NCBI GenBank assembly: GCA_009103225.1
Contig: RHPI01002262.1
Location: 284,080-348,079 of the forward strand
Length of the DNA stretch: 64,000 nucleotides
Direction: 5' to 3'
From: Chlorokybus atmophyticus
Taxonomy: Eukaryota; Plantae; Mesostigma and Chlorokybus algae
Within the stretch, counting starts at the first letter, position 1, and every line of letters starts with the position of its first letter. Below the pieces are notes generated by a model that was given only the letters and a program-made list of their open reading frames with translations, made no database searches and was not told where the DNA came from. Positions 1 through 64,000 of this stretch are shown piece by piece. The translations under genes were made by a program, and so were the position numbers.

Positions 1-40
1 AGTTGTTTGTGAGGGAGGGAGCGCCTTGCAAGCAGCAGCC

Positions 41-987
41 ATGGCAAGGGAGGAAGACAGCCTGGCAGCCTTCGAACAGCGTGCTGCAGCTGCTGAGGTG
101 TGGGTGTATGTCCATGTGGTGTGGGTGTGCAATCGCTTGCCTTTGTGCATGTGTGCATGCGCGCGTGTGTGCATACTTGTGCGTGCATGTACTTGTACAT
201 GCGTGTTGATTCCTATGTTTGCTTGTTTGCTGAAAGTGTTCAACACAGAGCATGTTTGTGAAAATGCCTGCCCAAGCATGCATGTGAACATCTGTTCCTG
301 AGGCACATATATGCAAGGAGCTTACTTCGTCCAGATGCATGTACCAAAACACAATTGCTGTTGTTGTGCGCAGGAGCGCATCGCAACATTAGAACAGCAG
401 ATGGCAATGACCGGTAAGCTTCCACATCAATCAGCATCATTGATAGCTTCATACTTGTTTTTGAAAACACATCATGCCATCTGCACACGCTGCCTGACCT
501 ACAAGAGGCTCCCTTGTTGGCATAACGTAACATAACCCCTACTCACTTGCATTGTCTGTGGTGTTCAACTGGGATCATAACATCATACGTGGGTTGGTTA
601 TGCAGCAGCGCCAGGTGCTGCCTCAGTAAGCTCGGATGCGCTTAAAGCCAAGGTTCTAGCCATGTTGAAGGACGTTCAGCAAAACCTTGCACAAGCCTTG
701 AGTGAGCAGACTGATCTGAAGTCAAGGCACGCACAGGTGAATATGTGTTGTTTGCTTAATCACAACTTAGTAAATTGTTGTCATGCCTGGTGATGCTGAC
801 TCAGTGTTGGTTGGGCAATGTGTTGTGTGAGCCAGCGGCCCGTCTCATGTTGAGCTTGTGCAATCAGGTTGTCCAAGAGAGGGACCGCTTGGCCGTGGAG
901 AATGCCAAACTTAAGTATCAAAACCTGCACCTGACCAGGGCTGTGAAAGCGGCTGATCAGACCAATGAGACGCTCAAGCAGAAATGA
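41..987 (+). CDS. Small coiled-coil protein (~115 aa, 4 exons) with C-terminal ENAKLKYxxxHLxRA motif
   Basis: ATG at 41; exons MAREEDSLAAFEQRAAAAE | ERIATLEQQMAMT | APGAASVSSDALKAKVLAMLKDVQQNLAQALSEQTDLKSRHAQ | VVQERDRLAVENAKLKYQNLHLTRAVKAADQTNETLKQK*, joined by GT-AG introns in compatible phases. The motif recalls small plant coiled-coil proteins and the AIMP1 N-terminus (from memory). An upstream start outside the window cannot be excluded. Confidence 0.7.
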
Positions 988-2559
988 GGCAGGCAACGGA
1001 TCAGCATAATTGAGAGAGAGTGTACAAAGTATGCAATGAGGTCTTAATGCGCGTTGATATTGTATTGTGTTTGCATGATTGTGTGGACGTCTACTTTCCA
1101 AATGGATTTCTCGTGATAGTTGTTGTTGCGGGCACAAAGCGTGCCGACATTTCTGGCCGCACACTGTGATGTGCGCGCATTGAATAAGCGGTTGAATTGC
1201 GTGCCACTTCAAGAGTTGACACTTGTCTTCAATACATAAACTCCATGCACTGGTTGTGTGCATATAGGGTGATCAGCTACAGGTATACACTCAAGTCTCA
1301 AGGACTAGGGCATATGCATATGTGGCTGGGGGCCAAGCAGTTGTTCTCATTGTGGCAGAGTCGTCTTCGTCATCGTGCATGTCGCCAGCTTCAAGGGCCC
1401 TTTGGCTAATCTCTCCCTTCCGTGCGGTCAGCAGGTGGTTATGGTTGCTGTACAAGTGTCTCTGCATCTCGTGCTGCTCCTGTTGCTGCCTGGTGTACTT
1501 GGTTGTCTTCCAGAGTCTTGGGGTGTGTACAAAGAACGTGGAGAGTATTAGCTGCGCGCAACGCATGCTACACACAGCATACATGGAGTGCTTGACTATC
1601 AAAGCTGTCGCCGGGAAGGCTTCCCATGGGGGCCATAGCCATTGTCGCGTCGTGCGTGCACTGTGCGGCGTGGACATCTCTAACGCTCCTGCGTGGTACT
1701 GGCAGGTGATCTTCGACACCTTCCTTTGTTTTTCTGCTTGCTTACCCCTCCTCCCTCTGGTCTAGCTACAGCACACAGTTAGTGTAGAGGGCCCCCCACC
1801 CAGTTGTCAGTAGCTTTGCAGTGCTTGTTGCTCTTGTTTGTATTACTGTTGTTCTTCTCATACCAGTTGCTTTGGTTTGACTACAGTTCCACGTGTTGTG
1901 CCTTTTACATGACACAACACAACTTGCCACTGCATGCCAAGAGCTAGCGCCATCAACAGCATATATGACATGCTTATTAATTACACAACGCACCTTTAAC
2001 ACGACCACCTGGCTCAACTACGCTCACGCTGCCTACTTCTCTACCTACTCTACCACTACAACTACCCCACCCTGCTAGTCATGCATGCTGTGTTCCTTCC
2101 AAGTCTTAGTGTGAAAGCTCTACCTTAGGCCCCCGTCTAATCAACAACAAACACTACTGGCACATTAAAATCACCTGCTCTAGTGTGTTGTGTATCGTCT
2201 TGCTATGATGGGTTTGCTTGCATCTTGCACGCCGACTTTGAGGGCCTTGCACAGCTCTTATGCAAATTATGTGTATACCAAAGAGGTAAGCCAGTAATGC
2301 ACCTATGTGCGTGCACGTCCGCGACTATGTATGCATGCGCGGTCATAAACACGTTGTCATACTTGCATACTGCTTACGTACAGCTTCGTCTCTCTCTAAG
2401 AGCGCCGACATATGCGTTTGCCCGTGAGGGGCTACAATGCTCTAAAATCAGAACAACTCGATGACCACTGAGGTGCTCGCAGTGCGTTGCTTCATACCAA
2501 GCAGACCACCGCATACGAAACAATATGAACGGCTGCAGTGCACCCATTCAGCAGCCTGC

Positions 2560-5243
2560 TCAGTCCTCATCATCTGCCAAGCAAAGGAAAGGCATCAACA
2601 TGAAGTCACACACACCACTCCATGCGTAAAAGTGCAGAGATTGGTGTTGTGACTTGCCTGACCGAATGTCTTTATTTATTTTGCCTGCGGCCAGCAGCTG
2701 CCTCTGAACCATGCGCATAATGAGGTAGAACCAGTACAGGTTGAGCACCATCAGCACCGACAACATGACGTTGAACTCATAGTACTGGCGAGGGTATGGC
2801 TTCGTCAGATGCAGCATTTCCACGGACTGGATGCTGCGCACAACACGCATATCAATCTCTTACGTTTGTAGTACTCAAAGGTATGACACGTTACAGACAC
2901 ACTTGGTGACAACAACTGATAAACAATGACCAACTCAACCTGCACTCAATCATGTCATGAACAGGCAAACATCCCACAACGCATGAAAAGGCGCATGAGC
3001 AACAGCACCCACCATGGGGATGAGTGAGTACGTGTTGGCAGTGGTTGTTGGCACACAACCAATGTGAACTCTCCCATGCAAGCCTTGATATGCATAACTC
3101 GCATATGAGTTTCAACCCAACCAATTCAGTAGCGCGCAAACAGATAGCCATTCATGTTGTTGGTTGTACCTTGTGCTCCAGAGGATCCAGAAGGGGAAGT
3201 ATATCAGCCTGAGCAGGATCCAGCTGGCCAGGAACACGCCAAACAGGCCCTGGACAAGGGTCTCCCACTTGGCCAGATTGGCCAGCTTGGCCGCCCCCAA
3301 GAACACGTCGCATGTGTCGTGGAGCAGGATAACCATAGAACCAATGCGAAACAACCTGTTCAAGGAGTGTGCACTAGGGCTCACATACACACATACACAA
3401 GCACATGCATATGCACAGACGCACGCACGCACGCACGCAACAACAATTCGACAGCTACCAGGCTTACCCTTCAAGATATGAGTACGAGAGCAGGCCGAAG
3501 GTAACAACATGGTGGGTGATCATGACCCAATAATCCTTCTTCTTGTCTTCTACAAAAGCCACTGCAAACGCGGAGTACGCATAATAGGCCGTCTCCACAA
3601 AGTACAAATATTTGAGCTGCGGACTGCGAGAAACGGCCAACACATATACACAGGCATCAGCACACGTGTTTGCTACATGTTATACCTGTGCATGCAACAA
3701 CAACACAACAATGAACCACACCCTCACCTCAAAGCTTGGGTTGGAGCGCCAATCCAGAAGTGAGTTGTGTCGGTGAACCATGGCTCCTTGTACACCACAA
3801 GCAGCGCATAACACGAGGTGAACAGGTAATATGAGAACTTCCATGACTCGTCATTCCATTTCACCATCTTCCTGTCTGCTGCGCCATGCTCAGCCTTTAC
3901 ATTGTCATCCTTCTTCTTGATGCCGAGGAAATACTGCCCCAGTGGCTGCAACACACAAGCAGTATCGACACAGGGCACACACTATGACAGATACATCACA
4001 TGTGCAAGCAGGTTGAAAGCAAGGAACCGAAACATTTACAATAGCACTATGCACACACGCAAGCATGTCAGCACGCGCGCACGGGCATGCGCAAAACTCA
4101 CCTCGAAGACGTCCTTGCACAATATGTGCCGTATGGTAGGATAAATGCAGAGCAACACAAGGAAGAAGAAGCCATCGTTCCAAGCCACCCTCGCTTTGAA
4201 CTGCTCATGAAAAGGCAAACATACTACACTGAAACATGCACGCCAATACAGACTCTAACAAAGTACAGTGCATGGTGACTGGTGGACATCATCATCGCTT
4301 CGCCCAGCCAGATAATACTATAGGAGTATGACCGTATGATGGACGAACCTTTTCAGAAAGCGGGGTGGAGTAATCGAGTTTTGACGTAGGTAACCGCAGC
4401 GTGTCTCCTGAGCCAGGCTTAACAACAACCTCTCCCCAGGCAACACCTGCAAAATTTTCAAGCCCGTAAACATGCAACACACAACAAGAACTGCAAAGTC
4501 AACGCATACACAATGCATGACGGTTTGGCCTACCTCACAATAGTGCTAAAATACATGTTGCAAACATGCCGTGAGCAATCAGTGGATAGTGGTTGGAAAA
4601 ACACATGAGAATGCAGTTTAATATACAGTGAGCGAATTGCTGACGGCCTGAGCAGATCTCAAATCTCAAGTGATTACGATGACATACAACCTTCGTTGAG
4701 TTGGTTGTCAAGTAAGTGCGGCAGCGGCACAATTGTTGTGTGCCAACGCGCAAAGCAACAGTGTTGCGCACAATGACGCTGTGATGTAATGCAGAAGGCG
4801 CAACAGCAAATACAAACAAAACACGATAAACCAACTGTGTCCAGCTACTGCAAGCGCATGCTATGCTATGCAAGCTAGCCAACACAGCGGCCACCGTCTC
4901 AACACAAATGAGCAACGCATTGTGGATGCACAAACTGCAGTAAGAAGGAGCAGAATTGCAGCAGAACTGTCCGCGGCATTAACAGCTGACACATACGAGA
5001 ATGTAACTGTAGGCATGTTTCACAGCTGCGGTGTGTTGCGTTGTAATGCAGTAACAACTTCGCTGGCACAATGCGGATGCTGTGCTGTCACCATGCTGCA
5101 GCTGCTCAGCTGCAGATCATGCTCTCTATATCAAAGCAAGCAAGTCGCCTCTCACCAAACAGCAACCCGCAAGCGGCAACGCATCCCGCAGATAACCACG
5201 CCCGCGTCAACGACGACGGCGACGGCCGGCGTAGGGACAGCAT
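2560..5243 (-). CDS. LAG1: LAG1/TLC-domain ceramide synthase (plant LOH-like), ~8 exons
   Basis: Exons encode KMVKWNDESWKFSYY, EPWFTDTTHFW, DYWVMITHHVVT and RIGSMVILLHDTCDVFLGAAKL (Lag1p motif with HH and HD pairs), FNVMLSVLMVLNLYWFYLIMRM and the C-terminal DIRSDDED*. Start ATG 5243 is inferred from phase-compatible exons 5243-5156 and 4446-4349. Confidence 0.92.
2574..2657 (-). other. GC-AG intron (LAG1 last intron, 84 nt)
   Basis: TCAG|GCAAGT ... TTGGCAG|ATGATGAGGACTGA restores the conserved DIRSDDED*; the nearby GT donor would give DIR*. Confidence 0.85.
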
Positions 5244-7314
5244 GGGGGAAAGGGCAGGACTCCGGCCGGCAGGGGACCTGTCACCCCACCCACCCCCGCC
5301 CACACCTCCGCCGCCCAACGACCCCCGTCACCGTCACCGCCGTCACCGCCGCCGCCTCCTGCTCCTGCTCCTGCTCCTGCTTCAGACACCTGCTGGCTGA
5401 GTGCTGCTGGCCTTTCCCGCCCACCCATCCGCGGCGCTGAGCAGCTGTGAGGGGGACAGCCAAGCTAAGCCAAACCAAGCCGCGCGTGGCGCTTTGCTGC
5501 GCAGCTTGGTCGTCTTTATAACTGGCAAGTGCATTGCCGATGTGCAACATTGGGCACGGTAATGTCGCGCTGTGCCAATACCTCAGTAATAAAAAGGGGT
5601 TACCATGTTAGAAACAACTGTCACATGCATGCATTGTTAGTATCAGTGTATGTGATGAAGATGTTGCCTGCATGGTTCACAACAGATAGCTGATTTGAAA
5701 CAGCAGGGGCCAGTCAGATAAGCAAGCAACGATTGCATGTATACTAAAAACGGAATTAAACGAAATACTTATGTTAATCATGTGTAGCATGACAATAGAT
5801 ATAGGTCTACACGGCGGCATCTGCGTCGTGCAAATGCGTAAACACTCATGTTTGATGTGGTTAACTTGCTACTCTTGGTGGAGAGCGCCGCAACCAGGAG
5901 ATGTTTGAATAATGCATGCGAGCGGCTAATCATTACCATGATGGTGCATTTTTTAATCAATGTCATCACGATGTTATGAGGTAACATCTGTACATATTAA
6001 GCCATAAAAGTGATTGTCTCTGCAGTATTTGGTTATGTGCAAAAGCCATACAGAAGCTCGTTTGTTATTTTAACTAAAATTCATGTTGCAGCCATAGTGG
6101 ATGGGTTTTGACGTGGTTTACTTTGGCTGCTTGTGTACTTACTGTTATGAAGGTTTATAGTGTTACCAGTTTTGATGACGCAAAAAGAAAGAAAATATCC
6201 TTTAGGTATCTTACATTGGATGCCACTCTCTCTCTGCTGTGAATGGTCTCGAGTTGGGTTGAACTCTGCTAAATTTGTACGTTACTACATTTGTGTATAT
6301 GGGTTGTTTACTCTTGGCTAGACACTATACTACCATGTGCACGACTTCAAGATTGTGTGTGCTGGCTTGAATAAATTAAGCCAGCACACAATCGTAAGTT
6401 GCTTGGATAGCAACCTTTCTGCCTCAATATACAAATTGTATATCTATGATACAATAAATTTGTCGTACTGTATGTTAAGCCACTATTGTTACCGAAGTTT
6501 TAGATCTGAGCACATCCCGCAAACCATTTGGTAAATTGCTAATTAGCACCCATAAACATTGGCATTTCGTTTTCAACTTACAACAAATGGTCATGTACAA
6601 TTGTACAAAAATTGCGTGTACAAATGCTTAAAAGGTTAACATACAAATACACAACAAATTCATACAATAAGTTGAACAGAAAGATCACTTATAGAAAATG
6701 CAGCGTAGTAGACACATATACTGCATAATAACAAATTAGTAAGACTTGTTTATAAGATGCGCAGCTTTAAGTTCATTGGATCAACGAACTTATTTATCCA
6801 CGTTGGCATGAAAAGTGAAGGTTTGGTTTGCGCCATTTAAACTTACCCAAGAGCGCATGTTCATTTCAGCAATTGGTGCGAGCTGAGATCTATGAAATAC
6901 ATAAATGTATCTACGTAATAGCCGTCCTCGAAATAGGCTCCGGCACACCTACACAATAATTGAATATGTGCGCGCATATATGCAACTTTCATTGGCATGC
7001 ATGCAAACCGTTATGCAATGTTATCGTTCATGTCTTTATACTATTCTTTGCCTGCATGTCATTTATAACAAGCTCTGATTGCCAGTATGGCTTTTGGAAT
7101 TGTGTCTTAGCTCATGTTCCGAATATTTGTTTTTATCATATCATCATTATGTGACGATAGAACCAATAAGGTATTCGATTGCACACGTTAACAGTGGCAC
7201 TGTTCTGTTTCTTTTCCGTAAACGTGAGCGACACAGCAGTTCAAGCATGATTGGGGTCGATGACATGTACTGTTGATAAAGCAAAATAAAGTTATTGATG
7301 GATCTAACTCTGTT

Positions 7315-7648
7315 TGTAACGGAGTGCTACCTCTATAGAAGTTCCCGCCCTTATTTAGGGTTACATAAGGGTCCTAACGGGGTTAGACAGCCAATTAAGG
7401 CATATTAGGGCTATTAAAACCTAGTGTTAATGCTCTAATATAATGTTGCGATAAGTAACACTAATATCGGCAGGAGACTCATGTCTCATGCCGATATCAA
7501 CCGCATGACGGCGCTGCTAACGCAGCGACCGCCATAGCCGGAGTATCTGTTGCTCTGGCAACTGCCACGGCGGCGGCGGTAGCGTCGGCGTGGCTGATGG
7601 TGGTGTTGGGGTGAGGGATTAGAGGGAGGAGGGGTACTCCCCCTTACA
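7315..7648 (+). repeat. Putative 5' LTR (~334 bp) of a Ty3/gypsy-like element
   Basis: Begins TGTAACGGAGTG and ends ACTCCCCCTTACA (imperfect terminal inverted repeat). It is followed after 1 nt by CGGTATCGGAGCA (7650-7662), a tRNA-iMet-type PBS, and lies upstream of a gag pseudogene. The left boundary is inferred; no second LTR was found. Confidence 0.55.
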
Positions 7649-8482
7649 TCGGTATCGGAGCACGGGCGGCAAGGGGCCCGTGGGAGGTGCGGCGACAGGT
7701 AACAGGCACTGCAGGGGCGGCGGCAAGCGGCAGGCACCGCAGCGGCAGGCGGCAGCGACGGCAACTAATGGTAGTTATTATTTTATTTTCTTTTACTGCT
7801 GTGGTAACGCTGCTGCTGGTGCCTAGCCTAACCTAGCCTAGCATGGCAGATCATGCCATGCCATGCCATGCCTAACCTGCCTGTCATAGTCCAGTTTGTT
7901 ATTGGATGAAGGGAGGCGGCCATCCAGGCCCCTCCCTCAAGCATTGCATGCAAGCATACAACATAGTAATCATATACTGATTATTTTACCATATATTGTG
8001 TGCTGACCACCACGTGGATTCGTGGTGGTGTAAGGGTTTTCATCCATTTTCGATAACTCCCTTAAGGGCAGTTCGGTGACAACGATTGCCTCGTTACCGC
8101 CAATGAGCGCGGTGAGGCCGCCAGAATTTACTGAGCGGCCAATATCAAATTTCAGACTCACAACTCGATGATACCAGCCTGTAAGGTCGAGTTAACGAGA
8201 TTTTGGCACCCCGTGTGTCAATTGTAGTTATAGTTATGAGTGGAGCTGGGTTGTACAAACTAAAACTTTGAGCAGCCATCGTGAACCGTCGCGTGCATTC
8301 GCTTACGGTTTATATTAAAGTGATTGTCGAGTTAAAAGGTGTTTGGAGAGCTCTGCTTTTAGCTGTATACTCTACATAAACCCCTTGAAAACTTGACGCG
8401 ACAAAAGCACGAAGTTTTGCCACTTCATGCAGTGCACAATCTGTGTATTGTGCATTTGCTAACGGCTTATATCCTTGGGCAG

Positions 8483-10256
8483 ATGGCTGACCAAGGAGAG
8501 GGAGGTGAGAAGTACTTCGCCGTCCCTGACTCATCATCGTCATATGAGCCATTGGGTGATGACAAAGTGAGGAACTCGGATATGAGTGAGAGCTACAAGC
8601 TCACTGCGAGTGACAAGGAGAAAGCTGAGCAAGATAGCGAAGCTTCTCCCAACCAGTCTACTCAGAGTGGACCAGCTGCAATAGACACACAAAGTGTCAT
8701 TGGCGGGGCTATTAAGAAGTATGCCTCGGAGCGTAAGGCTCTACGTGACACCAACCCTTAGCTTCGTCAGGAAGCGTGGGAGGCGTGGGCACAGAAGGTT
8801 CGGGATAGCTATGAAACGGACTTTGACACTTCCTCCGAGGAAACGAGTCTTACAAGCAAGGAAATGGTGATCCGTATGCTTGAGCACGAGTTGACGAACA
8901 ATGTTCCGCTACTTGTGCTTGGCGATTTTAAAGTGGCTGCTCTCATGGCTGTTTATGATAAGCCACTCTCATACGAAGGGAAGCGAATGGCGTTTGAAGC
9001 CTTGGCCAACTTGGTGGTGGAAACCTCGCAGCGTTGCAAGGATGTGTTATAATACTTGGGGCTTAAATCAGTCTCGGAGGACAAGTTGGCTAGCTAAGTC
9101 AAGTTAACAACACGCCTTGATGTTATACAATTTCAATTGGTGGCGCTTCGCCAGCAGGTGACGGGTGCTACTTCTGCAGCTAGTACGTCGGCGGGGCTGC
9201 CGGTTACAGCGTTGAACACTCCCGAGAAGTTCAAGCCCAACGGCAGCGTTACCATCCACGACTGGGTGGTGACTGTCAAGCACTATTTGACAGCATTAAG
9301 ATGCCATTTGGTGAGCTAATTGCTATTGCTAAGTTGCTTATGCTGTCTGACGCACTCGCCAAATGGGCGAGACAGACATATGATGGTGCTTTAAAGATAG
9401 TAGAAGCACTGTATCAGTTTCTGTTGGAACAATATGGTGGCATGGACCTGGCCACTCAGGCTCGTAACAAACTCAGCAAGTTGCAACAAAATGGTCGGGC
9501 CGCTTCGGTGTATATGCGAGAGTTTCAGTAATTGGTGGGTCGCGCTAACAGTGGCCTGATGCCTATAGATAATGCCGAGCAGCTTGAGTTGTGCAAGCGT
9601 GGCTTAGATGCGCGTGTGCGCGATCACTTGCAGTACAACACGGCAACCTGACTGCCTTGGGTTCCTGCCGACTTGACCACATTGCAAAAGCTAAGTGCAT
9701 ACATGTATGATGACGACATGGCGATGCAGGAAAAATCACATGTAGCAGCTGCGGCCAAGCCGCAAGGAGTGGGAGGCAAGCGTTACCATCAGCCGAGCGT
9801 ACACGCGGCAAAAAGCCAACAACTTACATGCCCCCCACCAGTGCTACAGGTGGTGTTGCGCCTGCTGCGGCTTGCAACTGTTTCATGTGCCGTCAGCTTG
9901 GCCACATTGCAAAGAGTTGCCCAAACAAGGCGAAGGGCAAGGCCAAGAAAGCTGAATACGATTACGCCGTAACTGATGTAAGAGTGGTTGATAGTCAGTT
10001 GCTTGAGATGCAGGCAGTAAACTGGTTTAATGATATGTCCCAAGTGCATGTAATGACATATGCATGGCAAGCACATGACAAGCAACCACTTTTTAATATT
10101 GGAAACGTGGAAGAAAATGCTTGTGTACTGGTACATGTGAAATTTCACATGCTTACCGATGTGTTGCATGCATTGACTGACTTGCAAAACCTTGAGTATG
10201 GCGGTGATGGTGCCAAAGTATCATGGCCCATGGTTAAAGCATACTCGGGGGGGTAG
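8483..10256 (+). mobile_element. Degenerate retrotransposon gag (Retrotrans_gag-like region plus CCHC zinc knuckle) with stops and frameshifts
   Basis: Fragmented ORFs 8393-8761, 8864-9052, 9137-9319, 9301-9531, 9673-9972 and 9828-10256 join into one reading. Motifs: QARNKLSKLQQNGRAASVYMREFQ (gag) and CFMCRQLGHIAKSC (CX2CX4HX4C). No recognisable protease, RT or integrase downstream. Confidence 0.8.
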
Positions 10257-11190
10257 TATCTTAAAATAATGCAACAAGCGTGAAACAGGGACATGACGAT
10301 TGTCAGCAATTTTGATCAAACCCCCACATTAATCATGGACTCTTGGCTACCTTTTAAAGACGAGTGGTACCTTTGTTGTGGACATTTAGTGGCACAATGC
10401 AGGGTGCAAATATTGGCAACGGCCGTGCACCTGAGGATACTCAGTTGCACGGTCGTGGCTCAGTCCACCTGTAATCTCAATGATGTAATGGCCGTCACCG
10501 CCAGTCGGCGGCCGTTTGCATAAAGGGACTGACCTAGACTGACAGGTACCTGTTAATTGTTTAACAGGTATTATTTATCAGTTCGAAATAACAGCAATCA
10601 ATACTGTGTTGGTTTCTTATTGCATGTATTGCATGTGACGTGCTGCATGCATGCCAACATGTGCTTCTCAACGTTAGTAACATTTTCAATGTTGACTCCA
10701 CGTTGATGAGCGCATCTCACTGTACCATGACATCCTCTTCAACAATTATGAAGCATTGCTTGGTCATAGAGTAGGCTCCAACTTCAAAATCCTTATACTT
10801 GATTCACAAATGCACATCCACACTACCTAAGACATGATACTTCTTCATTGCATTGGGTAGGCACGGCAATCATTCATGATGTTTGTGAGCATGCAGCATG
10901 TTTTATGCTTATACGCAAATATGCTTACAACAGGTCGACGCAAGCGTTCGGCTGGCGGCGGCGGCGGCGGCGATTGTCTATGTCCGGAGCCAGGACATCT
11001 TCACTCACCTACATATGGTAGGCGCTCTGCTGATATGCGGTATGACAGCTGGTCAGCAATGCACGCATCCACAACGCATGCAACCACTGTTTTGATGTGG
11101 ACACCAGCTTTGTTCACATGCAAAGCAAGCCCCAACGAACCTTAACTACACGTACACACCGCCTGTTCTAGTGACTGCAGCTACACCAGC

Positions 11191-14100
11191 ATGGTCACCC
11201 AAAAGCAGCCGCAGCAGCCGAAGCAGCCCTCCTCCGCCGCAGCTGCCGACGCCAACCCCACAGCCCACAACAACCACCTCAACATCAAGTCACATCTCAG
11301 CAACAAGCATCTCAACACCACCACCAACAAGGCCAGCAGCAGCGACAAGCTCAACAACATCATCAACAGTGTCAGCCATGTGAGGCTGTACGTGGGCGGG
11401 TTGCCGTCTGCAGGCGTTACGCCGGACCAGCTGGCGGAGCGGTTCAGGCCGTTTGGGACTGTGTCTGACGTGGAGATTGACTGCAAGGATAGGCGATTTG
11501 CACATCTCACGCTACTGCCCAAAGCCGCGGATAGGTAAGGGGGGGCTTTGGGGTGTTGTGATTGTGATTGTGGTTGTGGTTGTGGTTGTTCGTTTGTTTG
11601 TCTGTGGTTGGTGAAGCAGGACAGCACCATGCATCCGTTGGTGTGTTACCACTTATGTGCATGCTTGTAGTTTGTGTGGTGACTTGATGTCAATAGTAAA
11701 ACCAAGGCAACCACCAAACACCCAAACAAGCACTGGAACGTACAGACAGCAAAGTTTACCTTTCGTTCCAGCGAGCAGTTAGTGCTCAGCATGCCGCAAC
11801 AATAATGCTTGCCCATTTCAGTCAACAACCTTGGTTCACATGAAGTAAATATGCTTCGAGTCAAACTCGAAGGATAGTCTCACACTGCAATGCGACTGAC
11901 TGTTTAAGAAATCAACACGAGTGTTTTGCACGCACGTCGTTCTCCCAAATGTGACTGGCAACATGGCAAGAGTGACAACAGGACTGTGACTGTGCGTCGA
12001 CGCAATGCAACAAGTGTCACAATATACTATTGCGCCAGTGTGCAGAGGTGTTTTTCGGTGTACAATGGCGCGCGATGGCTGGGGTCAGCGCTCAGAATCG
12101 CAACATCCAAGCCGACGTTTGTGGAGCGACTTCAAGCCGAGTGGCAGGCGGATGCGGCGGCTCAAGCCATGGCTGATGACAACAGGTTTGCTTGGTAGTT
12201 TGTGCTTTGTGTTGTGAGTGGCACGCGCACGCACGCACGCATGCGCATGTGGTGCAGGCGCGCGTTCATACATCCACATACACGCGTGTGCGTGGGTGCC
12301 GTCGTGCAGACATGTGTATGTGTGTATGTGTGCTTGTGCGCGTGTATGTGTGCGTGCGTGCATGCAGGCGCCTGCGTGCGCGTGTGCGTGGTTGTGGGCG
12401 CATTCGCGTGCATGTGTGTGACTGTGTGCGCCTGTTTCTGGTTAACACACGAGTGTGTTAAGACGTTGTTTCACTCAGGGACAATGGCACAAACCTGTTG
12501 CCACACGCGCTCGCGAACCCCTCCTCCACACTTCACATACGCCCACACCCCTTAGCCAAGGAGGTAATGAGTTTAGTTTTTCTGACCAAGTAACGCCATT
12601 GAAGCATGCCATTGTCATCATCATGGTTGAATGCTGTAAGTGCTTTTGTTTTTTGTGTTGTGTTTTGTTTTTGTTTCTCATCCTTTTTATTTGGTTTGAC
12701 TTGCATCGCAGACAATTGAAGTGCCTGTAAGCGGCAGCGCCAAAAAGCACAGGCGTAACTTTCCCGAACTCACTTTTTCTTACAAACCCAACACTACTTC
12801 ATTGTGGGACCTTCTGCACACGCCATCATCAACCACACCAACCAAGCCTAAGGTTCAACCCTCCAAGCCCAAAAGCCAGCCAAACAATACAAACAACACC
12901 CCCAACACCGCATTACGAGCCAGCAACACACCCGTGACGCAAGCGCGGCCGCGGCTTTCCCTCAATGACATCCCGCATGCGACGAGGACTCCATTACATG
13001 ATGTGGATGTTGGTGATGATGATGAAAGGGTTGTGGATGACATGGAAGAAGAGCCGCCGACCCCACCGCGGCGTGATGAAAGGTTTCTCCTTCGCAACCT
13101 CAAGCGCAAAACAGTATGTATGTATGTATGTATGTATGATAACTTTATTTTCTGGCGAAAAGGCTTGCATAAGCTTGCATGCGTGTGCATGCGCTCAGTT
13201 ATATGTGACTCCGTAAAGTTATGACCCTAAAACACTCGAGATAGAAATCGTAACCCAGCACATTGATCATGTTGCTTGCTGCATGCACTTTGGAGCCTTG
13301 GTTACCATACCACATGGACCAAGAGCAGTGGTGCTGGTAATATCTCAACTTCATGCACACTTCTGAGGTTATCACATCATCAACAGGATCAAGCGGAGTC
13401 TGCTGTTGGTGCTATGAATGGTAAGTTTCATGTACTGCTGATGGATGGATTCCAACAAGTGATGCACTTGGTGTTCGTGTATTCCTGCTGTTCGCGGGTT
13501 CCCTACATACAATTTGTATTGATAAGTTTATCTTGCAGATGATATCGATCCCACTGAAAGAGAGGCACTCGACGGCGAGCGTGATCGCCAGTTGGAACTG
13601 TTATCTGCAATGTTCCCGTCACAAAACCCTGCCTCTGAAAAGTAAGCGCTGCATGAGAGCACGCGTTGGCGTGCAGTTGCGCATGCGTCTGCGTGTGTGC
13701 ATATGCTGTGACGAGTGCTTTTGCTTCCTTTAGCTATGCATGCAGCAAATCCGTTTGGTAGTGTACCCATAAGTTGCTTATCGTACCTGTAGTGCAGCAT
13801 CAGTTGCATGTGCATGCTTTGCCCGCGCGTGATGGATTGTCAAATGTGCTCTGCAGGCCTGCAGTTAACCTGCAACCGCGCGTAAAGAAGAACCTTCCCG
13901 CGTTCTCATCCACATCACGCTTTGATCCAACGCACAGTGATGACGCTGATGAAGCTGTTGACAATGGTGAACAGGTTTCAAGTGAGATAGCAGTCAAGCC
14001 TGTTGTTTCATCAGTAGCAGCATCACGAGCATTTATGAAAGAAAGGGACCCCTCTTTGCTGCTGCGCAACCTGAAGCGGTTGAAGGCTGGCACTGAGGCG

Positions 14101-14664
14101 GTTGGTGACAGCGCTGCCAATGCTGCCGGCAATGCTGAGCTGAGAAGAGGTGTTGATGCTGATAATGATGATACGAGCATTGGTGATGCGAGTGCGGGAG
14201 TTGGCAAATTATTGGAAAGTGGCAAGCAGTTGCCTGCTGCTGCGCGCAAGGAGGGCACGTGGGCGAGTCTCACTGCAGGAGGACATAAGTTTGTGCTGCA
14301 AGACTCGCAGCAACAGGCACAACGACCACCACCACCACAAAGACAGCCACAACATGAACAACAGCAGCAGCAGCAAAAACAGCCACAACCACAACCACAA
14401 CAGCAGCAGCCACAACCGCAACAACAACAGTTCCAACTACCGCAACCACAGCCACAGCCACAGCCACAGCCACAGCTACCAGCGGCTCCACTGTGCCGGT
14501 TCATGCGCAGCGGGAGTGCGGCGGAAGTGGAGGCTGAGTGGCGTGCAAAGCGGGCGACGCTGCTTGAGGACTTCAAGCGCAAGCGGCGTGCGGCTGCAAA
14601 GGACGGCACAGCGGCGGCGGCTGCAGCCAAGCGGCCCGCTCGTGGCGCGAAGACGGCACGATGA
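11191..14664 (+). CDS. NOL8: Nucleolar protein 8-like RRM protein, ~6 exons
   Basis: RRM VRLYVGGLPSAGVTPDQLAERFRPFGTVSDVEI...FAHLTL; exon 2 CFSVYNGARWLGSALRIATSKPTFVERLQAEW (NOL8-type); acidic and Gln/Pro-rich middle; C-terminal CRFMRSGSAAEVEAEWRAKRATLLEDFKRKRR. Confidence 0.75.
12190..12450. repeat. Intronic alternating purine-pyrimidine (TG/CG/CA) microsatellite-like tract; representative of many in the window
   Basis: gcacgcgcacgcacgcacgcatgcgcatgtg...gtgtatgtgtgtatgtgtgc. Similar tracts near 120-200, 26340-26480, 28640-28760, 29120-29350, 31860-31985, 32420-32520, 34135-34200, 35840-35980, 36170-36260 and 61830-61940. Confidence 0.85.
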
Positions 14665-15457
14665 GAGCGTGAATGGAGAACGTGTTCATACTGAATATCA
14701 AGGATGGTCATGTGTGGTGAGAGCTGCTCAGCACAAAGGGGCTAGTCGAGTTCACTAGTACGCTAGTCGACTAGTGTCATTGATTGTTAGTGTACTTCTT
14801 GGCACCGAGACTGCAGCGTGACACTGATGTGCATTGTCGCTGGGTTGAGTGGTATTGGGTTGTAATGACCGTGACTGTGAGCATCGCTACATTGCATGTG
14901 GGTGACAAATGATGAGCCCGGTTGCTTCTGTGCAGTGATAGATATATCCCGGGAAATGCAGAGTGTCGCTTGTGTGCGTGTGAGTGGGCGCAGATTATTT
15001 CGAGATGTTGTAGCTCTCTGCAGCACTGGTTGCGCATTGTGTTGAGACGTCGCAAGCACATCAGGGCGGCAGCAACCTGAGGGTCTGTTACATTTGCTGA
15101 GTCGTTTGCTATCAGTGAGTTTGCGACCTAATTGAAATTGAAACTGCCCACGCACGAACCGCAGTCGTGATCTTTGTGCTCAGGCCAACATGCTGCTGCA
15201 AAGGTACGTGTGCTTGATGTTGTGGTTGTTGGATCGAGTCAACACTTGTAGATATGCGGGAACAGGCGTCATGCAGAAACAGGCATCAAACACCCGGTCC
15301 TCAATTTCGGGAAAGGGTATAGCTGTAGACGTTTGACTCGCAAGCCAAAGTCAACATCTATGCCTGATGATATGTTCACTCGCGTCTTATGTCCTGCAGG
15401 TAGTATGCGCGAGAATAGCGTTGCATGCGCGAGAATGGAAGCAGCCTTCCGCATACG

Positions 15458-18400
15458 TTACAGGAAGCTGAAAATGCTCTCCATCTCTTCTCTAACACCG
15501 TGCGGTTGAGGCGTTTGGTTTTGCGAGGAAACCTGCGTGCTCTCACAAGGAGGCTCTGTGCTGTTGGTAACGGCCGCCGGAAAGAGAGACCTGATCGCAG
15601 GGTAAGGGGTCAATTGGTTGAGTTGAAGTGTAATTGGTATACCATCTACACACAGCATACACACGCACACGCGCACATGGTTGCATGAGATGCATGCAAA
15701 TCCTCACAACCATAGGTTGCCAAAAGTACCTGCGGATAGGGTGGAGCGGAGGGGTTCTGCTGGGTCTCTCCTGGGACTCAGCAATAAAGTCCAGAAGCGA
15801 ACTGCGGGGAGCTCCCATTGGCAAGGGAGGACACGCATTGCCAGGTGGAGTGCCAACCAGTCTTCCGGTAATCGGTGCTGATGATGGTGCATCCCACGCT
15901 CGGTCGTGTGCCGTGATGAAGGGCTGTTGTTGCCGTGTGTCAGTGAGGCTTTGTTGCTGCATTATTGGCCGCCATGGCTGCTGCGGAAGTTGAGGTGGAA
16001 TAGGCTGCGACTGGATGGGATTACGTGGCTGAGTCACTGAACTGGTTGAACTCTGTTGTGGGTGTTGTTGCCAAGGAGGTGTTCCATAGAGCCTTGCGAC
16101 AGGTTGCGCTTGGTGCTGCGGCCGGGCAGGTGTGCCATCAACCATGCCCGCAGGACGCATGTTGGTTGCCTGGAGTGCAGCTTGTGGGTGTTGTTGAAGC
16201 CAAGGAGGTGTTCCATACAGCCGTGCGGCAGGTTGCACTTGGTGCTGTGGCCGGGCAGGTGTGCCATAAACCATGCCCGCAGGACGCATGTTGGTTTCCT
16301 GCAGTGCAGGTCTGCAACCAGGAGCCGACAGCGAAGAGAAGGAGCTGCCAGACGCCGCGAAAGAAGGCCGCGGGACTGCGCTTGTCTTGCGCTGCATCAG
16401 CTCGAGCGCGCGGTCCGCGTCCCCAGCAAGACGCGCTTCTTTGGGTGTGTAGTTGGGTGGCAAGTCTTGCAGTGCGCTCTTGCGCTTAGCCGTGAAAGCC
16501 ACACCTGCAGACGGGTGGTCAGTGGCTTCATTGGCTAACCAGCTGCAAGGGAGTGTTTTGGTCAGTAACAGCAAAGACATTGATGAAAAGGGCAGTTTGA
16601 TGGATGGCTTACGATTGAGTGCCAAGCGCTTCTCTGCCTCAGTCAAGTTGAGCCCTTGTTTGCAGCACAGGTGCTTGCAAGCACGCTTGTCTGCGAGCGG
16701 TGAGAGAGTTTAAGCAGCCACTACATTGGTAGCAGTCATCAATGAGTGACTGTGCGGTGTCGAAAAGGAAAGCATTATCTGACCTTTGCACCTGCAGTTG
16801 CATCGCTTTCCCTTGTCCACTTTGGCTGTGCCGACAGCAGGAGCGGTAGCCTCGCCTGCAAGAGTTGAAGCTAAGACTGATATTCAGAAGATGCTGCTTG
16901 CTAAGACTTCCAAGCTAGCTACCTTGTGGTCGACTTTGGGGTTCCAACCTCGCATCCGCTTGGTTATGATCGCCAGCACTGTTGTCCGCTGCAGGCAAGT
17001 CTTCATCGGAAGCATGCTCTCTACCGCTATCAGGTGTGGTGGGGACTCTGCTTGTGCATACATGACTGTTGTCATTGCTTGTGATGTGTGATATGCTAGA
17101 TTTGAAAGCCGCATTGAGTACTGATTGCGTACATGCACAACACCAATACCCAACATGTTGGCATACCCATCTGAGTGCCCGTTGTCGTTGTCACCGTTCT
17201 GCACCCCTTCAACATCTTCTCGCTTGAGACCATCGTCAACATCGCCTTCAATGAGATCAATGACGCCGTCACCGTTGCCATCACCTTCACGTCTTGGCTG
17301 GGGTTCATTGTCGTCCACACGATGATTAGGGTTGACACCAGCATTCAGCATGTCTTGGTACACGCGGCTGTAGCCCCGCCCGCCGGGTGAGCGTGCTACA
17401 AGTGTGCGCCTTGCGCTTGCATCCAACCCAACTGTGCAACGAGTGCGTGACACTGTAAACAGGTGTTCGCAGAGCAATCCGTTGCATTGTGATTGGCCAG
17501 GTCTCACCGTATCCTTCCACAATCACATTGACGACAATCTCCATGCTCTTCACATTAGGTGGCCAGGTGACCTGGAACGTCTCTTTGTAGGGGCTGGAAC
17601 ACATGTGGAGCTGGTCAGGGCTTTGAACACACTTGTAATAAACCAACATGAGCTCTAGGTGCCGCTCAACACCGCTGCTGCAGCTCTGCGCAAAGCTCAC
17701 CTCGGGAACTTTTCCAGTCTGCAAGGACCAGCGTACCATCATCACAGCACAAGAGTGTCATTGAAGTCAGAAAGTTAACATCACAGAGAAGCATGCACCA
17801 CAGCTTGCATCTGTTGCAACTTACACCATGGTCTGATGGAGAAGGATGGTGTCATCGCGCGTGTTTCCTGCAATCTATGCAACAAGCCGAGTTGATTACT
17901 TGCATGTAACCATACTCACGTGATCATCATTAGCACTGTACCAGCACGGCTTGGTGATGAACGGTGCTTTTGCCTTCTTGCAGCCTGGTGACTGTCACAG
18001 TAGTCTCCTCTGTGTCTGGCGCCAGCTGTGTTGGTGCGCTGAGCTGAACATTGACGCAAGGTGGCAAGTTTTTCAAACTCTCCTTGATCTGGTTGCCAAA
18101 GGGGTACTTGCGGCCCGTCACAACCTCAAGCCGTCTCGGGTCCGCTGCTGCCAACTTGTCAAAACTGTCGATGCCTCCCGCCACAAGAGCCTGTGAAGAT
18201 CGCCAAGTCAATGTGGTGGTGGTGAGTATCATATACTAGTACCTTGCATCATCTTATGCCTGATACTGGTTTCCGTAACTGCATGCATCATCTTATGCCT
18301 GATACTGGCCAGTGGTATTGCTCTCTGCTTGCCTTGGATGTGATGGGTCCAATGTGTTGAAGCTGCTTTAGCACATGCTGCGTGTCAGACCACATTTTCT

Positions 18401-21400
18401 GGCGAAGGCACTTGGCAAAGGTGAGCGCGTTACACGTTGCCGCAAAGCTGCGCTTGTATGCAAAGTAATTTGCCATGCACTCCACTATCCTAACGCCATG
18501 GGACAGAACCTGGTTCAACTCCTGCATAACACATGTTTCAAACCCGAGGCGCTCAGAAGTCTACACAAAGCTATCCACTAATCGCGAGCAGCACACAACC
18601 TGGTTCAGCGCAAAGTCCAGCGTGCCCGAGTGCTCGCATGACAGTCCTTCATTGATCAGGACTACCACCTTCTCGGGACCTGCAAGCAGCTGATATGAGT
18701 ATGACTACAACAAGTGCAGCAGAAGCGTTGATTGATTCCCAAAAGGTGCTACATCGTGTAGCACAGGTGACCTGTCTGAAGCCGTTTCTTGGGCTTTGAA
18801 GCTGCTCCTTCAACAACAGGGTACTTAATGCGGCCGCTAGTGTCTTGATTGATGACGTTCAGAACCTTCTTTTCATGTCGCCGCAACCTTATCCCTGTCA
18901 GAGATTGATGTTGCTAACGCCAGAACATGGTCAACTCATGGGTTTAACACTCACAGGAGAACTCCTCAGCAAGCGACAGCATGGTCAGGATGTCTGGAAG
19001 CGTGCTGCCGGGTTTGGCGTTGACGAAGATGCGCATGGTGCGCAAGCTCAGGTAGTACCTTGCCATGAGCCGGCCAGGCTCTGGGAACGCACCAGAGAAT
19101 GAGAGCCAGTTACAGAGCTCAAGACCAAACACGGTCATCAACTCACCACATGGCGAGAAGGCAAAGCCGTCTTCATCCATAAGTATCATGCCACAGGCTG
19201 CCAGGTCGTTTAGACACTTCAGAGTCATCTCTGCGTCACATTAGCCATGCCTTGAGTATCAAGAAGCAATCAAGACTGAGGAGTAGCACAATGTTGGGGA
19301 CTCGTCAGGTGCTTTTAGTGCACACATGTACCTTTGAGTCGATGCTCAAGTTGCGCAGGAGTGAGGTCGTCCTTAATTTGGTAGTGCTTTGAGTTCTATT
19401 GTTGCATCAAGCAATGTGAGTACCAACCTGCAAAACGAAGTTGATTGCGTTTTCCTACCTTCTTGATCCTGACGTACAGGAACGAGCTCTTAAGCCAGCC
19501 GATAGCAGCACCAACGTCAAGGACAGTACGCAACACGATCTCTGCGTTCAGATGCTCTGCAAGACAGGTTGCCAGCCTGAAGTTACAGACCACAATCAGT
19601 GTGGCCTGTAATATCTTGAGCTGTACTTGGAGTTGAGGTTTTCAGGTCAATGCTTGATGAAGGCTATAACCTGACACTGTACACGTGTCAAGTTTAAGAG
19701 TCTTACTGTGACTCTACGGCTTCAGCACCCGCTGTAAGGTTCCGGTAGCGATTGACCTTCAAGAGAGCGACTGTTACCGTATCAATGCCACAACGTGCAA
19801 GCGCTCAGCAATGCAAGATGTTAGCCATGTTAACACTGGTAATCAACTTGTTACCATGTGCTGGTGTGTCATGATGACAGCTGTTCCGCAGTCATCAAAC
19901 TGTGGTCTGCCAGCTCGGCCAATCATCTGCAAGGCCAGTGTTATGGTGCCAATGCAATGACACTCAAACGGCAGATGCTGCTCCCCTGTCTACACACCAA
20001 CCTGCAGGCAGGTTGAACGCTCATATTCAACATAGCCTCCCGCTTCGCGATCACTGCATAAGTTCGCTCAATTGTAAGGCAAACAGCAAGGCTACAGTCT
20101 GTCATCTCTGTGCACTTACAATTGCTGCGTGGACTTGATGACAACCAGGTGCGCCGGGAGGTTGAGACCTTGTGCAAGCGTGCTCGTCGTGCAAATCACG
20201 CGCACGTCCGTATCGCTGAACAGCTGCTCAACAAGCGCTCTGTCTGCAGCATCCAAGGCTGCACTGTGAAAGGCAACTGCGCACACACAAATACAGCAGT
20301 CTTTCACTACAAGCGACTCAGTCTCCTGCAAAGTGTGCTCTAAACAGCAGACTCACTTCCATCTCTGATGCACATCTGAAGCCTGGTGTGTTTGGCCCGC
20401 TCACTGACAGCCTGCAGGCGTTCATGCTGAGCTTGAGACCTGACAAAGAAGCTCCTTCTTCCTGTCTTGGCGGCCTCATTCACAATGAAGACAGCGGCGT
20501 CTTCGCTGCCTTTTCGGGTGCTGCAGAATACGAGCGCTGGCTTTCCGCGTGAGTGCTCCACAATTACATCTACAAGCACAACGTGGATGTTGCAGGCAGG
20601 CGCATGTGCACGCACACAGTCCAAAAAAGCGCAGAATAGATGTCAGATGATTACCGTACCCAAGAGGTAATACTCCAGTTTCTGCGTCACGGACGCAACC
20701 AGTAAGCGTCGCAAATGACAGAGCTTTGGTGCTAGGATATCAGATGTGAAAATGCAAAAAACTCGCGCACACCTTCTCAAACATAAAGTCGTTCTTTGCG
20801 GGCGGATAGCCTGCACAGATAGCCAGTATAGAGCAAGCTTTGCTGTCATGCCAGCAGCGTTCTCCATGTACACAACAGCAACAACAGAGCCGGAACGTTG
20901 CAAGTATATTTACAGCGCGTAATTGAAGCGCATGCAGTATGTACTATACTTGACATACCGTTGACAATCGTGATGAGCTTGACGGGTCGCAGCTCCTCTC
21001 CAAAGCTAACAGGTCGAGAGTTGTACAAATTTGAACGTGTGAGGAGCTGGAGACAAACGTACAACGTGTGCATAGCAGAGCTCATGCAGTTTCCTTACCT
21101 CTTGATACCCCTGCCAGAGGCACCCAACCACTCACCTGCAAACCCAACATGCTAGTCGTTTGTGTTGCACTAACGCTCTTCAGGAAAGTAAGGTGATTGT
21201 TCCTGCGCTTCGTTCTCATATTGTGCAATGTTGAGCCTCACTGAGTGCTAGCTATCCATCTGCAACCCACCAATGTCGTGTACATTTGGAATCGTTGCAG
21301 AGATGGCAGCGAAGCGCAACCGTGCGACCGGCATCTCGCGCAAGGCTGGAAACTTGGACATCAACTTCAGACGGCAGACGATAGCCTCCACGGCCGGGCC

Positions 21401-22756
21401 GCGTGAGTCATTGAGGATGTGAACTTCATCTATGAGCAGAAGCGCAATGTCTCCAAAGAAGCTGCATAAGTAGGAGTACTTTGCATGACGCACCAGCAAG
21501 CACTGATGTCCATGCGTGTCACTAGCACGGCGCTAGGTGTTGAAGCATGGCTAGCATACAACTTCTCATTACCTCATGCCTCCACGGTCCTTGTGTTTGC
21601 GAGTGATGGAGTCAAACTTCTCCGGTGTCGCCAGGATGATGTCCGCCTCGGAGAGTTCTGTGTGGTGTCCGACATCACTGTCGCTAGTGAGCTCTTTGCA
21701 CACCAGGCCTGCATGTCAATTACCACACTTGAGACACCAGTCCATGGCAAGCTTGATGCGCGTTATATCTATTGTATTGAAACAAGGACATGTACGGACC
21801 CAACTGGCCGCTGAATTTGGTCTGCCACTCCTTCTGCTTTTCTTGAACCAAAGCCTGTGCATGACGAGTTGAAAGGCAGCGGCCAACTGGTGTGCACACT
21901 GCACTCACTGTATTGCTTGCATCGAAGTCTGCATGCTAAAGACCAGTGCATGCAGGTCTCAGCTCACACCTTAAGAGGCGCAATGTAGACCACTTTTTCA
22001 CGGGCAGAAGTGTTGCGCATAAAGCTCCCATCGGGCCGGACATACTTGCTGTAGACTCGTAGGATGGCCAGCTCAAAGATGACGGTCTTTCCTGCTCCAG
22101 TCGGTGCTGTGCAACAGTGCAAGTGGGTCGGTAGTTGAAGTAAGTAGTTTGTCAGCATGTTATGCAACAAGGCTGGTTCACCTGCAACAACCAGATTCTG
22201 GTCGGACAAGAAGGCTTCAGCGAAGGTTTCTCCTTGCACCGCGTTAAAGTAGCTGCAAGCAAGCGAAAACAGACAAACGAGGCTCAGGAAGCTTGCGATG
22301 ATTACCTACAAGCTGTCACAATGCCAGTGTGGCATTGTGACAGCTTAACAAGCAGATAGCTACACTCGTATCATCTTGCCTGAATGAAAACAGCCCTTGG
22401 AAGCAGTGCGGCAGCAGCGCCACCTCCTTGAGCGCGTCCGGGTCCTGCTCGGGACGCAGATGGAGCTGCCGCTCTGCTTCGCATGAAGTGGACAGCCACC
22501 GTTAGTAAGTCCACTGAATAAAAGCTCGACCTTCAAGAACAAAGCGCATGCTCCCAATCTCTCTGCTTACCATCTGGTGGCCACTGCCACGGCTGCAGCT
22601 GAGTGCCAGCTTGCGACCTGCAGCATGTCAGCGAGCAACTGAGAGGTGGACTTCGCTTCAAAGCACTTGACAGCTTTCAACTGGCGTTACCCCATTGACG
22701 TCTCCCCATGTGAGCTATCAAGCAGGCAAGCAGCTTTGTGGCTCCGCTGCAGCCAT
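15458..22756 (-). CDS. MER3: Meiotic DExH-box helicase MER3/HFM1 (ROCK-N-ROLLERS) with Sec63 domain, ~25 exons; start codon uncertain (22560-22756)
   Basis: APTGAGKTVIFELAIL (motif I), VVYIAPLK, LLIDEVHIL (DEVH), AAISATIPN, ALVFCSTRKG, VAFHSAAL, ICTTSTLAQGLNLPAHLVVIKST, QMIGRAGRPQFDD; Sec63 region AEHLNAEIVLRTV...WLKSSFLYVRIKK, EPGRLMARYYL; terminal MESIFSFL*, matching the plant MER3 C-terminus as recalled. Confidence 0.9.
16056..16308 (-). repeat. Two-copy coding tandem repeat (~126-129 bp) in the MER3 C-terminal tail
   Basis: ALQETNMRPAGMVYGTPARPQHQVQPAARLYGTPPWLQQHPQ followed by ALQATNMRPAGMVDGTPARPQHQAQPVARLYGTPPWQQHPQ; DNA copies visible at 16056-16180 and 16182-16308. Confidence 0.9.
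18191..18332 (-). other. GC-AG intron in MER3 (142 nt)
   Basis: AAG|GCAAGC joins IGPITSK to ALVAGGIDSF. Confidence 0.8.
22253..22379 (-). other. GC-AG intron in MER3 (127 nt)
   Basis: TTCAG|GCAAGA joins FSF-S-YFNAVQ; the nearby GT sites are in the wrong phase. Confidence 0.8.
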
Positions 22757-24828
22757 GGCAAGCAGCCACCAGTAGCAGCAGTTGTCACTGCACACACACA
22801 ACAAGGCCAACAATGAACTCAAACAGCAACGTACCAAGTGGGTAACACAGCACATCACAATGCATGAACAACCGTAGCTTGCTGAGGTCGCCGCCCGCGC
22901 AATTCGTCCAGCAGGCGCCTTCAAGCTGCCCTCACAGCTTGCCTCTGCGGCGCCCTGCTTGTGCTGCTACAGCTGCTGCGCGTTGCATGTGAGCATGCAT
23001 GCAGCGCGTTCGCCCGCCTGTGGATATTGGGCGCAAGTCGCAGGGCGCGTCACGTCGAGGGACGCATCCACCAAAATGAGAGACAGCGCTGGTATTCCGC
23101 CCACATTGCACCTAGGGCACCTTGTTGTGCAACTCGTGATTGACTCAAACTTGCGAGTCAATCACCAACGTGTCATAGATTGTGACACGTTTGTGTAACT
23201 CACGATGCATTTGCGTGTTAAATGTCATGTGAATCCCACACAACATTCATATAACATTTGATGCGGTATTCATGGCGCTTTAGATATCTTTATTTCAAAA
23301 CAAATAATAATTGCATAACTATTCACACCAACACTCGAAGCGCTTTTATACAAAAGCGAGACATTCTTAATTTAATAGATATGCTAAGAAGGTTGTTAAC
23401 TTATATATATGTACGATCTATGTAGGTCTCTCATAAAACATGAACTGTATGTATTGTATCACATCGATGAATAAATACGCGACGAAGACGAGCTCAGCAT
23501 AACAGACTTTTATTCCATAACAGGCTTATTAAATGTAAATGCGAAATCAGACACTGGTCAACAATTGTCAACTTGTAATGTAATGTTGCACAAGGTGTTG
23601 ATTGGCTTTTTGCAATGCATTGCAAATATAACTCAGAATACATCTTTGCGTGGTGCGTAAATGGGGGGGAGCAAGTTGTCAATCATCACGCAAGCTTTAT
23701 TCTTGTAATTGTACGCTTAAGTTGTACGTGATTCGGCGTTATATGATATATATATGATGTTCGCTTACGCTTGATACTGTATGACCTAACAATAAGCATT
23801 CATGTTGTTTGTATGTGTTATAATATTGATAATGTGGTAAACAACACTTGTATAATATTATTACAATAAACGGCATGATTGTTGATATGCTATTAAATTG
23901 ACCACCAATTGAAGATATCGATTGTATAAATAATTTAAATAATAATAAAGTCTCGTAGCATGTGCAACAAGCATGTTGGATACTTTTTATTTCAAAGTTT
24001 AATGTAATATGCGGCGTTTTAACCGCGTATTGTATTACTGTATATTACTATATGATTACGTTGTTATATGTATACATTGACAGGTGTTACAAACTTGTAA
24101 GTTTTGGTGAAAAGCAGCTTTTTTAACTTAAAGTGAGGGAGCAGTGGCTGTTCCTTCGCTCTCACATTGTGACACATTACGCAAGACAATGCTTATGCCA
24201 TGGAGAGCACTGAAGTATGAAACACGTTTATTGAACTTGTAGTTGAATACCGCAAATGGCGGACTGAACGCCTTGGGTGAAGCAGGCCGGCAAGTTCACA
24301 GCGAAGACCCGCTTATAGCAACCCTGTGAAACCCGGTGAACCAGCAAGCCGGCTAAAAGTCATGTAAAAAAAGCGGCGCTCCCTGTCTTCGAGATTTAGG
24401 GATTTCATAAAATTCCGATCGCCGGTCCAAATCGGCCAAGTTGCACTTCAAAGCCGATTGTGAACGGCGAAACTCATCTCACCTTCACATATGCATAGCC
24501 GACCATTCCAATACGAGGTCATAGTAATCAGCGATTTTAGCTATTCCAACTTTCGCCTTTTCGACTCAGTTAGTATTGTACAATCTTCTGACACTCCGCA
24601 TGTGAACTCGGGTTTACTTACTATGTCCTACACGCATACGACGGAAGCCGCCAATCTCAGTTGACCACGGAACATACACCATTTGAACCATATTCATGAG
24701 GAGCACACTTCGAGCAAATTTCTCGGTGAGCAATTGGTTCAGCAACTCAAACAACGGTGTTCAACAACGCCTAAACTGTTTAATCTGACTGCGAAAGCGT
24801 TTTCCAGCATTTTGCAAATCGATGGACG

Positions 24829-25530
24829 GCAAGTTTCACCTTTTCGCGAATCGGATATTCATCGTTCTGCAAGCTGACCGGTGCGAGTTTTGTTCACAAC
24901 AGCTTGCTAGCAACCCGTTATGCACAAAACTCCGTGCACCAAGTGACCGGTGCACCGCCTTTGTCCAGAATAGGTTGCTGACGACCCGTTCTACACAAAA
25001 CTCCATGCACTGGTCAGCTTGCAGAACGACATGCACCGAGCGATTATTCGCAGCAGGCACATTTGCTTTCCAGCTTTTTGCGAACTAAAAGAATGCAAGT
25101 TTTCCTTTTGGCGAATTAGGCATCCATCGTATTGCAAGCTGACCGGTGCACACCGAGTTTTGTCCGCGAAGTTGCCAGCAAACCATTGTGGACAAAAAAA
25201 AACTCCGTGCGTTGGTCAGCTTGCAGAGCAACATGCACCGAGCGACCGGTCAACAATTATCGAGTTCTGTCCAAAACGGGTACCGATAGCAACCTTTGCT
25301 GGACAAAACTTCGTACACGGGTCAGCTCGCTGAACAACATGCACCAGCTGACCGATCAATCGGTGCACCGACAGTTGTCCTGCAGTGTCTTTGCGATTCA
25401 GGCATTCACATGTGCGAGCTGACAGGTGCACCGAGTTCTGTGTTGCTAATAACCCGTTTCGGACAAAACTCCGTGCACCGGTCAGTCGGTTCATCGACTT
25501 TGGTCCAGAACGGGTTGCCAATGCCAGGGG
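24829..25530. repeat. Array of about five imperfect hairpin units with ~30-bp arms
   Basis: Left arm consensus GCAAGCTGACCGGTGCACCGAGTTTTGTCC, right arm its reverse complement GGACAAAACTCCGTGCACCGGTCAGCTTGC. Copies near 24869, 24945, 25133, 25244 and 25417; spacer motif AGAAC(G/A)ACATGCACC three times; a longer leader is repeated at 24829 and 25095. Confidence 0.85.
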
Positions 25531-25712
25531 CACCTCGCAGCTCGCAAAACAACGAATGTCCGATTCGCAAGAAGCCTAAACTTGCGTTCTTGGATTTGCG
25601 AAATGCTGAACACCGCTTTCGCAGTCCGGCACTCGCAACTTGCCGTCCTCGGGCATCAACGGTAACCTTCTTGTGCTTTTTCAAAAGCGAGAAACACCTG
25701 CCGAGGAGGCAA

Positions 25713-25721
25713 TTAGGGTTT
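25713..25721 (+). promoter_or_regulatory. Telo-box (TTAGGGTTT / AAACCCTAA) at the putative UBE2S transcription start
   Basis: Exact match immediately before a GC-rich 5'UTR-like segment. The same motif occurs at 36507-36515 and 59139-59147. Confidence 0.5.
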
Positions 25722-26070
25722 ATTGGCCTAGAGCGGCAGCGCTGGCGGCGGCAACGGCACCAACGGCGGCGGCGACGTCGAGGTGGTTGTCTGGAGCATT
25801 GGTGTAATACCTGCTTCTATTTCCTGTGCCTTTGATTTCCACTTACTCCTGCAAGACACCCACATTCCCGATCATTCCTGTCTGATCGCTGCCAGAGACA
25901 AGGCTCTCAACTCCACACAATCACCTCACTCCCTGTCACCGCACCATGGTGGGTCTGACTAATTCTATCTTGCAAACGTGAATTATACTGGTCTGCTTGA
26001 GATGTATGGCATGCTCGAGCCAATGAGTTGTGCTTGGTTCTGCACATTGGTTCTCAACTTACTGAATGGT

Positions 26071-27433
26071 ATGGACTTGCAGTCAGTGTCCAGCAACAGC
26101 AGCGAGGCGCAGCAGTCTCTCACCCCGCACGTGCTGAGCGCCCTGCTAAAGGAGCTGCGCCAGCTCGACAGCAGCCCGCCGGAGGGCGTGAGGGTCATCG
26201 TCAACGAGGAGAATCTGTCCGACATACAGGCAGACCTCACAGGCCCAGGCACGTTCTGTGTTCGCATTTGAGTCAATGCTGGGTTTCTGGGCATGAGCAT
26301 AGTTTTAGAGGTAAGTACAGACACGTGTGTTGACACAGTGTACATGCATCCGCAGCCATACATGCAAGCGCGCATGCGCACATATGCACACGACTCTGCA
26401 CGCTCACTCACGCAGAAAGACATGTGCATGAGTGCGCACACATGCGCGCACTCAAGCACGTGTGTGTGCGTGCATGCGCGCATGCGGTCCCCCACACACA
26501 CTGGCCCGTATGCATCACAATCATGATAGCCGTGAAACCACTTTCGCGGCTATCTGAGAAGCATGTTGTGTGCATCACAGCTGGAACTCCATATGAAGGA
26601 GGCAGGTTCAGAATGAGGCTTGTGCTTGGCGATGACTTCCCGCGCGTACCACCAAAAGGTGTGTATATCGTGTTCTGTGGATGGTACACTGTTTCTCTTA
26701 AATCCTTGTTAAAGGTACGTTCGAACAAAGCTGAACCATTCATATGCACAGGGTATTTTATCACTCGCATCTTCCATCCAAACATCTCCAAAGCCGGCGA
26801 AATCTGCGTCAACACTCTGAAACGAGACTGGAACCCAAGTCTTGGCCTTCGACACGTCCTCATGGTATGCTGCTGTTGTTGTGCCACTCACAAACAGACA
26901 TGCCTAAGAGACTTGCAGTCCAGATTCAGTTAGCAATGTTTATCACACCAAGTCTATGAGTGTGATTGCATTGCAGTCAATCTGCATCCTGACATGATTA
27001 TTGCAAGGCTCCACACGCGCCCATTGCACTGTCTTACAAGCACACATATCATATGCCCACCATACAGTTATGATGCAAGCAAGCAGATTATGTGTAAGCT
27101 TATGGTATACCAATGTATTTTATTTTTTCTTATGGACAGGTGATTAGGTGTCTGCTGATAGAGCCGTTCCCTGAGAGCGCCCTGAACGAGGAGGCCGGGA
27201 AGCTTCTGATGGAGGATTACGAGGGGTACTCTCGGCACGCCAGGCTGATGACTTCCATACATGCGCGTGATCCCAACATCACCTCGTCAAGCAGCGACAA
27301 CAACAGCAGCAGCATGCCACTCACAGTCAACTCTGCCAACATTGTCAATAATAGTGTATCATCGTCAGTGGACCCCAAAGCGCAGGCGCAGAAGACGTCC
27401 ATCGTGAGGAAAAAGAGTCTGCGGAGGCTTTAG
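26071..27433 (+). CDS. UBE2S: Ubiquitin-conjugating enzyme E2 S (UBC22-like), 4 exons
   Basis: [18 protein letters not shown]...GP|[10 protein letters not shown]...PPKG|[26 protein letters not shown] (HPN motif plus catalytic Cys)...|[27 protein letters not shown], with the basic tail RKKSLRRL* typical of UBE2S. Confidence 0.95.
26249..26580 (+). other. GC-AG intron in UBE2S (332 nt)
   Basis: CCAG|GCACGT ... CACAG|CTGGAACT restores the conserved GPAGTPYE. Confidence 0.88.
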
Positions 27434-28233
27434 GATGTGTTATGTCAGCCAGTCTCTTTTTTGGCCAGCTGCTACCAATCTGTGCGTCACATTGACGCTA
27501 GGGCGAGGCGTGGACCACGTTGCGTGGTTCATGCCTTGCATGTACAATGCTACTTCACGTGCGAGTGAAAGCAGAGCTCAGCGAAGTTAACATTGGTTGA
27601 TGGCAATCAATCCTGGATGGCGGTGCTGTTGTTTGCGTATGCGCGTGGACGAATGAGGTTGGGTGGGAGCCAGGATGCCAAGTGTGTTTGCTGTTGGTCG
27701 TTGTCTCACTTCAGTTGTACTTGAGTCCATCAAGTTGTAATACATGCATTTAACCTGACTTGGGCTGCGCATGAGGTGCATGTTAGCTGCTGTACTAGTC
27801 GCATCCTGTTCTGATGCGTGGGTTGAACTTGGGCCAAACATCACACAACTCCTGATTTGCTACGATCGCCTTCTGTGTACATGCAGTAGTTCTGCCAGTA
27901 TACATAAGAGTGCAGACAAGCGCACATGTTTCGGAACTGCTTTGCATTCGCAGAACTCGCTGATAAGAAGATGTCGAGCAATGAGAGATCAACACAGCAG
28001 TCCGTTTGACGTGTCATGATGGTACAGCAAGTACGGTACCATTGTGCCGTATGGTACCACTGCAATGATGAAGCCTGGCGTCAGCATTCCCACACTTGAA
28101 CTTATCAGCACGCTTCACTGCTGCAGCAAGGCGGCGGCGGCGGCGGCGTGGTTGCCGATATAAGTGTGGTCACTGCACACAGCGGGTGAAGGGCGGAGAC
28201 TGGCCCAGAGACACACGGCTCGGTGGGTGCGCC

Positions 28234-30421
28234 ATGGGTTCCAGCGTGGCTGCGCTGGAGGCTGCTGGGTGAGTGAGCTATAGCCATCCAGTTGCTGCTG
28301 CAGCTGCTGCTGGTTGTTTGGTGCATGCATGGGCTGTATTTGATTGTTTTCGAGTTGCAACCATCACTGTCACTTGTCAATCCATGAGGTCGATTGCTGC
28401 TCTCATGACCAACAAAGAGTGGTCAGCCAATTCTGAGTCCACTTGAACTGACTTGGGTGTGCATTTGTGATCATAAGTCTCAAGCTTTGAACGTGTGGCT
28501 TCTCGCATTAAGCATTCGTTACTGGAGAACATTAAGCTATATCACTCTCATACACTTGCTATCTGGTGCTTTGTGCTCGTATTGGAGTCAAGACTGTTGC
28601 CTGTTCAGTCAATCCATGTTATGGGCATTACCAGTTACATTACGATTGATACGCACACACATGCACGTTCAAACACTTACTCGCACGCGCATGCGCCAAC
28701 ACACAAGCAAACACAAGCACATACGCACAGGCACACGCGCGCATGTTTGCACGCACACACGCACCCCCAAAGAGCAAACCACCACTGACAAAGTCACAAC
28801 CATCACACCGGTGTGGTGCTGTTGACAATCACACTCATACGCACACACGCACAAGCTCACAAGCCACCCGAACTCTTTCCCCTTCTTCCCACAGCTCATC
28901 CTATCTCTCAGAGCTTCGCGCCGACCCCACACTAATCCCTCTGCGCGAGGCTCCGGGTTGGTCCTGGGCGCCTGAGTTCCAGAGCATGAGTCAGGATGGC
29001 GATGATGATGCGGACGCGAGGGGGCTGCATCGCAGAGCGAAGTTTGTCGGGAGGCAGTTTGTTGGGTCGAGGGGAGGGGAGGGAATCAGCAAAGTGTATT
29101 ACCTGATGCCGGTGGGTTGTGTGCTCGTGTGTGGGTGTGGGTGCTCACATGCACGTGCGCGCGTGCGTGCGTGTATGAGCGTTGGTGTATACGCCTGCGC
29201 AGCTGTGTTGTGCATGTGTATAAGTTCGCGCACATAGCTATGAGTATGTGCATTTGCATGCGTGCGCACTTGCGTATGTATGCACTTGCGAGTGCATGTG
29301 TGTATCAATGCTTGCGCACACACGCATGCGCTGTGCGCATGGCAAGCACTGCGGTTGTGACTGCGCATACGATGTAGAATCCAACTTCTTGGCGGTGCGC
29401 ATGTTCAGTCATGCGCACCGCCAAGTCAGTCATATCAAAGCAAAGTCCCATTCAGGGCGCTTACTGCACATTCGCAACACATTGTCCTAACATTGCCAAC
29501 ACGTCAATACATACACGCAGCGAGCATGACCCATGTCATCAACACTACAGGACACCGCCTTCAGCATAACCCATCTGCATTGCACATCGTCATCACACAT
29601 TGTTGTTCGTTCGTGCGTGCATGCATACATGTATAGATAGCCAACAGAACTAGACAGTTGTAGTGCCTCACAATCATCATCATGACACAGTGCGCATCAT
29701 AGGCTTGCTGCCTGGTCGCAGGACACAGAGTCGTCGCGTGGTGCGATGGTGGCGGCGGCGTTGTTTGGCAGCGGGTGCGAGGGCCCTCCCGGCCACGCGC
29801 ACGGTGGCGCCCTCGCCGCCCTTCTCGACGACCTCATGGGCGCCGCACTTGGTACGCATTGTGTGGTTGGTACTTGTTGTCTGTTTGACAACAAGTTGTG
29901 ATGTGATGTTGTATGTATGTTGAGTTTGTGCATGTTGTGGTCCTCAACCAGGGTCAAGAGGGTATGTTGTACGCACGCGCGAGCTCACCATCAGGTACCG
30001 CCGACCCGTGCCGCTCAACAAGGTATGCGTGACATGTTGGTTGGCCCCAGAATTGTTGCGCAGACAACATTCATACACTGCAACGACGAACACACACCCG
30101 CACTGATGATGTTTCATGTTGGTTTGTGCAATCAGCCGGTGAGGGCGAGGGCGGTGATAGAGAGGCAGGCAGGGAGGGACTTGCATCTGAGCGCGTGGCT
30201 GGAGACCGATGATAAAGAGCGGCGGGAAGAAGAAGACAGCAGCAGACAAGTGCTCACATCGGCTACTGCCATCTTCACGCAGGTAGTGGTGTGCTGGCAT
30301 GGTGTTGTTCCTTGGCTTCTGTGGGAATGAAGGGATTTCAAGTTTTGATTGGGGTCTTTGTGTTGTTTGTGCGTAGGTTGGATCAAAACCGCCCCCACCC
30401 ATACTTTCCTCAAGACTGTAG
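28234..30421 (+). CDS. Hot-dog-fold acyl-CoA thioesterase (THEM4/PaaI-like), 6 exons, C-terminal PTS1 SRL
   Basis: Exon 29721-29851 reads AALFGSGCEGPPGHAHGGALAALLDDLMGAAL (HGG...D motif); next exons TRELTIRYRRPVPLNK and VLTSATAIFTQ; last exon VGSKPPPPILSSRL*. Start MGSSVAALEAAG at 28234 is inferred from splice phase. Confidence 0.8.
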
Positions 30422-31008
30422 TGTAGTTGGGTTACAGCTTGTACGTGTATACAGTGTACGTGTGTGAAAACACATCGACGTTTCATTTTCCTCTGTGTAC
30501 CAAAAACAACAACTCGCATTTCCGGAAAGCTTGAGGCTAGGCTACAGGCGCATCTCCAACATTTGCCCATCAGCATTGAAACCAATTAGTGCCCATAACT
30601 GAGTTGTCTGGAAATTGAGGGCCAGATGTTAGAGACACCTGTAAGCTAGCCTGAAGTACTCCCTCAATGTGAATTGTTGTGTTTAGTAACTATCGACGTG
30701 GTGTATCTAGTGAAGGCCTATAGTATGATGGTTTCTGTGAATAGCAATTGACTTCATTGGCTGTGTACCCTTCATGACTATCGAAGACTGCCACTTTAAA
30801 GTGATTTAACTACAACAGGACCCCACCCATCCATTCAGCACACAACACAGCCCAATGTGTCACAACATCCAAGACACTATCACCTTGCACAACAATGCTG
30901 GCAAAGTTTTCAGCACACAATCGACAGAGATCAATTGGTGTTACACTCACGAGCTAAGCAGAAGTACACATATCTACCAAACAAACAACAAGGGACTTGC
31001 AATGGGGA

Positions 31009-34000
31009 TCACCGCAAGCCAGCCTCGTATAAACACACGCAATCGTACAACTTGCCGTTAAAGCGCGCGGCCAAACGGTTGTTCTTAATCATCGCCAACT
31101 GCAATGCAAGCGGTTCTTTATCAAATTCCGCAAGAAAAAAGCGACAAGACAACTCATCAACTACTCTGTAAACTTCTCTCTCTCACCTTGAGCGAATCAC
31201 ACGTGAAGCGGGCCTGGAAGTTGGTATGCAGTGCCCGCCCCATGCCTTCCAATACAATCTGCCGAGCGTGTCGCACAGACACAAAAACAGGTAAGTACAT
31301 GTCTTGAACAACGCCAAACCACCGAACCTTGCTGACGTATACTTGTGTTGTTGCTGGCAACACTGTCACAAGAACTGATACAACTCAGTAGCTCAAGACT
31401 AACATGCTGGAGACATTGTACGGTTACCATTAGCTGAGCGATGTGCAGGTGAACGCTGCAGTTTACAAGCTTGAGAGGGCTTTGCACCATGAATGAGGTG
31501 ATAGTAGTGGTACTCTGGTAAGTTGGGGCACGCAAGCGAGCGACAACGTGGGCAACGCTTACCAAATCAACTCCCTGAGCGGCCTCCACAAGCTGCTGGC
31601 TCACGCGTCTCAGGTCGATGCACGGGCTCCCGTGCCCGCTCTCCACCACGCTCAGCCGCCCCGTTGACGTATATTTCTGATTGCTACCGTCGTTGTTGTC
31701 ATCGTGAGTGTGCGGTTGCAAGGCCTGCTTCAGCACTGCATCGCCGGTCGTCTCCACTGCCACCGCCAAGACCTGTCATAAGAACACACGTATTGTGGCT
31801 GAGTGATTGAGGTGAAGACACCGCATTGCAAGGAGAACGGAGAATGCTAAACGTGCACGCAACCAAAGCCGCATGCACACATGCACATACATATGTGGAT
31901 ACGCGCGCACATGCAGATGCCATGATATGCACATGATGCGCGCGCGCACGTACACACGCATGCAGACAAGCATGCACGCGCGCGTGCAAGTAAGGCTCCC
32001 TGCCTGGCGGAGTTCGGCAGCGGTGATGTCATTGAGTGCGGGTTTGGTGTTGGCGACCATAAAGACATGTGCGCCGCGGCGGGCGAGCTCGCGTGCCAAT
32101 GGGAGCATCCCGAGCACCGCGTCCGCCCCGCTGTTGTCCACAAACAGCAACGCCCTGCGTGTACAGGCCGGTCGCCAATCAGCACAATTGAACACACGCA
32201 CACGCAATATGTCAAACACCATACTTCTTGAATGCCGGAGCGTCAGGTGTGCCCGACAGCAACTTTGCGCGAAAGGCCTCAAAATTGTCGATTAGCCACG
32301 GCCGCCTGAGCATCGAGCGCGACTCGCGGTATATCTCCAAAATGGTGCCGGACTTGTACAGTTCAACACAGGCTCGAGAGCCCTGTGCATGCATAAACAG
32401 GTTGAAGTCCAGACCCGTACACACTCACGCGCACGTGTACGCACACACACAAGCGCGCAGACGCGCACATGCACGCTCACGCACACATGCACGCTCACGC
32501 ACACATGCACACTCACACACACATGACATGAACATGCTGTGGAAAACCCTGCAGCATGTTTTACTGCAGTCAAACCGTACCCAGTCAAAGATGTTTCCTG
32601 CTAGGACGCCCTCAATGAGGGCCTGCAGGCGCGCGCCCTCGTCCGCAATCTCATCCAATTCCGCCAGCAGGTCGCTAAGCACCGACAGCGCCGCAGCATT
32701 CTCCCTGTCCTTGACCTACGTTTGGCACATGCATAACCAGGACTGAGCGCAAGCAAAGAGTCTGTCAAGAAGAGGATAGCAAGTGAAAGCGACTCGCATG
32801 TGCACCAGCAACAACTGAACTGCAACTGTCGTTGCCAAGCAAGCAAAGCCAAAACACAAACAGTTGAAACTGTGAGGGCGTACAACACACATGCACGCAC
32901 ATACACATGAACTTGTGCCAGTGCTCCACTTCAAGACTGACAAACAACATGCCATTTGCCCCTCCAACCTGTTTGTAGGCGTCGTGAAAGTTGAAGTCCC
33001 GTAGGCATTCCTCTCTCATCTCCAGCAGCGTGGCGAGTCCGGGGCGTCCGTAGGCTGCGGGTTCGGCGCGCAGGCGTAGGAGGTGTGTCTGGTAGGCCTG
33101 GGCAAAGGCGTTGGCGCGCGTCCTCGCCGCGCCCGTCGTGGCACCGCCCTCGCTCTCCACAGCCTTCTCGATCAGGTTCGGCATGTGCTCTAGCAGAACG
33201 CTGATCCAGTACTCGCGCTCGTCCTTGTCCTCGGCCAGATCCACCGTGTTCGGCTCATAACCCTTCACGCATACACACACTCCATCACACACGCGTATGC
33301 ATGCATGTACACACATATGCATGCACACGTGCACATGCTTGCGCGCATAGGCAAGGCCACAGATAGTGACATACAGTCAAGCAACTTCAATGTGCATGCA
33401 TGCCTGAGGATCGGTGAGGAGTGGGAATGGCCCGAAGCTCGGCACGAGGTGGAGGACGCCAACACTCATGCCGGGCGGGACGGGAATGTTGTTAATGTTA
33501 GGGATGGGCGCGACGGGGTGAAGCGGGGGGAGTGCGGCGGCAACATCACCTTTAGGAGACTGCATGCGTGAAGAAGTACATCAAGACCTTGGTTGTAGCA
33601 GCATGATGTATGTTTAACCAACAAAGCCACATTGTCTCCCACACAAGCAGAGAGGGATTGCACACACACATGCGCGTGCACACAGGCATTCTTTTGACCC
33701 ACCGTGACTGCTTTAGCCTGAGGTTGCTTTGCGTGCTGGTCATTGAGCCCGCCTTGAACAAACTTTTCCACCCACGAGACCTTCTGCGCGGCGGCCGCAG
33801 CCGATACATTAACGGGCGGCGTGCCCACGTTCTCCGCTTCGCTCACGCCCACCCCATCGACGAGCGGGAATCGTTCGATGAGTTGCGCGGATGACGTGTG
33901 CACGAGCTCAGACGTGACATCGTCCTCGTAGGCAAGGAACGCCCCCAAAGCGCCCAGGAAGCCCTCGTGACGCAGGAACGTCGCCTTCATCGTGGACTTG

Positions 34001-36996
34001 GACCAGAAGTTGATGGCAAAGTTGATCGTCTGCATCGTGTACGAGTGGCCGCGGATGAAAAAACCGCCAAAGAAGATGCGCTTGAGGCCGTGCTGAGTCG
34101 CCACCAAGTACGCCAACTACGGGACAGGACAACATGTGCGTGTGCGTGCATGTATGCGTGTGCGTGTGCGTGTGCATGTGCTTGTGCGTGTGTCAGTTCA
34201 TGTTGGTGCGTACGTGGGCAATGTTGTATGATATCATGCGCAGGAGGCTGAGCGCCATGTCTGCAGGGTTGCAGTCCGCCAGCTCCTTGCCTTCAGCTGC
34301 CACCTGCATGGTGACCAACTTAGCAGCAAGGCGCACGCGAGCACACACACACACATGCACACACAAGCTCGCACCCACCAACCCACATAGGCACACGCAC
34401 GCACGCACAGTGTGTCTGTGTGGTATGGATGACATGCAGGTGTCATTGGTCCCAACAAAATGCACCTTGCCAAAGCTGGAGGCGATAGTGTCGGCGGACA
34501 GCCCCACTTTGGCGTAGTCCACACCGCCGTAGATGTCTCCCACAAGCATGTCCACCTACTACAGCTTGAGACAGTCAGCATTTCCTCCTGCTGAAAGTCA
34601 TCAGTGACGCACAGCACAACAATGCAAATACACACTCAACAACCAGCATTGTCGTACAGGTATACCGTGGCGTTGTTGCCTTTGGCGCTAAGCTCCAGCA
34701 TCTCATCAAAGCTGGTTGCAGTACAGACTCTGAGCCATGCATGCAGGCACACTCACAAAATGTTGGGATGTAATGACTGCATGCTTGAGCACCTTTGGCA
34801 CTTGGTCAGGAGGCGGCACAAGCCCCAAAAGGTCCCACCGCCGAGATTCGTGCCACTCACGCGCGCAAAATCCCCCTCACCATCAACCTGCACAAAGAAG
34901 TGAGCAAGTGATAAAGGGAGTAAGAGAGAGTGAGAGGCGTGCGAATGTGTGTGTGCGCGCGCGTTTGTGTTGCTGAAGAACAGCATGTGCGTGAAAGCAA
35001 AGAGAAGACGTGCCTTGACCATGCTCACGCCCGAGCCGATGTTCACCAGCAAGTAAGGGAACAGCTGTCCGTGCAGCCGAACAAACTGGATATGGACAAA
35101 CATACACAAGAATGTTGGTTTATGGCGCAAGTGACCCACTGCCCTCTGCATCACCACAACTTCTAACAAACCTCTTTCTCGCCGTTGCTGAACTGAAACG
35201 CCTCATCTTCAATTGCCTGCGTGTCAAGGATGCAGCACTCATTACACGAGGTGAGACAACAACACCATCAACTTACTTCGCCGAGAGCCACAAACACAAA
35301 TGGTGAACAACGGCCTACCCGTAAGAGGAAATTGGCACCCGCAACGAGGCTCGCCATCTCGTCCTCTTTTGAGAGCGTAAGCCCAAGCCTCCGCTTGAAA
35401 GCCTTCAAACGCAAACCACCACTCAACAAATTATTCATCACGCGCATGCGCTCACACACACGCACACACTGCCATACCTCAGCAAACCTGTATGACCCGC
35501 CTCCGGTCGCCTGGAGCACAAGGTGCAGTACACATCAGAAGTTGTGCTATGATGGTCACTTCTTTATAAGGTTGTTGTGCAATGGCTCGTGAGGACGCTT
35601 ACCTTCACTGTGGCAGTGCCGGCCGCAGCAACGGAGTCATTGAGCTTCGCCGCACTGCATGGATACAGGCACAAGAACTGAGAGGAGGCTTACACAAACA
35701 TGCCGTAGCACAACAACAACAATTTAACATAGCAACTTGGCAATGACCGATCTCGGGTGACGACCATCGGGGGACCGTTAAACAGCGTTCATGATTAAGT
35801 AAAACTGTTATCCTACAAGGCCAGCTGGCTAGCTGTGTTGTCCCGCATGCACGCACACACGCAAGCACGTGCCCACACGCCGTGTGTACCCACGCAGGCA
35901 CGCTTGCCTGCACACATGTGCACATGCATCCCACACGCACAGCCACGTGTGCATGTGCATAGGTGCATGCACGCTCACATGCATGGCTGACAATCATGCC
36001 CACCCTCTTCCAAGCGCCCTCTTACTTGAGCTGGTGTACGTGCAGCCGCCGGGCTTCAATGAAGTCCAGGCACTCCTCCAGTTTGCTCGTCTCAAACTTG
36101 GCAAAATGCAGCCTCCCTCCACCCACCCCACCATCACCCTGCTAGTTGTGAATACGCAAGAGTTACCCAACTACACACAGACACATACATATACACGCAC
36201 GCACGCGCATGACTGCATGCATGACCGCGCACGTGCACGCACGCACACACATTGCATGCATGACTCCATGCCATACCCACCTCTGTGGGTGCGAAGTACA
36301 CCAGCTTGATTAGCGAGCCGCCGATGTCGACAGCGAAGTGGGCGGACAGCGAGGCCGGCGGCTGGTTTGGCAGCAGAATCGGTGGTGTGGAGACGCGTGC
36401 GGGAGCAAGCATGGGTAAACCTGCCGATGTCAATGCACACAAGCATTGGATGCATGCAGTGTGTTGCTGCTGATCAAGGTAGATTAAGGTAGAGGTAAGG
36501 CTAGGGTTAGGGTTTCGGCTCATCATTATTCATGCACGTAGTCAGTGTGTGCAGTACTCGCATTGCAACATCACTTGAAGTGTTGCTCTTGTTGTCATGA
36601 TGTTTTGCATTGCACACCAGGCAGGATGTTTGCATGACGTATGCGCATCAACAATCAAGTAGCGGTGCTACGGACTGTGTATGTGTCTCTTTCTATTCTT
36701 ATATGTCTGAGATTGCTGCATGGCTAGCAGGTGGATGCATGGACTTACTTACTCTATGAAGCTCGTTTGACTCGAGTGGCTCAAGCGAAGAACATGGCAA
36801 CAGCAGCATGGGGTGTACCTTCATTGGGTGACTCTGGGCTTGTCGTCGTTGCGGTCGTCGCCGTCGCCGTCGCCGTCGTGGCCGTCGTCGCCGTCCGGAC
36901 GCCGTCTTCCTGGTCGTCCGCCCTCTTCTCCCCGTCCTCCGGCTGTATAGCCGCCCCAGAGAGGTCCAAGCGACCGCGGCTGCCGGACCGCTTCAT
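31009..36996 (-). CDS. PANK2: Plant-type pantothenate kinase 2: type II PanK fused to DUF89 (damage-control phosphatase) domain, ~20 exons
   Basis: [15 protein letters not shown]; [15 protein letters not shown]; ATGGGSYRF; [14 protein letters not shown]|VDG...[14 protein letters not shown]; [11 protein letters not shown]; [18 protein letters not shown]89 part: [47 protein letters not shown]. Confidence 0.95.
34888..35013 (-). other. GC-AG intron in PANK2 (126 nt)
   Basis: AAG|GCACGT joins [10 protein letters not shown] to VDGEG. Confidence 0.85.
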
Positions 36997-37651
36997 GGGG
37001 GCAGGGGGACGCCGCCACCGGACGGTGTGGGCGAGGAGGACGACAAGGCAGTGGAATTGGAATATGCGGGTACGGTTATACGAACGAGCATGCAAGTTGC
37101 ATAGTGCAACATTAGTTGTGACCTAGCCATGGTAGCTTACTACCGATAGATGATTATGAAACGGGTTGGGTTGTAATCAAACTAAAGGTATTTGGGTCTT
37201 CACAACAGCATCATTGATGCATTAATGTTTGTGATCGTAATAGCACAAGATTAAAATTTAAAAATCTTTGCAAAAGTGAGTGTGGGTTGTGATATGTGTG
37301 TCATTAATGGTTTAATCTTTAAAATGACCACAAAAATAAAGGCTCTTCGTGCGGGCTTCTTGAAATGTTCAAATGTAGGATGTGCCAGGTGAGCATGTAG
37401 TAAAAACCCTTCAATAAAGGTTGACCCATTGCCAGTTGATATGATTGTGATGATCGATTATTAAATGAGCATATAGTGCCGGAAGTGCTAAAAATCTATG
37501 CAAAGCAACCATTAGGCAATGCAGACTCCTATTTTTTTGCTAAACTACTACGCATATGAACATTGCTATAATGTGGGCCGTCCATGATAAATCTGTAACT
37601 TGTATATGACAACAGTGTGCTACTAGTAGCATGCGCATGCCAGTATTATAT

Positions 37652-38256
37652 TGTCACAGCCCACTCGACCACAAAAGACTTGGTGCTTTTATGGTCGATT
37701 TGTGGTAATATAATGTGCCTTCCCGTTACATTCATAGTAATTACCACAAATCGACCATAAAAGCGCCAAGCCTTTTGTGGTCGAGTGGGCTGTGACATTG
37801 GTATCGGAGCTTGAGACCCGGGTTCGATTCCTGCCTTGCATACGAATTCCGCGGTCGTTGTTTCTCGATCCAATAACATCCAATAACATCGTAAATGGTC
37901 ACTTTATAAGTGCCATCATCGATGGGTCGCGACTTGCATAATGGCAGTCGCGCCGAACTGACCAGTTTAGTCGGCGCGGCAGGGCGCGACCTGCCTATCG
38001 CGGCGACGCGACCTGTGGGGCCGGCAGCGGCACGCTATGCGCGCGCTGACCGGTATGGGCCTAAATTGGCCGGTCCTTGGCTGTGGGGCCGGTGACCGAC
38101 CCTAACAAACCCCTTAGGTAATTCCCCAGCTGAGCGGGCAGCTGCCGAGGACGTCAGCGTTCTTAAATGGGGGGGAATGTAACGGGAAGGCACATTAAAC
38201 GACCACAAATCGACCATAAAAGCACCAAGTCTTTTGTGGTCGAGTGGGCTGTGACA
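37652..38256 (+). mobile_element. Non-autonomous miniature LTR retroelement (TRIM) with an extra inverted LTR
   Basis: Inverted full LTR 37652-37730; truncated direct LTR 37740-37797 ending GGGCTGTGACA; PBS TGGTATCGGAGC 37799-37810; ~370-bp non-coding interior; PPT GGGGGGGAA 38169-38177; 3' LTR 38178-38256 (TGTAACGG...GTGACA, 79 bp); TATAT on both flanks (37647-37651, 38257-38261). Confidence 0.88.
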
Positions 38257-38261
38257 TATAT

Positions 38262-38680
38262 AAAGTTTCTGAGGATCAATGTTATGCGCTTTTCGAAAAA
38301 CATATATGTGTACATATACATATATATATACACATAAACATGTGTATATATATGCATGCAAATGCCATGACTATATATATATACACATATAAATATATAT
38401 ATATACCTTTGTAAACACATATATACATAAGCACACATATATATACATAACACATATAAGTTGCGATAAAGCAAAGTCCAAGAGTGGTTGCAATGCAAAT
38501 ACAACCATAAATACCAACAAGTCAACAACAAGCAAACAATTTTGGTGGGGGCTAAAACAGAGTTCAACGCTAGGGCTGCAACTGGCCCTACATATATGTA
38601 TGCATATATATGGTTTTTAAACGGCGCATAACATATTTATGTGTACACTACATATATATGTGTACATATCTCAAAAATAT
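38262..38680. repeat. Degenerate (TA)/(CA) low-complexity tract
   Basis: Long runs such as atatacatatatatatatacacat and tatatatatatacacatataaatatatat. Confidence 0.8.
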
Positions 38681-41097
38681 TGGCGTTACAACATGTATAA
38701 TGCATCGCATGTGTTCACGGAGTCGATCACGGAGTCGATCGGATGATAATACCCGTACATATCGCATGTACAGACGTTATCATTGAACGATTGAGTAGCG
38801 TATACCTTGGCACCAATAGCCTGAGCCTTAAGCTTATTGGGAAATTTAGCATTTATATTATGCAAGTTGTAAAGCGATGTGCATATAGAGGTTGAATGAA
38901 TGTTGTTAAGCATTGGAATGCTTTATATATAATCATGTATAAAGCAGAAGCGTGTGACCAATAGCAGGCTTGCATGCACACACTGTGGCATGCCCAATCA
39001 TGTATGTACAACGTATATCATAAAAGTATGCCCATGCTTCGTTTACAAGCGTTGAACATAATTTATTCAGTGGTTGTACATGCTTGCCTATTGCGTGAGC
39101 TGGTGTGCTTTAATGATTGTACAAAAGGGGTATGCTGCTGTGCCGACATGCATGGTGTGTATTTGTGCGCTGTGCTTTTAACGAAGGAACTTGTGGGTCG
39201 TGTGCTCTCAATCTTGCATCAATAGCTCTAAAACCTTATTTACCAAATGTTTACAAAATCACAAGCAATGGCATACACATTAGCAAGCATTACAAGATGC
39301 GGTTATCAATGCATTACATGCAGCATCTCAACGGCAAGGGTAACGGGTTATTGCAAGTTGCATCACGTGTGGTTTGCTAATACAATTGTTACAAACGTCA
39401 TATCTTGCGCAATCACATGCACGCGATGTATGATCACTTTTGATAAAGTGTTGCAGCTTCAGGGCTATGATTAATCATAAAATGTGTAAAGTGTTGCGCA
39501 TGATTACGATTACCATCGCATTGAGTCCTCATGATGCAGGATTCTGCCAAAAATATTAATTGCATCATTTTGCTAGCATGCAATTTGCACTCTTGTACCA
39601 ACTCTATATCGGATGGTGCATGGCAAGGTGTTGTTCAATACGATATCACTCAATATTGCAATTACCATGATCGCTATGTACACCAATCTATGATTTTACG
39701 CACAAACATGGATGTGGCCACGCTAGCAACCTGGGCAAGGCATGCACTTGTTGCCCAGAGAGTGTACAAACGGTGTATCATCTACTATTATGCACATGCA
39801 TGCCTTCTGCCGCTCAAGTTGGCAGCTGAGATCTGCACTACCTACTGTGTTTGCTTGCCCACCTTGCACGCACATAGATTTATACACGTAGTGTAGCCTT
39901 GGCCCCTGTTTGTAATTTATTATTTGCCTTGCTGTTTTGCTACTGTGCGTGTGTGTAGGAAACTAAAGACGCTATTGCATGCATGCAATAGTGCAGCACA
40001 TACGTTCAAACATGATGTACAACACACGTCAACCACATACATACTCACCTAGTTCACACATGTTCGGCCACCGGGGTACCTACCTAACTCACTCTACTCC
40101 TACCCCACCCAGTTAGTCATGCAAGCATGCATGTGCAGCCCTTGTTACTTGCACCACGGCCATATGTCAGCGGCCCATGCATGCAGCAGCAGCAGCAGCA
40201 GCCGACTCAACGGACTCCCCCCTCGCCTCCACGCACTGTGTCGTAAAACCTGCCAAGACTGCGTCGCTTTGTTAGGGTTGCGCATTGGCGCGCAGCATGC
40301 ATCCACATGCATAGCGCAAAGTAGCGCATAGCACTCTCTTTCGTCGTGCCGTCACTGTGTCCTTGTGTGTGCTGTGCATACTTGTGTGGTTGAAACGCCT
40401 ATGCGTGATGCCGAATGCATCACGAGTACACGCCGGTGTGTACCGTTACCCACACCACACTCTCAACAAGGCGAGTGCGCTAGACTTGGCAACCACCAAC
40501 ATTGGGCTTGCATGTCATCCATAGCACTGGGTTTGTCGTATGTTGTGCAATAACACAAGACGGGGTGTTTGATGGCTGCACCAGAGGTGCAGTGGTTATT
40601 TACTTGCTGGCGACTGCCTAGCCTAGACTACATTTAGTCACACTGAAAACACAGTGCCTACAAACTGGATTTGTGTCTCCTTACTAACAAACACACTACA
40701 TCTTGGCAGCAGACCAAGAATTCCCCTAGCAACAAACTCCCTCTGACGTGAGTTTAATTGTCAAGCGTCAAATGGTACGGATGCCCCGTCCATGCTAAAG
40801 AATGGTTTGAAACGAGTCCAAATTGGTTGCCCCCATGACAAAAGGGGCAAGAAGGAAGCCAACGGAGGAGGTTGGAGGAGAGAAATTGGGTCTACCAACA
40901 GTGAAGACAATGGAGGATGGAAAGGAGGATGGGTATCATGAACACAAGTAGTTTACGAGAAATAACGCTATTGCGTTGATGACTGTACAGCAAATTCACG
41001 TGCGTGGCTGGATCTCCTCCTTCGCTCCAAGTCTCCCTCTTTACAGGCATGAACCTCGTTTCATCCATCATGACTCGCGAATACAAGCACGTGTGCG

Positions 41098-47994
<6,897 letters not shown>

Positions 47995-50900
47995 CCAGCG
48001 CCAGCCAAGCTCCGCCCTCGGCCCAGGCCTGGCCTTGCCACGCCAGGACCGTGAGCTTCCAGGCTAGCGACCAGTCCAGGCCAAGCCGCACCGGCGCTGA
48101 AGGCCTTGCCCAACTCCCACGCCCCCACTCCAGCCTTCCTCTCTGCTTCCCCAAGACGAATCCCCCTGCTCCTTCTCCACTTCGTCGTCCTCCTGGTCGT
48201 CGCCGCCGCCGCCCGGCCTGGCCTAGCTGCTAGTCCGCAAGGCGCTCAGGTATGGCAGTTCGCACGTAGGCGCCCAAACCCTGCAAACAGTTTTTGCGGG
48301 AAAACCCAACGGCAGGAATGAAATCGCGGTTTTATTGTCTCGTGCTGCCCTTTTTGGGGGTTTGCCGCTGCATTGTGCCTCAGAATGGCGTTTTTGTCTT
48401 CGGCACCGCAGCAACGCCTTTTTCATGCTCGCTAAGAATCCTCGAAAGTTAGAACCGGTCTGAGAGTGCATCGAAAAAAGGGCAAGCCAAGCCAGCCTTG
48501 AAGCGAAAAAGCGCCTGGCGAATCTGCGACTTCCGTCGCTTCAGAATCCTGTACATGACAACAACTGCGAGACTGCAAGTCGCGAACGGCCTTTGCATAA
48601 TGTCACGTCAGACCAAAATTGTTAATGATGAAAGCCCACGGGGCACTGCCGTGCAGGCAATCATAAAGCGAAGACCGGCTCTGTGCCGCGTTTGACCAGA
48701 TAAACCGTCCCCTACCGGTCACGTGGCTGTTGAAATGGGCGGCGGAGCTCCAGCTCCAATGATAAGTGCAGTTGAGCTCATTCCTGCGGCAGTACTACTT
48801 TCTGCAACTCTAGTCCGTACGGTTGATTGGTGTAAACTGTAGACCGGTACGAAGGCAGTTGACCGCAAGCGTGTGTCCCGCGCGTCAGCAGGGCCGGACT
48901 ATCTTTTTGTCAACAATGGGCATTTTGGCGCCAAAATTAGGGTAAGAATCGCGTTGTAAGCATAACGCTGTGTAACAACACGCAGTTGTAACTTACATAG
49001 TAAGAGCCACGCTGAATGACATGTGCTAGCCGCCGCTGTTACGGGTAGTGATCGACGTTATGTACCAAATCCCAGTAGGCTACTGCCAGTAGCCATGGCA
49101 AAAGAGGGTTGTGATAACGCTTTTCATCAAAGGTGTCTTCACGTGCTCTGTGCAACATTAGAAATCCATTACATGCAGTTGCATCATCACAGGTATGAAA
49201 TTCGCATAACTCCAGATCTGATGATGTTCCTTTCAAGGCTTTTATAGCACATCATCACTGCTGTGCTATAAAAGCAGTCGATTTGGGTGACCAGCAATTT
49301 CTGTTATTGAATTGAGCTTAGCACTTCGTTGGCCGTGTTGACCATACACCTCACATTGTATCATGGAAACATGTCATGAATTGTAACCATAAAACAACAC
49401 ATGAATTGAAGATATCAAATAAAACATCTATAAACTTCAATATCAGATTGTGATAATGTGACCTGAAAAAAACGTCATCGTATATTTGGCAAAACTGAGC
49501 CAAAGTGTGGCTTTATATCAACGTACATTTTGCGATTTCAAGAGCCACTTTTTAGAAGGCCACACATTTGATCAAATTCACAAAAAAGCGCCATGTCGGT
49601 GACTTCCTGCCACCAATTGGAATAATGCTGATTACCATCAAGCTATTCGTATCGGTATGCCATCAAGTTGTAGGAATAAACGGGGCAGGCATTATAAGAA
49701 AGACACAACTTGTCGTTAATAAGATGATTTGATTTTAGCTTTAAAATGGGTGATTTATACACCTTTTCATGAACACGCACACTAAAAATTGTAATCACAG
49801 ATAGGTTGTGACACAATGTTGTGTGACAACCCCCCCTTTTAGTATCAATAAGTAAAACACATCATAACAACGCAGATTTAGCGTCGCTATGTTTACTACT
49901 ACTACATATCAATTGATTAGCATTGTTGCAACACTTGTAAATAGTAATAACATTTGTTTAACCTTAAAATCATCATATATATACATAAATATGCAAGTTG
50001 AAAACTTTTGAACAGATGTGGTGTAACGTATGATACTCAATAAGGCTTATGTTATGCTTGCAAAAGAGCATGATAATAATATGGCTTTACATAAGCTTAC
50101 TTATTGGTACGCGTTTACAGCATTAACTCATATATTGTGGTTTATATTACCGTGATAATAATAAATTTGCTATCTTAACTATAATCAATGTTCATTTTTC
50201 ATTTTTCTTATTAAATTGTTATTATAATGTAACACATAAATTGCATTCAACACCTTAATTATGATATAACAATTGTGTGATTTCTACTGGCTAATGATTG
50301 GCAGCTACAAGCATTATGATTACAAATAAGTCTTAACGTATCTTACAATAAAGGGATTAACACGAGATTGTGCATGTGTAACGTGACATGCAAACGTTGA
50401 ATTGCATTCTTGCCTTGCAATGTGATCGTCGCAACACTTATAACATCTGCAGTTAGCTTGTATCAACAATCATTAAATGCTTGATAGTTTCATTATATGG
50501 ATTGTCTACTTAACGGTCCGGCATCAGAAGGCTTTCAAAACGTTTCCATCATAACGTTTGCATGCATAAGCTTGCACAAGAATGCATTACAAGAGGTAAC
50601 TCTACATATAATGTACATTGAATACATCATACAATCACAAGGGTATACATAATATATTGTGCAACAAAACCGTATTATTTGTTTAATGATTATTCTTGTA
50701 TGTAAGGTGTGCTAAATACAGTATACATGTACCACCACAATGTAGTCTGTTTGTAGCAAACAAAATCATTTGCAAGCATTACGGTAAGGTTACAGGATCT
50801 TACAACTGACATGATAACATCTTTATCATAAGCTTGATTTGATTAAGTTGCTTAAAGAGTCAACTTGATAGGCAGCCACTATTGCACCTTTAACTTGTTT

Positions 50901-52120
50901 TGCTCATTAATTAATGCAAGGTATGTCCAAGCATAGCTTTGTGCTGACTCAATGTGCGTTTGAAACTGTGTAAGAATAAGGTTTTATTAGGCTATTGCAT
51001 AGCTCGAGTATTGCAAGATAACTATGGCAATGCGCTTTGCTCAATTAACAAGCAATAATGGAGCAAATTATTGTCATTTCAGTCAATTCTGCTGCATCAG
51101 GGGTTGTTGAAGGGTCATTGATATCCATGATATATTTTAACCTTATGGCTATATTTGTCCGATTACATTACGATTTTAATGTGTAGCCTTATTGTCGATT
51201 TCATCCGACTATAGCAATCGGAGGTAAAGATGCATGTTGACGCAGATTGTGTTCCCAATGCAAGGCATGACTCTGCATTACGTCTTTAACTGCCGACTTG
51301 ACACGGTCGGCTCAAATCAGCAATAAGAGAGTGAATACCAGCTATTTATTCTCGTCACAAAAAGTGCATATATGCCAACATGATAGCAGATTGGTTGTCA
51401 GTGGTTAAAATCCAACCATTACCATCATCGTGAAAGTGTATTTGCAAAAGCTACCCAAATGCAAATTCTATACGCGTAACATTGCCTCATATAAAACACA
51501 GATAAAGCTACACAGATTGTTCGCCAATTCGCTATTGTTAGTTTAGTGTCTTTCGTTGGGAACCATGTTATGAGTTCCGACAACGAAGCCAATGGAGAGT
51601 GCGCGATCGTCGCATTCATGAATTGCGTTATCATACCTACCAGGTAAAACAACTTATGTGTGTAGCGTATATGCAATGCTATGCATGTGACCCCATTGCA
51701 TTGTGTGTTAGGTAATGCAACATAATGCGACCAATGTCAGCTGCTGATGTGCATGCATGCAAAACCATTGTCTTGGCTCATTCGCGCAACAATATGGTGC
51801 AATATCACTCTGCCACAACATTTTCAAAAACACTGCACATGCATGGTCGCATTGATGTATATAAGGGGTATGGTATGTACATGATACGCGTGCAGTAGTA
51901 TGTATTGGTCACCACCACCACATGATGTAAGGGTCCACTAGTGCGCAAGGGACGCCGAGGGAATTGCGTAGGAATTGCTAACTTGGTTGGATTTATATGG
52001 TAACGATGATACCCATACAACACGTTGTGATGGTTGCACAATTGGCGATGATGTTGATCAAACGGAGAAGCACATCAATGCAAAGTCATCATTCGCGGTC
52101 AACACAAATCTCAAGCCTAT

Positions 52121-55100
52121 TCAAGCAGCACCTTTCAAAGCACCATAGTAGAGCTCGATGTAATCCAATGCAGGCAGGTTCCAAGACCAATCCTGGTCCA
52201 TGACTGTTTTCTGCAACTCGTGAAACTTCTCACGATCAGAGTACCACATGTTCATCGCCCTGTTATGCATACATCCCAGTATAAGCCAAGCAGAGGGCAT
52301 GCTGCTGACCGACGCATCTGTAATGGGAACATACCGATTCATTGCATAGTCAAGGCCAGGGGCATCCGTTCCATCGAAACTGAACCCATTTGGCTGAAGA
52401 CACAGTGCATTGGCCCTCTCACCATCGTGGTCAACATCCAACACAGTGTCATTGAGGCCTGCACAGCAGATGTCAGGCATCACGGGTAAGGGTTGGTGCG
52501 ACGCAGTTTGAAAGCACATGTTTTTGAATTGGTCAGGTGCAGTGATTGCGCTAGTGGTACATTGGTACACTGAAAAACAACAATATAGGAGGGAAGGGGC
52601 TTACCGCCAGTTCGGCGAACAACTGGGATGGCACCATATCGCATGGCAATCAGTTGTGTCAGTCCGCAGGGTTCGAACTGCCAGCAGCATATGACGGAGT
52701 ATTAGTGTTGGAGGACAAGTTCTATTGTGCCAACAAGATGCACCTGCACTGACCATGGAGGGGACAATGACAATGTCGGAGCCAGCGTATATCAAGTGCG
52801 ACAGAGGCTCATCATAAGACAGGTACAGCCGCGCATTGTGGTTGTTCTGCGCTGAAAGCTGGCGTGCAAGCAAAACAAACTCATTCTGCACGCGCGGATC
52901 TGGAGCAGATCCCAGCAGCACCACCTGGAATCAAATGCATGAGACACAGACGCTGGCACATGATAGATTGCGCATACGCAGTAGTGAGGTGGAAGTGGAA
53001 TAATTGCAGGATGGTTGCAGGCCCGATCAAGCAACCTCTCATTCTGTACTAGCAGCTATAAGACAGTACCTGACCGGATCGATCAAGTGTCCGCCATATG
53101 GCATGCTTGATGAGGTGAATGCCTTTCTGTGCTGTCAAACGTGTCACAATGCCGATCACGGGCTTGTTCTCATCCATATCCAAGTCTAGCCTTCTCCGCA
53201 GCTCTTCCCTTGCCTTGCGCTTGCCCTCGACTAGCTCATCTGATGTGTACAGCATCTAGCAAAGCAAGGGGGGAGGGAAACGCGAGTGAGTCCATGCTGT
53301 GAACTCAAAGCAATACACCACACAAATAACACGAGCTGGCACACACCGGCAAGAACTTGTCGTCAGCCGGATCCCACAAGTCGATGTCAATGCCGTTCCG
53401 AATGCCGTAAAACTTATTTACATGGGGTGCGATCACCGGCTGTCCGCTCACTTCATTGCGATACGTGGGTGACACCTGAGGAAACTGTCATTAGACCTGC
53501 CAGTGACTTATGCCACAAGCCAGCAGTACTGCATCTTGCGCACCGTGGTTGCCATCTGGCAGTGCGCCATCGCTTCTCCAATGAGGTTTGTGCCATAGTT
53601 AAGATTGTGAATGGTGAAGATGACCTTAGCGCCAGGCATGCTGTTCATGTAATTCTGCGAGTACAGCCTGGCAACTGGTGCACTGGACCAGTCGTGGCAG
53701 TGAAGTATGTTTGGCTTGCGTCCAGACCTGTACAAGCAGAGAGTCACGATAAGACTGTCACACGATAAACTGGTCGCATGCATACCTACACAGCAGCATA
53801 TTGGAGGGCTTGAGCGGGCGGGTGCATGCATTGTCAAGAAAAGGAAACCCATGCAGCACACGATACGAAACTTGCACATACACAGGTTGAGTGCATGTTC
53901 ACAAGCGCATGCGATCAGCATTCAATGAACGCCTCAAATGGCATGCGCCGCATGATAGTTGCATTCCCTGTTGGAGCCCAACATATACTCAGTCATACTA
54001 TGACAGCAATGCGCTCTGAGTGCACCGTTAACTTGCAGCATGCACTTGGTACCTTTGCAGCCACTCCAGGGCTGCATGACAGAAGAATCCAAAGCGTTGT
54101 GCATCGTTTGGCCTTCCGTAGACGCACTTGGCCCACACCATTCCATTCAAGGGTTCCATGAAGTACACGGGGATATCCTCTACCTCTCCAAACCAAACCT
54201 TCACTTGAGTCCCTCCCCAGGCAAACGCTTCAACCTCTATTAGGTTATGTATCTGCGCAGCAAGTCGCTTTTGTTTTCCGAATGTCTCCACAACCAAACC
54301 TGCCAAACGGTTAACTGCAAGCGGTTTTACCTGTGTGTAGTCAAGGACGTCATATTTCGGCAGGATGACCTCCACTTTGTGGCCAACCTGCAAACACCAA
54401 TGTAATTGATGTAGTCATTCTGTTGCAGCAGGCAGTTGGTACGAACACCGCGTGCACCTACCTCCTTTACAGCCCTGGCCAGCCCGGTGACGACATCACC
54501 AAGCCCGCCAACCTGTTTAGCGCAAACATCGTGCTGTGGACTGACACAAGGGACGGCACAATGTGGCATGTTGCTGTCTGGGTTTTGAGCTTACCTTGGC
54601 GATGGGGGCCATTTCAACAGCAACATGGACAACATGAAGAGGCGGCTCTTGCCGCAAACTGCCAAACACGGGCACATGATAATCAAGGCCATGGTTGTTG
54701 TCGTAAAAGCCACCGAGAAGATCCCCCGTGTCCGAGAACACAAAGTCCATGACGTAAGCGTCCCGTGGCACATTGACTGCAATGACAAGCTGTCTGAATG
54801 GGATAGCTGCAACCAAAGGCAACAACATTGGGCCGGGTAAAACAGGGGCTGACCAGTGCTTTTGAGGTGCGTGCTGTTTGGTATGGGTTCCATCTTTTGC
54901 GGTATAAAACACATGCGATGGGACCTAAAGATGATAAACAAGCACGTGAACAACATCAGTGTTTTGTACAGGTTGGAGAAGAGATTGTTGATGGCTTAAT
55001 AGCAAAAGAATTGGTGTATTAGAGGTCATGGGCCATACCATCTATTCCACGACCCGCGAATCCAGACATCCCTGCAGACGGATCCAAGCAGTGAGTGCTA

Positions 55101-58100
55101 CAACGCGCAAAGCCAGGACAAAGCCGCTGATGCAGGCGATGCCAGCCTACCGTTTGCCGGCCATCACCGTGGCATCCGGGTTGTAAAAGACAGTAACAGG
55201 TTCGCCAGCTTGGCAAACTGAGGGCTCTGTGTACAGCATGCGGCGCTGCTGGCGCAAGAATAAATCTGGCAGGCAACAGGCAAAGTTGTGAGTTCAACAA
55301 TGCCTCAATAGGAGCGCCATAGCGGATTGTGCCACCATCTGTACCTTTTGCCAGGGCTTTCAGCTGTCCCTTTTTCCGATCGCGCTTCTCCCTCTGCCGA
55401 TGGAGCTGAGTGAGAGCCACTACACGAGCACATGGGCAGGACAAATACAACAACACACAGCAGCTCTATGCCACAAGGGCGGACAAACCTGCTAATTTGC
55501 GCACAAAAAGCACATACATGCCATGCAACTAGCGAAAGCTAAGGACGTACGTACCCGCACTTGCGCTTCAGCTTCGGCTTTCTCGCGAGCAATGCGCAGA
55601 TCTTCCATAAGCTGTCCCGCAAGCTGGCCGTAAAACTCATCAGGACTTGGGCCATCTTGCACAGCAATCTGAAAATCAAATCCGTTGTTGTTGTCATAAA
55701 TGCCCTGTCCTGGCTGGTCTGACGTGCTGAGCACAAAGTTTATGAGGAAGGCATCCTTTGGAACTTCCACTGCACAAGAAAAAACACTTTGTAAGTTGCA
55801 GGTGCCATACAACTGCATGCGACCTAGCTGTGATGACTTACTCTGGACTTTCCACCACCTGCATACAGGAAAAAAAATCAATTTGAGTTCCAGATAGAAC
55901 CTCAGCCGAAACATGACGTAAACGCCTACCATGAGCCGTCAGCTGTCTGTATCTCCGGTGCCATCTGCATTCTTAGCAGCCTTGCCTTTCGATGCACCCA
56001 GTTATTGTACCCAACATGAAGAAATAAATCACCCTGTTGCAACAGAGTTCGAGTGAGAAACGTTTGGTGAACACAGTAGTCGCGCAGCACACAAACATGT
56101 AGTTATAGCGCGAAGTACCCAAGTGGCTATTGCTTACAGGGGTGTCCTTCAGACTGCGGGAGTTTCGGTTGTAGTACAGAGTGCAAGTGCCTCCAGCTTG
56201 CACATCAAACGGGTCAACGTAGTACACCGAGTTCATCCAAGGATGCGCTGCAGCAAGCTTTCCCAGTGCCTTCTCCTTCATTGCTGCAGCCTGGTGCATG
56301 ACCGTGGAAGGTTCAGTAAAGTGTAATCACTTGTGCAGGCATTGTTCAGAACAGTTGCAGACCAAGTACCTGTGCCACGGCAGCATCTTTTTCACTTTGA
56401 ATTCGCTCTTGGGCAGCTCTTACAAGGCGCTCTTCCAACTCTTTTTGCTGTTGCTCAGCCTGGTAGATTGGCACTCAATCAGCATGAATGTCATGCCAAG
56501 GAGGTTGCCATGGCACCTGTCAGCATACACAATATGCAGCATCCGCCTGCTCACCCGCAACCGAGCCTCTACTTCCTGTCGCGTCCTCTCCTCTTCCAAC
56601 CGCAGCTCCTCTGCCTCCTGGGCTTTCTGTAGCAGAAAGCGGTCGAAACCTTCTGGAGTCATATCGCCCTGCAAACACCAAAACAAACTGTAAGCAATCA
56701 ACACGCTAGCATGCTCTGCACTCAAGGAGTGTTCAAGTGCAACAGTACAACCTCAATGTCCACCACATAGTCTCGCCCGTAGTTGTTGTCCCATTGCGCC
56801 CCACCATCAGTAAGCACGAACTTGAAGTTGTATGCCTCCTCAGGCACGTAAACTAGAGGCAACCATGTTTGGTCACGTGGTACAGATATCAACACCGGCC
56901 AGATCCTCCAATGCATGGCTGTTAATGAAGGCGGCACAAGAAGACAACCAGTACGTACAGCAGTATGTACCTGAGCTTGACAACCAATTGTCTCTGTCCT
57001 CTTGTAGTACATCTGTCGGCTGCAATTGCTGGCGCAAGGCGTTCCAGCTCCAATCATTGAATGCGCCTTGCATTATGACTTGCTGCGGGAAGGACATGCC
57101 ACTTTTCCTGATGTTGTAAAAAATAGTGGCGGATGACCCTGCCTTCAGTGACTCTGCGTGGAAAGTGCAATGTTAACAGCTCTTCCTCACAGTCAGTAGA
57201 GTTCAAGCCTTGAGCTGTGATCAACCCAGGATCATGACTCAGCTGACGGCACCTGGCAGGGTAAAGAAGTTCTGATCGCTGTTTGCAGCAGCAGCAGCAA
57301 CAACTTGTTCCCGAAACTGTGCATGTTCCTCAGCTTCCACTCTTGCGCGTTCTTCAGTTGCGACTTGTTCATGCGCTTGAGCTTGCCTTCGCTCCTCATT
57401 CTCTGCCAGTCCTTATAAGTTCACCTTCACATGCTCTTGTGGTTGCAACCTAGCGGCTGCTCATCATTGGATTGCCCAGTACCTTGCTGAGTTTGCGAGT
57501 AAACAGCATCTGGTGCAGCAACAGCAATGCCTCCATTGCCCGTGTGGCCATCATCTTCAAGCGTCGATGACGCTCCATCAGTGCCGTCAGCCTACATGCA
57601 CACAACATGATGCCAAACAAGTCCCACCAAGCTGCTGTGATTGCAATTGCTTGCAACATTCTGCAGCCAACCTTGTCATCCAGTAATATCGCGTCCTGCG
57701 TTGCACCATTCGCAGAGACAGCGTTGGTGCCTTTGGAAAGTGCAGGTAGTGCTTGATCTGCCTCATCACCACGCACTCTTATAGCCCTAGAACCAACTGT
57801 GCGCGTGACAGCTCTGGCATCCCCGCGTGCAGCCTGGCTGCGACGCTGAGCGCTCGTCTCCTCAGCAATTCGAGTCGCTCGTTGTTTAGCGCGTGCCGAC
57901 CGCTCCTGTTGAGGTGGGATCAGAAAGCAGCAAGGTGACAGTGCTTGTGACCCCCCACCCACCCACCCCCCACCCCGCATGTTGAATGATAACTGCGCGT
58001 GCATCTCTGCTCTTGGCTATCAATCCGCAAGCGCACACCAGATTACCAGACCTTTACTGACATAAGCATTTCCTCTAGCTGCTCAGGTGCTGAACCCTGC

Positions 58101-58540
58101 GTGAGCGACTCCCCAGAGGAGGAAACATTGTCGGAGTTGCTCCCGGTGCGACCCTCAGCTGCCAGCCGCCAAGACCGCTGACTACGAGGGAGCTGTGAGC
58201 TCAATTGCGTTGTGCTAGTCTCCGAGACACGGCTCACTGCACAACAAACTTGATCAAGCAGGACACGTAATGTCAGACCTTCTCCAGGATGCATGCAAGT
58301 TGCACCTACCTGATGCAGGAACGTGCCGACATGCTTCTGCACCCTGTGAGAGCATGTAAACAACGGTGTCAAGAAACACCGCACTATAATCTAATCCAAG
58401 TGTACAGCTGTACAGCTTGTCACCTGGTGTAAACGAGTGCCACGCAAGAACTCGCGGGTCAGACCAGGCGTGCGCCCTTTGGTGCGACCAGCAGAACGCA
58501 GCAATGCGTCTGCTGATGTGAGCACTGGCACCGCAGCCAT
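52121..58540 (-). CDS. SS3: Soluble starch synthase III (transit peptide, 3 starch-binding CBM modules, GT5 catalytic domain), ~22 exons
   Basis: Ser/Arg-rich N-terminus from ATG 58540. CBM repeats [25 protein letters not shown]...YDNNNGFDF and FVFSDTG...YDNNHGLDY. Catalytic VEMAPIAK|[76 protein letters not shown]. Confidence 0.95.
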
Positions 58541-59138
58541 TGTACGTGTGCCAATGTGCAACGCCGTCTCACGTTAAACGTGTTCTGCAGGCTGATAAAG
58601 GCAGGTGAGACCACTGCACCTCCCACAGTTGGTCAATGCATGGCCAACCTCGTGAAGCTGTTCACGCATGCAAGGTCAGCTCTCCGATTAGATAGTTTCC
58701 CCATAACAGCTAAACGACAGTACTTGCAGGCAGCTGATAGCAAGCACAGCATGTCCACATGTCTGGGAACGCTACTGCAGCAGGCGTTAACAGCGACGTC
58801 CAACAGCTTTCAGAGAGCCACGCAGACAGCAACGGCACCCCCTATGCACACGAATGACGAGCCTAGCCTCATGCAGGCTTGCCTTAGGGTACTACCCGTG
58901 AGTCGACAATCTCCACCGACTTTGAAGCAAACCCACACAATGCACTGCTTGTTCTACTCTTTGCATGCCCGGGCCACCCAGCGTGCTCTCAACGACGGAC
59001 AGCGCACACACCTGCCTTCAAAGCACGCACCTCCGTGTTCACGTAATCGTCCTCCACCCGCTGTCGCCGCCGCCACCGCGGCGGGCGACACCTCCGCCAC
59101 CACCACCACCACCAGCTGACCACTTGGCAGGCCGCAGA

Positions 59139-59147
59139 TTAGGGTTT
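59139..59147 (-). promoter_or_regulatory. Telo-box at the start of the putative non-coding first exon of SS3
   Basis: AAACCCTAA on the minus strand, followed by a GC-rich segment ending at a GTGCGT donor near 59030; lies in the short SS3/MFS divergent region. Confidence 0.5.
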
Positions 59148-59614
59148 GGCTCTGTGCTGTAAAAAGTCAAGAAAATTAGCAACATTTTCCAAGTCACATT
59201 GTTGCACGTCCATGCATTCTAAGGCGCTGATCGCTGGCAGGAATCAAGTGGCTTCACTGGGATGCATAGACACAGCGTGGCTAGAATTTCCATGTTTTCC
59301 CCCAGAAAAAAATGATTTGGGGCAATGATGGGTGCTTACGGTTGTTGTTCATTTTGTTTTGAATTTCTTTCTTGCCTGTTTTTCTTGACGTGTTTGGAGC
59401 AGCGAAACGCACCGCCATCACACTGAGCTATGCCAGTGTGATGGCGGTTGGCGGCCAGCTGGGCGGCGGCGTGGGTGGGTTCGGCGGCGGCGTGGGCTTG
59501 GGCGGCGGTGTGGTTGATGCGAGGGGTCTCAGAGTTGGAGCGAGGGGGGTGAGGGTGACGGCGGATCTGCGGTGGTGGGGAGGTAGACGGCAATGAGCCC
59601 GGGGGCAGCGTCGC

Positions 59615-62600
59615 ATGGCGACGACGGGGGCGCCGTTTGGAGGCGGCAGCGGCGGGGGTGTGCTTGCGGAGAGGGAGGAGCAGGCTGGGACAGGGGTCGG
59701 GGTCGCCTCCTCTAGTGCAGGTAGCAGCCTAGCCTCTGGACAGAGGCGTCTTGCGCCCAAGGCGCTCCGCATTAACGCCGACGGCGGTGCTGGACCCTCT
59801 GCAGTTGGTGGTGGCGCTGGCTCCGCTCCTATTGGGTCCGCACGCAGCAATACCAGCATTCTGCTTCGCTTGCTGAAGTGTGTTTCGCTATCCCGAACCA
59901 CCAAGGTGAGTGTGTACGGCGCAATTTTTTGCGTCGTGTGTGGGCTTAGGTGATGGCAATGCCGGTTTGAAATTTGTGAGAAGGCTGTCAACTGTCACAT
60001 AGCAATTCAGTATACAATCTAAGTATCAAAAAGTATCGCTAATCAACAACTGTCACATCAGGTGCAATGTTAACGAGCACATTGTTGCACTCTGGTATTG
60101 TCGACTATCAAGAAATCGACGACAAGATATTGCAGCACATGGGTTACTGCGTTGTGGTTGCAGGCTTAGGTCAGATAGTGTTTGCTTGCCAGCAATGCAT
60201 TACGACAACTGCGATATAACACATGCAGAGGGAGCAGTTAATTGTCGCCCTCGTGGAAATAGCAGCCTGTCCTGGCCTCGGGCCTTTGCTTAGGTTGAGC
60301 CTGTTAGCATTGCTGTCAACATAGCAGGTACTGTGCCGTACACCGCTGGATCTTCGTGCATCGTCTCATCGTTGTTTGCCTCACTGCCGAGCAGAATCTT
60401 AGTGCATTGAACAGTGGTCGCATGTGTTTCACTCGTGCTGTTGGACCATAGCTAGATCATTCCAAGAGATGTTTTTGTCTTGTCAACCTATGATACATTT
60501 TGTCAGGCATTTGTAGTGAAAGCCAGAAATCACTGCTTTTCATGTGGCCACCAGTGTTTAATGTCAAAGAGGTTTAGTATCTGACAGCAAGCTCCGTGTG
60601 ATCCATGTGCTGCGTGAACAACCTACAGGCACGACTGGAGATTGCTTGCATTGGGATGGGCATGCTTCTGTACCGTATGTGCTGCCTGTGGATGGAAGTC
60701 AACAAGCAGCAGTTTACATAAGTTCACTGAAGTTGTGCACACATGGATCAGTGCATCAGTGTGCAAGCAATTGTGTTGTGACAGTGCCGACCGTGCTTGG
60801 TGCATCTAGCTTGCAATAAGTTTGCATGGAATATACTCAATGTGTTGCCATGCTTCGTCTCTTATAATCTACTGACATTGTTTTTTGCCACAGCTATGGT
60901 TCGCATGCAATGCGCTCCTCTTCATAGACGCAGTCATGTATGCAATTGTGGCACCCTTCTTGAGTCTACAAGCAGAGAAGCTCAACGCCTCGTCTCTTTT
61001 GACGGGCATCACCTTCTCAATCTACTCGGTGGCTGTGATGTTGGGCTCGGCACCAGCTGGCCTTCTCTCAGCAAGACTGGGAAGGCGCACGATGATGGCG
61101 ATGGGAGTCTCCATTGTGTCCATCTCATGCATCTTTTTTGGCCTGGTGCCCATCCTCTACGCGCAGAGTAGCTTGGCCGTTGTGTTTACACTGTTTATCG
61201 TCTGCCGTGGAGCGCAGGTACGTGGTTGGTTGTGCACAGGCATGATATCGCTCATGCTCAGCACACATTGCATGATTAACAACACCTGTGTACCACACCT
61301 GTATATTAGCGGAATCCGCATCAAGTGTTGCTTATTCTACTCAGGGCTTAGGAGCATCCTGTATAGAGACGTCAAGTATGGCGTTGCTGTGTGACACCTT
61401 TCCAGACTCAGTGGGCTCTGTTATGGGAACCGCCGAAGCCTGCATGGGTGCAGGGTTGATGGCAGGAGCACCCCTTGGAGGGGTGAGTTATCTCATTTGA
61501 ATGGAAACATGCCTCTGAGCTTGGGCTTCAAGGCTCACATTGCTAAGCTTTTCTGCAGATTCTGTATGAATGGGGTGGGTTCTCCCTTCCCTTCCTGGTG
61601 ACAGGCTCTCTCCCCCTTTTCCTGTTCCTGTTCACCTACTCGCACATCCCGTTCAACAGACCCGGACTGCATGGCAAGGTCAATGCTCCGCTATCCTCAA
61701 TACTGTCGACGCCGATGCTCGTCACTTGCCTAGCTGTAGTGCTCAACTCCGCGGTATACGGGTTTCTGGATGTGGCTGTGCCACCAAGGCTCGCCAACCT
61801 GCACAACCTGAAGCCATACCATATTGGGTGAGCCCCCCCCCCACCCACCCACCAACACACACACACACACACACACACACCACTACCCAAGACACCCAAC
61901 ACACATGCGCACATGCGTATGCGTATGCGTATGCGCACACATAAAAAACATATCACGAACACACAGAATGACATATGCACACGCATCCATTCTTGGAAGG
62001 GAGACAACACTAGTTGTGCATACGTCATCGCGCAATCGCGTGGTAGTGCTTGCATGTTCATCAGTTGCCAGGAAGGTGGTAGTGTAGTTTGGCAATGCAT
62101 CTGTGTCGCCGAGAGTACAAGTCAAAACGTTACTGTAGTGAACCCATGCACGGTAAATCTTGCTGGGCTGAACACTGGAATAGCTGAATCAAAACCAGGT
62201 TGAGCCTGGCAAATGCTGCAGTAGCTCATCAGTGTCACGCAAGAGGTGTTTGGCGCTGGCATTTGTACCACAGCTGACTATGGTATGGACTTGTGTTGTG
62301 CAGGTTTGTGTTTGGCGTCATGGCCTTGGTGTACACGCTTTCGTCGATACCTGTAGGGCGGTTGTCGGACCGGGTGCGAAGGAAGTATCTCATTGCGATT
62401 GGCTGCCTCATGATGAGCATTGGGTTTTGGGGCATTGACCCCACGACATTTCTGCCTGTGCCTTCATTATATGTACGTGCCCGCGCATGCTGCACTGTTG
62501 GTCATGACATGCAGGGGATGCCGTACACTGTGGGCACTGCCATTTGCACATGTTCATGTGGTCTCAATGAGAAAACCGAGGAGAGAGCCTAACAGCATAT

Positions 62601-63385
62601 GTGCTCAGGTGCTGTTGTCCTCAATGATGTTGATCGGCATGGGCAGTGCAGTTTCACTGGTACGTGTCTCGCGCTGCATATGTTCTCTTTGCATCTGTTG
62701 ACGCTCTGTGTGCGCGTGGTGGCAATGTGCTTATTCTCTATACATAGTTGCTACCAGCTTGATAGATAGCATGAGAGTCTCTTATTGTCCTGCAACCTAG
62801 GCGCATTTACCGCATCGCTGACCCATGAGTTCAACTCATGCAGGTGCCAGTGTTGCCACACATGCTGGACTGCGTCGGTGGCGGCCATGAGAACGTGGTC
62901 AACGCCGTGTCGGGCCTGTTTGGATCGGCCTACTACCTCGGGGAGGCCATCGGGCCAATTATGGGCTCTGCGCTCACCGACGCGATTGGCTTCAAGTGGG
63001 GGGCAGCATTCTTTGGGTCACTCTGCGCAACATGTAAGTGTGCTGAACCACACTCTGTAACATCAATTCCAATGTCATTGCCTTGGAACAAGTAAACCAC
63101 TCTCAGCAGAAAATGTTCACTCTGTGGCATTCGCTGTTTGACGTGTATCAGTCAATTGTTAACAAGCAGCTGCTGTCATGGTCCATCTGAACAGTTCTGT
63201 GCAGTGCTTGCTTGTCCCACTCGTGAACCTGCATGTCTAGTATGTCGGTTTCTGACTCGAGTGTGTATGCAGCTGGAGCCCTCATTTTGCTGCCCTTGAA
63301 GCATAGAACATCCCAAGCCCCGAAGTCGCCAGTCCAACAGCTAGACATAGACAGCTCAGATGATAAAACGCCGCTGTTGTTGTGA
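59615..63385 (+). CDS. MFS transporter of the SLC18 (vesicular amine/polyamine, SLC18B1-like) type, ~8 exons
   Basis: Exon 1 MATTGAPFGGG...LSRTTK|; TM exons LLFIDAVMYAIVAPFL, AGLLSARLGRRTMM (motif A), GTAEACMGAGLMAGAPLGG, GRLSDRVRRKYLIAIG (second motif A), AYYLGEAIGPIMGSAL; last exon ends DSSDDKTPLLL*. Confidence 0.85.
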
Positions 63386-64000
63386 CCCTAGTACTGATGT
63401 TGTGCCCTATTGTGCTTTAAAATCTACTGTTGCTTATTTCCCTATGTGTGTGCCGTGAGGGAGAGGAGCTCTTTCACAACCGCAAGTTTGAAACACGCAC
63501 GAACCGTTATACCATATGAACCACCGAGCGTGCCTTGTGCGCCAAGGCAGTAGCCGCTGGTCATGCATACAACTACTGGCAGCATATCCTGTACACCTCG
63601 ACAGCAAACAATGTGGCTGGAATGCAGAGAGAGTGTGTCAATTGCTTTCAGGAAACAGGTGTGGATTTGTCCTGCATTGCATAGTCTCCTGTTCTGGTAC
63701 TGCTGCATTTGCAGTTCTTGGGCGGTCTCTGCTGTCTTTGATTGTATTCGACTGTGTGTTTGCTGCCTCACGGATGCGTAAGGTTCACATTCGACGCACA
63801 CACAACGCATTGCGCACACCACAAGCAAGGGCAGACCTGATGGGCAGGCAGGAGATGAACACTGTGAGTGTGTGCACACAGTGAGAGTAGATATAGCGCT
63901 TACGAATTTGTCACAGTCATTACGCTTACTGCTAACACTGTTTATCTTTCCGTACGCGTCCTACAACAATAATGATATTATGTACAAGACCCTCCAAACC

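What the first reader, a model, noticed from the sequence alone, without database searches (positions are those of the whole stretch)
37652..38256. Miniature LTR retroelement with U5 ends on both sides and a TSD around the whole fold-back unit
Seen: a complete 79-bp LTR in reverse orientation (37652-37730), a 9-nt spacer, then a 5'-truncated forward LTR, PBS, structured interior, PPT and a full 3' LTR. The inverted copy carries gcaccaagtc like the 3' LTR, while the truncated forward copy has gcgccaagcc. Both termini read TGTCACAGCCC inward, and TATAT flanks both ends. Established: LTR integrases process TG...CA ends and make 4-6-bp TSDs; normal TRIMs have two direct LTRs. Inference: a fold-back or template-switch cDNA with two U5 att ends was integrated as one unit, giving an LTR element that looks like a TIR element (MITE-like). 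If multicopy, this is an unusual non-autonomous element class. The alternative is a solo LTR inserted next to a TRIM.
Basis: partly seen in the sequence, partly recalled or inferred. Interest (0 to 1): 0.8.

Follow-up and report, generated by a model that had tools for sequence, protein, structure and literature searches.

The report
Fold-back miniature LTR retrotransposon insertion
A 605-base non-coding LTR retrotransposon in the alga Chlorokybus has its left repeat replaced by a hairpin of two facing repeat copies, most likely because a mis-made DNA copy that folded back on itself was still inserted as one piece; this is a rare natural by-product, not shown to be a new class of mobile element.

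Summary
There is a full 79-bp LTR in reverse orientation (37652-37730), a 9-nt junction, and a 5'-truncated direct LTR (37740-37797). A PBS, a 354-bp interior, a G-rich PPT and a full 3' LTR (38178-38256) follow. Both termini read TGTCACAGCCC inward, and TATAT flanks both ends.

The left 146 nt form one hairpin. Its apex is a 5-bp mini-hairpin (AATGT/ACATT) native to the start of U3. A model in which nascent minus-strand DNA primes on itself there and copies itself back predicts 139 of 141 bases, with 5 extra bases unexplained.

My best reading (0.6) is an aberrant snap-back cDNA of a TRIM, integrated once through two U5 ends. The solo-LTR alternative fails, because the inverted copy has no TSD of its own. 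A fold-back at DNA level from the truncated copy is impossible, because the inverted copy is the more complete one.

The MITE-like class claim is untested and mechanistically unlikely. Any RNA made from the retained promoter region would regenerate ordinary direct LTRs.

I could not test copy number, family consensus or empty sites.

The scan's first readers noted other fold-back TRIMs with TSDs elsewhere in this genome. None of those notes is verified.

The parts
37647..37651 (.). [quoted passage not shown]
   Evidence: an exact 5-nt match with 38257-38261; 4, 6 and 7 nt do not match.
37652..37730 (-). Complete 79-bp LTR in reverse orientation. Its U5 terminus (TGTCACAGCCC) forms the left end of the unit.
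   Evidence: (I1), 4 and 21: 96% identical to the 3' LTR over 79 nt. The three differences cluster at LTR positions 22-25.
37712..37732 (+). Apex of the hairpin: AATGT (37712-37716), an 11-nt loop, then ACATT (37728-37732). This is the native mini-hairpin formed by the last two PPT bases plus U3 positions 1-18, and it is the proposed self-priming site.
   Evidence: predicted in the DNA folds of both 37652-37733 and 37652-37797.
37731..37739 (+). Junction, TTCATAGTA. TT(C) matches the complement of the PPT end (GAA). C and AGTA are the 5 bases that the snap-back model does not account for.
37740..37797 (+). 5'-truncated direct LTR (LTR positions about 22-79). It pairs with 37652-37709 as a 58-bp stem and carries an A-box-like TGGTCGAGTGG at 37778-37788.
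   Evidence: (I2: 97%; D4: 96% to the 3' LTR).
37799..37810 (+). Primer-binding site, TGGTATCGGAGC, one base after the LTR's CA end.
   Evidence: The same 11-mer, GGTATCGGAGC, follows another TTACA end at 7649-7661.
37811..38164 (+). Non-coding, GC-rich interior. It includes a B-box-like GGTTCGATTCC at 37821-37831.
   Evidence: the motif is unique in the window, with 0 expected; the RNA fold of 37798-38177 has z = -3.0; no other copy in the window.
38165..38177 (+). Polypurine tract, AAATGGGGGGGAA, abutting the TG of the 3' LTR.
38178..38256 (+). Complete 79-bp 3' LTR (TG...CA). Its U5 terminus forms the right end of the unit.
38257..38261 (.). [quoted passage not shown]

Best explanation
This is a single insertion of an aberrant cDNA of a TRIM, a miniature non-coding LTR retrotransposon with 79-bp LTRs, a tRNA-iMet-type PBS and a 5-bp TSD, so probably mobilised by a Copia-type element.

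Proposed steps, all inferred:
1. During reverse transcription the minus-strand DNA had just finished copying U3 and 2-3 bases of the PPT.
2. Its 3' end (ACATT) snapped back onto AATGT 11 nt upstream and primed on itself.
3. It copied itself back to its own 5' end (U5) and on into the tRNA primer.
4. This made a covalently attached plus-strand strong-stop equivalent: a truncated LTR plus PBS.
5. That end then transferred to a complete minus strand and was extended through the interior, PPT and LTR.

The finished duplex had a U5 terminus at both ends. The normal U3 end (TGTAAC) and U5 end (TGTCAC) differ at one of six bases, so integrase could take the pair and insert the unit with one 5-bp duplication.

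Shown here: the anatomy, the hairpin, the TSD, and the fit of the prediction. Inferred: the order of reverse-transcription steps, the use of a second minus strand, and the integrase step. The fold-back is a dead-end by-product, not a heritable design.
For: 1. Retroelement hallmarks sit in exact register: TG...CA LTRs, a PBS one base after CA, and a purine tract abutting TG.
2. Both outer termini are intact U5 ends, flanked by an exact 5-bp repeat with chance about 0.001-0.002.
3. The left 146 nt fold as one hairpin (-69 kcal/mol, z = -19.7). Its apex is the 5-bp/11-nt-loop mini-hairpin that the isolated minus-strand-sense LTR also forms.
4. The self-primed product predicted from 37652-37732 aligns with the observed 146 nt. 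The only differences are two small insertions (C and AGTA) and two transitions.
5. The inverted copy is complete and the direct copy is truncated, so copying can only have run from inverted to direct. This is the direction snap-back predicts.
6. The inverted and truncated copies share TT where the 3' LTR has CG. That is expected if the hairpin arms come from one strand and the 3' LTR from a co-packaged second template.
7. Precedents:
   - Complex LTR elements with a TSD around the whole unit have been ascribed to template switching in reverse transcription (PMC1950507).
   - HIV-1 integrase in vitro preferentially uses pairs of U5 ends and makes 5-bp duplications (PMC8742673).
   - An integrated MoMLV provirus with inverted LTRs that used two U3 ends is on record. 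Only the title was seen, in a reference list; the paper is not held.
Against: - There is one locus only. No other family copy is in the window, so there is no consensus to polarise the five variable sites and no TSD spectrum.
- The duplicated 5-mer is TATAT next to a TA-rich microsatellite. A strong TA target preference would weaken the TSD argument.
- The hairpin arms differ at two positions where the inverted copy agrees with the 3' LTR. Simple self-copying does not predict this; it needs later mutation, polymerase error or conversion.
- Five junction bases are unexplained.
- The pathway needs a second minus strand for plus-strand transfer, which is assumed.
Confidence: 0.6

Rival explanations
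1. There were two events at one hot spot, followed by a deletion. A second copy of the TRIM inserted head-to-head at or beside the left end of a normal copy, re-using the TATAT site. The unstable palindrome centre was then deleted by slippage between the two ACATT motifs. This left the outer LTR of the inverted copy joined to a truncated 5' LTR.
For: Long perfect palindromes are known to suffer central deletions (general knowledge). ACATT occurs at both would-be breakpoints. The target is TA-rich, with 24 TATAT in the 500 nt to the right. The arms differ at two sites, as independent copies might.
Against: This needs three rare events. The left breakpoint would have to fall within 3 nt of the LTR/PPT boundary out of about 460 possible positions. 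Without exact site re-use, the flank match is about 0.2%. TATAT occurs only twice in the 500 nt to the left. The junction is not a clean slippage product either.
Confidence: 0.2
2. This is a heritable fold-back or TIR-like family. Under it, the 605-bp unit with inverted U5 ends is the transposing form of a multicopy MITE-like non-autonomous class.
For: First-reader notes elsewhere in this genome describe other fold-back TRIMs with TGT...ACA ends and 5-bp TSDs (unverified, and apparently with different architectures).
Against: No second copy is in 64 kb. By standard LTR replication, an RNA starting in the truncated LTR would not contain the inverted LTR, and U3 would be rebuilt from the 3' LTR, so progeny would be ordinary. 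The other notes describe U3/U3 or LTR-PBS-inward forms, which suggests independent accidents and not one propagating design.
Confidence: 0.08
3. This is a non-autonomous cut-and-paste DNA transposon of the integrase-related Ginger type, which has TGT...ACA terminal inverted repeats and short TSDs. Its LTR-like features would then be coincidental.
For: It has 82-nt terminal inverted repeats starting TGT and ending ACA, and a 5-bp duplication. The resemblance to Ginger is recalled from memory only.
Against: A third, direct copy of the repeat is followed at once by a PBS, and a purine tract abuts the right repeat. The same PBS 11-mer follows another LTR-like end in the window. Ordinary TRIMs with this layout are reported elsewhere in this genome.
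Confidence: 0.03
4. The structure is an assembly or sequencing artefact, for example a chimeric palindromic read, or a chance resemblance.
For: Fold-back chimeras do occur in long-read data (general knowledge). No reads were available to check.
Against: The arms are 97% and not 100% alike. The loop carries the U3 start. The unit has exact integrase-type ends and a TSD. A read artefact would not produce these together.
Confidence: 0.04

Closest known systems
TRIM / TRIMp3 (Helenus-type) non-autonomous LTR retrotransposons (Kojima 2024, PMC10886601)
   Same: It is tiny and non-coding. It has short LTRs with TG...CA ends, a PBS, a PPT and a 5-bp TSD, as reported for plant and fungal Helenus. It carries A-box-like and B-box-like motifs.
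   Different: Helenus has two direct LTRs with the tRNA-like sequence inside the LTR. Here the 5' LTR is replaced by an inverted full copy plus a truncated direct copy, and the two boxes lie on either side of the LTR end and PBS. No Rfam tRNA match and no ARAGORN call were found.
Complex LTR retrotransposons made by template switching, with a TSD around the whole unit (Sabot and Schulman 2007, PMC1950507)
   Same: An abnormal reverse-transcription product with an extra LTR was integrated once. This is recognised by a 5-bp TSD around the complex and similar outer LTRs.
   Different: Those have three direct LTRs and two interiors. This one has an inverted extra LTR, and U5 at both ends.
Integrated MoMLV provirus with LTRs in inverted orientation, using two U3 sequences (Colicelli and Goff 1988, J Virol 62:633)
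   Same: It is a natural integration of a retroelement DNA whose two ends are the same LTR terminus in inverted orientation. Only the title was seen.
   Different: U3/U3 in a retrovirus, against U5/U5 in an algal TRIM. The paper could not be read here, so its details rest on the title and on memory.
Self-priming (snap-back) of retroviral minus-strand DNA at hairpins, as studied for HIV-1 strong-stop DNA
   Same: A 3'-terminal hairpin in nascent minus-strand DNA primes copying of the strand itself (general knowledge; papers on TAR/cTAR are listed).
   Different: The retroviral case involves the R-region hairpin of strong-stop DNA and gives dead-end products in vitro. Here the hairpin lies at the U3/PPT border and the product appears to have been completed and integrated.

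Membership tests
LTR retrotransposon, TRIM type | Terminal repeats beginning TG and ending CA | tested here: met
   The 79-bp LTR runs from TG at 38178 to CA at 38256. The same unit is inverted at 37652-37730.
LTR retrotransposon, TRIM type | Two LTRs in direct orientation at the two ends | tested here: not met
   The left terminus is an inverted LTR. The direct 5' copy is internal and lacks about 13-22 nt. The unit is therefore a derivative of a TRIM, not a canonical one.
LTR retrotransposon, TRIM type | PBS complementary to a tRNA 3' end, next to the 5' LTR | tested here: inconclusive
   TGGTATCGGAGC lies one base after CA. The same 11-mer follows another LTR-like end at 7649-7661. The 11/12 match to the plant tRNA-iMet PBS is from memory. 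No tRNA gene in the window allows a test of complementarity.
LTR retrotransposon, TRIM type | Polypurine tract abutting the 3' LTR | tested here: met
   GGGGGGGAA ends at 38177, directly before the TG.
LTR retrotransposon, TRIM type | 4-6-bp target-site duplication | tested here: met
   TATAT on both sides, exactly 5 nt, with chance about 0.001-0.002. Caveat: the target is TA-rich.
LTR retrotransposon, TRIM type | No coding capacity, total length under about 1 kb | tested here: met
   605 bp. Only spurious ORFs of 77-134 aa overlap it, and none is in the protein collection.
LTR retrotransposon, TRIM type | Multicopy family | not testable with these tools
   No other copy in the window.
MITE / TIR DNA transposon (including Ginger-type) | Terminal inverted repeats and a TSD, with no retroelement signals inside | tested here: not met
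   TIR-like arms and a TSD are present. However, a PBS and a PPT sit in exact register with a third, direct repeat copy.
TRIMp3 / Helenus | tRNA-derived sequence recognisable in the LTR | tested here: inconclusive
   The A-box-like and B-box-like motifs are present, and the B-box motif is unique in the window. There is no tRNA hit from ARAGORN, nor from Rfam at E up to 10.

The most novel reading that the evidence does not exclude
Snap-back cDNAs of tiny, hairpin-rich TRIMs are completed and integrated repeatedly in Chlorokybus. This would give a recurrent population of fold-back LTR elements (U5/U5, U3/U3 and LTR-PBS-inward forms) that mimic TIR transposons and supply ready-made hairpin RNA precursors. 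This locus would be one documented member of a previously undescribed outcome of LTR retrotransposition.
Probability: 0.2. Interest if true: 0.65.

Novelty: new variant of a known kind. Interest (0 to 1): 0.42.

Why it matters
If the reading is right, this locus is a natural fossil of a reverse-transcription accident. A self-primed minus strand was nevertheless finished and inserted through two U5 ends.

That would show three things. First, Copia-type integrases in a basal streptophyte accept symmetric ends in vivo. Second, very short LTRs with built-in hairpins are prone to snap-back. Third, LTR elements can generate TIR-like structures that annotation pipelines would misfile as MITEs or miRNA-like hairpins; Rfam miRNA models already match this hairpin below threshold.

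As a single copy it is a curiosity. It would matter more if the other fold-back TRIMs noted in this genome prove real.

Tried and rejected
- Other copies in the window: blastn of the unit, the LTR and the interior found only the three LTR copies themselves. A window-wide search for long direct repeats found nothing relevant.
- Reaching the rest of the genome or other strains:
  - Exact look-up of 10 ORFs around and inside the element found none in the collection.
  - Two metagenome scans, with an LTR 21-mer and a degenerate 32-mer, were blank.
No empty-site or copy survey was therefore possible.
  - The search of earlier findings by sequence was blank.
- Solo LTR beside a TRIM: rejected, because the inverted copy has no TSD of its own and no stump of the forward LTR lies to its left.
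- DNA-level fold-back duplication from the truncated copy: rejected, because the inverted copy contains U3 bases that the truncated copy lacks.
- Transib-like reading from the CACAG motif: rejected by reading, because the 5-mers that would then flank the ends (ATTGT and ACATA) differ.
- Templated origin of the junction filler: no convincing nearby source was found for CATAGTA.
- tRNA identity of the LTR/PBS region: no ARAGORN or Rfam tRNA hit. The miRNA-family hits are generic long-hairpin matches far below gathering scores.
- Literature: no paper in the library combined 'inverted LTR', 'retrotransposon' and 'target site duplication'. The rice preprint on abnormal LTR elements does not mention inverted forms.

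Full report
**Setting.** The window is eukaryotic: about 50% GC, short exon-like ORFs and no tRNA genes. The element lies between two genes.
- On one side is the 5' end of a minus-strand pantothenate-kinase gene. It matches Pfam Fumble, and profile positions 1-23 fall in the ORF at 36137-36526.
- On the other side is the 3' end of a minus-strand hybrid histidine-kinase gene, with Response_reg at 41341-41583 and HATPase_c at 43651-43890.
- The kinase exon is 98% identical to an 835-aa protein that its source names Chlorokybus atmophyticus, JGI Chlat1 Chrsp22S03498. This agrees with earlier scan notes that call this genome Chlorokybus.
- None of the DNA was taken for human.

**Observation.**
- The 3' LTR is 79 bp (38178-38256, TG...CA). 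The purine tract GGGGGGGAA directly precedes it.
- The same 79 bp lie inverted at 37652-37730, 96% identical. The match runs 3 nt further (TTC against GAA), into what would be the PPT end.
- After TTCATAGTA comes a direct copy that lacks the first 13-22 nt (37740-37797). One T follows, then TGGTATCGGAGC.
- Both outer termini read TGTCACAGCCC inward.
- TATAT flanks both ends, and the match is exactly 5 nt.
- A 5-mer match at this spacing occurs at 0.15% of positions window-wide and 0.08% locally. Random flank-to-flank pairs match at 0.22%.
- The caveat is that the right flank is a TA/CA microsatellite zone, with 24 TATAT in 500 nt against 2 on the left.

**It is a retroelement, not a TIR transposon.** The PBS and PPT sit in exact register with the ends of the direct repeat copies. 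The PBS 11-mer GGTATCGGAGC recurs one mismatch away, right after another TTACA end at 7640-7661. The interior is non-coding. A 5-bp TSD and an iMet-type PBS fit a Copia-dependent TRIM, and Kojima reports 5-bp TSDs for plant and fungal Helenus TRIMs. The tRNA assignment of the PBS rests on my memory of the plant initiator tRNA and could not be tested here. The A-box-like and B-box-like motifs are present, and the B-box-like motif is unique in the window. They are the subject of another note (s1-189403). Neither ARAGORN nor Rfam sees a tRNA there.

**The hairpin.** The left 146 nt fold as one hairpin: -69 kcal/mol against -14 for shuffles, z = -19.7.
- The stem is the 58-bp pairing of the inverted and truncated copies.
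- The apex is a 5-bp stem (AATGT 37712-16, ACATT 37728-32) with an 11-nt loop.
- That mini-hairpin is not created by the rearrangement. It belongs to every PPT/U3 junction of this LTR, being the last two PPT bases plus U3 positions 1-18. The isolated 82-nt minus-strand-sense sequence forms it as well.

**Snap-back test.** I asked what a minus strand would produce if it ended at ACATT, primed on AATGT and copied itself to its 5' end. The predicted 141 nt align with the observed 146 nt over their whole length. The only differences are two small insertions (C, then AGTA) and two transitions.
- Continuing into the tRNA primer would add the PBS, which is what follows.
- The direction of copying is constrained. 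The inverted copy has the U3 start that the direct copy lacks, so the direct copy can derive from the inverted one but not the reverse.
- This excludes a chromosomal fold-back duplication seeded from the truncated LTR.

**Completion and integration (inferred).**
- The snap-back strand ends in a PBS and can make the plus-strand transfer onto a full minus strand, most simply one made from the co-packaged second RNA.
- Extension in both directions gives the observed duplex, with U5 at both ends.
- An alternative order gives the same product. Here a nearly finished minus strand leaves the plus-strand strong-stop template about 22 nt early and copies the 5' end of a minus strand.
- The variant pattern does not decide between the two orders. 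The hairpin arms share TT where the 3' LTR has CG, which favours the first order. The inverted copy and the 3' LTR share A and T where the truncated copy has G and C, which favours the second order or later mutation.
- The stretch between ACATT and ACCAC differs in all three copies: AAACG, ATATT and CATAGTAATT. I cannot explain this without a family consensus.
- Use of two U5 ends by integrase is plausible. The normal termini TGTAAC and TGTCAC differ at one base.
- HIV-1 integrase in vitro preferred U5/U5 pairs and made 5-bp duplications (PMC8742673).
- A MoMLV provirus integrated through two U3 ends is on record. I saw only its title, and the paper is not held.
- Sabot and Schulman used the same logic for three-LTR complexes made by template switching, namely a TSD around the whole complex (PMC1950507).

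**Rivals.**
- *Solo LTR next to a TRIM.* This fails. The inverted LTR has no TSD of its own (TATAT against TTCAT), and there is no stump of the forward LTR to its left.
- *Two head-to-head insertions plus a central deletion.* This remains possible, at about 0.2. It needs site re-use or a 0.2% coincidence. It also needs a breakpoint within 3 nt of the LTR/PPT border.
- *A heritable MITE-like class.* This is unlikely, at about 0.08, because an RNA made from the retained part would rebuild ordinary LTRs.
- *A Ginger-type DNA transposon, or an artefact.* Both are minor.

**What could not be done.** The window has no other copy.

**Earlier notes of this scan.** First-reader notes list other fold-back LTR elements or TRIMs with TSDs on other pieces of this genome: s1-078901, s1-171998, s1-183834, s1-079376 and s1-174242. 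None carries a follow-up, and I could not see their sequences. They are leads for a recurrent phenomenon, not support.

**Verdict.** It is best read as a one-off integrated snap-back cDNA of a TRIM with U5/U5 ends. That makes it a new variant of a known kind, an aberrant reverse-transcription product integrated as one unit. It is of moderate interest, which would rise if the architecture proves recurrent in Chlorokybus.

Noticed in passing
window 7316-7661: A second LTR-like end. A stretch starts TGTAACGG (as this TRIM's LTR does), ends CCTTACA at 7648, and is followed by CGGTATCGGAGC, the same PBS with one mismatch. No matching 3' LTR was found within 12 kb, so it is probably a truncated or old element of a related lineage.
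   Followed up: partly
window 37654-37795: Rfam miRNA precursor models (MIR6224, MIR8562 and others) match the 58-bp LTR hairpin at E as low as 1e-12, but far below their gathering scores. These are generic long-hairpin matches. They show how such fold-back LTRs could be mis-annotated, or be processed by Dicer if transcribed.
   Followed up: partly
window 38290-38680: An AT-rich zone of imperfect TA/CA microsatellite directly right of the insertion, with many overlapping direct and inverted repeats. The window's GC falls to 0.415 there.
   Followed up: no
window 37778-37831: An A-box-like TGGTCGAGTGG lies in the LTR end and a B-box-like GGTTCGATTCC lies 10 nt after the PBS, with the PBS between them. 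This is the layout other notes call a split tRNA-type Pol III promoter. A TTTT run sits 2 nt upstream of the A-box-like motif. No tRNA model matches.
   Followed up: partly
window 16054-16309: Two tandem copies of a 127-129-nt unit, 89% identical, inside overlapping long ORFs.
   Followed up: no
window 32765-36526 (-) and 41338-43890 (-): The neighbouring genes are a multi-exon pantothenate kinase (Fumble domain; P0001, 835 aa, Chlorokybus atmophyticus Chrsp22S03498) and a hybrid histidine kinase with receiver domains. The element lies about 1.1 kb upstream of the kinase's first coding exon.
   Followed up: partly
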